A stretch of DNA of 63,718 nt, filler included, from Folioceros fuciformis (taxonomy: Eukaryota): NCBI GenBank assembly GCA_049999805.1. It is 29 parts of 29 records of this genome, joined end to end, with 100 filler letters (N's around TTAATTAATTAA, not from the genome) between each part and the next. Parts side by side here need not be neighbours in the genome. Positions count along the whole stretch, not along the records: positions 10,906 to 12,963 come from JBNGIO010000404.1; 28 more parts are not named here. The stretch is one strand, 5' to 3'. Each line of letters starts with the position of its first letter. Position 1 is the first letter of the stretch. Below are positions 1 through 63,718 of the stretch, piece by piece. The notes under the pieces are model-generated. The model saw nothing but the letters and a program-made list of their open reading frames with translations. It did no database searches and had not been told where the DNA came from. Both the position numbers and the translations under genes were made by a program.

Positions 1-24
1 GATTCGCGATTGGCACATCTTGAT

Positions 25-610
25 TCATTGGTTCCATGCCACGTCGATGTTGCGAGTTTCAGACTTCTTTTCCTCAACTTTTGGCACCGTCACTGTCAGC
101 ACACCGTTGTCTACTGTAGCGGACACCTGATCCAAGTTCACATTGGTCGGGAGCTGGAATTTCCGCAGGAACTGGCCGTGTGAGCGCTCCACATGATGCC
201 ACTTGTCTGTCTCCTGCACCTCCTCCTTGCTCCGCTCTCCTCTGATTTTCAGTACATGCCCGTTCTCCACTTCCACCTTTACCTCTTCCTTCTGAAGGCC
301 TATGCGAATTGAAGTCACGACCCTGTCAGAAACTCTACCCTTATCCACCACAATTCCAACCGATGTAAGGAGTTCAATATTGTCGAGCAGGAGGACCTAC
401 CAGGCAAATCTGCTCTGAAGACGTGAGCTGTTGGTGTTTCCTTCCAATCCACCTTGGTACTGGCCACTGCACTTACTTCCCTCGCCAAAGAACGAGCAGG
501 AGTCCGCTCCGCTAGTCCAAAGCTCTCGAAAGGTTCCCACAGCAGGTGGAAAGTGAAGGGATCCCAAACACCGTCATTGCCCAGGCGTGAGAAGAAGAGG
601 CAAGCGCCAT
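25..610 (-). pseudogene. HSP20: Small heat-shock protein (HSP20/alpha-crystallin, class I-like) copy 1, frameshifted near the N-terminus; exons 610-401 and 299-25, GT-AG intron 400-300
   Basis: Encodes [40 protein letters not shown]...[27 protein letters not shown]. The ATG at 610 is 20 nt from TCACGC versus 21 nt in copy 2, so it is out of frame with the rest of exon 1. Confidence 0.85.
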
Positions 611-684
611 CTACAACACACTCTTCACTGTAGAGCGAGCTTTCCAAGTGACGTAGATCGCCGAAACTTCACACTGCACTTCTG

Positions 685-832
685 TTGCCACAGATCGCCT
701 TCTTCAGCTGCCACAAGGTTGCCTCTTTCAGCTGCCACAAGATCGCCTCCTTCAGCTGCCACTAGATCGCTTTGTTCAGCTGCGAATAGATCGCCTTCCT
801 CAGTTGCCACTGAATCGTCTTCTTCAGCTACT
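685..832. repeat. About 6 copies of a 24-bp tandem repeat (GCCACAAGATCGCCTCCTTCAGCT-like) in the sHSP copy 1 leader
   Basis: Units read directly; the homologous leader of copy 2 (about 4246-4302) has only 2-3 units. Confidence 0.85.
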
Positions 833-892
833 AGCGAGTACCCGTTTGTCTGTAAACAACCATAAGATGCCATAGCTCAAGAAATGCGCAGC

Positions 893-967
893 TTAAGAAC
901 TCCGAGCACATTGTTCGGGAGCTTTCTCGCTGTAACCGTTCTTGCACGCTCGCTAGGCTTCTAGAAG
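893..967 (-). promoter_or_regulatory. Putative sHSP copy 1 promoter with heat-shock elements
   Basis: gTTCg-gGAGc-tTTCt at 913-927 and cTTCtaGAAg at 958-967, upstream of a TATA-like TTCTTAAG on the minus strand; conserved in copy 2. Confidence 0.6.
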
Positions 968-1734
968 TTGGACAGCTACACTGCCGCGAGATAACCACTC
1001 GGTTCGGTCAGGATGCGTCTTTGGAAGAGTCTAGACTTTGCATAAGATACAATGAGTGCCTAAAGTTCGTACATCCAAAGGAATAATGCGCTGTAGATCC
1101 CTTCTGAGTTTTCTTCGAAATTGGGCTTGGGATTGAACCTTTATGTCCATCCTGTTGGATGTTCGTCCGTACCAATTCGTTGTCCAAAGCATTTGCCTCG
1201 CAATTGAAAACGGTTACATGTAAATGTAATGTTTATGATAGTAGTACAGTGATAAGAAGTATATATATACTATTAGAAAAAATATATTGTTTTTTAATAC
1301 TCTTTGATGTGGGTGCCATATTAGAAAATGTTTGAACGAAAATAGATATGGAACGATATTCGCTGTAATATAACTTCATATAGATCAAGAGCTTCAAGCG
1401 ATGTACCTATGGCCACTTTGGTAGTATCCCACCACATTATCATGCCATTCCAAACAAAGCACTAGTGCATATTTTCAACCAAGTCCCTAGTGCATATTTT
1501 CAACCAAGTCCTTTAAAAGCGCTTGAAGAATGCTTGAGGCTTTGCCTCAAGCTATAGGCAACAAACTCAACATTTTGAAAACCTTGCTTTGCGATTTTTG
1601 CATTTAGAAACCTTCCCTTCGTGAAAGCTAGCATCACGCATATTCTTGTACAAGCCTCTTGTAGAGATGCAAATTTCATCAAAGCATATGAATGCTTCTT
1701 CTTGGGGCACCCGTTATTGACGATGATCAAGGTC

Positions 1735-3250
1735 AAGTTGAAGTTACGGTCTGTCGTGTTGGAATTCTGGGAATGACATGTACCTCCCCCTCAAGTGCAA
1801 TTGAAAGTGGTCTGAAAAAGGCACCAGGAGAAGTTAAAAGAGCTGCCGATCCTCTTGCACAGGAATAGGCCGAGATTCATTATGACTCAAGGCTCACTGA
1901 CGTGAAACAGTTAATTGGCATGATTGATGATCTTGGATTTGACGCTGAGCTCATCAGCGCTGGGGAGGAAAGGAATCAGATTCCGCTGAAACTTGAGGGT
2001 GTTCTTTCTCAAGATGCGATGAAGGTTCCATGCTTATTTCCTTCATCCTCCTTGGGAAGTACCTGGACATCCTTGCAAAGGGCAAAAACTTCTGAAACAA
2101 TCGCTAAGATGATGGATCTTGCTCCAGATACAGCAACTTTGGTCACTCTGGATGAGAGTGGGGTAGGTCTTTCTCAACGAGAAATCAGCTCATTGCTTTT
2201 ACAATGCAATGACTTCATCAAAGTTGTATCGGGGGTGAAGGTTCCCACTGATGGTGTTTTGGTGGATGGCCCGAGTCATGTAAACGGGAGTATGCTGACT
2301 GCAGAACCAAGGCCAGTGCAGAAGGTGGTTGGTGACAAGGTTACAGGCGGTACTATGAACGAGAATGGGCTGCTACTTTTAAGGGCCACCCATGTTGTTT
2401 CAGAGACAGCTCTATCACAGATAGTGAGGTTGGTGGAGGCAGAACAGATGGCGAAGGCACCGGTACAGAAGCTTGCGGATCGAATCTCAATTATTTTGTA
2501 TCTCTGGTAAGCACGATTTGCCAAGAATTATTCATTCATGTTTCTGCAATTACTGTGGACAACATGATTTGTCGACGTGTCTGGCGGGGACACGATCTCA
2601 GATCCTGTCAAGCCAGAAGCTCCTGCAGTCGTAAGCATTGTCAAAGCTATGGGTGTCAGAGTTCATATGGTGACAGGAGATAACTGGGGAACCGAGAATG
2701 CCGTTTTCAGGGAGTTCGGGATAGGCAAGATGATGGCTGAAGTGCAACCAAGTGGAAAAGCAGACAGAGTGAAAGAACTGCAGGTACGTGGCTGGAGGGT
2801 GTTGCCGCATGCTTGTCCCGAGGTTGGTTCGTGGGCGTTTGTTGCTGCACTCTTGTCTGGAACTGCCTGATGATATTCGTTGTCGTCTGTGTACAGCCCC
2901 AAGACCTCACAGCAGCCAAGGTGGGTGACGGTATCAATGATTCTCCTGCTCTTGTCCGTGCCTTGACAATATGGTGTTGGTGATAAGGAGCTGGTACCGA
3001 TTTGCTGATATCGACATCGTTTTAATGCGGAGCGATTTGGAGGACGTAATTACAGCGATTGACTTGTGTCGCAAAACATTCAGGAAAATCAGGCTGGATT
3101 ACGTGTGGGCATTGGGCTACAATGTGTTTGGTATCCCTCTGGCTTCTGGCGCTATCTACTTTTCACAGGATGTCGTCTTCCACCGTGGGTTGCAGGAATA
3201 GCCATGGCTTCGTCATGTATCAGCGTGGTGTGCTCTTCTTTGTTGCTAAA
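1735..3250 (+). pseudogene. HMA5: HMA5/RAN1-like P1B copper-transporting ATPase pseudogene with internal deletions, frameshifts and retained introns
   Basis: Degenerate HMA domain (GMTCTS...), AKGKTSETIAKMMDLAP, A-domain VPTDG..SMLTAEP, KAPVQKLADRIS, MVTGDNWGT, VGDGINDSPAL, DIVLMRSDLEDVITAIDL, AMASSCISVVCSSLLLK. The CPC and DKTGT regions are not seen. Confidence 0.88.
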
Positions 3251-3595
3251 GATAATTTTAATTATCTTTGGTGATGCTACATCAATATACTGGAGCATAC
3301 AGACGATATATACAGCCCTTCCCATGTGTCCAAAACGAAGACAAAGGGATTGAAAGATAGACTATTGTAAAACGTTGAAGATTCATCATTAAGCTATCAG
3401 TCTCATTACTTGCCTGAAATGTACGGAGACCTGCTGCATCAGGGCAAAGATGCGCTCCACAGCGATGAATACCCTCTGAAAACGCAGGTATACCTATCTA
3501 CAATGTAGTTGGAAGCAGATGCTTGACAGTGCTCTCTCGAGGGAGCCGGCAATTACCAATCCACACCCATCGCAACTCATCACTGTGTTTAAAGT

Positions 3596-4176
3596 TTATT
3601 GGCTCCATGACACGTTGATGTTTCGAGTTTCAGGCTTCTTTTCCTCGACTTTTGGCACCGTCACTGTTAGCACGCCGTTTTCCACCGTAGCGGACACCTG
3701 ATCCAAGCTCACATTGGTCGGGAGCCGGAACTTCCGCAGGAATTGGCCGTGTGAGCGCTCCACATGATGCCACTTGTCCGTCTTCTGCACCTCCTCTTTG
3801 CTGCGCTCCCCACTGATTTTCAGTACATGCCCGTTCTCCACTTCCACCTTCACCTCTTCCTTCTTAAGACCTAAACGAGTTGAAGTCACGACCCTGTCAG
3901 AGACTACCGCACGTCCAACGAATATCGACGTAAGGAGTTCACTTCTGTCAAGCAGAAGGACCTACCAGGCAAATCTGCTCTGAAGATGTGAGCCGTTGGT
4001 GTTTCCTTCCAATCAACCTTGGTGCTGGCCACGGCACTTGCATCCCTCGCAAAAGAACGAGCAGGAGTCCGCTCGGCCAGTCCAAAGCTCTCGAAAGGGT
4101 CCCACAGTCGGTGGAAAGTAAAGGGATCCCAAACATCGTCGTTGCCCAGGCGTGAGAGGAAAGGAGTAAGCGCCAT
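3596..4176 (-). CDS. HSP20: Small heat-shock protein (HSP20, class I-like, 161 aa) copy 2, intact; exons 4176-3966 and 3870-3596, 95-bp GT-AG intron
   Basis: [19 protein letters not shown]...[31 protein letters not shown]...[28 protein letters not shown]. Splicing CCTG|GTAGG...TTTAG|GTCTT gives an open 486-nt frame. Confidence 0.93.
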
Positions 4177-4362
4177 CTACAACACACTCTTCACCGTAGG
4201 GTGAGCTTCCCGCGGGACGTAGATCGTCAAAACTTGGCACACCACTTCTGCTGCCACTGAATTGCCTTCTTCAGCTGCCAATGGATCGTCTTCCTCAGCT
4301 ACTCGCGAGAACGCGATTATCTGAAAAGAACTGCGGGATGTCATGGCTTCAGCAATGCGTAG

Positions 4363-4598
4363 CTTAAGAAGTACGAGCACCATGTTCGGGAGCTTTCTAG
4401 CTGTAACCGTTCTTACACTCTCGCTAGGCTTCTAGAAGTTGGACGGCTAGGCTAGACTGCCCCGAGGTGACCACTGCGGTTCGGTCACGATGCGTCTTCA
4501 GAAGAGTCCAGGCCTTGCACTGGGTACATTGAACTCCTAAAGTACGTACATCGAAAAGGCTAAAGTGTTGTAGATAGATCCCTTCAAGAATTCTCGTA
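4363..4598 (-). promoter_or_regulatory. Putative sHSP copy 2 promoter with heat-shock elements
   Basis: gTTCg-gGAGc-tTTCt at 4384-4398, cTTCtaGAAg at 4429-4438 and cTTCaaGAAttCTCg near 4582-4596; the first two are shared with copy 1. Confidence 0.62.
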
Positions 4599-4799
4599 AA
4601 AAAGTTGGCACGGGATTGAAACCCTTCTACCCATCCTCTCCAATGTTCTCGTCTGCCAATTCCGCACTCTATTCTAAGCCGTACTCTGGGTGTTAGAAAA
4701 TTTTGCACAAAAAGATATTACTAGGCCTAATTTTCCAAATAAAATTTACAACTTGATTGTATCTATGCCTTGTTGAGTACTGACCTAAGGGCACATTCA

Positions 4800-5340
4800 T
4801 AATCACCACATTTATGAGGTAGGGCATCTAGGCTTAAGGCTAAGGGAGTTAGAGACTTTATTACAAAAGAAAGATAGAAATCCATCCTCCCCAAAAGGAA
4901 AAAGTGTGGCTGCAGTAGGGGTCAGCATAATCATCCCACCCTGACCTCTTTAGTGGGCTCTTGTCGGCCATGGCGGCCCCATGAGGAGAACCCAGAATCT
5001 TAAGTTTTTTTAGAACCCAACCTCTTAAGTTTTTCTTTTTCTTTCCTGAAAGCGAATGCAGAACATGGTAGCAAATCCAGTGATATGCGATGGGAAGCAA
5101 ATCCGGTGATATGGGATCTTCGTTGTTAGTGTTCCAAGCCTCCTTCATGATGCAGTTGCAGTATGCGGCACACAATCTGTACAGTCGGTGAATCCCCCGA
5201 AGTCTCTTGGGGTAGCTTAATAGAAGCCGATGTATACACTCAGAACACACGCTTGCAGGAAGCCGGCCACGAGATGGGGATCAATTATGACAGCCTATGA
5301 GGGCCTCTAATCGATAGGGACATGGTGAGGTGGTTGCGTG
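4800..5340 (-). mobile_element. Possible degenerate LINE 3' fragment between sHSP copies 2 and 3
   Basis: Absent from the copy 1 flank; a decayed C/H-containing stretch (SCKRV/SECIHRLLLSYP) loosely recalls the LINE C-terminal zinc motif. Weak. Confidence 0.25.
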
Positions 5341-5725
5341 TCTAAGTTGGTGGTCATGAGCTGGAGCAGATCATACAAACGGAGAAAGTAACACAAACAA
5401 AGACTTGTATTCCGCAATGTGTGTACAAAAACTCCGTGGATTTACAGAGCAACTGAAGAAATGGGTTGGGAGGGTGATTGTAGAAAGTAGAAGCTTCATC
5501 ACTTGGCCATCACTACATAAATAACTGCCTGCAATTTCTTAAAACCTGCTGCCCAAGGGCGAGCAATGTCTCCACTACGGCGAACACCCTATGAATGGCA
5601 GGCATACCTATCTGGAAGACAGTTGGAGGCAGTAGCTTGATCATACCCTACCGAGGGGGCTATTCACAATCCACACCCATCGCTGTCCATCACTGCGTTT
5701 CACGTACAGCACATCTTTGATTCAT

Positions 5726-5861
5726 TCATTGGCTCCATGCCACATCGATGTTTCGAGTTTCAGGCTTCTTTTCCTCAACTTTTGGCACCGTCACTGTGAG
5801 CACGCCATTTTCCACTGTAGCGGACACCTGATCCAAGTTCACATTGGGCGGGAGCCGGAAC
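5726..5861 (-). CDS. HSP20: sHSP copy 3, 3' end only (cut by the contig end)
   Basis: [44 protein letters not shown]; its 3' flank (about 5490-5700) is homologous to that of copy 2 (about 3380-3590). Confidence 0.9.
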
Positions 5862-5961
5862 NNNNNNNNNNNNNNNNNNNNNNNNNNNNNNNNNNNNNNN
5901 NNNNNTTAATTAATTAANNNNNNNNNNNNNNNNNNNNNNNNNNNNNNNNNNNNNNNNNNNN
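5862..5961. other. First of 28 artificial contig spacers N44-TTAATTAATTAA-N44. Others start at 7662, 9583, 10806, 12964, 17498, 20124, 22053, 24269, 27027, 28283, 30432, 32228, 34006, 35334, 38827, 40360, 41674, 43426, 45833, 47944, 50884, 52380, 54995, 57309, 58585, 59841, 61221
   Basis: Identical 100-bp linker with stops in all six frames; flanking sequences are unrelated. Confidence 0.99.
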
Positions 5962-7661
5962 GCTCTAGGTGGACGACAGCTGGCGTTTGCCTCATAGACC
6001 TCGATAAGCTTCATTCCTTGAGATCGAGTTGGGCTGCACTTCTGGGTCACCAAGTGGAGGTCTTCGCTTACGAGCAACTAGCGGCTTTTGCAACCTCTGA
6101 GGCAAAGCTTAGAGGCAAGATGGCTGTTGCGGGCTTGGTCTAGGGGTCAAGTTTTGTCCCTTCCTCGCCTGTAGCTGACGGAGAGGAGGAAGGGAGTCTT
6201 TCCAGGAGACTCATGGGCCTCAGTTCCTCACCTCTCCTCGGGGGGTCCTTACATCCCGCACCCTGCCTGCTACGAGCCATCAGTCCTTAGGGCTTGGAAG
6301 GGGCCTCGGGCCTGCTAGAATAGTTGAGTCAGGTCTAGTAGTATCGGCTACTAGCTCTATTGTCTGGAACTTGATGGCTACTTCTAGCTTGACCATAGGT
6401 AAACGGAGGAACTTGGAGGCCGTCGTAGGGAAAAGGTCTCAAGTTTTTGAAGACTCGTTATCAGGACTTAAGCGCCAGGACCAGATTGCGGTCATCAAAG
6501 CAAGGAAGGCGCTGAACAAAGCTGTTCAACGCATGGCCTTGGACATCACTTCCCCGGAAGGGAAAAAGTCTACGGTGATGGCAGTGCCTAAGGGAGGCCA
6601 CAGACTTCAGGGGAGGATCAATGCTGGTGAGGTGAATGAAATTGTGGTAATGAGTAGTCAATGCAAATTTGGAGCGGAACTAGATTTTGGAAGGGAGGGA
6701 ACCGGATCTGAGGGTCTTGGTTCAAAACTGGTGGACTGTGCAAGCCCCTTGAAACGGGGTAGTCACACTATGAGAGATAACTCGGTTTATGCATCCTAGG
6801 ATGAGGTATTCTTATCTCCCACTGCTGTGGACTATGAGGATTCTGAGACTGTCTGGCATGAAGTGCAAGCTGTCTTCTCCGAGGACGAAGGTACCACATC
6901 CCCTTTAACTTCTATGGAAAAGGATCCTATACGGGTTAAGGAGGTGCAAGTAGAGTATCCTCCCCCGGGGCCGGAGGGTTCCTGCCTGCTGAGTTGTCAG
7001 GAGTTCAGGAAGACGGTAGGTTCAACAAGGAAGAAAGGCAAACATTGGGTGATCAACCTGACGGTTTTGAGAAAGGTGCAAGACTTTTACTCCTTTCTGG
7101 TTATGATAGCGGCGGCGGGGGGGAGCAGATTCCTCTTACCATTACAATGCACCAGTTGCATGCTGGGCAGAAAAGGATCTTCGACTTCCTGGCTGCCAGA
7201 GGGGTTCATGTTGGCAGGAGTGGACTGAAGGTGGAATTCTTCAGTGGAATTTACCAGAAGGATGGTCAACTTTTTGCTAACATCCGGCTAAAACAAGGCT
7301 ATGGGCCCAGTATGCCTCTTATCCTAGAGTGGAAGTGGTCCTTGGATGTTCCTTGGGCAAAAGTCTTGATCCCGTCCTCAGATCTGGTAGCCGGGGAAGT
7401 TGAGGGGCGCACAGGCAGTTTGGGCAGGAGGAACACTCCCACTGTTTGCAAGTCGGAAAGGTTGCAAAGATTGTCCCTTGAATGCAAACCAAAGGATCAG
7501 CTGGCGCGGCCCAAAGTTGTGTCGGGTGCTAGGTTACCCAAGCCATCTGCCGTCCGGAAGCTCTCAAGCAAGTCCCCCTAATGGGTATCGGCACTTTGAA
7601 GAACTATGAGAGGGGGTCTCATCTGAGGATCATTTCCTGGAATGTTAGGGGCTTGGGGGGA
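5962..7661 (+). mobile_element. L1-type LINE fragment: decayed ORF1 3' part and start of ORF2 (APE endonuclease)
   Basis: The frame from the ATG at 7581 reads MGIGTLKNYERGSHLRIISWNVRGLGG, the typical APE N-terminal motif; the upstream frame ends at TAA 7579-7581. Confidence 0.8.
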
Positions 7662-7761
7662 NNNNNNNNNNNNNNNNNNNNNNNNNNNNNNNNNNNNNNN
7701 NNNNNTTAATTAATTAANNNNNNNNNNNNNNNNNNNNNNNNNNNNNNNNNNNNNNNNNNNN

Positions 7762-8028
7762 AATTAATATTAAACTAATCACCCAACCCTATGGCCTGGT
7801 GCCGAACCTAAACCTTCCCAGGTCTGGGACCAAACCTACACCCACTCTTATAACCAAACCAACTATTTCCTGGTCAATTAACCTAATTAACACAAAGAAA
7901 AATAGGAAAAATGACCAGAAAATCAAGGAAAATTAGAGAAAATAAGTTGAAAAAGAAAACCAAACCATACCACTATTAACCCTTTTTCAACCAAAACAAA
8001 CTACTACCCCAAACTTTGGAGGTTCACA
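7762..8028 (-). mobile_element. LTR family A terminus (element begins TGTGAACCTCCAAAGTTTGGGG on the minus strand)
   Basis: Near-identical to copies with termini at 24438, 28549, 58248, 59761 and 60370, each with a different flank; TG terminus. Confidence 0.85.
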
Positions 8029-8434
8029 CTGGTCCTTGCTGGCGGCGGCGCAGGTGGGTCTCGTTGCAGAGAATTCCTCTCCTCCCTCCGTCGCTGATTG
8101 TTGAGGATGAGGATAGGATCCCGCTCAACCCACTGCTGCGCCTCCTCCCCCGTCAATTCCTCCATGACTGCCTCGGAATAGCAATGAGGCAATCCCCATA
8201 CCCACCAGCGGTAGTAGTAGAGGCCCCTGCGAGTCGTCAGTTGCAGGCCGTAGCCCCGCGTCCCTCCTATGCCCATGCGTACATACAGAAACAACTTCAG
8301 AACTCGAGCTCCTTTCACATAGAGACTCGGCACATAAGAGGCCTCCTCCTCATACTGTAGCACAACCCGACCTTTTGTCATAAAGGAGGTGCTTACCCCT
8401 TCCTCCCTTGGGCTACCTTGGGCTGCCTGCCCCC

Positions 8435-8806
8435 TGCTCTCGTGGGGTACTTGAGGATCCTCCATCCCTCCAACTACTGCTTCTCCTGGCTCAATCCGCG
8501 TGGCGCGAGTTGCCCTCCTGGAGCGCCTGCTCTCATGGGGTACCTGAGGATCCTCCATCCCTCCAACTACTGCTTCTCCTGGCTCAGTCCGCGTGGCGCG
8601 AGTTGCCCTCTTGGAGCGCCTGCTCTCGTGGGGTACTTGAGGATCCTCCATCCCTCCAACTACTGCTTCTCCTGGCTCAATCCGCGTGGCGCGAGTTGCC
8701 CTCCTGGAGCGCCTGCTCTCGTGGGGTACTTGAGGATCCTCCATCCCTCCAAATACTGCTTCTCCTGGCTCACTCCGCATGGCGCGAGTTGCCCTCCTGG
8801 AGCGCC
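8435..8806. repeat. 4 x 90-bp tandem repeat
   Basis: Unit CTGCTCTCGTGGGGTACTTGAGGATCCTCC...TGGAGCGC; gives 30-aa repeats in the ORF track. Confidence 0.95.
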
Positions 8807-8880
8807 TGGGCACAGGCGCCTCTGCCAGCACTTCTTCAACTACTGAGGTCGAGGCTTCGGCTACCAGCGTCGTCCCTCCT

Positions 8881-9115
8881 CTACCAGTAGCCCCTTTGGC
8901 TACCTCGGGTGTTGCAAGACTACCGGTAGCCTCTTCGGCTACCGGTGTGGCCACTCGACTACCAGTAGCCCCATCGGCTACCGGCACTGTTGCTCGGCTA
9001 CCGGTAGCCCTGTTGGCTACTGGCACTGGGACTCAACTACCGGTAGCCCCGTCGGCTACTGGCACTAGGACTCAACTACCGGTAGCCCCGTCAGCTACCG
9101 GCGTCGCTGTTCGGC
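8881..9115. repeat. About 6 x 39-bp tandem repeat
   Basis: CTACCGGTAGCCCC..GGCTACC units giving 13-aa repeats. Confidence 0.9.
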
Positions 9116-9814
9116 TACTTCGCCTAGCCTTGCCCTTCCCCTTTACTCGCTCCCTGGCCTCGTCCCGCTCTTGTTTGCACCTGTCGGCTAGCTTCTAGAC
9201 TTGTTCCATCGTAGCCATCTCCTACTCCTGAGCCCTAGCCATCTCGTATTGCATTTCCTAATTAGTCTCATGGGCTTCCCTCACCTAAGCTAGGAGAGTC
9301 CCCGGTTGCTCCTTCAGCGCCTGTATCTCTGCCTTCGCCTGGCGCGCCTCTTCCTTCACCTGTGCCTTATCCTCACTCACGACCCATTGCTTCTCCTCCA
9401 GGAGCTGCCGTGCCGTCTTAGATTCTGCCAGCTGCCTCCAAGCTTCAGCCTCCTTCCCTCTCGCCTCTGCCTCCTTGCTCCGGGCCTCAGCCTCCCTCTC
9501 CGCCTACATGCTCAGCCAGGTCAATGCCCTGGCCGCCTGGTCCAGCAAGTCTGCTTGTGCCTACATGTGAACGAAAAAAACTNNNNNNNNNNNNNNNNNN
9601 NNNNNNNNNNNNNNNNNNNNNNNNNNTTAATTAATTAANNNNNNNNNNNNNNNNNNNNNNNNNNNNNNNNNNNNNNNNNNNNCCTCCATAGGAAGACAGT
9701 GGTGATGTGTATTGTTTTCATGGTTGTGACCACCAATACCACCCTCTTTTCTCCTCTCCTACACTTGCACATAGACTGGAGTCGATCCTATTGACAATCG
9801 TGACTGTCAACACG

Positions 9815-10805
9815 CCTGCTCCAAATAAAATCCTTTCTCGAAGAAAATGATAATGTACCTCAATGTGTTTGGTCCTGACATGAAACACTGGGTTTTGCGC
9901 CAACTGTATGCTGCTAAGATTGTCATAGTAGATAACAACCTTTCATTGACCTGCAATCCAAAATCTCCGAGTAACTTACAAATCCAAGTCACTTCACACG
10001 CTGCCATTGCTGCGCCTCTGTATTCAGCTTCTATACTAGACAAAGCCACTGTAGGCTGCTTCTTGCTACTCCATGTTATTGCTGCACTCCCAAGTGAAAA
10101 TATGAATCCACTTGTAGATCTACGATTCGTAACATTGCCTGCCCAATCTGCATCTGTGTACCCACACAAGTTTATTTCTAAATCTGCAACATAAAAGAGA
10201 GCATGATCCATAGTTGCCTTCACATAGCGCAATGTTTGCCTTACTGCATCCAAATGTGGCTTTCTTGGCACCTGCATAAACTAACTCTGCAGTCCTACTG
10301 TGTAGTTCAAATCTGATCGGGATAGAGTAAGATATATCAAGCTACCCACAATCTTCCTGTACATTGTTGGATCTTCAAGTACTTCACCAACATGAGCACT
10401 AAGCTTCAGATTTGGATCCAAAGGAATCGAGGTTGGCTTGCACTCAACCATACCATACTTAGTTAGTACATCCGACGCATACTTCTGCTGTGACAGCCAA
10501 ATGCCTGTGTTGGTTCGTATAATTTCAATGCCCAAGAAGAACCTCAATTCACCAAGGTCCGTCATCTTAAACTCTTGTTGCAGAAGTTCCTTGATTTGCT
10601 CCACTTGATCCAACAGATTACCTCCAATGATTAGATCATCCACATAAATGATCACAAAGACCAGTCCTTTTGTACTTCTGCACACATACAACGAATGATC
10701 CGCATCGGCTATGTTGAATCCGATGTGAATCAGATGCTGAGCAAGATGCTCATGCCAAGCCCTCAGGGCTTGCTTCAGTCCGTACAACGTTTTTTTCAGC
10801 TTGCA
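9815..10805 (-). mobile_element. Ty1/Copia RT-RNase H fragment (pseudogenised)
   Basis: LYGLKQA, IIYVDDLII, GYTDADWAG..RRSTSG, SKKQPTVALSS, KHIEVHYHF; internal stop at 10281 and a frameshift. Confidence 0.95.
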
Positions 10806-10905
10806 NNNNNNNNNNNNNNNNNNNNNNNNNNNNNNNNNNNNNNNNNNNNTTAATTAATTAANNNNNNNNNNNNNNNNNNNNNNNNNNNNNNNNNNNNNNN
10901 NNNNN

Positions 10906-11451
10906 TCCACTCTTGTTCCTTGCTTGGTCAAGTGTTGTAGGCCGGCCATGTCTCATGGCGTCTGGTAAGGTTGTGGGGAGGAGATACCCAAGAGGGGAGT
11001 GTGTTCCCTTCGTCCTTTTGTTTGGAGTTAGTCTAGTGACTCTTGCCGGGTAGGAGGAGTCCGTAGGGAAGTGTACAAGGTAGTGGTGTCGTTGCTGGTT
11101 GCTAGTAGTTGCTGGTGTTGGTGCTGGAGCGAGAGAGTGAGTGAAGTGAGTGAAGGAAGACGCAGATCTGAGAGGTTAGAGTCGTTGTAGTGACTGGAGT
11201 GAGTTTGTGGGCACCGAGAGAGGTGCAGCTGACCGCCGGACAGCGAGGCCTGTCCTACGCCTGATCGGAGCTGGAGGGGAGCCCTCGAATCCATCATCGA
11301 GTTCATCAAGTCCGACCCTCCATCCACAGCAGCAAGGAACCCCATCGCTCCTTCGTGGGAACGAAACCCAATGTCTCAACGACAGTGGGATAAGTGTGGC
11401 CACTAAAGGTGGGACCCGTCGGCAATCAGTGCCCGGGGTTTTGCCTCCACA
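10906..11451 (+). mobile_element. LTR family C terminus (ends ...GGGGTTTTGCCTCCACA)
   Basis: Seven highly similar copies (termini 11451, 27221, 37825, 48776, 52239, 55389, 58772), all with different flanks. Confidence 0.85.
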
Positions 11452-12133
11452 CGTCCCATGGGCGCCTCTTGGAAACCCCAGCCTAGGCCTCAAGCCTTGA
11501 GGCCTATAGAGCCTTATTCTAGCAACTTTGCCTCCAAGCTCATGGTACGGTTGCTGAAGCCTTAGTCACTTTAGCTAGAGTTTGTCCATAGACGATTATG
11601 AACCTTATTTGAGGCTAAGCAATCTTATGGCTCAGAGCCGTGCATATGCTTTCGCACCTTTGATTCTTAAAAAAAACAAAGGTTAATCATTTTGAAGCAT
11701 AAAGGTAGACAATTTCAGTCTTAAGATAAATGAAACAAACATGTTTGTGATTTATTACATTGGAAAAAAATCTAAGTACAACCACAACAAATGTTTAAGA
11801 GTATGTTTGCACCACGTTTAATATATGGCATGCACTTGACTGCTCCATAGTTCTAACATTACACTCTTGTCTTACTTAAATAAGGATTTTGCTAGAATTT
11901 AGAGATGTGAAAATTTTAGCAATTTTTTGTCCTTTCTTTATATTCCAGAAGAAATGACTTAATCTATATCATTATGTGTTCGAGAAGCATGACCACTTTG
12001 ACATTGTTTCTTTCTAAATACGGTTATGAAAGTTCAAATAGCATACGTTAAAAGAGATTTAAAATCCTATTAGTTTTCATACAAATTTGTCAAGATTTTA
12101 CTCAAATCCATTTTGATAAAAGTTTTAACTCGT

Positions 12134-12345
12134 CTTTCTCCCCAGATGCTATTCAAAGTTGTGTTTTCTCCCGGTTGCTCTTCAAAGTTGTGTTTTCTCC
12201 CGGACGCTATTCAAAGTTGTGTTTTCTCCCGGATGCTATTCAAGGTCAGTTTTCTCCCCGGACGCTATTCAAGGTTATGTTTTCTCCCGGGACACTACTC
12301 AAGGTCATGTTTTCTCCCCGCACACTACTCAAGGTTATGTTTTAC
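12134..12345. repeat. About 7 x 29-30-bp tandem repeat (TTTTCTCCCGGAYGCTATTCAARGTTRTG)
   Basis: Read directly. Confidence 0.9.
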
Positions 12346-12931
12346 GCTAGTTAGAGATTAAAGTTCGTTTTATATCCTAGTACACATGACAAAATACTCT
12401 GTTTCTATTCTCTTCGTGTTACTTGGAATGAAGAGTTTTAGACTCTCAAGAGTGCCTTAGTTTGTTCGAGTATTCTCAAGAGTTTAAGCAAAGGTAGTGT
12501 ATGGTCCTTCTTCTATGGTTTTGCTGCTTTTGTGATTCATAGCAAAATGGAAGTCTTCACACATATATGTCGTGAATTAGTTGTTTACAAAGTGAATGAC
12601 AAAAGTGTAGTTAGAATTGCTGGTTATGTGAATGGTGCAAAAACATCTTTTTAGAAGTTCCCCGTTTGATGTAGAATGTCATATTGACACTATGGTTTTG
12701 CCACAAATGTGGCAATACTCCCAAGATGGCTAGTTGCATTGGTATGTGAGGCGTATTGGCTGGGATAGTGAGGTTGGAAGTTTAGAGAGTTTCCAAGTGT
12801 AGAATAAGAGGATGCGAGAAGTAGTTTAGTGATGCTCTATGCTCCTTTTGTTGTGCTCTAAAAGATCTTGACTTCTTACATCCACCTTCCCTCAACTCTA
12901 ACATGTAAGTCTACATTAATTATTTATATAC

Positions 12932-12932
<1 letters not shown>

Positions 12933-12963
<31 letters not shown>
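12933..12963. repeat. (TA)n microsatellite at the contig end
   Basis: TATATATA run. Confidence 0.95.
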
Positions 12964-13134
12964 NNNNNNNNNNNNNNNNNNNNNNNNNNNNNNNNNNNNN
13001 NNNNNNNTTAATTAATTAANNNNNNNNNNNNNNNNNNNNNNNNNNNNNNNNNNNNNNNNNNNNGTCCATCTTCTTGCCTTGTGCCTCCGTTCATAGGACC
13101 TACAATAAACATAACCATCTTGCTCCACACCCTA

Positions 13135-13439
13135 GCTCTGATACCACTTGAAAGGATGGCTAGAGGAGCATGGTGAAGGAGAGGAGAGGAGAAGGCAAGA
13201 AGGAGAGGAGAAAGAGAGGTCACACTCTCACATTGAGTCTCACAATACAAGGGAGCTCGAGGGGTATTTATACCCTCTAGAAGAGCTCCCTAGGAAGCTT
13301 CACAAGAAGCCCACAGGAAGCTGCACAAGAAGTTTCCTACAGATTAGCTTAAGCTAAGCTAAACTAATGACACTTAACTAGACACTAATCTTAGACTAAA
13401 CACATTAGTCTAAGCACATTAAACTTTGATAACCCTACA
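13135..13439 (-). mobile_element. Complete 291-bp 5' LTR of family F (13439-13149) with tRNA-iMet PBS TGGTATCAGAGC (13146-13135)
   Basis: TG...CA ends, TATAAATA, PBS 2 nt after the CA; second full copy at 45441-45731. Confidence 0.92.
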
Positions 13440-16021
13440 CGCCTAGCCTGGATCCACTTGTAAGGCCGCCATCAGCCGGCCTGGGCTGGCCTGCCAGCTA
13501 GGCCCTTCAGCACCCCGCCACTTCCCAGCAGCTGTGTCCAACCGCTCCGACAGCCGACCTCCCTACCAACTTGCCTCCAGCCTGAGCCTCGCTTGCTGGC
13601 CAGCACGGCCTACCTGGCGATTCAACCAGGCCGCCACAATCCTCCCCCGGCCAGACGGCTGTCTAGCTACCTGCGCTGCTGGGGCGCCTACTTGGCTCTG
13701 TCTCCTGCAGCCACCGCCTGGGGTGCCAGCCCGCCAGCGATCCAACCCGGCCTCCTCGCCAACCAGTCCGCCTGCTACTGGCTTGCCAGCCAGACCATCG
13801 GCGTGGATCCTAGCTCCCGCCTAGCCCAGATCCACCCCGGCCAGCCACCGATCTGCTCGCCGCTTGTCGAGCGTGGAGCACCCTCCTACTAGCCGCCGAT
13901 TTGGCCATCCCGCCTATTGTCGGCCTGCTGCTGCTGCTTGGTTGCCTGGCTGCGGTTTAGCCAGCCCGCCGACTAGCCACGATCTAGCCAGCCTGCCTGG
14001 ATTCCAGCAGTCGGCCTCCGCGCTAGGGTGCCTGCCTGCCCTCAGCAGTTGGGCCGCTCGCCAGCCGCTACGAACCGCCTGGCCAGCCTGCTGGCTAGCT
14101 AGATCCGGCTAGGAAGCCAGCCGAATATGGCAAGCCTCCCTTGCCAACCTGCCCGCTTGCTTGATTCCCCTTAGCCGTCGGTTGCCTAGCGATCTGGCCA
14201 GGCGCCCTCCTGCTAGCTAGCTGGATCTGCTTGTAGCGGGTCCGCCAGCCAGCCCCCGTCTGCCTGCAGTTGGTGCTGGGCGGTTTGCCTGTAGTCGGAC
14301 CGGGTCGCCCACCTGGCTGGTTGGAGCGCCTTACTCCCTACCTGGTTGGCTTGGCCGCGATCCAGCCAGCTGCTAGGATGCACGTCCCCTGCAACGGCTA
14401 GGATCCGGCTTGCCAGCCTACTTGGCTTGGATCAGCCCGCAGCCCGTTGAATCCTCCAGCCACCGGCCCCACCAGCCACTGCCGGCTGTTTACCTGCAGG
14501 GTCACCTGCCATCAGCCGGCACGCTGGCTACCTGATGCTTGCCTGCAGCTGCCATCAGCAGCCAGCCTACCTGATCTCTAGCAGCCGGGCCTGGCCTGGA
14601 TCCCGCTCTGGCTGGCCGCCTACTGGTCCGTGCTTCTCAGCTGCGAGCCTCCACTGGCCAGCTACCTCCAGCCAGGCCACCTACCTGGCTTGGCTGCTCC
14701 CCAGCTTGCAGGTAGCCCACAAGCCTGGCTGCCTAGCACCAACCTCCAGCCATGACCAGCCGGCCAGCCCGGATGGTCGAGCAGCCAAGCCAATCTGCTC
14801 CGCCGACCTGCTTCGGCCTAGCCCAACCGGATTCTGCTAATCGCCAGGCGGCTGCCTGTCGATCAAGCCAGGCGCCCATCGTCGGGTGTCTAGGTTGCTG
14901 GGTGTCTGCCCGCCCTCAGCAGCCGAGACGCTGCTAACGCGGCCCTCCTCTGGATCTAGCCGGGTCATGTTCAGCCTGGCTTCCGTCCTAGCCAAACTGC
15001 CTGTCTGCTGCCGAACGGATCCGCTTGCCAGCCCGACTAGCCCTGGGCCACTGCCTGCATGCTGACTGGCCGGCCTCCCCGTCGCTAGCAATCTTTCCCT
15101 CGGCCAGGCGGCTGCCTGGCTGCCTGGCCGCCTGGCCAGATCCGCCTACCAGCCAGGTGGCCATCCTGACTGTCCTGCTGGATCCCGCTGCAGCTGGTCC
15201 GCCAGCCAGCCCCTTTGCTAGCCTTCCCAGCCCGGATCCACGCCTGGCCTAGATTCGGCCATGATTCGCTACCACCGGCCCGGCTAGTCGATCAACCAGG
15301 CCTCCCTAGATCCGCCAGCAATCAGCCTGCTTGGCCTAGTCGTGCCCAGGCTGGACCAGCCGCAACCAGCCTACTTGGCCTAGCCGTGCCAAGGCTGGAC
15401 CAGCCATAGCCAGCCGGTTCCGGAGTCGGCCAGCCAGCCAGCCCCACTACCGCTGCTAGCTGCTTGCCATCCTAGTCCATCCTGCTGCCAGTAGGCCGGG
15501 CGACTGCTTGGCTACGACAGCCAGCCAGACCGTTGCCTGGATTCCAACCAGCCAGCCCTTTAATCCGCTTAAGACTCGTCCGCCAGCTAGTCGGGCTGTC
15601 ATGGCTGGGTCCACCTACAGCCGGTCCACCAGCCTCCTGCCGCTGCTTTCCTAGAGGCCACAAGCTAGCTCCTACCTTCCGAATCCGGCCAGATCCAGGC
15701 CACCACCCCGCATCTTGCCAGTCTGCTAATCCGGCCACCTGTGCACTCGTGATCCCTATCCACCTGATGCACCAGGGCAGCATCCCGACACCTCTATCCC
15801 CACGACCAGTTCTAGGGCTCCCTTTCATCTGCACACCTAGAGTAACCTAGACCCGTGACCTCTTACCACACATCCTACTTAGACCCTATTCCCTAAACCA
15901 CTAATCTAACTCTAATCTAGCCTAATCTCCTAACCACTTCTCTACGAAATTCAATTATAAATCCCAAAAAAAAGAAACACTACCATTTTCCAAGGAATCT
16001 GTTCATCATGTGGACTCCACA
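13440..16021 (-). mobile_element. LTR family B start (TGTGGAGTCCACA at 16021) followed by about 2.4 kb of GC-rich CCAGCC/GGCTGG low-complexity sequence
   Basis: The same start follows the PPT of the Gypsy at 26336; the element sits in a Copia and is itself interrupted by LTR F. Confidence 0.7.
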
Positions 16022-17497
16022 CTTACACATATGCTGAATGGAAATCCTCTAAGATCACACACACCCCAGCTGATCCCTCCAACTCACATTCAAAAGAAGA
16101 AAATGAGTCTGGACCTGATCTAGAAAATCTAGAAGACCCAAGAGTTGAAGCCTTTCTTGTGGCCACTGATGGCCTTGATCCCTTGACAATCAAGGCTGCT
16201 AGAACTGGCCCTGATAAAGAGAAATGGGAACTTGCAATTCAGTCCAAGTATAACTCATTAATGGATAATAAGACATGGGTACGAGCGGACAGACCTAAAC
16301 GCAGAAAAATCATAAGCTGTAAATGGGTCTTCAAGTGAAAATTGAAGGCAGATGGCTGCATCAAACGATACAAGTCTAGACTATGTGCCAGAGGGTTGAC
16401 ACAAGTACCTGGTGTTGATTATTTCGACACTTTCTCGCCTGTAGTAAAACTGCAATCACTAAGAGTTATATTTGCATTTGTGGCCTTCTACTCCATGTTT
16501 ATCCACCAGATGGATGTCAAGACTGCCTTCTTACAAGGTAATCTTGAGGAGGATATTTGTATGTCTCAACCACCTGGTTTTATAAAAAAGGGACAGGAGG
16601 ACAAGGTGTGCAAGGTAGTTAAAGCCATATACGGACTCAAGCAATCACCTAGAGCATGGTACCAAAGGCTGGACATTTTTCTAATTGCTATGGGATTCAA
16701 AAGAAGTGAATCGGACTCTAATGTGTATATACTTGCAGGCAAAGAGGAGGACTACCTGTTCCTTGCAGTCAATGTTGACGATTGCATCCTAGCAAGCACC
16801 ACAATGCCTCTGTTGATGAGAATCAAATACATGCTTTCACAAGCGTTTGATATGTCAAACCTAGGTGAGTTGCATTGGTGTTTAGGCACACAATTTAAAC
16901 ATGATAGAAATGCTGGAATTGTAACTATTCATCAAGAAACCTATCTAAAAACAATGTTAACAAGATATAACATGGCTGATGCCAAGCCAACTAGTACTTC
17001 TATGGCCATAGGCATCAAACTCAGCAAGGATCAGTCTCCTAGGGACAAAGAGGAGTTCAAATCTATGCTTAGTGTACCATACAGCCAAGCAGTTGGCTCT
17101 CTAAATTATTGCTCCACTAACTGTAGATGTGATATTTCGCAGCCTGTGAGTGCAGTGGCACAATTCCTCAGCAACCCTGGACCAATGGCATAACATACTA
17201 TAGAAGGAAAGAGGGGGAAAAGCTTACCCTACTGGGTTGCTACGATGCATATTGGGCCGCTAACCTGGACACAAGAAAATCAATCTCAGCATATTGTTTT
17301 AAGCTTGCTGGAGGCGTGGTTACCTGGTCCAGTAAAAAGCAGACATCAGTTTCGTTATCCTCGACCGAAGCTGAGTATCAAGCATTTATGCAAGTAGCTA
17401 AAGAAGCTATTTGGCTCAGAAGGTTACTTACAGATCTTCAACAGCCACAGACTGAACCTTCCCTCCTTTTATGTGATAACCAATCAGCATTGGCTCT
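16022..17497 (+). mobile_element. Ty1/Copia RT and RNase H fragment
   Basis: CKWVFK*K, YKSRLCARG, QMDVKTAFLQG, YGLKQSPRAW, AVNVDD, WSSKKQTSVSLSSTEAEY; deletion near 17193. Confidence 0.95.
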
Positions 17498-17597
17498 NNN
17501 NNNNNNNNNNNNNNNNNNNNNNNNNNNNNNNNNNNNNNNNNTTAATTAATTAANNNNNNNNNNNNNNNNNNNNNNNNNNNNNNNNNNNNNNNNNNNN

Positions 17598-17841
17598 AGT
17601 CCCTGGGGCGACCGGGTGGTCGAGGGGTCGTCTGGTGGGAGAAGTAAGGGGGCTTGGTAAGGTCCGAGCACTGGACGTGTGTGTGTGGGTCAGTCGAGCT
17701 TTAGGTGTTAATTGACTTTAGAAGCTAACCTATGTAGTTTAACACAAATCATTCCCTTGGGATCGAATCCCAGAGCTACAACGACATAGAGGGCTTGTGT
17801 GGACCTCGCGGTACCCCCGGGTACCATATTTTAACCCCACA
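17598..17841 (+). mobile_element. LTR family D terminus (...ATTTTAACCCCACA)
   Basis: Reverse complement of 18937 onward; related copies at 27364 and 35491. Confidence 0.8.
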
Positions 17842-18936
17842 GCATCTCACTCACAACTCATACATGCTACGATCCTATCCCTCACAAGCTACACACACTT
17901 CTACCAATGCAGCTCGACGAGCATACTCACGGCCTACACTCACTCCTTGCATATCCTCGTTGCCTACACTCACTCCGTGCGTGTCCTCATGTTGCATTTC
18001 ACCACATTGGGTTGCCATCATTCACTCACGCCCATAAGATTTCCGCGATATGTTCATACCTTGCCACGTCCATATAGTGCAATCATCCTTTGTGCACACC
18101 CACAACTACTCTTCGAACCGCATGTTTCTTCGTCTATAATAGAGACAGACAGCCGTTAGAGCCCGATACATGTCTGGTAGGTAGTTTAACAAGTTCTGCG
18201 CCTAACGGTCGTATTCCATGAAGCCCATTTGGTGCACATTTCAATTTACACCATCCTAGTCACATATCCACATTTAAGCCATTTTGTCCAAAATCACTTG
18301 TTTTGACGTGTGGTGGACACCATCCATCTCCACAAATTTGCTTCCAGCCCACAACCAACTAGTACATAAGTCCTTACAACTATGAAGCTTTTCAGGAAAA
18401 ACGAATCTACCGGCGCACCGAAAGTATATTTGGGTGACAGGAAGTTGGCTATCTACATCCCATGAATTTAAAGGGTTTAATAGTCAAATTTAAGTATACG
18501 CATAATGTACCACGGACTTCAACTACTCTCCAAATCACCTCTACACCAAAACATGAACGTCTTGGTTGGCCTCGGAATCAACAACTATATCTACATCTTT
18601 GAGGCGTTAGCCCGCTGTGTCTCCGATGTCGTCTCCCTCCACATCCAGGACATAGAAATGTGGGTCATCCACAGTTTGAGGCGGAAGTGTGTCGTTCTCA
18701 TCCCATATCGTCATCGCGTAAAGATTTTCCACTGTTCTGTCGTCCGATTGAGAAAATATCTCTCCTATCTTCCCCAGCAAACTAACTACCTGCATACAAC
18801 GATCCACGCTACCATCTGCGCAGACTTCTTTGGCCCAAAACTTCGTGGGCCCGTGCGAGAAGTGCTCTGTGCTGATCTCCTCATCAGCGTCTACCAAAGA
18901 GCCTATGCCATTCACTCGCTGCATCCTATAAGTAGT

Positions 18937-20123
18937 TGTGGGGTTAAAATATGGTACCCGGGGGTACCGCGAGGTCCACACAAGCCCTCTATGTCGTTGT
19001 AGCTCTGGGATTCGATCCCAAGGGAATGATTCGTGTTAAACTACACAGGATAGCTTCTAAAGTCAATCAGCACCTAAACTCGACTGACCCACGCACACAC
19101 GTTTCAGTGCTTGGTCCTTACCCAGCCCCCTTACTTCTCCCACCAGACGACTCTCCTACCACCCAGTCGCACAAGGGACTACCTCCCCCTGGACTACTCT
19201 TGGTGGGCCACCGGACTACCCTCCGTTCCCCAATGGACTACTACCGTCGTCTTTCGGGCTACCACTCGTGGGCCCCACTCTCTCTCTCTTTCTCTCTCTA
19301 GGATTTTCTCTCTCTCCGAGTCGTCCCTACCCGACTGTTTTCTCGCGCTTTCCCTTTTGCGCTTTCCTTCCTTGGTTCTCCACAAAATCGCCTCTCACCC
19401 TCAGGATCAAACGCACACACTTATGAACAGCAACAATCTGCCGGTCGCCTTCCACCCATGTGATTTCACACTCTAGGTACACCCCCTGCAGTCTCAAATC
19501 AACTTCCTCACAGTCTCTCCAGTGTCATCGCGGCTAGTCACTCATACACACCACGTCTCGTTACACATTACTCACCTCGCTTCTAGGATTTCTCTGGCTT
19601 CGTTCTCCACTCACCAGTTTTCGATATACATTCTCCTCGTCTCTGGTTACTCGCTTCTCCTCTTTCTCACACACGCGCACCCTCGCGCTTCTTTTTTATC
19701 CAATCCTCCGTCTTCTTTCTCAGCAATGCCCCTCCTGGGCTTCCATGAACATTGAGGAATGGTGAGGTACCGGAGCTAAGGGAAGAGGGACCTCTTCCAC
19801 TCCGAACTCGCGGATTCGGCTCCGACACCCACACCACCCACGTGACCACTCCGAGGATAGCTGGGGAGCTTCTCTCCCACTCGGCGAGGCTCCTCCACCC
19901 GATTCGTCCCCGGACCTGATCACGGAGCGCCCACCACCTACACACCCGCACCCTAGGTTGCTACGTGCGCTCGCTTGCCTGTACCTCCTCTCCAGCAACG
20001 GCCATCGCTAGGTTCCTGCAAGGTCGACTGCTCGGCTGGTGTTTTTCTACTTCCTTAGGCCTTCAAACCGGCCTCTTGTACACGGTGATGGCAGTTTTTC
20101 CGCCATAAAGTCTGTCAGGCAAG
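18937..20123 (-). mobile_element. Family D terminus plus about 1.2 kb of internal sequence, including the decayed orphan ORF tail
   Basis: TGTGGGGTTAAAATATGG start; 19750-20110 is homologous to 36590-36950. Confidence 0.78.
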
Positions 20124-20223
20124 NNNNNNNNNNNNNNNNNNNNNNNNNNNNNNNNNNNNNNNNNNNNTTAATTAATTAANNNNNNNNNNNNNNNNNNNNN
20201 NNNNNNNNNNNNNNNNNNNNNNN

Positions 20224-20869
20224 TGAGGTTGCAGGGCCGTGAGCCAAGGAGGCTACCCAGCCTTAGGCCTCGCCTTTGCCTTGAAGGCTGCAAGAGGGAA
20301 GGCTGTTGTGTTCCAAATTGCAGGAGAGAAGGGTTGAGTTGCAGATTTTGGAAGTGGAAGTGTTGAAGTGAGGAGTTGAGCTGAAGTGAGGGGCTGGAGG
20401 GTGAAGTGAAGTGCTGAAGTGAAGGACTGAAGTGCTCAAGTGAAGTGCTGAAGTGGTGGAATGAAGTGTTGGAGCTGGAGTGAGGAGCTAGCTGAAGTTG
20501 AGGTTCTCGTTCAACTGCGGAGGTAGCTAGCACTAGGTGCTGAGAGTTGGAGGCCAGACTTGGGGCTGGAGCCTCCTCTGAGCACTGAAGTGATTGATAC
20601 TTGGAGCTGGAAATGAAGGCTGAAGACAATGCTGGAGTTCTCATTTTGTTGAGGCTGGGGTTGGTGTTGTGGTAGGAGCCGAAGACAGGACCGAGACTTC
20701 TGACCTATTGCTGTAGCACTTGGTATATGCTGATAGATAGGGTGAGATTAGGGAGATGTAGGTGACCTTGACATTAGTTCACTCCCTTGGGAGCGAATCA
20801 TAAGACTGCAACGATAATAAGGGGAAGTGTGGCCCCTTGGTGGTCCTTGGGTGCAAGTTTCACTCCACA
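20224..20869 (+). mobile_element. LTR family E terminus (...TTTCACTCCACA) with GAAGTGCT-type short repeats
   Basis: Second copy at 50984-51471 with a different flank. Confidence 0.82.
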
Positions 20870-21790
20870 GACCCCATCATTCCTCCAATTTTAGTGAGAA
20901 GAGAAGGCCCTGGGGGCGCGAGTTGGAGAGAAGAGACGAGTGTCACGAGTAGGTTAAGAAGTGTGAACATGAGAATGAGAGAGTCGACAATCGTGTGAGG
21001 AGGCGGTTTTGAGTGGCCGCTGTTGTGAGAGCTGTGTGTGTGGACGCGAGTCGCGGGTGAGGTGACGGTAGAATGGAGTGACCATATAACGGGTGGACCG
21101 GTGCAGCTGATGTGTGAGCGGTGGGTGATCGGGAGTTTGTAACTGAAGAGGTGAGCGTGATGCGCTGCGGAACCGTGACCGTGGCTGGTGAGTGAACGGC
21201 TGGAGCATGAGAGAGGAGAGGGCCAGGAATGGCTATGTACCGGGGAAGAATGCCGTGAAATGAAGAGTCTGTATGCGCATGTGAGTGAAGCACGATGGAG
21301 TGTGAGTGGATGAGGGGAAACTGATATGGGGTCGTGATCGGGATGTGTGAGTGAGCTGAGGCCGAGCTGCCAGGTTTTTGGAGCTGTGTGTGTGTGCATG
21401 TGGGTGCGCCGTCGTGCGCAGCGAAGTGTAAGGGTTCCTGAGGGAAACGAGAAGAACCAATGGCGAACGCGGCAGAGTGCTGGTATGTACGTGTGTGTGT
21501 AGACTGAATGCCGACGAGTCTCGAGAGGGGCAGTGAGTAAACATGAGTGGATGGAAGGGTGTGCGCTGTGAGGGAGGTACAATCGCAAGTGAGAGGGGAC
21601 CGGGTTAGGTCGCGACCGTCAGGAAGCGTAAGTCGATAGAGTAAGTTCCTTGGCGTAAGCTAGAGAGAAAGGGTGAAAAGGGAGGAAGAGAGAGCATGAG
21701 GAAGAGAAAGAGGGAGAGAGAGAGTGGGCCCCAATGAGGTAGCCATTTGGGCGACCGTTGTAGAGAGATGACGGGAGTAGTCAGCGTAGC
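20870..21790 (+). mobile_element. Family D-like GA/GT-rich internal sequence
   Basis: GAGAGAGAGTGGGCCCC..GGTAGCC..GACG..GTAGTC matches the reverse complement of 19230-19290. Confidence 0.5.
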
Positions 21791-21806
21791 GGTAGCCGGT
21801 TTTTCA

Positions 21807-22052
21807 GGTTTAGGTTCGGTACCAGGCCATAGGATTGGGTGATTAGTTTAATATTAATTAAAGATATATAATATTAAATGATTAAATAATAATATGATAA
21901 TATTAAATAATAAAAATAATATAATAATGGTTTGAACATAGCAACGGGTATCTGGGTATGTTAGTGTCAGGGGTCAGGGTCTGACGATAGGCTGGCTGAT
22001 TGCTTGGCTGGCATGAACGGCCATGGAGGCCATGCCCTAGCTAGAGCTAGAG
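21807..22052 (+). mobile_element. Family A internal LTR fragment
   Basis: Reverse complement of about 57800-58035. Confidence 0.85.
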
Positions 22053-22152
22053 NNNNNNNNNNNNNNNNNNNNNNNNNNNNNNNNNNNNNNNNNNNNTTAA
22101 TTAATTAANNNNNNNNNNNNNNNNNNNNNNNNNNNNNNNNNNNNNNNNNNNN

Positions 22153-22340
22153 TGGCCAATGGAGGTTTGGAGGTAGTGATGGGAGAGACTAAGGAAAAAT
22201 TGCAGTAATGCTTTAAGCCTGGAACAGAGGAAGAAACAGTAATTGGTATGAAATGCTTGATTGTTAAATTTGGAAATTTTGATGTCATTTTGGGGACGAA
22301 GGCTTTGTTCATGGAGGAGGAGTGGATTTATGGACAAAGG
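22153..22340 (+). mobile_element. Possible Ty3/Gypsy aspartic protease C-terminal remnant
   Basis: ANGGLEVVMGE...CLIVKFGNFDVILG resembles the retropepsin DVILG motif. Confidence 0.45.
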
Positions 22341-23035
22341 CGTTTTATTATCGTCGAGAGTGACGACAAGGCGAAGGAATGAGAGTAGCGACAATTCCAC
22401 TTAAGTTGCAATCATAGGAGGATATGCAAGATGCATGCATAGTGAATATGACGACTTCTTGGGGTGAACAGGATGAAGAAGAAGAAGAAGATAGATTGTG
22501 GGTTGTGCGTCATATGAATAAGTTAAGCTTAAAAGAATATAGTCATATCAGAATGGAAGATGACTCAATGAGAGAAAGTGTTGGTAGAGCATTAGCTGAA
22601 TTTTTTGGAGAGCTTGAAAAACGACAGATTGAGTTTCAGCTAGATGATAAAATTCGACTTGTACAAAGGAAGTAGTTTGTAAACTTGAACCTATGTGTAA
22701 TAAACTTACAACATTGCAGCACGAGCAGCGCGTTGGTGGTCGCAAGCTCCGTGGACAATAGCCTATGCTTAATTCCTAGCAAGTAGCAAGCTGGTGGCAT
22801 GCTGTAGAAATAAATCATTGTTTATTATGCATCCCAAACAAAAGATTATTTTAGGTTAGGGTTGTTACGAAACGTTATTATGAAACACCACTTTAGTTCT
22901 AGTTACAGGATATGCAATCGTCATGGCTCTCCGGAGCGCTATCTTGTAACACATAGTTTGCTTATCACCACTCTCTCCTATCATCATGCAATCTATCCAT
23001 CAATCTTGAGCATTGTTTTGTGCCATACTTGCTTA

Positions 23036-23047
23036 TGGTATCAGAGC
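23036..23047 (+). other. tRNA-iMet primer binding site of a decayed LTR element
   Basis: TGGTATCAGAGC. Confidence 0.75.
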
Positions 23048-24000
23048 CCGACAAATGCTTGCATGCATGTTGCGAAACCTTTAACTTGGCACAATATACA
23101 GTAACCATCGTCTTGATGGACACTTCATTTTGTGCCAAATAGAGGAGTCGCCACCTACGAGCAAACATTCGGATTAACAATTCTACAATTTTTTCATAGG
23201 AATTTAGTTTTCTAACCCAAAAGGCCTACTCAGTGTGAAGAGGCGCTACTAGCGTAGTCCCATGGATCTTCTCCAATCACTGGACACAATAAGAAACATA
23301 GGAGATCAGAAAAATTGCCTTTAATTAGCAGTCAATTTCTTGCATCTTTTTTATGCCTATTTCAATGGAATAATTCGCAGAGGAAATGACAAACAACCCT
23401 AAGTTTTGTAGGTGTCACTTACCCCATACATCCACACAGACCTTTTGTTTCTATAGAAACACCTATAGCAGTTGAATTTGTCATTATCCTTCAGCAGTTG
23501 TTCATAAAAGTCATCCACATTGGGATAGAATAGACACTTCCAGATCTCATAATCCCCTCATACCTGTACAAAACAAACTCCAGGCATTAGCAAAAGAACC
23601 TTACGCATACCAACGTAAGACAAAATTCGATAATATCATGCTACACAAGCAAATAGGGAAGTTAGAATACAAGATCAAGCAACTAGAAAGCCAATTCCAT
23701 CAATTTCAAATTTCAATAGTTACAAGATCCAAAGTAGACACACCCATTTACTCTCCACAAAATCTTGTAGTGCCTTACATGCCAAATACATCCAAATTGG
23801 CTTATACACCTCTTGCTGAACCGTGAGGTGGCCAGATTTCGATTAGATTAGGAGTCGGGTCACTCCAGTTGTAAGCGACCGAGGTCTACAAATTGTGGAC
23901 AGCCGATTCGGAACAAAGCGTGAGGGTAACTATCAAAATCTACATTACATTCCGACAGTTTCTAACAAGCCTTTTGTTTGATTTGCATCGATTTTGAATC

Positions 24001-24268
24001 ATGACGTCCTCAGAAAACGTCATGTTCAATATTGAGAAGTTAGATGGTACTAACTTCTCGTTCTGGAAAGAACAAGTGTATAATGTTTTAGTGCAGAAGA
24101 AGCAAATCAAGCCCATAAAGTTGCTAGGAGTGAAACCTGTTAGCATGACTTAGGATGAGTGGCAGGATCTAGATGAGTTTGCTAGATCTACCATCATGCT
24201 AACATTGTCGAACTCGGTCTCCTTCAATGTGAAAGACAAGACCACAAGTTACGAGCTATGGCAAAAGT
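24001..24268 (+). mobile_element. Ty1/Copia gag N-terminus with an internal stop
   Basis: MTSSENVMFNIEKLDGTNFSFWKEQV...MT*DEWQDLDEFARSTIMLTLS...ELWQK. Confidence 0.9.
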
Positions 24269-24368
24269 NNNNNNNNNNNNNNNNNNNNNNNNNNNNNNNN
24301 NNNNNNNNNNNNTTAATTAATTAANNNNNNNNNNNNNNNNNNNNNNNNNNNNNNNNNNNNNNNNNNNN

Positions 24369-24438
24369 ACCAAACCATACCACTATTAACCCTTTTTCAA
24401 CCAAAACAAACTACTACCCCAAACTTTGGAGGTTCACA
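24369..24438 (-). mobile_element. Family A terminus
   Basis: ...AAACTTTGGAGGTTCACA. Confidence 0.85.
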
Positions 24439-25099
24439 TCCTGGCAGGAGGGGAGCTGCGAGTGCCCTTTCTGTTCCCGATTGCAAAGGTTCTTGTGATG
24501 TCTAGTTGGGAGTCTTAAACGTAGGGAAACACAGAGTTGGATCGTGTAGAAGGTGTTGTGAGGAGACTTGTGGGGAAAGGTGCTGGGTGTAGGTAGTTGG
24601 AAGTTGGTAGGGGGAGGTACTGGGGCCCTTCCAAGTGAAGGAATGGTGCCTTCCTACTAACTAGACGTGTTCAAGGTACGCGGGAAAGGTTGAAGGTCGT
24701 AGGTGAACGATAAACAGAGTTGGAGGGAGCGGACTAGGCTCGGAGGAAAACTTGTTGGTTGTTGGGCATAGGGAGACAAGTAGCTAGATTGTGGGTAGAG
24801 GAAGGTGTCGTAGGGAGCCTTGTGAGGAAAAGGAATTGAGTGTAGGGAGGTAGAAATCGGTAGGGGAGGTGCTCGGGCCCTTCCAAGTGAAGGAATGGTG
24901 CCTACCTATTGATGGGACGTGTGGCCAAATTGGTAGGTACGTGGTTGGGAGAGTTGACTAGTGTAGGGGAGCGATAGATGTAGCTGACCAGGCTTAGAGG
25001 GGAGCGATTCCGGGGAAACCTACAACGACCGTGGGATTGATGTGGTCACGATACATGTGAGCGGGTGCCTGGTAGGGATACCATACCCGCTTGCTCACA
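24439..25099 (+). mobile_element. Putative LTR family G terminus (...CCCGCTTGCTCACA) with an imperfect internal duplication of about 250-bp period
   Basis: Carries the CAACGAC-GTGGGAT-TGTGG module seen in families C, D and E; GGGCCCTTCCAAGTGAAGGAATGGTGCC occurs twice; single copy in the window. Confidence 0.6.
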
Positions 25100-26300
25100 C
25101 CTTCCTACCAAGAGGTATCTGATTTTTTAGGCATGAGGGAATTCCTAGCTGATCTCTCATGACAGCAGCAATGGCTATTCCTTTATTTCACAAGGCTGGT
25201 AGTTAAGCACAAGGGCAAGCTGTATCATATAGAAGCTGATGGAGTGGAGCGTTTGTGGGTCAACCATGACCAGGTGGAGCAAGTTATCAGCTCCTTGCAT
25301 GAGGCCGAGGCTGGAGGCCATTATGCAGCCCATGTAACCTGCAGAAAAATTCTGGCAGTAGGGTATTGGTGGCCAACAATGCATGCTGATGCTGGGGAGT
25401 TCATTAAGAGGTGTGATGCGTGTCAAAGGGTGGGGAGGCCTACTAGGTCAACACAATGGCCATTGGTCCCCATCCTAGCCCTAGCACCATTTGAGAAGTG
25501 GGGAATTGATTTCGTAGGACCAATTCAGCCAAAGTCCAAGGGGAGGCAGAACCGATACATCTTGGTAGCAACCGACTACTGCACACGCATGGTGGAGGCT
25601 CAAGCTTTGCTCATGGACATAGCGAATGTGGTGGCTAGATTTTTGTTTGAGCAAATCATCATAAGGTATGGATGTCCGTTAGAGCTGGTAAGTGATAGGG
25701 GCACTCACTTCATCAATGAAGTGGTCAAGCACATGACTAAATATTTCAATATTAGTCATAGGAAGACCACTCCCTACAACCCCAAGGCCAATGGGCTCAC
25801 GGAGAAGGCTAATGGGTTGTTATGCAAGATTCTTAGCAAGCTAACCGTCACATATGCTCATGACTGGGATAGGAAGCTTCATTCAGCCTTGTGGGCATAC
25901 AGGACTGCGGAGAAGGTCACCACCCAACAGACCCCTTATTATCTTACCTATGGACACTCACCTGTCATGCCAATTGAATTTGAGGTACCTACCTTGAGAA
26001 TGCAGGAGAGCAACCGATTGCCAGTGGAGGAGAGCCAGCTGGAGAGGCTGACCAATGGAGAGGAGGACGAAATGGCATGACCAGAAGTTGCGTAAATAGG
26101 AGTATGTCGTCCTTGGAGATTTGGCCTTGTTATACGACAATAGGTACATGCACTTTCCAGGGAAGCTGCACTTGAGGTGGATGGGGCCTTACAGGGTGCT
26201 GGAGGTGTATGAGAATGGATCCATCCAATTGCAGCACCTCAATAGGCCTAACTCGCCAACCAGAGTCAATGGCTGGCGTGTGAAGAAATATTATCAGTAA
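25100..26300 (+). mobile_element. Ty3/Gypsy (non-chromovirus-like) integrase
   Basis: H-GGH..C-x2-C zinc motif, WGIDFVGP, LVSDRGTHF, YNPKANGLTEKAN, and the GPY module KLHLRWMGPYRV. Confidence 0.93.
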
Positions 26301-26322
26301 GTTGGCGGGGACACCAACAAAT

Positions 26323-26520
26323 GAGAAGGGGAGTATGTGGAGTCCACATGACGAATGGACCCCCTACAAGAATGGTAGTGGTTGTTTTTTTTGAGTTTTG
26401 ATTGAATTCCTTGGAAGGGTAGTTAGGAAACTAGGTTAGATAGGCTGATCATAAGATAGTGGTGGTGGAGTTCAAAAAGTGAAGGGTCGTTTAGCTAACC
26501 CGTTATGAACCCTTCCTACG
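26323..26520 (+). mobile_element. PPT (GAGAAGGGGAG) and start of the 3' LTR of family B at 26336 (TGTGGAGTCCACA)
   Basis: Polypurine tract directly after the integrase stop, followed by a TG terminus shared with 16021 and 43076. Confidence 0.85.
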
Positions 26521-26579
26521 ACCCACAGGTTCGCTAGTATGTCAGCATGTAGGATCAAAAGCCGCAGACAAAAATTCCT

Positions 26580-27026
26580 TAGTTTGGGTTAGTAGTTTGT
26601 TTTGGTTGAAAAAGGGTTAATAGTGGTATAGTTTGGTTTTCTTTTTCTACTTCTTTTTCCTAATTTCTTTATTTTCTGGTCATTTTTCCTATTTTTCTTT
26701 GTGCTAATTAGGTTAATTGACTAGGAAATAGTTGGTTTGGTTATTAAAGTGGGTACAGGTCTGGGCCCAGACTTGGGAAAGTTTAGGTCCGGTACCGGGC
26801 CATAGGGTTGGGAAAGTTTGAGTCTAGGTCTAGTGATTAGTTTAATATTAATTAAAGATATATAATATTAAATAATAAATTATAATAAAATAATGGTCTG
26901 AACATAGGAACGGGAATATGTGGGGTATGTCAATGTCAGGGGTCAGGGTCTGACGTCAGGCTAGCTTATTGCCTGGCTGGCCTGAACGGTCATGGAGGTT
27001 GTGCCCTAGCTAGGGCTAGAGGCAGG
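26580..27026 (+). mobile_element. Diverged family A LTR sequence
   Basis: Aligns to the reverse complement of about 57790-58235. Confidence 0.82.
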
Positions 27027-27126
27027 NNNNNNNNNNNNNNNNNNNNNNNNNNNNNNNNNNNNNNNNNNNNTTAATTAATTAANNNNNNNNNNNNNNNNNN
27101 NNNNNNNNNNNNNNNNNNNNNNNNNN

Positions 27127-27221
27127 GGGAACGAAACCCAATGTCTCAACGACAGTGGGATAAGTGTGGCCACTAAAGGTGGGACCCATCGGCAATCAGT
27201 GCCCTGGGTTTTGCCTCCACA
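27127..27221 (+). mobile_element. Family C terminus nested in a family D terminus
   Basis: ...TTTTGCCTCCACA at 27221. Confidence 0.85.
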
Positions 27222-27364
27222 CCTGGGGTAGTAGTTGACTTTGTGAGACAACCTGCGGTTATTCAACACAAATCATTCCCTTGGGATCGAATCCCAATGC
27301 TATAACGACAAAGAAGGTTTGTGTGGACCTCGCAGCACCCCCGGGTGCAATATTTTCCCCCACA
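27222..27364 (+). mobile_element. Family D terminus inserted in D-like internal sequence (27365-27435)
   Basis: ATCATTCCCTTGGGATCGAATCCC..AACGAC..GTGTGGACCTCGC..CCCCACA; the flank matches the reverse complement of about 36690-36745. Confidence 0.78.
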
Positions 27365-27435
27365 ACGGGTGGTGAGGGGAACGAATCAGCAAACTCTTTG
27401 CTGAGTGGAAGGTCACCTTCCTTTATTCCCTGAAT

Positions 27436-27626
27436 TGTTCTATTGACTAGTTAATTTACATTGCCATGCTTAGAGCTAACATCTTAGGTAGTTAGGTTAG
27501 ATTGGCGGTTATAACTGCCAGTCCTATTTTGAGACTTGTGTAAGGACTAGACACTACTTTTTCTATTCTATTCTTCTTTGATGTACTCGTAGAACACATT
27601 TTAATATGTAAACATGGTATCAGAGC
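27436..27626 (+). mobile_element. Short 179-bp LTR (TGTT...AACA, 27436-27614) with tRNA-iMet PBS (27615-27626)
   Basis: 4-bp terminal inverted repeat; TGGTATCAGAGC immediately after the CA. Confidence 0.75.
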
Positions 27627-28382
27627 CATCTCTGTGTCTTTCTGCTTGCATTTTTAATTCAGAGCTTCAAACAATTGAAGTTCTTGAAAAATGGATTATA
27701 TCCATTGTTACAAAATGCAGAATAGACACGGTCTTATGTAGTAGTGGCATGATGCCGAGAAAAGGCATTTGTAGGCAGAATTGGCCATCTGCCCGTAGAC
27801 AGGGAAAGGTGTAGCAGGTTCCTATTTCTGAATTACAGGATTTTGGGGCACAATTTGAGAGATTGTATTTCAAAAACGTCCTTTCTTCGGTTGAGCAACA
27901 TGAGAGAACTAGGTGCTTGAAGACTTTTCTTGAATCTTACGGCACCAATCAGACGGAGGTGCTCCCATCTACTAATTCATGCCTGCAAATTCGGACAAAA
28001 TCACCGAATTATACATTGCAATCAATTGGAATCTGCAGATGCTGCAAACCCTATCCGCTGCAAGATGAGCACAAACAGTCTAACCTGAATCAACGTGACG
28101 CTCTCCTCAGTTCTTTGCTGAATGTGAAGTCTGCAGTGCTGGAGACCTCTAGATGTGTAGATATCCTGGCTACTCGCTTGGATCGCATGGAGAAACAGCG
28201 AGCGTCAGATCATATTTTAGCAGCTGGTTTGAAATTGGAAGTCAAGAAACATGCTTCGGAGATCATTAGCCTTAGAGAGCAANNNNNNNNNNNNNNNNNN
28301 NNNNNNNNNNNNNNNNNNNNNNNNNNTTAATTAATTAANNNNNNNNNNNNNNNNNNNNNNNNNNNNNNNNNNNNNNNNNNNN

Positions 28383-28549
28383 ACTATTTCCTAGTCAATT
28401 AACCCAATTAGCACAAAGAAAAATAGGAAAAATGACCAGAAAATCAAGGAAAATTAGGGAAAATAAGTTGAAAAATAAAACCAAACCATACCACTATTAA
28501 CCCTTTTTCAACCAAAACAAACTACTACCCCAAACTTTGGAGGTTCACA
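28383..28549 (-). mobile_element. Family A terminus inserted into a family F LTR
   Basis: Ends GGTTCACA and is followed by F sequence. Confidence 0.85.
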
Positions 28550-28584
28550 TTAGGCTAGGCACATTGGGCTTTAATAACCCTACA
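28550..28584 (-). mobile_element. Family F LTR 5' end inserted into a Copia RT
   Basis: Reverse complement of TGTAGGGTTATTAAAGCCCAATGTGCCTAG. Confidence 0.85.
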
Positions 28585-30406
28585 ATTGAGACACTGAACT
28601 GACAGCAAATGCCACATCTGGCCTAGTATGGTTTGAGCAGAAAATCAGAGAGCCTACTGCCTGAGGGTAGGGTACTTGAGACATCTCCTCACGTTCACTA
28701 TCTGACTGAGGGGATTGCGACTTACTTAGCTTGCAACCTGCTTCTAAAGGGGTAAGTGCTGGCTTCGCTTCTGTAAGCTTATACTTAAACAACACGTCAT
28801 AGATGTATTTTTCCTGATGAATGGCTAATGTTCCTGACTCACTGTCTCGCAGAAGTTGGGTGCCAAGGCAATAAGAGAGTTCACCTATGTCCACCATGTC
28901 AAAACAACCAAATAAGAGAGCTTTTACCTTTTTAATCCCTACTAGGTCAGTGCCCATAAGAATGCATTTGTCTACATACAGTGCCAAAATAACATAACCT
29001 ATTTCATGTGTCAGGAGATATACGTTGGTGTCGGTTGAGCTCTTTTGGAAACCAAGCTCAAGCAGGAACTCATTTATGCAAAAGTACCAAGCTCGTGGAC
29101 TCTGTTTTAGTCCGTAAATTGTCTTGAGTAGTTTGCAAACCCAACCCTCCTTCCCTTTCAATTCGTACCCTTCTGGCTGCTGCATAAAGATTTCCTCTTC
29201 CAACTGACCATGAAGGAAGGCAGTCTTTACATCCATTTGGTGGATATACAGCTTAAAATGTGCAGATAGGGCAAAGAGGACTCGAAGTGACTGAGCCTTG
29301 ACTACCAGGGAGAAAGTGTCATGATAATCTAATCCAGCTACTTGGGAAAGCCCCGAGCCACAAGACGTGCTTTGTACCGGGAAATACTGCCATCAGCCTT
29401 ATATTTCAGCTTGAAGACCCACTTCGAGGTGACGATCTTCCTCCCTTGAGGTGGAGGGCAAACTTCCTAGGTATGATTTTGAAGAAGAGAGTCGTTCTCA
29501 GACTGAATAGAAGCCTCCCATTGCTTAGCTGCCGGACCACTAAGCGCTTCCTTGTATGTCTGTGGCTCATGACCAGGGTGAACAGAAAGATGGATAGCAG
29601 GATGCCTAAAGTCCTCACTACTGTAGGACGGTTCAACCCACTGAGATGGAGGCCGATGAACTCTGGCTGATCTTCGCAGAGGGGGAAATAGCACATGGTC
29701 TGGTTCAGGCTCAGGTAAGACAAAAACGTCACGATCAGGAGCATTGTCAGTATCTGAATCAGATGTTGTTGGGGGGTCATCCTGAGCGGGATCAACTAAC
29801 CCTAAAGCTGATAGGGGAGAAGGTGGAGTATTAGCAGGCACAGCAGGTGCTACGGGAGGTATAGGTTGAGGGACTGGAGGTAAATCTAACTTAGCAGGAA
29901 AAAGAGGCATCAAAATTTGGAAAGTGAGACTCCTCCAGCTGCTCAAGCTCAGCATCTTCAACATCAGCGGGTTCAGGCAGCTCAGTGAAGTTAGGAGAGC
30001 TACCTGAAGGAGACTGAAGAACAACCCTCTCATCAAAGACAACTGTCCTGGCATGAGAAACCTTGTGAGAGGTAGGGTCAAATAATTTTTACCCATGTAT
30101 ACCAACAGTATAGTTGATGAAGATATGTTGTCTTGACTTATAAGAAAACTTCTGACGAAGCTTATATGGAATGTGTGCATATGCTCTACTCCTAAACACT
30201 CGAAGGTGTGCCAAATCTGGTCGAACTCCTATCCAAGCTTCAAATGGTGTCTGGCCATGCAGAGAGGAAACAGCCGTTCGGTTCTGCAAGTAGGTGGCAA
30301 CCTGCACAGCTTCTACCCAGAAGCGAACTGGCAATCTCCCCTGAAATAAAAGTGTCTGAGCTGAATCCTGAATGGTATGATGATGTCGCTCGGCTCTTCC
30401 ATTCAT
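28585..30406 (-). mobile_element. Ty1/Copia integrase-RT fragment (frameshifted)
   Basis: NGRAER..FWVEAV..YLQNR, EPQTYKEAL, SKWVFK, MDVKTAFLHG, YGLKQSPRAW, ALYVD. Confidence 0.95.
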
Positions 30407-32327
30407 TTCAGAATGATAGGGGATCGTTAGTNNNNNNNNNNNNNNNNNNNNNNNNNNNNNNNNNNNNNNNNNNNNTTAATTAATTAANNNNNNNNNNNNN
30501 NNNNNNNNNNNNNNNNNNNNNNNNNNNNNNNTGCCTCAACGCCACATATATACATCGATTGTTACGCGCAACGAGACACCTGTACTGATACCTTTCAAGG
30601 GAGCAAACATGCGACACTTGCTCGCTATTCACGAAATGCCGTCCTCCTCTGGCAATTGTGCGGGATCTTCACTCGGATTCTGCGCGTTAGCGAGGTTTAC
30701 GAGGCAGCTTGGTTCACGAGTGTCACGGTGAAACCTGGAGACATTTTCAGTCTCTTTAGATGCCCACTTCCTCGAATCTTCGCCCACCAGTCCCTTGTTT
30801 CAACCACCGTGTCGCCTTTGCAGATGTGGGCGAGTTGTGGCAGTGGCATTGTATGGTCGCAGGATATGCTCCACAGTTGTGGAAACCCCGCCTCTTTCAG
30901 GATATCTTTAAAATATCTTCTTGCGGCCAGCTCTAGTCGCATTTGTTTGTTAGCAACTAAGTTTTGCAAGTGAGGATAAGGCAGAAAGGGGCTTGGAGCT
31001 TAGCATGAGAAGCGTGTGTCTGATGATGGTCAGGGTGTGAACGAAGTTGGAGAGGTGCAGGATCTGTGAACGCTGTTGGAGAAAGCGAGGTGCATCTTTT
31101 ACACAATTTGTTGTTGGAACTTGGGCCAGCAGCTGAGCACCTGGAGGTGGACACTAAAGGCAATGCTTGATAACAAACGATACAGAGAGGAACCAGAATG
31201 GGTGGCCAGGGGTTCTGTTCTGATAGTGGCTTTCACACTGAATCTGAAACTGTGATCACGCATCTCGATCACAACTCAGGCTTGGTCCTGTGGCAGGTCC
31301 TCTATGCTACAGGACCTTTTGTGGTGACACAAAGAAATGGGTCGGTCATCCGTTTGGCCACAGCAAGCACCAGCGTATTTCAGGTTGTCTGGTCGTTTCA
31401 GGTGCAACTTGGGGCAGTTTAAACAGCGAGGTTTTGTCAAGAATCTAGCCCTGTTGTATGCACCAGCTCTTCATCTCCGCCTAGCAGATGTATTCACTGT
31501 TCGTTAGACTCATCCAGACCATTGTCATAACTGGCAGGATTCAACCTGTTGCAACAACGAACTCGGACTGCTATTCTGATGAAGGTAAACTGCAGTTAGA
31601 GATTGAAGCAGTCTCTGAAGAATTAATCCAAAGAGCTACAAGTAAGATCTGAACAAGAGCAGAATCAGCCACGTCTCCTTCATCAGCCTTCTGTGGTAGC
31701 AATTTAAAAAACCCTCTCCTCGGCTTCACGGTATGGATGAGGGAAGCAAGGAAGGCCTAACTAAGGTGGCACCAGCTTCCTGGGTTTCAGCTTCCTGGGG
31801 GGGTGGGAGTCCAATGGGCCACACTGCTCAGATTGGTTGATCTGAAATTCCTGGCTAAAGTAAAGCTTGCATTGCCTTCTCCTTCCCTAATAGCAGCCAT
31901 GCCCACGCTTGAAACCCCTGAAAGTGCTGATATAAGTTGATGAGGTACATGACCTGGAGTGCTAGAGTGCTGCAGCGCTGGGCTTCTTGTTATTCATGTC
32001 CGCAAGTTCTTGGCCGCCTGATTTTGTGTGGGTTGTGCTATCAGCGCGGGAGAACTCCGCAGCGCTAGGGCGTGATCCAGAGTAGACATGGACGATGAGT
32101 GCAAGCAGCATGGGAGGACAGCCGAGCACTTCATGCAGGTATGAAAAGATGGGCCGCGCACCTTTTAGCGTGTGTGACACAGTGATGAGCGTTACATCAT
32201 CAGCAAAGGCAGAGGACGCAGATGCAGNNNNNNNNNNNNNNNNNNNNNNNNNNNNNNNNNNNNNNNNNNNNTTAATTAATTAANNNNNNNNNNNNNNNNN
32301 NNNNNNNNNNNNNNNNNNNNNNNNNNN

Positions 32328-33250
32328 GTCTCTGCTTACTGTTTTACCCTTGCTGGAGCTGCAATTTCTTGGCAGTTGAAGAAGCAGACCTTCGTCAGCA
32401 CCTCCACAACGGAAGCAGAATACGGAGTAGCTGCAGAGAGCTGCAAGGAGGCTGTGGCCAATCGAAGACTTCTGGCAGATATATCGCAAGAGCAAGCTGA
32501 CCCCACGCCAGTGTTCTGTGACAACCAGCCGGCACTCCTGCTAGCCAGTAATCCTGTTTACCACGCACGTACAAAGCACATAGATTTGCAATTACATTAT
32601 GTTAGACAGTCCGTCACACATAGAGAGGTTGCACTCAACTACGTTGCAACCGATGCAAATTATGCCGATTTCCTCACAAAACCCTTAAGTCGAGAGAGGC
32701 ATGGATCATATGTTCAGGGTTTAGGTATGATTGACACTACACCATTTCTATCACATGCTCTAAAGCCCAGCTAGGTCAGTCCGTGTCATATTCAAATTTT
32801 GACGAATCCATATAGGAGGTAGGTCTAGAGTAGGGTTTCCACTGCGAGCATTCACACCTAGAGTTGCTATCAGATGTCATGTAGATGCACTCCTGCTAGC
32901 CACATTATGACTCAATCCGCAAAAAAACAAGACAGCAACATCGCGAGCAGGACTGTCATGGGCAGTAAGCAAATGCTGACGCGAGATTAGATTAGGAACG
33001 TGCACCTAAGAGGGAGTGTCGAGGACCTAGGTTTAGCAGCCCCCTTAAGTATTAATATAGTCGCAAGTTTAACCTAATCTAACCGCCATCACCCAACCGA
33101 CATTGGGCATGTCGGTTGAGTCAAGGGACATGTCCCGTCACCTTGACGTGCCTGCCAAACCTTGTACACCGCTCGTGTGAGCGTAATTCAATTTGTCTAT
33201 TCTGCTAGCATGCGCGCTCTCTAGATTTCTCTATTCCCTATGCGCCATAC
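32328..33250 (+). mobile_element. Ty1/Copia RNase H end (to 32774), PPT at about 33008-33016 and start of the 3' LTR at about 33017
   Basis: KKQTFVSTSTTEAEY, CDNQ, HARTKHID, ADFLTKPL; a purine tract followed by TG. LTR end not determined. Confidence 0.85.
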
Positions 33251-33263
33251 TGCGTTAAAAATT

Positions 33264-33595
33264 TCTCAACCACTCCTAAGAGTGTCTCGCACTCACTGCC
33301 TCACCCAGAGCTCTCTAGTCCCGCCATGGATAGCGTAAGGGATCTCAACCGGGAGGAGTCTGAAACATTTGCTGATCGGAACATAGCTGGCCGATCAAGG
33401 AATAAGGGAAGGAGGTGCTCCTTCCACTCTACACAACTTGCAGATTTGTCTCCCTCACTTTCAGCTGTGGAGCAAAGGTTCTCAATCTCCCCTAGGAGCG
33501 TCTCGCACTCACTGCCTCATCCAGACCTCTCTAGTCTCGCCATGGACAATGTAGGGGATCTCAACCGAGAGCAGTCTGAAACATTTGCTAATCAG
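33264..33595. repeat. Imperfect direct repeat of about 115 bp with about 215-bp period
   Basis: TCTCGCACTCACTGCCTCA...GTCTGAAACATTTGCT occurs twice. Confidence 0.85.
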
Positions 33596-34546
33596 AGAGG
33601 CACCAACAGGCCCCTTTTGTACAGAGTTTCCAAGAGCAAGAGCCACAGCCCGTAAGTCTAGCTCTAAAATAGTCAACTTTAAAAAAGTGCTCTTAATGGC
33701 AAGCGGCATCAAGTCAGAATAGCATCTTACCAAATCTTATGTAAATACTATTCTAGGATGCAGCCACTCCTAGCTTACCTTAGCGCCACTCTCTCTCCTC
33801 CTATTTATTCTCCTGGCCCACCTTCCCCTGCCACACAAAATCTCCAGGCTCTTCTTCCATGCTGCTGATTGGGCAAATCCTTCCAAAAATATCCACCTCA
33901 CTCTTGCTGTTGGCTGACTCATCCTAGTTGTCCACTCTCTCTCCTCCCAGGATGCTGATTGCCTCCTGTCACTCTGGCTGCAATTATTGCTATTCCAGGC
34001 CTCCTNNNNNNNNNNNNNNNNNNNNNNNNNNNNNNNNNNNNNNNNNNNNTTAATTAATTAANNNNNNNNNNNNNNNNNNNNNNNNNNNNNNNNNNNNNNN
34101 NNNNNATGGAGGGCGGAAAGTACAGGGCGCTGGAGACCAACAGGATATGTGCAGCAGCTGGGGACTGTGGAGGCGGAGGGGATTGAAGTGCGTCCTGTAC
34201 AGCATCCACGGACGACCCCGTCCGTCATGTTTCGCTTTCAAAACCAGGTCCAAGGGGTTCACACATAACTTCAACTATTTATATGCATGGATTACATTAT
34301 TTGTTAATGGAATTATTTGATCATATTTTCATTTTAACTATATATGTGGAAGTTGTATGGAATACCGATTCAAACAGGGCTACACATGATGTTTTTTTAG
34401 GAATATGTATTTTCTACGGGAATATACGGTAGCATCTCGGAAATATTCTTGTACTCAACCTAGCAATGCCATTCGTACTCAACCTAGCTATGTCATTGAA
34501 CCTGCTTCTACACCGTATATGAATTTTTTTCTCTAATTGTAATCGG

Positions 34547-34662
34547 TATGTAGACCAAATAGACACATTCTTTATTTTGGTTCATATACAGAGTGTTTTA
34601 AAAATCACTATGTAGACCAAAATGGACACATTCTTTATTTTGGTTCATACACACAGTGTTTT
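34547..34662. repeat. Tandem duplication of about 55-62 bp
   Basis: TATGTAGACCAAA..GACACATTCTTTATTTTGGTTCATA occurs twice. Confidence 0.85.
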
Positions 34663-35490
34663 AAGATTCGTCCCGATTGACAAAATGAGGGCGCAAGCTC
34701 TCCAAAACGAGGGTGCGAGCCTCCGCACCCTCGTTGGCGGGATGCTGGACCTAGAACTTCGATCCACATCACCAACCCGCTGGCCGTCCTGCCCTACACC
34801 ATTGCCTGGGGTCTCCCGGGGACATCCTCCGCCAGCTGCAGTGTGTCTCACAATACTCGCCTCCACCACATCCAGCTCCATCTGCAAAACACCGCATTCT
34901 TCCCCTCCACAGCTAGGTCTGCCGAGCTTCCTAATCAATTGTTGCTTGCGAATCATATCAAGGTACCTCCACCACTGGAAGTGACCATTTTCACACATAC
35001 GTGGCCTTCCGCAGTCTATCTCCGACAACCCAATTCCAAGTCCCTGCTGAGATCTTCGCCATCACTTCTGGGCTTGGGTGCTGTACAGGTGCGCCGCCAT
35101 TCCCCTCATAGAGTACAATGGTGAGGTTGTTGGCGTGGTCAGCATCGCCCACAGCCTTGTCATCACCTGCAGCAGCCCTGACGGCCATCAGGTTGCCCCC
35201 TGCCCCTCCCACTGCAGACTTTGCCATCCTCTGCTTCAGGCCGTCGCGGTCCCCTTTGCACCGCCGCTGCCACCTTCTCCCTTGTCTTGCACCAAACAGG
35301 CCTGCTCCCTTGCTCACTTGGCATGCACCAAACNNNNNNNNNNNNNNNNNNNNNNNNNNNNNNNNNNNNNNNNNNNNTTAATTAATTAANNNNNNNNNNN
35401 NNNNNNNNNNNNNNNNNNNNNNNNNNNNNNNNNGGCTGTAGGGGAGAGACCTAGCATTGGGGTGGGAAGCAATTGGGATTTGGGAGCATG

Positions 35491-37824
35491 TGTGGAGGAA
35501 AAAATTGTACCCGGGGGTACCGCAAGGTCCACACAAACCCTCTATGTCGTTGGAGCCATGGGATTCGATCCCAAGGGAATGATTTGTGCCAATTAACACA
35601 GGTTTCTTCTAGAGGTCGACTCTAACCTAGGTCAGGCTTTACCTACTCCCAGTTCCACTACCCTCAGGTGATCTAGCCACCTCACCTCGACTCTACGGCT
35701 CCAAGACTCGTTCCGCCACCGAGGAAGGGGTCTCTACAACTACTGACTTTTCAATGACTGGTAGGGGCCTCCACAACTAGTAGCAAATTCCACTACTGGG
35801 GTGGGTCCCACCTCAAGGTCCTAACCAATACATGTCATTTTAGATATCACAGGGGGTTTCTACTCGGGGTTTCCAAGTAGCGAGTCGGGGTTACTTAACA
35901 CCCCACAAGTACACACTCGGTCAATCTAACCCCATGGGCATTCACAACCTACACCAACATTCATACAGTGCTTCCACCCATACCAATCCCAACCATACCG
36001 ACGTACCTCACAGTCGCACTCACTCTTAGCAACCGTCATGTTCCTTCAGCAGTCGTTCAACAGTCTCTCACACCTTAGACTTAGAACAATACTCTCCACA
36101 ACTCACGCTCTCACATCACAACTAGCCCACAACCATTCCAGCATACAGACACCTTTCACAAGCACACTCAACAACCACGACTTCTCAGACAGTTTTTTCA
36201 CAGCATCCCTCACCACAGACCCAACACGCTCTCGGTCCCTCCACAATTGCAGCACTTGCGTTTGCGATCAACAGGTCGGGAAGGAGAGACACTCCTTCCA
36301 CTCCACAACCAGCGGATTCGCCACCCTTCCTACAGACACCGCGAACTCGTTCCTTCACTTCTTGTCTTCCGTACACACTCACTCTCTCATCTTCTTCACT
36401 CACTCACATCTTAATCACTCTCACTCGCTCAACTCTTAGACACTCACTCACACCACCATCAGCTCCAGGTTTACGGTCAACAATCGGTAAATAAGGGTGG
36501 GATGAGTTCTCCCTCCACTCCACTCCACTTCCACCCACAACTGTCTCCTCCTCAACTCACTTCTCCTCTCAGTAATTGTAGTGTGGTCGAGACACGAGGG
36601 GATAAGGGAAGCGGGTACCACTTCCACTCCGTAGTCGGCGGATTCGTCCCCTTTTGCTCCCACCACAACACACAATGGGAGGTACTGGGAATAGTAGGGA
36701 AGTTGCCTTCCACTCAGTGAAGATTCTCCTCCCGATTCGTCCCCAAAACCACTTGTCGCAGAGCAGGGAAATCCCAACGCCACCACTTAGGAACGCTGCG
36801 TGCACTCGCCTACTCGGATCTCCTTATCCAGCAGCGGTCATCACCAAGCTTTCTCGAGTTTGGGATGTCAATTTCTTACTGCTTTGCAAGGCGCCAACAG
36901 GCCTCTGGTACATGATGGTGGTGGGTCTATAGCCGCCATTAAGTCTAGTCCACGGATAGGGGGCACTCTTAATTACGAGCGGCATCAGGTCCAAGAAAAG
37001 CATCTCCTACAGATCCTACAGGATTCTATTCTAGGATGCATTTACTATGGCCTATCTTATCGCTGTGCATGCCTCCCGTTCGGCCGTTGGGCTCCTCCTC
37101 TCGCTCCCCAACCTCTAGCTCTCCTCCCTTGCCGTTGGTCAGGCAGATTCTCCCAGAGGATCTCCACATCACCACTGCTGCTGCTCGACCTTTCCAGTGG
37201 TGGCGTAGGTGGGCCTCGTCGCGAGGGACTCCTTCTCTCCTCCGGTCACCTATTGCTAAAAATCAGCACCGGCTCCCGTTCAACCCATGCATGTGCCTCC
37301 TCCTTCGTTAGCTCTCCCAGGACTGCCTCTAAAATAGTAGGGAGGCAGCCCCCACACTTGGCAACAGTGGTAGAAGGACCCCCTGCGAGTCCTCAGCTGC
37401 AAGCAGTAGCCCCTTGTCCCTCCTAATCCCACACGCACATATACAGTCAAGTTTAGCACACGGGCTCCATCCACATAAAGACCAGGAACATAAGTGGCCT
37501 AATCTTGATATTGCAATACAATCTGATCCTCTATTGCAGATGAAGTGCTTACCTCCTCCTCCCATGGGCTACTCCAAAGTGCCTGCCCTCTGTTTTCCAG
37601 TGGTACTGAAGATCTTCCATTCCCCTAGCTGCTGCTCCACCCTTGTCCGTCCTCCTGGCGCGAGTTGCCATTCCAGCTCTGCGGGTTGCGGGTTCCTCAA
37701 CGGAAGCTGCCTTCGCTACCTTGGTCGGACTCTCCTTTACTAGTGTGGTCTCTCTCCGACCGGTAGCCTCTTTGGCTACCTCCGTTGTGACTCGGCTACT
37801 TTGCCTAGCTCTGCCCTTCCCTTT
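35491..37824 (-). mobile_element. Family D element end with a decayed orphan ORF (about 37824-36450) reading toward the CCACA terminus at 35491
   Basis: TGTGGAGGAAAAAATTGTACCCGGGGGTACC start; homology to 8029-9145 and 19750-20110. Confidence 0.75.
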
Positions 37825-38826
37825 TGTGGAGGCAAAACCCCGGGCACTGATTGCCGACGGGTCCCACCTTTAGTGGCCACACTTATCCCACTGTCGTTGA
37901 GACATTGGGTTTCGTTCCCACGAAGGAGCGATGGGGTTCCTTGCTGCTGTGGATGGAGGGTCGGACTTGATCAACTCGATGATGGATTCGAGGGCTCCCC
38001 TCCAGCTCCGATCAGGCGTAGGACAGGCCTCGCTGTCTGGCGGTCAGCTGCACCTCTCTCGGTGCCCACAAACTCACTCTTGTCACTACAACGACTCTAA
38101 CCTCTCAGATCTGCGTCTTCCTTCACTCACTTCACTCACTCTCTCGCTCCAGCACCAACACCAGCAACTACTAGCAACCAGCAAGGACACCACTACCTTG
38201 TATACTTCCCTACGGACTCCTCCTACCCGGCAAGAGTCACTAGAATAACCCCAAACAAAAGGAAGAAGGGAACACACTCCCCTCTCGGGTATCTCCTCCC
38301 CACAACCTTACCAGACGCCATGAGACATGGCTGGCCTACAGCACTTGACCAAGCAAGGAACAAGAGTGGACAGGTTGAGAGAAAGACACACCCTTTACAA
38401 TCAAGAGCTAGGGGCAAGCCCCTTCACCCTGGTCATTACACCTTGTGATCCTACCAGACACTACACAACCGGCAACACGCTGCCCGCGATCCTACCAGAC
38501 ACTGTACAGCCGGCAACACGCTGCCTGCGATCCTACCAGACACTGTACAGCCGGCAACACACGGCTTGCGATCCTACCAGACGTTGCACAGCCGGCAACA
38601 CACTGCAGGTCCTAAACCAAGCAGGGACAGACCACAAGAGCTCAAGAAGAGAGGACCTCCAAGAGCTCACAAAGAGATAGACTGACTCCCAAAAGTGAAT
38701 GACTCCTTCTTCCTACAGGCTCACCTGATCTTATAGGAGCCTCTCTCTCTCTCTGACTTCACCTCTCTCTAACTTGAGAAATATTATTTTAATAGCCTAT
38801 CCGGCTGTCACCAGCCACTTATTTAG
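37825..38826 (-). mobile_element. Family C LTR, longest copy (1 kb), inserted into the family D orphan ORF
   Basis: TGTGGAGGCAAAACC at 37825; TATA-like CTATAAG on the minus strand near 38735. Confidence 0.85.
38447..38606. repeat. 4 x 41-bp tandem repeat inside LTR C
   Basis: GATCCTACCAGACACTGTACAGCCGGCAACACGCTGCCTGC; also present at 48044-48165 in reverse. Confidence 0.92.
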
Positions 38827-38926
38827 NNNNNNNNNNNNNNNNNNNNNNNNNNNNNNNNNNNNNNNNNNNNTTAATTAATTAANNNNNNNNNNNNNNNNNN
38901 NNNNNNNNNNNNNNNNNNNNNNNNNN

Positions 38927-39037
38927 GGTTGACTTTCAGCGGGAGATTCCCTGAAAAATCTGCATCCGTGTCTACCCCTAGAAGTAGCGTTGCGTCGCGG
39001 CATGATTCCAAAGCTCCTCTAGGCGTATCTGATACCA
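38927..39037 (-). mobile_element. Minus-strand PBS (TGGTATCAGA, 39037-39028) and possible gag start MPRRNATSRGR
   Basis: CA|TGGTATCAGA on the minus strand followed by an ATG about 35 nt later. Confidence 0.5.
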
Positions 39038-39355
39038 TGTCAGAGATGAAGACTAGGAGTAGCGTGCAAAGTAGTTGCTTTATTGCATGCAAAAAACATG
39101 TCTTACAAATTAATTAATTACGATATACCAACTACCGCCCTTACTAAATAACTGCCTATGGGTATCACGTGCAACGTTCCACCATCCATGCCGTTCCACC
39201 AGCCATACTGTTTCGGGTGGTTTAATTAATATAATGTATTTATGCCTAAACGGGATTATATTTTAACAGCCATCCATTGCCTCTGCTTGTGTCTGCTAAC
39301 TGTATTGATCCTGTGCGTTGCCCAAGCTGTGTTGTGTCTGAGCTTGTTTCTTACA

Positions 39356-40359
39356 TGGTATAAGAGCAGGAACACTAATCGCGAGACTTGATAAGAGAGG
39401 ATCAAGTTGTAATGACGATAGGCTCAGTAACCACCGCGGCCTTGAGGACGCGGGTGTTTGATGGAACAGAGTTCCATGTATGGAAAAGGTCCATGAAGGT
39501 TCTACTGATGGCAAAGGACGCGTATGGCATTGCCGAGGGCAAAGAGCCAAATCCCAAAGATGAGGGGAGAGAGCAGAGGGAATGGATGCAGAGAGACCAC
39601 AAGGGTACAACTCTCCTATATATGAATCTCTCTACGGCAGTCCAGCTGAAGGTTGGAAAACCAGACACGAGCACGGAGTACATTTGGAATCTTCTCGATG
39701 AGAAATATGGCCAAAAGGGAGCAGGTAAAGTATTTCACTTGTTTTGTTGTGTGACAACATTGAAGTATTCAGACGGAGACGATTTGCGAAAGCACATCGA
39801 CACCTTTCACAAACTGTTTACAGCGCTAGCATCAGCTAACGAGCGCTTTGCTATCCAAGAGGACATACAGGAGATGTTTCTATATCGTTCTATGCCCGAA
39901 GCTTGGTCAGGGCTCATAGATTTCCTAATAGCCCAAGACACTCTCACATGGGAGGAGGTCACCTCTAAGATGTTGGCGAAGGAGACTTGCCAGTTGGACG
40001 CAATGGCAGGATCTTCAACAGGTCCAGAGCATGCAATGTTGATCAAGGGGAAGGGATGGAACAATCGGAACAAGGACAAGCAAGGGGAGTCCTCGCAGCG
40101 ACAGATAGACAAGAGAATAGTGAAGAGGGGATAGTGGTGGAAATGCTTCAAGTATGGTCATTATGAGAAGGATTGCAAGGATCGGAAGACCGCACATCTC
40201 ACGGAGGGTGAGAGTAAAGGTGAGGTTGCGGAGGCAATGCTCACAGAAGAAGTATCGCCCGAGTGTGATAGTACACAAGCGAGACAATACCTGACGATAG
40301 ATTCTGCATGTGCATCCTTTATGGTAAAGGATAAAGAGCTCCTTCAAGACTACAGGAGG
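39356..40359 (+). mobile_element. Ty1/Copia 5' part: PBS TGGTATAAGAGC, gag (ATG 39412), decayed zinc knuckle, protease start
   Basis: FDGTEFHVWKRSMKVLL, LKYSDGDDLRKHI, SMPEAW, *WWKCFKYGHYEKDC, IDSACASFM. Confidence 0.92.
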
Positions 40360-40459
40360 NNNNNNNNNNNNNNNNNNNNNNNNNNNNNNNNNNNNNNNNN
40401 NNNTTAATTAATTAANNNNNNNNNNNNNNNNNNNNNNNNNNNNNNNNNNNNNNNNNNNN

Positions 40460-41673
40460 TGGGTAGGCTGGCGGGGGGCTGAAGATTGGCGGCCTAGCGG
40501 CTTGCCCAGTCGGGCCGACCAAGCAGGCGGCCTGATCGTGCTGAGCGGATCCGAGTGGGCGGCCTGGGAATGGATCTAAGCGGGCAGGCGAATTGAAGCA
40601 GGGACCATCCGGTAGGTGACCCAGCGTTAGCAGTGCAGGCAGCATGGTCGGCTGCGGGCAGATTGGTGGCTGATCAACTGGTGAGTCGGATCTAACCATC
40701 CAGCTAGTCAGCGGCCTAGCCAGAAGCCTGATAGGGGGCAGGTTGCGGAGCAGAAGGAGGAGGGCGACTGGCCTGACGTGGCCATGCTGCCCTTGCGCCT
40801 TCACATTGCAAAAGACAACTCTCATGTTGATAGGGACAGGGAGGTTGCAGGTAGCTGCTTCGAGGGGGCTGGGGCTAGAGGTTTTCATGTTGCTCTGCCT
40901 GTGGAATCAAATAGCGAGAGGAACCACAGGGCTTGGGATGTTGGTGCGTATTTCCCTTGAGTGGGGTGGTTGTGGCCAGCCCTTTGCTCAGGCGATCATA
41001 GGTGCTGAGGGACGTGTGGGAACCGGTTGGTTGGGTTGGTGGGAGAAACCCCAACCTGCAGGACTGGACCAACGGGGGACACGGGCAGGAACCGGGTTAC
41101 TCCTTTTTAGCGGTGGTCTGCAAAGGCTCGGAGATGTCATTGGAACATCCAGGAAATGAACCAATAATTGCTCATGGGATCAAGAGCATAGCAAGTCGGG
41201 TCCCGGCTCGAGCCTGGCGTTGAGCAAGGAGGGTACGGTGACCTAGACAAGGGTCGGGGGCGAGAGTTGCCAAGGAACTGCATGCGACGAAACTAAGGGA
41301 TAACACCCGATCCGGATATATGACATAAGTGGTATTCAGCTTTCCCTCCGCTAACAGGTCGCTGGTAGGCGGAAGGTCTCGCACAGGTGTGTTGCTAGTG
41401 GGTGAGAAGCCCAGTGATGGTTATGTTGGCAGAATGGAGGGGGAACTTGAAGATGGAGGACTCTGAAGAATGCAGGATGGTCGGAGGGCAGGAGATAATT
41501 CCATCCGAGAGAGGAGAAGGGGGAAAGAGAAGCACCCCTGATTTGTGGTAGTTGTGAGGGATTGATGATTTTAGGGTAAAGGGCAGCTAACGGTGTCAAG
41601 GGGGTAATGAGCAATTAGAAGCAGGAGTAGGTTAGAGTTAGGGTTCTTGGTTGGGGTTAGGTTTAGGTCAGAC
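40460..41673 (+). mobile_element. GC-rich repeat element related to 45933-47943 (probably a family B-type LTR interior)
   Basis: 41425-41673 is the reverse complement of about 46078-46322; shares the GGCTGG-rich texture. Confidence 0.6.
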
Positions 41674-41795
41674 NNNNNNNNNNNNNNNNNNNNNNNNNNN
41701 NNNNNNNNNNNNNNNNNTTAATTAATTAANNNNNNNNNNNNNNNNNNNNNNNNNNNNNNNNNNNNNNNNNNNNCTAAATTAGTCGTATATACAAT

Positions 41796-42016
41796 GAGAG
41801 GGGGTGTTGAATAATTAATTGTTAGTTAATGATACATTGTTATATACCAAGGGGTGCTTCATCTTAAACCCTAGTTGGTAGTTATTAGTTGTTGTAACCG
41901 TTCATGGGACATGGACACATAAGTGCCTAGTTCCCATATTCAATAATATATATATCTGCTTTGTGTGCTCTACGTGAGTAATCTCACGGTTGTGTTCGAT
42001 GTTCACATATACTTCA
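41796..42016 (+). mobile_element. PPT (GAGAGGGGG) and short 3' LTR (TGTTGAA...CTTCA, 41805-42016), Copia-like
   Basis: Purine tract then TG, internal TATA-rich stretch, CA end abutting an unrelated ORF. Confidence 0.7.
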
Positions 42017-43075
42017 TAAATGCTACACTTCCCAATTCACTGGGCTCCTTCTCCCCAAATCTGGTGCTCCCCTGTGTGCTTGCACTACTGGTGTCATTGC
42101 CAAGTCCCCTACCTAGTACCCTACCTCAACTATTGGCTTGCTTGGTCCAGGATCCCTCACTGTCTCCATCTCAGTTGGGGCGTAATTTAGGGCTGCGGGG
42201 GTGGTGACTGATGGTAGCCTTTGGTCCCTTTGCTGCTCCCTAGGTCTCCGTATCAACGGGGTGTCAACTTCATCAGACTCATCATACGCTTCCATGGCTG
42301 ATTCGGAATCAAGTGGGGACTCCTCATCCGTAAGAGGGGTCGACACTCCACCGGAAATAAAAGCCTCCCCCTGCAATGGGACAACTACAAAAGGTTGTTC
42401 CACCTCCTCCAACTCCTCTTGTGTTAACAACCCTTCTGTCTTCCATAAGTGCACCAAGTAAGTCGAGAGGTAGCAAGGACGTGCACTCCCCCCCTCCCTA
42501 CCGTTCGGCTTGAGCAACTTCTCCCTGTGGTAGGTATACGCCTCATACATACTTAACCCTCAGTCTGGCTTGGCTCCTTAAGTCACTCTCCAAAGGAAGT
42601 GGACGAAAGCATTGCTGAAATATGAGGTGCGTTGATAGTTCACCAATCCAAGAACCACCTTAGTGAACAACCGCCATTTGAGCTCCTTGATCCTCTCAGT
42701 CCTCCACCCGTTCTTGGTTCTTGCTAGCTCTCCTCCCAACAGCAATTCTAGTGCCCCAGATGGTAGGGTGGTGCTGGGTGACCTCCGCCCATCTATGGTT
42801 TTATCCAGGATTCCAATACCATCGCTTTCCTCTTCTGACCTACCATACACCTGTCGGATGCTCCAAACAGTCCAACACTGAGGGTCAGTACTCGCATTTC
42901 GTTCAGGTAGGGCTTCCAACTCCTCTTTCAATCGCTGTAGGTTGGTATAGCCCTCCTTCACCAAGCCTTCATGTACATACGACCAGTGTCTGCCATATAT
43001 CCAGTCAAGCTGGATGTTTGCGTCACATGCCCAAGTCCGTAGGTCTATCAAATCCCTTGAGTTCAGTTGGCCCCC
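42017..43075 (-). pseudogene. Retrotransposon accessory ORF remnant (plant transposon-associated domain of unknown function)
   Basis: LRTWAC..HEGLVKE..DPQCWT..YGR..KNGWRT..PD*G..YLSTYLVHLW; motif order shared with 49145-50880. Confidence 0.6.
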
Positions 43076-43425
43076 TGTGGACTCCACATGTTGAATAGGT
43101 CCTTGGAAAATGGTAGGATTTCTCTTTTTGGGAATCTCTAAGTGAACCTTGTGGTGAAATGGTTAAGGGTTTAGGTTAGATTAGTAGCTAGATTAATGGT
43201 GAGGCGAGACGTGTCTTTGAAGGGTTGCTGGAACGATCTGAGAGAAGGGATGGAATGATTTGAGAGAGGAGGGAGAGGGTTGAGAGGCACTGACCATTTT
43301 GGTAGTCTTGAGAGGTTGGTCAATTTTGGTAAGGGCACCCAGTGGTGTCCATGGGACACAACCCCTATTAGGTCAGAACTAGGTTTGGGTCAAAGTTAGG
43401 GTTAGGTCAGAGTTAGGTTTAGGTC
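43076..43425 (+). mobile_element. Family B-like LTR start (TGTGGACTCCACATGTTGAA...)
   Basis: Matches the reverse complement of 15975-16021 (TCCTTGGAAAATGGTAG). Confidence 0.75.
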
Positions 43426-43525
43426 NNNNNNNNNNNNNNNNNNNNNNNNNNNNNNNNNNNNNNNNNNNNTTAATTAATTAANNNNNNNNNNNNNNNNNNN
43501 NNNNNNNNNNNNNNNNNNNNNNNNN

Positions 43526-43935
43526 AAAAAGGACGCAGTGTGGGTTTGGGGAGAAGATCAACAAAGAGCGTTTAAGGAGATAAAAAAACATTTTGATGAG
43601 CAAGCCTTTGCTAAGAAGACCCAACTTTGACAAAAAGTTTAAGTTATATACTGATTGGAGCAACTTGGTTTGGGGGCAGTGTTGGTGCAAAATGGAGCAT
43701 TTTCATGGAGTGGAGCATGTGATAGTATATGCGAGTAGGAGTAACAATGTTGCTGAGAGTAATTATTCCTCATATCATGGAGAATGTTTGGCAGCAGTAT
43801 GGGCGGTATCGCAGTTGGTGACAGATCATCAACCTTTGAAGTGGTTGATGAAAAGCGAAAAATTGATAGGAAAATTAGCAAGGTGGGCACTCATTTTACA
43901 GAAGTAAAATTTTTCTTTTGAGCATAGGGCAGGAG
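43526..43935 (+). mobile_element. Ty3/Gypsy RT-connection/RNase H fragment
   Basis: WGEDQQRAF, PLLRRPNFDKKFKLYTDWS, YASRSNNVAESNYSSYHGECLA, TDHQPLKWL, LARWAL. Confidence 0.92.
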
Positions 43936-44283
43936 ACTGGTAGTTCTTGTCCGTTTACACGGTACTAGTAATGTTTGTTTAAGATTACAAGTGCAACCTT
44001 AGGTGCATGTGTCCAGAACTCCCGTCATTCCTATGTTGCTAAGTGCAACTTTAGAGCGGCATGTGCAACTTGTTTTGAAGCGTTCTTGTGTTGTTATAAA
44101 GGATAGGGATGTTGGTTCAATATTAAGATCAAGGTTAGGGTTTTATCATTAGAGATAGAGGTTTAGGGTTGAAGGATAACAATATGGATTTGAATTCTTG
44201 TGGTAATTTAAAAGAGTTACCAACTAACACAGCTTTTGTGGTGCAGCTTCCTGAACACATAACCTAAATAGAACCTGCTACAC

Positions 44284-44413
44284 AAAACCTTGTGTTCAAC
44301 CTAAACAAAGCTTGCTAAACAAAACCTTGTGTTCAACCTAAACAAAACCTTGTGTTCAACCTGAACAAAACCTTGTGTTCAACCTGAACAAAACCTTGTG
44401 TTCAACCTGAACA
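44284..44413. repeat. About 5 x 23-bp tandem repeat (AAAACCTTGTGTTCAACCTRAAC)
   Basis: Read directly. Confidence 0.92.
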
Positions 44414-44547
44414 AGAGACCTATCATGGAACCTGTCCAAAAAGAAAATGTTCATAACATGGAAGCGTGACTTGTTTAAAACGAAAATCTTCCCAAGATAC
44501 TTGAAGGAAGAGTGCTTGTATTGATCAAATTTTTTGGGGCCATTGCT

Positions 44548-44890
44548 CAAGAGGTGGAGTACCACTGCGCAATAGCCTCAAATACTTCCTCGTCAAATTG
44601 GAGCGGCAATTTCCTATCTTTGCGCTCAATGGAGGACATCTACCAAAATGTATCTGGACCGCTGAGTGGATGTTTACAAAAATCATTGATCTTTTTCCAC
44701 TCTTGTGAGAGAGCATCCCATTTATTTTTACACAGCGTAGCAGTGCAGGTTACATCATGTTGTCTACAATACGTAGCCACCTCCTCCCACTTGTCTGCTG
44801 CTCGTTTATGCTTCTCCCTGAGATTGCCTGTAGATTGATTCACTTCGTTGCTTGTAAGACACTCGAGTAACTCTGGCACAAGCCAAAATT
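44548..44890 (-). pseudogene. Trihelix/Myb-SANT-like DNA-binding domain fragment (PIF/Harbinger-type ORF or trihelix TF relic)
   Basis: KWEEVATYCRQHDVTCTATLCKNKWDALSQEWKKINDF..FW*MSSIERKDRKLPLQFDEEVFEAI; in-frame stop at 44640. Confidence 0.8.
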
Positions 44891-45098
44891 TACTACTTAT
44901 CTGACCTTGTGAGTAGTCATTGGTGGTGTTGTGCAAGATCGCAAGGCAGGAGTTGTCACAAGTGGCATGTGCCCAAATATTGATTTGCTCGCCATAGATT
45001 GGGTGGAAGTGATCTGAGAAAGAATGATGAAGTCCGAGAGTTTGATAAAGAGCAAGAGTTTTGGACTAAGATCGGCTAGGACATTTGGAGTGAGAAGG

Positions 45099-45205
45099 CT
45101 AGACAGGTTCTCTCCCGGTTCGCCATCTAGACAGGTTCTCTCCCAATTCGTTGTCTAGACAGGTTCTCTCCCGGTTCGTCGTCTAGACAGGTTCTCTCCC
45201 GGTTC
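45099..45205. repeat. About 4 x 28-bp tandem repeat (CTAGACAGGTTCTCTCCCGGTTCG-NNNN)
   Basis: Read directly. Confidence 0.92.
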
Positions 45206-45440
45206 CCCCTCTCGTCACATGTTTAGATGGCATATACAGTTGACCCTCTGTAAATGTGAGCTCCCTAAATGTTATACCTCTATAAATGTTAAAGGTTTGG
45301 GTACTCCCTAGTTGGGGGAGTAAGGCTAAATGTTATTTTTCTATAAATGTTATATGTTACTTATTTTATGAAAATAGGCACTCCCAACCACTATAGTCCA
45401 ATTCTATAAATGTTATTTTTTAATTTATATATGTATGTAA

Positions 45441-45745
45441 TGTAGGGTTATTAAAGCCCAATGTGCCTAGACTAATGTGTTTAGTATAAGATTAGTGTCT
45501 AGTTAAGTATCATTAGTTTAGATTAGCTTAAGCTAATCTCTAGGAAGCTTCTTGTGCAGCTTCCTGTGGGCTTCTTGTGAAGCTTCCTAGGGAGCTCTTC
45601 TAGAGGGTATAAATACCCCCTTGAGCTCCCTTGTATATGGGACTCTATTGGAGTGTGACCTCTCTTTCTCCCCTCCTCCTTGCCTCCTCCTCTCCTCTCC
45701 TTCACCATGTAGCTCCTAGAGCGTTTCTTCAAGTGGTATCAAAGC
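45441..45745 (+). mobile_element. Complete 291-bp 5' LTR of family F (45441-45731) with PBS TGGTATCAAAGC (45734-45745)
   Basis: TG...CA ends, TATAAATA at 45608; homologous to 13149-13439. Confidence 0.92.
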
Positions 45746-45932
45746 CTGGGTGTGGAGCAAGGGTGATGGTGCGCTGAGGCTTTGAAGTGATGGCAGCATC
45801 GGAGTGAACTGGACCTTGTGCGACACAAAGGANNNNNNNNNNNNNNNNNNNNNNNNNNNNNNNNNNNNNNNNNNNNTTAATTAATTAANNNNNNNNNNNN
45901 NNNNNNNNNNNNNNNNNNNNNNNNNNNNNNNN

Positions 45933-46095
45933 TGACCTAAACCTAACCTAGTTCTGACCTAAACCTAACCTAGGTTTGACCTAAACCTAACCTAGGTTTG
46001 ACCTAAACCTAACCTAGGTTTGACCTAAACCTAACCTAGGTCTAACCTAGACCTAACGTAGGCTAGGCTAAACCTAATCAGACCTAAACCTAATC
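45933..46095. repeat. 22-bp tandem repeat TGACCTAAACCTAACCTAGGTT, decaying to the right
   Basis: At least 5 units; related tracts at 41655-41673 and 43368-43425. Confidence 0.9.
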
Positions 46096-46461
46096 CCAAC
46101 CAAGAACCCTAACTCTAACCTACCCCTGCTTCTAATTGCTCGTTACCCCTTGACACGGTTAGCTACCCTCTACCTCAAAATCATCAACCCCTCACAACTA
46201 CCACAAATCAGGGGTGCTTCTCATTCCCCCTTCTCCTCTCCCGGATGGAATCATCTCCTGCCCTCCGACCATCCTGCATTCTCCAGAGTCTTCCATCTTC
46301 AGGTCCCCTCCATTCTGCCAACCCCGGATCTGACCACCCGTAACTAGTCGCCTGCTCGCCTGACGACTGTGATCGCCGACCCGCCTGGGTCCATCGTCTC
46401 CCAGCCCGCTTGCTCTACCGATCCGCTCTGCCAGCCCATCCTTCCCACTGAACCCGACTAG

Positions 46462-46902
46462 GGCCTCCTTCTTGCTATCCTCGGGAAGCTTGATGTCAAG
46501 CGTGGAAACATTCTCCTCAAAATTGTGCACCTTAGTTGTTCCTGGAATGGGCACCACATCATCTCCCTTGTGATGGACCCACGCAAGCGCCAGCTTGCCG
46601 AGTGTCTTCCCCCTCCTCCACCAGCTTCTTCATCTCCCCTACCATGGCTTCGATGAGCACAATGAAGTCGACGCGGTGCTGATAGTAGGAATCGACGTAT
46701 TCAACACCCAGCCGCTCCAAACTCACCTCCAGCGCCGCCCGTGCATACTCCAGCTCCCCGTGTATTCCACAATTCTGCGCGGCAGGATCCTGAGTGATGC
46801 CGAACTTGGTAGCCAGCTGCACCCTGTCCCGGATGCCCTTCATGGCCTTGCCAACCAGCCCCCGTTGGTGTGCGGCCCATAGACGTCGGGCGTGTCCAGG
46901 AA
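46462..46902 (-). pseudogene. Intronless, internally deleted aldo-keto reductase fragment embedded in the GC-rich repeat element
   Basis: FLDTPDVYGPHTN..GKAMKGIRDRVQLATKFG..SLERLGVEYVDSYYQHRVD..MKKLVEEG, then LALAWVHHKGDDVVPIPGTTKVHNFEEN. Confidence 0.9.
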
Positions 46903-48043
46903 CTGACGGTCCTTGACTACCTGGGCCAGATCTGTCTGTCGCTGGTCCACCAGCCAGCCCAGCTAGCCGACCAGCCGGCCTTCTGGCGCGGAGCCGGTGC
47001 CACTGGCTAGGCCGACTCCCCCCAGCAATCTGCCATCTAACCTCCTGCTCCTGGCTCCAGTCTGCTCTGCCAACCTGCCACTACTTAGCTTGCTACTCCT
47101 ATGGGTCCCTGCCATGCCGACAGCACCTGCCTCAATCCTGCCCAAACCTTGACTAGTCTCCAGCGCTTGCCATGCCGACAGCGCCTAGGTCTGCCAGCCT
47201 GTGGCCAGACCCGATCCATCCAGCCACGAATCCCTGGATTCTGCCATGGCCCGAGGCACCCTGCCTGCTTGGGTCCCATCTGTCTGCCCATCGGTATGTG
47301 CCACCAAGCCTCGATCGACTCGAAGCGCCCACCTTCACCTTCTGCTGCGGATCCAGCTCGGCCGGCCACAGCCCACCTGATTCAACTCGGCCAGCTAGAT
47401 CGACCAGCCAATCTGCCTCCTTGTTGTGGATGCGCCACCAAGGCCAGCTGCCTGGCTCTAGTCGTGGGCAACCGTTCTTCTGCTTGCCGGGTTTCGTAAG
47501 CCTCTCCGTGTCGCAAGACAGCGCCTTACTCCCTGCCGGGTTGGCCTGGCCATGATCCAGCCACCTTGCTGGCCCCGCCAACCTCTTGCTGATTAGTCCA
47601 GGTGCCTGCAAGCCGGCCTGCCTTGCATCCTGATTCTGGACTGCCACAGCCCCGAAGTTGATCCTGACGCACCGGTCCTGCAACCAACCTGATCCACTCC
47701 GGCCAGGCTTCGGTGCTGCCTCTGGCCTGGTTTGCCCATCGGTATGTGCCACCAGGCCCCGTCTGTCAGCTGCCTGCCAAGCCGGTTAGGTAGCTAGCCA
47801 CCAACCTGCCCGGCCTGCTTCTGGCTCCGACCTCGCTGCTCTGCTCCCAACTGTGACCAGCCAAGCCGCCCGATCAGCCCGTCCTAGCTTGGCATTGGCG
47901 GCCGAATCCGTTTGTCACCTGGCCCGCCAGCCAACTCGGCCAGNNNNNNNNNNNNNNNNNNNNNNNNNNNNNNNNNNNNNNNNNNNNTTAATTAATTAAN
48001 NNNNNNNNNNNNNNNNNNNNNNNNNNNNNNNNNNNNNNNNNNN

Positions 48044-48776
48044 AAGCCGCGTGTTGCCGGCTGTACAGTGTCTGGTAGGATCGCAGGCAGCGCGTTGCCG
48101 GCTGTACAGTGTCTGGTAGGATAGCGGGCAACGTGTTGCCGGTTGTATAGTGTCTGGTAGGATCACAAGGTGTAATGACCAGGGTGAAGGGGCTTGCCCC
48201 TAGCTCTTGATTGTAAAGGATGGGTCTTTCTCTCGACCTGTCCACTCTTGTTCCTTGCTTGGACAAGTGCTGTAGGCCGGCCATGTCTCCTGGTGTCTAG
48301 TAAGGTTGTGGGGGGGAGATATCCAAGAGGGGAGTGTGTTCCCTTCTTTCTTTTCTTTGGGGTTAGTCTAGTGACTCTTGCCGGGTAAGAGGAGTCAGTA
48401 GGGAAGTGTAGAAGGTAGTGGTGTCATTGTTAGTTGCTGGTGTTGGTGCTGGAGTGAGCGAGTGAGTGAAGTGAGTGAGGGAAGTTGCAGATCTAAGAGG
48501 TTAGGGTCGTTGTAGAGACTGGAGTGAGTTTGTGGGCACCGAGAGAGGTGCATCTGACCGCCGGACAGCGAGGCCTGTCCTACGCCTGATCGGAGCTGGA
48601 GGGGAGCCCTCGAATCCATCATCGAGTCGATCCAGTCCGACCCTCCATCCACAGCAGCAAGGAACCCCATCGCTCCTTCGTGAGAACGAAACCCAATGTC
48701 TCAACGACAGTGGGATAAGTGTGGCCACTAAAGGTGGAACCCGTCGGCAATCAGTGCCCGGGGTTTTGCCTCCACA
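48044..48776 (+). mobile_element. Family C terminus
   Basis: ...TTTTGCCTCCACA at 48776. Confidence 0.85.
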
Positions 48777-49144
48777 CCAGCTAGCAGTCCCGTTGAGGGA
48801 GGTCACGAACGAACTCACGTATGAACTAATGATGTTAGGGAGAGCGACCTAAATCATTGCTGAATAGTTGGTTCAGCGAGACAGGTTAGGACCGTAAGCC
48901 GCTGCGCTGTGGTACACTAGGGATAACTCTTCCTGCCCGGCTATTCTTTCCACCTCTCACCGCCATCTTGCCTTTTGCTTCCTTGTTGTCCTACATGCAA
49001 CTCCAACACCCACCTCCTAGTGTTGAACATTCCTGGCCTGGTTTTCATCTCCCCTAACCTCTTAGCGCTCCGCTTTCCCTACATCCTCCTTCATTCCTTC
49101 GCTCTTCTTTGGCTTGTTTCCCCCCTCGGCTTTGGTTTGTGTAG

Positions 49145-49715
49145 ATGGCACCAGAATAGCTCCTTGAAGCGAGAAACCATGGAGGCTTGTCAAAGACAAC
49201 ATCCAAACTTGTGCATATCCGAGCTTCACTCTATGGTTGCAAGTAGCAAGAGACTTGGTAAAGAAATGGGAACTTGAATTTGTTCCGTTTCCCGTGGAAT
49301 ATCCAATCCACCCTTGCGATTCAGGAGTTTTCTAGGACCCTCTAACAATGTGCAAAGGGAAAATCAGAATCCTCCAAGGTGCAAGATAACCCACTTCTCT
49401 GGACTATCTAAATGATGCGAGAAGTCTACAAACAGCTTGCCATAAAGAAAGGGGGTCTCTACCTCAATTCCCATTGGAGCAAGGCAATACTAAGAAGCAA
49501 CCAAGGTGCTATTGTCGAATGGAGCCTTCAAGAATAGCAATGGATGGCTAACCCATAACATTGAGGACCTACGGATTAGGGAAGTGGCTAGGCTCATCAT
49601 CAACTGGTTGTTGGTGATGAAGATGGACCACGTAGCCGACAAAGTCCTAAAGCTCCTGTATGGCTTGGCACAGGGCTATCTAATGGACTTTGGGGAAAGT
49701 GGTAGCCCATTGTGA
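49145..49715 (+). pseudogene. Accessory ORF remnant, unit 1
   Basis: KWELEF..PLLWTI*MMREVY..GGLYLNS..KNSNGWLTHNIEDLRIREVARLIINWLL..MDFG. Confidence 0.65.
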
Positions 49716-50156
49716 GCCCCAAAAATATATCGGAGCTCTACTCTGATATTACACCGGAGTCATTTTCTGGAGTTCGACCAAATTAGCACGGACCAGGGTA
49801 AAGTAGCAGTGAAACCATGTCTTTGGAGTAACCACCATGCTAGAGTTCGCTTCGCCGAATCAGCCGTTGGACTAACTGTCAGGATAGTTCGATCAAGAAC
49901 AAGTACTCTGACACCATGCATATGGTGGGATGTAACCACCACGAACGTCTGTAGGCGTACCAAAGTTGGAGCGTAAGTGCTTACTCTTGCTTACACTAGC
50001 CGATACGCTCCATCTCCCTTGACCTCCCTCCTGCCTCTCACTCCTCACTCTCTTTTCACTCCGCCACTTCGACTCTCCGCGCTCCTCTTTGTTGTGCACC
50101 TACCCTCTGCCACAGTGACCTTCGTCTTCACTAGCATCGCCGCCCCAGCCATCAGC

Positions 50157-50883
50157 ATGTCGTGGGGACAATTCTTGGAGATTGGCAACCCCTGGAAGAT
50201 GAACGCCGAACACATCTAGACCAGGTCCTATCCCAATTTGGCACCCTGGGTCTCAGCAGCCGACGACTTGATGGAGCAGTGGGAGCTCAGCATCTTCCAA
50301 TTCCCTTGGGGTATCAACTCTCCTGCCACAGTTAGAGAGTTTGCCAAGACCTTGCTGTCCTGCGCGCATGGGAAAGCTGCCTTGGCCAGAGTTCGAGACA
50401 ACCCCATGCTTTGGACAGTCTAGATGATGAGGGAGGTATTTCGGCGACCGTCGGAGGGGTGGGGAGGTCTCTACTTCAACTCGCAACGCAGCAAGGACAA
50501 GGTCAAGGAGGCTACGACAGCACTCCTGCAGTTGGACTCTGTGAAGACCACCAACTGGTGGTTAATCCATGACATCCTGGACCCAAGAATCCGAGGAGTA
50601 GCCAGGCTCATCATCAATTGGCTACTCATGACCAAGACGGATCACATCGCGGACGGGATTCTCCTCCTCCTCTATGGGCTCCCATAGGGCAACCTTGTGG
50701 ATTGGGGGAAGGTAGTGGGACATCGGCTCTAATCCAAGGTTAGAAAACTTTGGCAAGAGAAGCCACCCACCTTGGGTCTCTCCCCCTTCCTTTTCCATAT
50801 TTGGGATTACTTTGGAGTCCTGACCACCTCCAAAAAGGCAGCTTTGGCTCGCCTCCCCCTTGCTCCTGTATCTCCAGCCCCCA
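50157..50883 (+). pseudogene. Accessory ORF remnant, unit 2 (paralogous to unit 1)
   Basis: QWELSIF..PMLWTV*MMREVF..GGLYFNS..WLIHDILDPRIRGVARLIINWLL..VDWG..LSPFLFHIW. Confidence 0.68.
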
Positions 50884-50983
50884 NNNNNNNNNNNNNNNNN
50901 NNNNNNNNNNNNNNNNNNNNNNNNNNNTTAATTAATTAANNNNNNNNNNNNNNNNNNNNNNNNNNNNNNNNNNNNNNNNNNNN

Positions 50984-51471
50984 GTGAAGTGCTGAAGTGA
51001 AGGACTGAAGTGCTGAAGTGAAGGACTAAAATACTGGAGTGAAGTGCTGAAGTGGTGGAATGAAGTGTTGAAGCTGGAGTGAGGAGCTAGCTGAAGTTGA
51101 GGTTCTCGTTCAGCTGCGGAGGTAGCTAGCACTAGGTGCTGAGAGTTGGAGGCCAGACTTGGGGCATGAGCCTCCTCTCAGCACTGAAGTGATTGATACT
51201 TGGAGTTGGAAACGAGGGCTGCAGACAATGCTGGAGTTCTCATTTTGTTGAGGCTGGGGTTGGTGTTGTGGTAGGAGCCGAAGACAGGACCGAGAATTTT
51301 GATCTATTGCTATAGCACTTGGTATATGCTAATAGATAGGGTGAGATTAGGGAGATGTAGGTAACCTTGACATTAGTTCACTCCCTTGGGAGCGAATCAT
51401 AAGACTGCAACGATAATAAGGGGAAGTGTGGCCCCTTGGTGGTTCTTGGGTGTGCAAGAAATCACTCCACA
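50984..51471 (+). mobile_element. Family E terminus inserted into a Copia
   Basis: Near-identical to 20400-20869; ends CACTCCACA. Confidence 0.85.
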
Positions 51472-52238
51472 CACTCCCTGTTGAAAATGGTGATCCTGTT
51501 AGTGAATCATCTGACCTGGATGTTGAGGACTTTGGTGATGATGCACAGTCTCTCGTTTCAGTATAAAATGACGATGTCCTTGATCTTCCTAACCCTACTA
51601 ATGAAGAGCTTGTAGCACCTGTGGACGTGGACCCAGATCCTCCTCCAGTTATTCCCTCTTGTTATCCCACTAGAGACAGACGTCCAAGGGAAGAGTGGAG
51701 TGAACCCCCATACAATTCAGTTGATTTCAGGAGACATGCTGCAAACATAACTGACTTGCATGTTCTAGAGATCAGACCTGATCCACAGAGTTACACTGAA
51801 GCCCTGAATGGACCAGATGGTGAACACTGGCGGGTCTCCATCAATGACGAATATAATTCGCTGGTCAAAAACCACACTTGGGAGCTTGCAGATCTTCCTC
51901 CTGGAAGAAAGCCTATAACCTGTAAATGGGTTTTTAAAACCAAGTTGAAATGAGATGGCACCATTGCTCGTTACAAGTCCAGACTTGTTGCAAGAGGGTT
52001 TTCACAAATACCTGGGATAGACTATGGAGATACTTTCTCCCCTGTGGTCAAGCCTCCTTCAGTTCGAATCTTACTTGCTATGGCAGCTAAGTTTGATTTA
52101 GAATTGCACCAGATGGACGTTTGTATAGCGCTCCTTCATGGTGAGCTCGAAGAGATATTGTTCATGGAACATCCTAAGGGGTTTGTTGATAAGGAATGGC
52201 TGAAGAAAGTGTGTAAGCTCTTGAAGACCCTGTATGGA
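51472..52238 (+). mobile_element. Ty1/Copia RT fragment
   Basis: DPQSYTEAL, KNHTWEL, CKWVFK, YKSRLVARGF, QMDV, KTLYG; truncated by a family C insertion. Confidence 0.93.
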
Positions 52239-52379
52239 TGTGGAGGCAAAACCCCGGGCACTGATTGCCGACGGGTTCCACCTTTAGTGGCCACACTTAT
52301 CCCACTGTCGTTGAGACATTGGGTTTCGTTCCCACGAAGGAGCGATGGGGTTCCTTGCTGCTGTGGATGGAGGGTCGGA
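52239..52379 (-). mobile_element. Family C terminus
   Basis: TGTGGAGGCAAAACC at 52239. Confidence 0.85.
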
Positions 52380-52479
52380 NNNNNNNNNNNNNNNNNNNNN
52401 NNNNNNNNNNNNNNNNNNNNNNNTTAATTAATTAANNNNNNNNNNNNNNNNNNNNNNNNNNNNNNNNNNNNNNNNNNNN

Positions 52480-52632
52480 GAGGGGAACGGGGCAAGAAAT
52501 CAGCGGGAAGGAGAAGAAGGCAGGCCTGGCCCTACATCGGCCGAATCCTACAGCTCGTCTCAGCCTCCTCTCCTGCACACATTCGATCCCATCACCCGTC
52601 GATCCCTCCTCCTGCCTACAATCTAGATCCAA
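52480..52632 (-). mobile_element. Family A internal fragment
   Basis: Matches about 57524-57677. Confidence 0.8.
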
Positions 52633-52639
52633 ACGAAGT

Positions 52640-54860
52640 ATAGGAAACAAACGAAGTCACCACATGGAGCAAGAGGTAAACACAAAAGTAAACCTCTTGA
52701 GTTGGTTCACAGTGATGTTTGTGGACCTATGACCACTGTATCGTTAGGCGGTGCATCTTATTTTGTCACTTTCATTGATGACTTCTCACGCAAGGTGTGG
52801 GTTTATCCTTTGAGGAAAAAGGATGATGTTCTGACAATGTTTCAGAAATTCGTCACCCTTGTGGAGAATCAGTCTAGCCTCCGGCTGAAGTGTCTGAGAA
52901 TAGACAATGGGGGAGAGTATGTCTCGAAGGCATTCCAGTCATTTTGTGATTCCAAGGGAATCAAGAGAGAATTGGCTGCGCCGTATACTCCCCCCTCGAA
53001 TGGTGTGGCCGAACGGATGAACAAGACCATCCAAGAGAGGATGCGTAGTTTGTTATCAAACACTGGATTGCCTAACGGATTTTGGGGAGAAGCAGTGGTT
53101 ACTGCAGTGCATCTTATTAACAGATCTCCTAATAGGGCTGTGGATGAGCAGGTTCCAGAGGAGATGTGGTCTGGAAAGAAGCCGTCATACACGCATCTAC
53201 GAGTGTTTTGGCTCCGAGGCATATTACCATGTTCTGAAGGAGTTTCGGGACAAGCTGGCTCCTAAGTCAAGAAAATGTATTTTTCTTGGCTATGGTGAAT
53301 CTGGTGAGATGGGATACCGTCTATGGGATCCAGAGGCCAAGAGGATGGTTCACAACAATGACGTGTTCGTCAATGAGACCAAGATGCACAAGAAGCCTAC
53401 TCCAACTGTCAAGGTGCGATGGGTGGTCTTTCAAGAAGATGGATTTGACCGTCTCGCACAGGTTGAACGTCATGATGTGCAGGAACAAGTTCCTCCACTT
53501 GTACAAGAGGAGAGAGTACAACCAGCTCCGGTCGAGGCACCAGTGCTTCGTAGGTCAGGAAGGATTTCACGTCCTCCTGACAGGTATGTTGCATCTCTTG
53601 ATTATGTCATGCTAACGGATTGTGGGGAGCCCTCTTGTTGTCAAGAGGCCATGTCAGTGACTGACAAGGACAAGTGGAAGAAGGCGATGCAGTCGCAAAT
53701 GGACTCGCTCCATAAGAACCAAACTTGGGAGTTGGTTCGGTTGCCTAGGGGCAAGAAGGCGTTGCCATGCAAATGGGTGTATAAGATGAAGGACATACCC
53801 CATTATGGCAAACCCAAGTACAAGGGACGATTGGTTGCGAAGGGTTTTAAGCAACAACAAGGTATTGACTTTGATGAAATTTTCTCATCGGTCGTCAAAA
53901 TGACCACCTTGCGATGTGTTCTTGGTCTGGTTGCAAGGCATGACATGGAACTTGTCCAGATGGATGTGAAGTTGGTATTTCTGCATGGTGATCTCTAGGA
54001 AGAGGTATACATGCAACAACTAGAGGGTTTCATTGAGAAGGGCAAAGAGAGTCTCGTGTGCAGGTTAAAGAAGAGCCTTTATGGTTTGAAGCAGGCACCC
54101 AAGGAGTGGTATTTCAAGTTCCACTCATTTATGCTTTCTCAAGGCTACAAACGTAGCGATGAGGATCATTGCCTCTATACAAAGCAAGCTAAGGATGGAA
54201 GCTTGCTGATTTTGGTCCTCTATGTGGATGATATGCTAATTGCTGGGACTAATAGTGATGAGATTTCAGCATTGAAGTCAAAGTTGAATCGTCGTTTTGA
54301 CATTACAGACTTGGGAGAGGCAAGCCATATTCTTGACATGTGTATTCATCGAGACAGACAGAAGCATTTGCTTTACTTGTCTCAGACTGAATACATTATC
54401 AAGGTGCTTCAACGTTTCAATATGGAGAAGGGGAAGGTATTGAGTATTCCGTTGCCTCCATATGTGAAACTGTCGAGCAAAGATTGCCCAAGCTCTGTGG
54501 AGAACAAAGCTGAAATGGAGAAGGTTCCATACTCATCAGATGTAGGGAGTTTGATGTATGCAATGATTGCTACACCTCTTGACATTGCCTTTGCAGTGGA
54601 AGTGGTTAGCAGGTTTATGTCAAACCCTGGCAAGAAGCATTGGGAGGCAGTGAAAGGAGTTATGAGGTACTTGAATGGTACGAAAGCTTTGTGCTTATGT
54701 TTTGGTAGTGAAGATGCATCTGTAGTGGGACATACGAATGCTGATTATGCAGGGGATATGGACAAAAGGAGGTCCACATTAGGTTATGTCTTCATGTGCA
54801 CTGGAGGAGGAGTCTCATGGCGATCTTGTTTGCAATCGTGCATAATGCTATCTACCACTG
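52640..54860 (+). mobile_element. Ty1/Copia (Tnt1-like) integrase-RT-RNase H, frameshifted with stops
   Basis: VHSDVCGP, FIDDFSR, LRIDNGGEY, NGVAERMN, CIFLGY, CKWVYK, LYVDDMLI, ADYAGDMDKRRST. Confidence 0.96.
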
Positions 54861-55094
54861 TGCACTAGGTGGTGGCGGAACCAGGGCGACCCAACAGTAT
54901 AAAACCCTAAGTTAAGTTAAAAGGGTCCAAAGGCGATTTCGAAAGGGAGCGCAACTGAGGAGTCGGGGAGCGGAAGTGGTGGACGAGACGTGAGNNNNNN
55001 NNNNNNNNNNNNNNNNNNNNNNNNNNNNNNNNNNNNNNTTAATTAATTAANNNNNNNNNNNNNNNNNNNNNNNNNNNNNNNNNNNNNNNNNNNN

Positions 55095-55389
55095 AAGACG
55101 CAGATCTGAGAGGTTAGAGTCGTTGTAGTGACTGGAGTGAGTTTGTGGGCACCGAGAGAGGTGCAGCTGACCGCCGGACAGCGAGGCCTGTCCTACGCCT
55201 GATCGGAGCTGGAGGGGAGCCCTCGAATCCATCATCGAGTTGATCAAGTCCGACCCTCCATCCACAGCAGCAAGGAACCCCATCGCTCCTTCGTGGGAAC
55301 GAAACCCAATGTCTCAACGACAGTGGGATAAGTGTGGCCACTAAAGGTGGAATCCGTCGGCAATCAATGCCCGGGGTTTTGCCTCCACA
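55095..55389 (+). mobile_element. Family C terminus
   Basis: ...TTTTGCCTCCACA at 55389. Confidence 0.85.
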
Positions 55390-55984
55390 CCATACATCAC
55401 GGCAACGGAGAGTGTGTGGTGGAAGAACTTTTGGCAGGATCAAGACAAGATTGTAGTCATTGTCAAACACAACATCCGGCTTGTGTTGCAGGAGCCATGA
55501 AAAAGGTATTCAAGAGTGGAAGTTGAAACCACGGCACAAAGTGTTGCAACCCTCGATGTCACTCTAATGGATGAAGCATTGTTGCGGGATGTCCCACCAC
55601 GAGGTATGTACATTGGAACATATCGCAATTGCTATCAACAACGGCAAACACTTACAATATGTGTACGTCCATATCTGAGGGTCCAATAAGGGCACGTACA
55701 GTAAGACCAAAGATATGCTTTGGAAAGGGTTCCCTCACCCAAGGCTAGTGTTTACGAGTTAGGTCGACAACATAAAACGTAGTTGTCATGTATGCACTGT
55801 AGTTGATAGAGGTAGTTCGTAGTAGAGGCAACCCCATTTCTAGTCGTAAAGAGAAGTCATTTCCCTTTGCCCACACGTGGCAACATTGTTTTGGTTGTGT
55901 TTAGTGGTATCCACAAGTTCACAATCCCCATGGAGTGGAGGGGGATGCCGGCTGGTCGGCACCCCCTCTAGCCCACGGGGACTA

Positions 55985-56990
55985 TGAATAGGCTTCCTTG
56001 CCAATCACCTTTGGAGGAGTTGGCCTTTTGGCCATGGCAACCTCTGCCCCAGTTGCCTTTCTCATTAGCTGTGTCCTCTCGGCCCCAATTTTAGCCTCTC
56101 GTTTTTTGCTGCAAGATTCCCCCTCTTGTTGAAGGTTTTATCTGAAGCATTGAGAAGGGTGTTTTCCCCTTTACAAGTATCTCTTAGGCAAGCGAGGGAT
56201 TCTTTACCTTTGAAGGCTCGTGAGGCTCTACCTCCTTTCAAGTTCTTTTCTACAGAAGGGTTGAGGGATCTCCAGGCCTTGCTTCTAGAAAAGCAATATA
56301 GCCGAGCAGCTAGAGCGCTTCTTTCGGACTCATCCATCCCTAGGTCTTCTTAGGCTCGTATTTGCTATTGTTTAGGTAAAGGAGTAGGCTCTTGGTTTTT
56401 GGCTCAACTTTGCACTTAGGCATTTCGAATCGCACTAGCAACTTTCACAATTGCGATGAGATTTCGCTTAGGTTTGGTCCACCCCTTAGATTTTTCTCTC
56501 TTTACATGCAGTTGTAGGGTTGACATTGTCAATATAGGGTCCCATCTATCACATTGCCTCGTTGGGGGGTACCGCATTGCCACCCATGATGCAGTGTGAG
56601 ATCCCGCTAGGGATTCGATTTGCGAGGACATCATCATCAACCCCCTTGGTTGAATGGCGGGGGGTTGTGCAAGCGCTAAATTCCATAAGTATTCTTGCCT
56701 ACAGGATGGGCATACTTTCATCCCCCTTGCTCTTAAGACTCATCGAGCTATGGGCAAGGACTTTTCAAGGTTTATCAAGGAGTGTGCCAGGTTTATCAGA
56801 GTCATAGGAATGGTGCTCCCCCCTCTTTTCTTTGTAGTGGCCTTCTTTCAACAACGCGTATCCATTGCTTTGCAAAGAGCATTGGCCAACGCGGTTTTTA
56901 AAACAACAACAAGCGCACGTTAAGTGGCTTTCTTCAGCAACATTGGTAGGTAGGCCCTTCATTATTCCACATCATGACATTTTGGGAGCA
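55985..56990 (+). mobile_element. Decayed 3' part of an RLE-type (CRE-like) non-LTR retrotransposon
   Basis: ASLPITFGGVGL (RT thumb), GSWF, MRFRLGL, C-x-C..H-x3-C knuckle, THDAV, KFHKY, FIPLALKTH, QRVSIALQRALA. Confidence 0.75.
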
Positions 56991-57408
56991 CTAGGTAGTT
57001 TTTGAGAATAATATTTGAAGGGGCTAGTACCCCTTTTGGCTCTTGCTTGAATTGTTCCTCTAATCTTTGGAGTAGAGGGGACTTTCTATCTCTTTTTCAA
57101 TAATAGAAAATATAGTATTTTATGTTACAATGTGATCCTCTTTTGCTTCTACTTTTCTATTTTATGTTATAATATGAATCTTTTTGGTGTCCAATCTATA
57201 ATCATAAATTTCTAAAAATTCATTGACTTTCTTTTCTAAGCCATAATATGTCATGCATGCAAGTTCTTCTAGTGCCAAAGAGCATGTTGGGCATGGTGAT
57301 ACCCATGCNNNNNNNNNNNNNNNNNNNNNNNNNNNNNNNNNNNNNNNNNNNNTTAATTAATTAANNNNNNNNNNNNNNNNNNNNNNNNNNNNNNNNNNNN
57401 NNNNNNNN

Positions 57409-58248
57409 GGGCTAGACCAGCCCGTGGCGAGGGGAGATGGCAGCGGGATTGGAGAAAATGGGCAGGGGAGCAAGGCAAATCTAGCAACGGGGCTGTAGAT
57501 TGGGAGGAAATCGGGACAGGTCAGGAGGGGAACGGGGCAAGAAATCAACAGGAAGGAGAAGAAGGCAGGCCTGGCCCTCCATCGGCTGAATCCTGTAGCG
57601 CGCCTCAGCCTCCTCTCCTGCACACATTCGCTCCCATCACCCGTCGATCCCTCCTTCTGCCTGCAATCTAGATCCAAAGAAGAAACAGGGAGGAAAGATT
57701 GAGAAGGAAGGGAGGAAGAAGAGAAAGGGGGCTAGAAGGGAATGGAGGAGGAAGGCAGAAAGGGGGAAAAGGGATGGGGGCGGCCGCAACCCCTGCCTCT
57801 AGCTCTAGCTAGGGCATGGCCTTCACAGCCGTTCATGCCAGCCAACCAATCAGCCAGCCCATCGTCAGACCCTGACCCCTGACACTGACATACCCAGATA
57901 CCCGTTCCTATGTTCAAACCATTATTATATTATTATTATATTATTATATTATTATATAATCATTTAATATTATATATCTTTAATTAATATTAAACTAATC
58001 ACCCAACCCTATGGCCTGGTACCGAACCTAAACCTTCCCAGGTATGGGACCAAACCTATACCCACTCTTATAACCAAACCAACTATTTCCTGGTCAATTA
58101 ACCTAATTAGCACAAAGAACAATAGGAAAAATGACCAGAAAATCAAGGAAAATTAGGGAAAATAAGTTGAAAAAGAAAACCAAACCATACCACTATTAAC
58201 CCTTTTTCAACCAAAACAAACTGCTGTCCCAAACTTTGGAGGTTCACA
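57409..58248 (-). mobile_element. Family A LTR, longest copy (840 bp)
   Basis: Ends GGTTCACA at 58248. Confidence 0.87.
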
Positions 58249-58537
58249 CAAAGCCAGCAACTTGAGAAGGTCGAGGAGTCCATCAGCAAGCTCGAAGCCC
58301 AAGTGGAGGAGGGGCAGGCGCGATTGGGAAGGCAGCTGAGGGCGTGCTCCTAATGCTGGAGCAGTCATCACCCCAGGCCTCTACCACCCTCACCCTGCCA
58401 CAAGACATCCAGGCCCACAGAGTCAGCCGAGGGCACGCACCATTCGACCCCTTTGGCACCCCTGGGTGAGGCTTCAGAGGGTAGGAGGGAAGCAAGGACC
58501 ACGCCAACAATTCCCTGCGAACGTGACTTGAGCATAA

Positions 58538-58584
58538 TGTAGGGTTATTAAAGCCCAATGTGCTTAGGCTAATGTGTTTAGTCT
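58538..58584 (+). mobile_element. Family F LTR 5' end
   Basis: TGTAGGGTTATTAAAGCCCAATGTG. Confidence 0.88.
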
Positions 58585-58771
58585 NNNNNNNNNNNNNNNN
58601 NNNNNNNNNNNNNNNNNNNNNNNNNNNNTTAATTAATTAANNNNNNNNNNNNNNNNNNNNNNNNNNNNNNNNNNNNNNNNNNNNAGGTATATAACAATGT
58701 AACTTAAGAAATATTTAATAACTCTAACAGTAATAAGCAAGTTTGGACCAATTGTCCACACCAATACGTGG

Positions 58772-59280
58772 TGTGGAGGCGAAACCTCGGGCACTGATTG
58801 CTGACGGGTTCCATTTTTAGTGGCCACACTTATCCCACTGTCGTTGAGACATTGGGTTCTATTCCCACGAAGGAGCGATGGGGTTCCTTGCTGCTCTGGA
58901 TGGAGGGTTGGACTCAATCGACTCGGTGATGGATTCGAGGGCTCCCCTCCAGCTCCGATCAGGCATAGGACAGGCCTTACTGTCCAGTGGTCAGCTGCAC
59001 CTCTCTCGGTGCCCACAAACTCACTCCAGTCACTACAACGACCCTAACCTCTCAAATCTGCGACTTCCCTCAGTCACTTCACTTGCTCTCTCACTCTAGC
59101 ACCAACACCAGCAGCTAACAACGACATCACTACCTTCTACACTTCCCTATTGACTCCTCCTACCCGACAAGAGTCACTAAACTAACCCCAAAGAAAAGAA
59201 AGAAGGGAACACACTCCCCTCTTGGATATCTCCTCCCTACAACCTTACCAGACGTCATGAAACATGGCCGGCCTACAGCA
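58772..59280 (-). mobile_element. Family C terminus (more diverged copy)
   Basis: TGTGGAGGCGAAACC at 58772. Confidence 0.85.
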
Positions 59281-59454
59281 AAGTGGAAGTGTTAGAGTAA
59301 ATATCTTTTACCCTAGGTTAACTTGACTTAGGTTAGTGGTTAATTACCATAACTACAGTTAATACTTTTATTTGTATATATTTGGACCTCATTCATTATT
59401 CAAGTGCTTTTTCACCATTCTCTTTGTACACAGAATATTTCCACAGTGTATCAC

Positions 59455-59760
59455 CAGCTCTCCCTGTGCCACTTCAAGATGGTTCTCTAGGTCCATGGTC
59501 CGGTCAGTGATTTTGGGACTTTAGGTTTGTCAACTCCTGTAGGTACTTGTCCTGCTTTCCCCAGTACCTTGCAAACTCCTCTTGTAGCTTGATAGTATGC
59601 CCTGCTGCCTTCTCCTTCATGGAAGAAAACTGTGTGGCTAGTTCAGTCATCCTCCGTCGAAGGGCAATGTTTTCGCCATCTCGTGCCTCTACCTGCCCAA
59701 AGGACAATGCAAGTCCTTCCACCAAACTGGCCACAATTCCTTGGGCCGCTTGTGTAGCTC
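59455..59760 (-). pseudogene. Coiled-coil ORF remnant, probably a retroelement accessory gene
   Basis: EARDGENIALRRRMTELATQFSSMKEKAAGHTIKLQEE heptad-like pattern; no recognised domain. Confidence 0.4.
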
Positions 59761-59840
59761 TGTGAACCTCCAAAGTTTGGGGTAGTAGTTTGTTTTGGTT
59801 GAAAAAGGGTTAATAGTGGTATGGTTTGGTTTTCTTTTTC
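59761..59840 (+). mobile_element. Family A terminus
   Basis: TGTGAACCTCCAAAGTTTGGGG at 59761. Confidence 0.87.
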
Positions 59841-59940
59841 NNNNNNNNNNNNNNNNNNNNNNNNNNNNNNNNNNNNNNNNNNNNTTAATTAATTAANNNN
59901 NNNNNNNNNNNNNNNNNNNNNNNNNNNNNNNNNNNNNNNN

Positions 59941-60370
59941 TAGGGCATGGCCTCCATGGCCGTTCATGCCAGCCAAGCAATCAGCCACCCTATCGTCAGA
60001 CCTTGACCCCTGACACTGACATACCCAAACACCCGTTCCTATGTTCAAACCATATTTTTATTATTTAATATTATTATTTAATCATTTAATATTATATATC
60101 TTTAATTAATATTAAACTAATCACCCAACCCTATGGCCTGGTACCGAACCTAAACCTTCCCAGGTCTGGGACCAAACCTATACCCACTCTTATAACCAAA
60201 CCAACTATTTCCTGGTCAATTTACCTAATTAGCACAAAGAAAAATAGAAAAAATGACCAGAAAATCAAGAAAAATTAGGGAAAATAAGTTGAAAAAGAAA
60301 ACCAAACCATACCACTATTAACCCTTTTTCAACCAAAACAAACTACTACCCCAAACTTTGGAGGTTCACA
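59941..60370 (-). mobile_element. Family A terminus
   Basis: Ends GGTTCACA at 60370. Confidence 0.87.
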
Positions 60371-61220
60371 TTGACCCAGCAGGTGACCACGTTGCAAACT
60401 TCCCAACAAGGTTTATCACATTAGATCATTGCATGTCGAAGGAACCTCGCCCAGTCTGAGGAAACTAGGAAGGTGGTGGAGGAACAGCTACGGGAACAAG
60501 TCTACGTTGCAAAGGATTTACAAGGCAAGCTAGATGAGTTGGAGGCACAAAATACTAAAGCGAACCAGGAACTCTAGCAACGACTTGAAGCAGGGCAATG
60601 AGAGCGATTGGAGAGGGAACAATTGACTATCCAATTAGAAGACCTTCAGCAGGAGAAAGCACAACAAGAAGCTGAGCATCAGACCAAGATTCACAGGATG
60701 CTGGTGGTTCGAGCTTGTAGGTTTCGTGCTGATTATGCCTACTTGACGGGGTGCATGACCAAGCTTCATGCAACTCATCAAGAAAACCTTGACCTACAGT
60801 TGAAGGTAAGGGCGATGGAGGCTGAACGGGATATCTACAAGAGTAGATGCGAGGGTGGGGATTGGGTTGTTGACATGGATACCATAGATCTAGCTCAACA
60901 GAATCGCAACCTCCACCTACGCTAACGTCTACTTGCTCATCACAAGGAACTGGCAGCATTGGCAAGGCGCAGGTATCTTGGGCCATATGATGACGACCGT
61001 GAGGCCCTGGAGATAGTGCCCCTACCAACAGATTTTCAAGAGGATAGCAGTATGAACCTAGAGAGCTCGCAATGGGAACCGGAGGAGCTACTATGGGCTA
61101 GGAAAAGCATGCAGCAAGGGGTACCTACTCCCGTAGGGAACCTACCTACGAGAGGAGGGGTAGGGAACCTACCTACGAGAGGAGGGGTAGGGAACCTACC
61201 TACGAGAGGAGGGGTAGGGA
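60371..61220 (+). pseudogene. Coiled-coil ORF remnant ending in 27-bp (VGNLPTRGG) tandem repeats at 61133-61220
   Basis: One E/Q/L-rich frame broken by stops; 3+ exact 27-bp units. Confidence 0.5.
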
Positions 61221-61320
61221 NNNNNNNNNNNNNNNNNNNNNNNNNNNNNNNNNNNNNNNNNNNNTTAATTAATTAANNNNNNNNNNNNNNNNNNNNNNNN
61301 NNNNNNNNNNNNNNNNNNNN

Positions 61321-63718
61321 TGGACGGAACTTCACCCAAGCCTTCGGCACCTCAATCGGCTGTCGATTCTTGGCTGAAACTTGATCGTCAAGCCATGCAC
61401 ATGTTAATTTCCAGCCTTGACGAGACTACTCTTCACCATACCGATGGTGCAACTACAGCAGCAGAAGCGTGGAAGCAGATAAATGACATTTATCAGTCCA
61501 CCAATGTGATGACTTTGGTCACGGTGCATCAGGAGTTCTACACTCTGCGCATGCAATCAGGCAATAGTATTGCTCAACACGTGAGTCGATTTCGGTACCT
61601 CTGGGCACAATTGGTTGCACTAGGCACTACTTTAACTGAGTTTGATGCTGCTGTATAGTTGTTGGCTAGCCTTCCGGCTAGCTACCAATCTTTTGTCTCT
61701 TCTCACAACCAAGCAGTACGTACCTCTCAAAAGGCAGTGGCTGCTGGTGGACAATCTACCCTTACTGTGTCCGAGATTGCTGGAGCACTCCTGCAAGAGG
61801 AGGCTTCTCGCTTTAATTCCGATACATCTAAGCATGGTGGTGAACGTGTGATGTTTGCTTCCCGCGGGCGGAATCAACATCAGACTAAGAAGAGAGATAA
61901 TATGTCAAAGCGGATGCCTTCTAACAATCATCCCAAATCTGCTTCTGCTGCCTCTACCTCCAAACCCCAGAAGCGCCAAGGTGTTTGTAATTGGTGCCAA
62001 ATTCCTGGCCATTAGGAGAGGGAGTGTAGAAAGAAGCAAGCTGGTGAGGCCAAGCGAGCGCCCAAGTCTGCCAACATGGTAGCTACGCCCAAGGCCAAGA
62101 ATCAGCTTAATTCAGAGATTGCTCTAACAGTGTGCCTTGTCGCATCGGCACACAAGACATCGTGGCTCCTTGACTCTGCAGCTACTGCTCATATTTGCAG
62201 TTCCAAGCGAATGTTTACTACCTATGAGGGTAGTAAACATTTGATGGCCGAGTTGCACACAGGGTGCAAGCTACGGTGCATTCGTTCCGACAATGCAAGG
62301 GAACTCAACAGTGGTCTCTTCCAAGCATTCAGTGAAGATAGAGGGATTACTCGCCAGTTTACAGTCCCTTACACTTCTGCTCAAAATGGTGTTGCGGAGA
62401 AGGCCAACGGTGACCTTATGGCCATGGCTAGGGCAATGCTCGCTCAGTCTGGCCTGCCGAAGTCCTTTTGGGCTGAGGCTATATCCACAGCTTCTTATAT
62501 CAAGAACCGGCTGCTTACGAAGGCAGTTGCTGGACGTACTCCCTTTGAATGCTGGTTTCGATATAAGCCTCTTATCTCTCACCTTCGAGTTTTCGGCTCT
62601 CCAGCCTATGCCTATGTTCCTTCTCCTTTAAGAGATATGCTCTCTTCACGAGCACGGGAACTTGTGTTTGTTGGCTATGGGGAGGACCGCAAGGCGTATA
62701 AGTTAGTTGATACTCAATCTCATACCCCGGTGTATGCTCGCACGGTTACTTTTGATGAAGGATCTGTGCTGTCTCGTGGCCCTGTTGTGGATGCCGACGA
62801 GGATGACAGTTCTCATACTTCTACTCCTCGTCCCCTGGACGATCTATCTGTTTCCTTTGACCTTCATTCTTCGTCCTTTCCTGATGCTTCTGTTCCAGAG
62901 GCTCCTTCATCTCAAGCAGCTCCGAATTCTCCAGCTGCTGCTCGAAGGGGGGAAATAGACGAAACTGAAGATGAAGAACCTGCCGTTCCAGTCTTCGATC
63001 CTCCTAATCCACCTCCTGGACCTGATGTACCTTCACCAGGTGGCAGTACAGGGGATAGTGCCCCCGAGCGGCGGTATCCTTCACGTCAAAGACAGCCACG
63101 ACATTTGTGGGCGGAAAAACCATTTGATTTAGAGTTTAATCAAGCTGGATATATTGGTGTTGACCCCACTATGTATTCTCTAGCGGTATCCTCTGCTCTT
63201 ACAGAGGGAGATCCGCTAACTCTCAGAGAAGCATACTCTAGGCCGGATGCTGACAAGTGGAAGTTAGCTGTTGACGATGAGTACAATTCCTTAGTTAAAA
63301 GTAATACTTGGCAGTCAGTAGATCTTCCTCCAGGAAGGACTACTGTCAAGTGTAAGTGGGTGCTAAAAACCAAGTTTCAAGAGGTAGAGCCCCGCATAAG
63401 ACACAAAGCGAGGTTAGTGGCTAAGGGTTATAGTCAGCGAGAGGGAGTTGACTATCAGGGTGATCAGGTTTATTCACCTGTAGTCAAAGCCGCGTCTATA
63501 AGGATGCTACTGGTCCTGTGTGCTGAACTTAACCTTACCATCTACCAATTAGATGTTTGCACAGCCTTTCTGTATGGTCATTTAGAAGAAGAAATCTATA
63601 TGGATCAGCCTGAGGATTACGAAGATAAGAAATATCCTCATAAGGTGTGTAAACTTCTACGTTCTATATATGGGCTTAAACAAAGCCCACGCCTTTGGTA
63701 CAAGCGAATTGACACATA
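61321..63718 (+). mobile_element. Ty1/Copia gag-pol with two gag stops and an in-frame protease-integrase deletion
   Basis: AAEAWKQI, LASLPASY, CNWCQIPGH*EREC, WLLDSAATAHI, IRSDN, QNGVAE, FWAEA, FVGY, CKWVLK, KARLVAKG, QLDVCTAFLYG, YGLKQSPRLW. Confidence 0.96.

Follow-up and report, generated by a model that had tools for sequence, protein, structure and literature searches.

The window, by which we mean the whole 63,718-base stretch of Folioceros fuciformis DNA analysed here, is composed of 29 contigs of 1.1-5.9 kb separated by spacers of the form N44-TTAATTAATTAA-N44; these are short junction contigs. It contains fourteen element termini, belonging to family C (n = 7), family D (n = 4), family E (n = 2) and family G (n = 1), at the positions and with the assignments given in the earlier note. 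All fourteen carry one cassette in a common order (GGGAnCGA, CAACGA, a purine run, TGTGG, hairpins and CCACA) and all finish in CACA. In the focal copy of family C (11338-11451, plus strand, element end at 11451), TCGCTCC at 11345-11351 is the 5' arm of a hairpin that would sequester block 1 (6/7 pairs), and block 1 itself, GGGAnCGAA with n = A, lies at 11357-11365 and is complementary to nt 54-62 of tRNA-Asp at 8/9 positions. Block 2, CAACGAC (11377-11383), is the exact complement of tRNA-Asp nt 1-7. A purine-rich run (11384-11394) then precedes the internal TGTGG, and the terminal hairpin domain (11395-11451) extends from this TGTGG (11395-11399) to CCACA (11447-11451), enclosing the arm pair CCAC (11400-11403) and GTGG (11409-11412) as well as the arms CCCG (11415-11418) and GGCA (11421-11424) opposite TGCC (11430-11433) and CGGG (11434-11437).

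The remaining family C modules lie at 27127-27221 (plus strand; cut by the contig start and inserted in a D-type LTR), 37825-37938 (minus; inserted in an internal region that we call Y), 48663-48776 (plus), 52239-52352 (minus; inserted in a copia RT-like frame), 55276-55389 (plus) and 58772-58885 (minus; the most decayed copy, at 92%). Those of family D occupy 17738-17841 (plus), 18937-19038 (minus; facing the 17841 copy across 1095 nt), 27262-27364 (plus; a subfamily with a compensatory GCACC/GGTGC hairpin) and 35491-35592 (minus; a D subfamily, at the 3' end of a putative complete LTR). Family E contributes 20768-20869 and 51367-51471, and family G 24993-25099, all on the plus strand.

The shared, ordered blocks described earlier are specific to these termini, as they occur nowhere else in the window and none would be expected by chance. 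The pattern AACGA-N5-25-[GA]TGTGG-N30-75-CACA, applied to both strands of the 63,718 bases, returns exactly these 14 sites. A stricter pattern, GGGANCGA-N12-15-CAACGA-N10-14-TGTGG, matches 11 of the 14 termini, missing C48776, C58772 and D27364 through one point change in a block each, and has no match in 100 dinucleotide-preserving shuffles. A profile HMM of the module recovers the fourteen termini with E-values of 2e-25 to 7e-9, and its single further match, at E = 8.7, is noise. Within families the copies are 87-100% identical; between families BLAST finds no match outside the module, as had been claimed, and even the D subfamilies lose similarity to one another some 117-134 nt from the terminus.

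On the other side of CACA the sequence is unlike in all fourteen cases. The insertion at C52239 falls inside a Ty1/copia RT-like frame and that at C37825 inside a repeat that contig 3 holds uninterrupted, and because both map within other repeats CACA is the true boundary of a mobile element. A loose-end consensus built beyond 37825 (28 contigs, agreement 0.38) reveals no common flank. Such a sharp, copy-independent boundary, with unrelated flanks and nested insertions, is what an LTR would show. None of the 29 contigs carries a pair of direct copies from family C, D, E or G. Family C reaches a summed contig word depth of about 250,000, compared with 12-20 in neighbouring low-copy DNA, and this depth stays flat over at least 1 kb; there is hence no LINE-like 5' truncation, and a LINE-like 3' end was rejected. 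Among sequencing runs, none listed as RNA contains the stretch; the contigs of one run, guessed to be RNA, also cover family C, and are uninformative on strand and ends.

It could also be argued that these are not LTRs at all, but the ends of DNA transposons with long terminal inverted repeats, or DNA palindromes bound by protein. Two D copies do face each other in contig 7 as a 245-nt inverted repeat (92%), and the D hairpins are perfect DNA palindromes. The facing ends, however, point towards each other and so represent a right and a left terminus of two separate copies, and the D-type unit of contig 16 has at its far end a sequence unlike that of its module end, with only an 8-nt inverted repeat in common. 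Moreover, the 30 ORFs scanned include no transposase domain, the flanks have no fixed target dinucleotide, and the pairing of a transposase with the same inverted terminus at both ends of a unit was not observed. We regard this explanation as extremely improbable.

The D-type unit of contig 16 provides a putative complete LTR of 1678 nt (35491-37168, minus strand), which starts with TGTGGAGA and ends with CCTCCACA. Read from 37168 to 35491 it has TG...CA termini and a terminal inverted repeat matching at 7/8 positions (TGTGGAGA...CCTCCACA); its 5' boundary at 37168 is our reading of this inverted repeat and of the upstream region's homology with contig 3, and is accordingly provisional. That upstream region, Y (37169-37824, minus strand), is homologous to 8044-9143 of contig 3, so that both contigs present a homologous internal region upstream of an LTR start. 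Y includes a 53-codon stretch (37339-37498, minus strand) whose counterpart in contig 3 (8183-8342, minus strand) lies, in the minus-strand reading, about 155 nt upstream of the start of family F (8028). In this single comparison of two copies, on which the orientation is based, the stretch is open in both copies in the module-strand frame only, where 18 synonymous differences stand against 17 non-synonymous codon differences and mismatches are distributed 15/6/22 by codon position. The remaining five frames show 2-12 synonymous against 20-31 non-synonymous differences, with stop codons in both copies for three of them and in one copy for a fourth. Since purifying selection acts on the upstream ORF in its module-strand reading, the module would form the 3' (R-U5) terminus of the LTR, beside the presumed primer-binding site (PBS), and would thus lie where signals acting in cis on priming and strand transfer, two of the roles suggested earlier, belong. 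The 53-codon ORF has no Pfam match, and protein searches at near and at longer lengths gave no homologue. The protein atlas did no more than confirm a fragment of an E1-E2 ATPase, whose taxa are uninformative, and returned no match for the ORF beside D18937.

The reverse strand could nonetheless be the sense strand, in which case the cassette would be the first ~115 nt of U3 beside the polypurine tract, conserved for integrase recognition and plus-strand priming. Several observations would fit this arrangement. On that strand a conserved 21-nt block beginning with TGG (37198-37218 in contig 16) follows the putative LTR end after 29 nt in contig 16 and after 11 nt in contig 3, a spacing that would suit the complement of a tRNA 3' end; the block 1 hairpin gains one G.U pair there in C, D and E; the flank of E20869, read in this direction, has a purine-rich run immediately ahead of TGTGG; and the sequence before the two putative module-strand LTR starts is only weakly purine-rich, a poor polypurine tract. 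Against it, in addition to the selected ORF, the implied tRNA 3' end corresponds to no tRNA known to us and its discriminator base differs between copies, and 115 nt far exceeds what integrase recognition needs. Moreover, a conserved U5/R joined to a variable U3 is the usual pattern of LTRs. We therefore consider the opposite orientation unlikely.

With the module strand as sense, the abrupt stop of homology at 117-134 nt from the terminus would fit a conserved R-U5 joined to a variable U3, and we infer that the U3/R boundary lies near -125. The 1678-nt putative LTR contains no TATA box in either orientation, and the only two poly(A)-like hexamers are about 965 nt from the family C end. None of the fourteen flanks is an internal junction. 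Other LTR families of the window do carry TGGTATCAGAGC sites. A "mini-LTR", in which the purine run would act as polypurine tract for a 42-59-bp TGTGG...CCACA unit, was also considered, and no separate copy of such a terminal unit was found in the window. On this evidence the cassette is most likely the replication-control end of an LTR, and not a structured RNA of some novel type. That the cassette is, more precisely, the conserved R-U5-side end of the LTRs of one retrotransposon group with at least four families is a reading for which we see about an even chance.

The cassette had been proposed to be a covarying multi-hairpin RNA, and this is partly supported. The inverted repeats named for it are present (CCAC/GTGG and CCCG-GGCA/TGCC-CGGG in C, the GGTACC palindrome in D, a long hairpin in G), and each family has its own hairpin. 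The multi-way junction with covarying arms, on the other hand, is not supported in the form proposed: RNAalifold finds no fold shared by the families among the 10 distinct sequences (-1.2 kcal/mol on the module strand and -1.7 kcal/mol on the reverse, with 5 pairs only), and the TGTGG/CCACA helix has zero variation across families. Two-sided changes are few, namely one T:A to C:G replacement in the D hairpin and a 4-bp stem that is 6 bp in E, and most of the within-family variation is post-insertion decay, uninformative on selection. The proposed pairing of the internal TGTGG with the terminal CACA is not the best one in G, where CACA pairs better with a second TGTG than with the conserved TGTGG, and the upstream (block 1) hairpin, present on the module strand in C, D and E with one or two mismatches (6/7, 6/8 and 8/9 pairs), is missing in G. 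When compared with dinucleotide shuffles, the 115-nt modules have MFE z-scores of -1.44, -1.31, +0.13 and -2.25 and the terminal domains of +0.32 to -2.30. The stems are thus barely more stable than the shuffles, D and E being roughly at the level that the earlier note would have taken as counting against it and C and G borderline. Conservation is mainly at the primary-sequence level. What is supported of the selected structured element is a non-random cassette at a true terminus, shared by families with unrelated bodies, fold and stability giving weak support for the rest.

These results bear on the possibility that common descent, combined with recombination or template switching, spread one LTR end among the families, in which case selection would be confined to the terminal integrase site and would act on neither structure nor tRNA contacts. 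Both the sharp break in homology at -117 to -134 and the weak thermodynamic support, with no consensus fold, would be in keeping with such a history. The conserved blocks alternate with freely varying spacers, however, and the D subfamilies carry unlike palindromes at one position (GGTACC.., GCACC.. and a third type, which 4 contigs show as a loose end at 35539 with an agreement of 0.61), which argues for constraint; we find spread by recombination quite unlikely.

The R-U5 placement that we favour gives a context to the two conserved blocks. Plant tRNA-Asp sequence is available from a printed primer for its 5' end (PMC6521008), from the FIDEL primer-binding site, from which its 3' end follows (PMC2844528), and from a source in which both halves are printed (PMC10068972). 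Compared post hoc with these published plant letters, rather than with a tRNA of this organism, block 2 forms 10 Watson-Crick pairs with tRNA-Asp nt 1-10 in D17841 and in G, 9 plus one G.U in D27364, 9 in D35491, 8 plus two G.U in E and 7 plus one G.U in C. Block 1 is complementary to T-loop nt 54-62 at 9, 8, 8 and 7 of 9 positions. The sole variable position among its first eight (A, T or G over the four families) is opposite A58, and the ninth also deviates in G. With at most one mismatch the 10-mer occurs 11 times in place of the 2.3 expected, although the copies are not independent. The candidate contacts fall outside the 3'-terminal 18 nt of plant tRNA-Asp, where additional primer contacts would be placed. 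Even when 3 mismatches are allowed, the 18-nt tRNA-Asp primer itself is matched nowhere, similarity ending after nt 10-11; nor does the window contain a tRNA-Asp primer-binding site at 3 or fewer mismatches over 19 nt, and 12-nt matches to that site are at chance level only. A likeness of block 1 to the initiator-tRNA T-loop was dropped, since tRNA-Asp also explains block 2.

Two further explanations of these blocks have to be weighed. In the first, they would be an inert relic of tRNA-Asp, left by primer read-through copying or by a tRNA-derived insertion as in Helenus and kept by descent only, the hairpins being incidental. Read on the reverse strand, the 10-mer (nt 1-10) and the 9-mer (nt 54-62) do follow one another in tRNA order, colinear and 7-10 nt apart. 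ARAGORN, however, detects no tRNA, the Rfam tRNA model is empty at E <=10 for the C module and at E <=5 for the D, E and G stretch, and there is neither an A box (A-box-like letters occur in family C only) nor a match to tRNA-Asp nt 1-18; that the blocks are kept across four families, when the rest of the LTR is unalignable, points to constraint. We consider a relic very unlikely. In the second, the cassette would be the R-U5 fold of elements that prime themselves (as in Tf1/Tcn1 or the TAR clade), where the 5' end of the transcript folds back onto a PBS just past CCACA and the hairpins supply the U5-IR structure that RNase H cleavage requires. PMC6317226 gives self-priming as predicted in 12% of plant elements, and as notable in the Tcn1 chromoviruses of mosses and club-mosses and in copia TAR elements. 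A cassette of ~115-125 nt would suit a short R-U5, and a tRNA-type PBS lies beside none of the fourteen ends. That absence is uninformative, however, none of the flanks being an internal junction, and the tRNA-Asp complementarities would become coincidental, and we give self-priming equally little credence.

We propose instead, on the strength of sequence complementarity, that tRNA-Asp may be the primer of these families. That blocks 1 and 2 act as extra contacts for it is the mechanism that we favour, possible if rather doubtful; that the cassette as a whole would be a three-part docking platform for primer tRNA-Asp, made up of the PBS, block 2 and block 1, is a tentative extension to which we assign a slightly lower probability. 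The cassette would have two parts, the sequence-conserved blocks GGGAnCGAA and (CTA)CAACGAC and a terminal 42-59-nt domain with an invariant TGTGG/CCACA inverted repeat around family-specific hairpins, which we infer to form in RNA. The shared 115-125 nt would represent the R-U5 side and the unrelated upstream bodies a fast-evolving U3. Within genomic RNA, the cassette of the 5' LTR copy would then stand directly upstream of the primer-binding site and contribute in cis to reverse transcription. Until the tRNA binds, the upstream complement of block 1 would keep that block masked, much like the HIV-1 PAS. As the 3' acceptor strand of the tRNA anneals to the primer-binding site, block 2 (CAACGAC, extending to CTACAACGAC) may capture the released 5' acceptor strand, nt 1-7 and up to 1-10, and block 1 (GGGAnCGAA) the T-loop and 3' T-stem, nt 54-62, its free position lying opposite a base that would be N1-methylated and pairing-incompetent in the mature tRNA. 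In this way the entire acceptor/T minihelix would unzip and anneal to the genomic RNA surrounding the U5 hairpin domain. Precedents for two of these steps are the PAS-T-arm contacts of HIV-1 and the non-pairing nature of m1A58 (PMC11251516). This mechanism expects a TGGCGCCGTTGCC-like (tRNA-Asp/Asn) site after CCACA.

The statement that the cassette is not a described motif holds for its letters, Rfam and literature string searches having returned nothing relevant; the kind of element is already known, though the motif letters are undescribed. No Rfam family reaches its gathering score. The sub-threshold hits, all far below gathering scores, are snR76 (E 1.1), NEAT1_2 and Ocean-VII (E ~4), and MIR1882 (E 0.012), the last of these elsewhere in the searched sequence. 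Rfam reports no hammerhead or other ribozyme of the kind that would mark a retrozyme, and no tRNA or 5S at E <=10 or <=5 of the kind that would mark a Helenus or Cassandra; a tRNA or tRNA-derived SINE head was discarded on the same grounds, together with the 0 genes from ARAGORN. Pattern scans yielded 6 loci in viral_contigs (five of them copies of one sequence, phage by source and composition only, and one unrelated) and 9 in metagenome_contigs that are bacterial-looking by composition only. All of these loci are without the terminal domain and are chance matches.

What is new here is the putative full LTR, its ORF-based orientation and the two tRNA-Asp-complementary blocks; a new category of element is not opened by the cassette. 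If our reading is correct, the cassette would provide a compact signature with which to find and orient a very abundant LTR group in a poorly assembled genome, as is done with the junction motifs of ATHILA and SIRE, and it would mark the U3/R boundary of LTRs without recognisable promoter motifs. The tRNA-Asp complementarities would likewise offer a testable idea on plant primer selection and positioning beyond the PBS, a subject on which our search for plant retrotransposon literature found nothing. Should docking be true, plant retrotransposons would have their first described case of such an extended complex between primer and template, and capture of the 5' acceptor strand would be without precedent.

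Among the closest parallels are the cis-acting U5 structures of retroviruses and LTR retrotransposons, which occupy, as the cassette probably does, the U5 side of the LTR upstream of the PBS, contain a hairpin domain closed by an inverted repeat and include short conserved stretches complementary to the primer tRNA beyond its 3' end, T arm included. The terminal domain described here resembles the U5 inverted-repeat stems of retroviruses and Tf1. Avian retroviruses make a U5-T-loop contact with their primer tRNA, Ty1 has its boxes and Ty3 a bipartite primer-binding site. The primer activation signal of HIV-1 (PMC11251516) is a further known system of this kind. In contrast to these, the putative partner here is a plant tRNA-Asp of which both the 5' acceptor strand and the T-loop would be captured, and the distance from the blocks to the LTR end is ~70-95 nt. 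Plant LTRs with structured or small-RNA-related sequence offer further comparisons. Retrozymes (PMC4918200) also carry a structured RNA motif in their LTRs, a hammerhead ribozyme in their case, whereas our cassette has no Rfam ribozyme match. The TRIMs Helenus, Ajax and Cassandra (PMC10886601) have LTRs of ~120-320 bp with a near-complete tRNA or 5S sequence and A and B (or C) boxes, as opposed to a 7-10-mer and a 9-mer only in LTRs of at least 1 kb. Comparable too are the SIRE motifs (PMC2829016), which are lineage-specific conserved non-coding motifs of plant LTR retrotransposons, and the LTR-internal junctions of ATHILA (bioRxiv 10.64898/2026.03.20.713144), where conserved LTR-end motifs likewise adjoin a diverged LTR remainder and are conserved across families and hosts, so that they can serve as lineage-finding seeds. 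In Brassicaceae ATHILA the LTR ends in TATCA, followed by a tRNA-Asp/Asn PBS, whereas the end here is CCACA and the conserved part extends ~115 nt into the LTR.

The ~115-nt cassette shared by the termini of repeat families C, D, E and G is a real, lineage-specific LTR-end element of an already known kind. All 14 termini listed in the earlier note (C, n = 7; D, n = 4; E, n = 2; G, n = 1) are genuine, and copies within one family are 87-100% identical. A composite expression of the ordered motifs, run on both strands of the whole window, matched exactly these 14 termini and nothing else; a stricter pattern matched 11/14 and found no match in 100 dinucleotide-preserving shuffles, while a profile HMM of the module recovered all 14 plus one noise match (E = 8.7). 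As had been claimed, the families do not align with one another outside the cassette, and similarity among D subfamilies ends 117-134 nt before the terminus. The families have primary sequence in common: GGGAnCGA(A), (CTN)CAACGA(C/T), a G-run, (G/A)TGTGG and CCACA. The sequence past CACA differs in 14/14 copies. Two family C copies (named by the window coordinate of their ends) interrupt other sequences: C52239 a copia RT-like frame, and C37825 a repeat of which contig 3 has an unbroken copy. CACA is thus a true element boundary. Two D copies, 17598-17841 (+) and 18937-19180 (-), are 92% identical, and 1095 nt separate their facing ends. The 18937 end is followed, 13 nt on, by the start of an unclassified ORF.

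The window is composed of 29 contigs of 1.1-5.9 kb each, linked by N44-TTAATTAATTAA-N44 spacers (5862-5961 and 27 more), and neighbours in its coordinates are therefore not genomic neighbours. For the most part the contigs are repeat junctions. Pfam domains in the window include Ty1/copia RT (RVT_2), copia gag, SH3_retrovirus, one E1-E2 ATPase fragment and an integrase with H2C2 and rve domains that we take to be of Ty3/gypsy type, and several LTRs are followed by an initiator-tRNA primer-binding site, TGGTATCAGAGC. These features are the sole ground on which we describe the genome as plant-like. In contig 1 (20-5861) the ATPase fragment (1869-2510) is flanked by direct repeats that are 390-690 nt long, 74-91% identical and 2.1-3.6 kb apart; it is possibly a piece of a gene caught between LTR-like repeats. 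Rfam weakly matches 23050-23173 (-) to the MIR1882 precursor (29 bits, where the gathering score is 107; E 0.012). This stretch follows directly on a primer-binding site for tRNA-iMet at 23036 and probably represents a copia leader hairpin.

Contig 16 bears on the orientation of these LTRs. Read along the module strand, here minus, it begins with a family C LTR ending in CCACA at 37825, continues with an internal region, Y (37824 to 37169), and then with a D-type unit running from 37168 (TGTGGAGA) to 35491 (CCTCCACA), with an inverted repeat of 7/8 and a D-type module at its far end; the D body is partly common to contig 7. Region Y is homologous to contig 3 (9143-8044). For a stretch of 53 codons, 37339-37498 (-) against 8183-8342 (-), the module-strand frame alone is open in both copies, and there 18 codon differences are synonymous and 17 non-synonymous and mismatches by codon position are 15/6/22. 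The other five frames give 2-12 synonymous against 20-31 non-synonymous differences, with stops in both copies in three of the five and in one copy in a fourth. By this codon comparison the stretch is evidently under purifying selection on the module strand. Pfam gave no family for this ORF and two large protein searches gave no homologue; it may be an additional ORF, specific to the lineage, that precedes the 3' LTR. A same-strand ORF upstream of an LTR makes that LTR the 3' LTR in sense orientation, and the cassette would therefore be the LTR 3' end, on the R-U5 side.

The opposite orientation has its own evidence. A TGG-initiated block on the strand opposite the Y ORF is kept between contigs 16 and 3 (37198-37218 (+) and 8040-8065 (+)), and a loose end from run X3 has it too. 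It is spaced like the complement of a tRNA 3' end and could be a primer-binding site if that orientation holds; polypurine tracts on the module-strand reading are weak. These two observations, together with the dependence on a single two-copy comparison of an ORF that has no homologue, lead us to hold only as probable that the module strand is the sense strand and that the cassette lies at the R-U5 side.

The contig 3 homologue of Y adjoins the start of family F (TGTGAACC at 8028). The seven F termini, at 8028, 24438, 28549, 58248 and 60370 (+) and at 59761 and ~26581 (-), have no module; they end in ...GGAGGTTCACA, and the opposite-strand reading starts with TGTGAACC. Since the F start abuts Y, F may be the 5' part of module-bearing LTRs, its starts being the missing 5' ends of the C, D, E and G LTRs, which would explain why 14 module ends are seen and no opposite ends. 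At 52582-52606 and 57627-57651 (plus coordinates) the F body contains a pair of block-1-like motifs on the minus strand: GGGATCGAC and, after a gap of 7 nt, GGGATCGAA in contig 24 or GGGAGCGAA in contig 26, with TGTGTG following. The arrangement resembles a brief echo of the cassette. The family C LTR contains 81-nt tandem repeats (38444-38606), and region Y of contig 3 ~93-nt ones (8433-9102).

Related LTR families usually combine a conserved R-U5 with U3 bodies that are unrelated. The point where homology is sharply lost, about -117 to -134, would correspond to the U3/R boundary, and the cassette would lie in genomic RNA directly 5' of the primer-binding site. We consider the chances about even that the cassette is, in this general sense, an R-U5 cis-element.

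The covarying multi-way junction proposed in the earlier note could not be established. On the module strand, RNAalifold of ten distinct sequences gave 5 pairs at -1.2 kcal/mol; the reverse strand gave 5 pairs at -1.7 kcal/mol, namely the invariant TGTGG/CCACA helix, which is uninformative either way. MFE z-scores of the 115-nt module against dinucleotide shuffles were -1.44 (C), -1.31 (D), +0.13 (E) and -2.25 (G) on the module strand and -1.33, -0.59, -2.52 and -0.53, respectively, on the reverse; for the terminal domain alone (TGTGG to CCACA), module-strand values were -0.69 to -2.30 (C), -0.76 to -0.91 (D), +0.32 and -1.16 (E) and -2.27 (G). That each family has its own hairpin in this domain does hold, but informative changes between subfamilies are few: one T:A pair has turned into C:G between D17841 (GGTACC/GGTACC) and D27364 (GCACC/GGTGC), and the CTTG/CAAG of E20869 is TTCTTG/CAAGAA in E51471. 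A third D-like type has a different palindrome in the same position, as a loose end in 4 contigs only (agreement 0.61). Differences within families say nothing on selection because they are mostly post-insertion decay, as in C58772, a 92% copy with three G-to-A changes within stems. The Rfam search that had been proposed left the window without a match at gathering scores, and no credible match fell on the modules even at E up to 10 or 5. These results speak only weakly for a covarying structured RNA.

The one lead worth follow-up is complementarity to tRNA-Asp, noticed post hoc and scored for this single tRNA with plant tRNA-Asp letters taken from papers. Passages of three papers supply them: PMC6521008 prints the 5' 18 nt as a primer, the 3' 19 nt can be derived from the primer-binding site of FIDEL (PMC2844528), and PMC10068972 prints both halves under a wrong miRNA label. 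Block 2 (CAACGAC) complements tRNA-Asp nt 1-10 with 10 Watson-Crick pairs in D17841 and G, 9 plus one G.U in D27364, 9 in D35491, 8 plus two G.U in E and 7 plus one G.U in C; in its 7-nt acceptor part, both changes keep wobble pairing. The similarity ends past nt 10-11. Block 1 (GGGAnCGAA) complements nt 54-62 at 9/9 (D), 8/9 (C, E) or 7/9 (G) positions, and in its first eight the sole position variable between families (A, T or G) lies opposite A58; the ninth differs in G too. A58 of primer tRNAs is described as N1-methylated and non-pairing (PMC11251516, in part). In C, D and E an upstream complement makes block 1 double as the 3' arm of a hairpin (6/7, 6/8 and 8/9 pairs, respectively). An exact tRNA-Asp 5' 10-mer occurs in family C on the module strand ~265 nt before the end, at 11181-11190 (+), 38086-38095 (-), 48506-48515 (+), 55119-55128 (+) and 59033-59042 (-); it is inverted relative to block 2 and could pair with it. 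The window yielded no primer-binding site for the module-bearing families. That blocks 1 and 2 would dock a tRNA-Asp primer is a model that we put forward as rather unlikely.

In one DNA run, family C had a summed contig word depth of ~250,000, against 12-20 in adjoining low-copy DNA, flat across at least 1 kb; D modules reached ~3,700-6,900. Such depth is not equivalent to copy number, and we take it to mean only that family C is very abundant and not 5'-truncated. Family C was also found in a sequencing run of a second, related organism.

Retroviruses and Tf1 have U5 inverted-repeat stems, and the terminal domain, closed by TGTGG/CCACA around family-specific hairpins, is alike. Lineage-specific conserved LTR-junction motifs are reportedly known in SIRE. 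String searches of the literature found only unrelated uses of the block sequences, and literature searches found no primer-activation signals of plant retrotransposons. Helenus, Ajax and Cassandra LTRs are described as carrying tRNA or 5S genes (PMC10886601, in part); this type was considered and rejected, as its defining features are absent here, with ARAGORN finding no tRNA gene and Rfam no credible match. Among surveyed plant elements, 6% are reported with tRNA-Asp primer-binding sites and 12% with predicted self-priming (portion of PMC6317226). Block 1, in its hairpin with an upstream complement, recalls the primer activation signal of HIV-1, which is masked and pairs with the T arm of tRNA-Lys3 (PMC11251516). 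A lineage-specific LTR-junction motif is also known in ATHILA, given in part of a preprint as TATCA, 3-6 nt and a tRNA-Asp/Asn primer-binding site (bioRxiv 10.64898/2026.03.20.713144).
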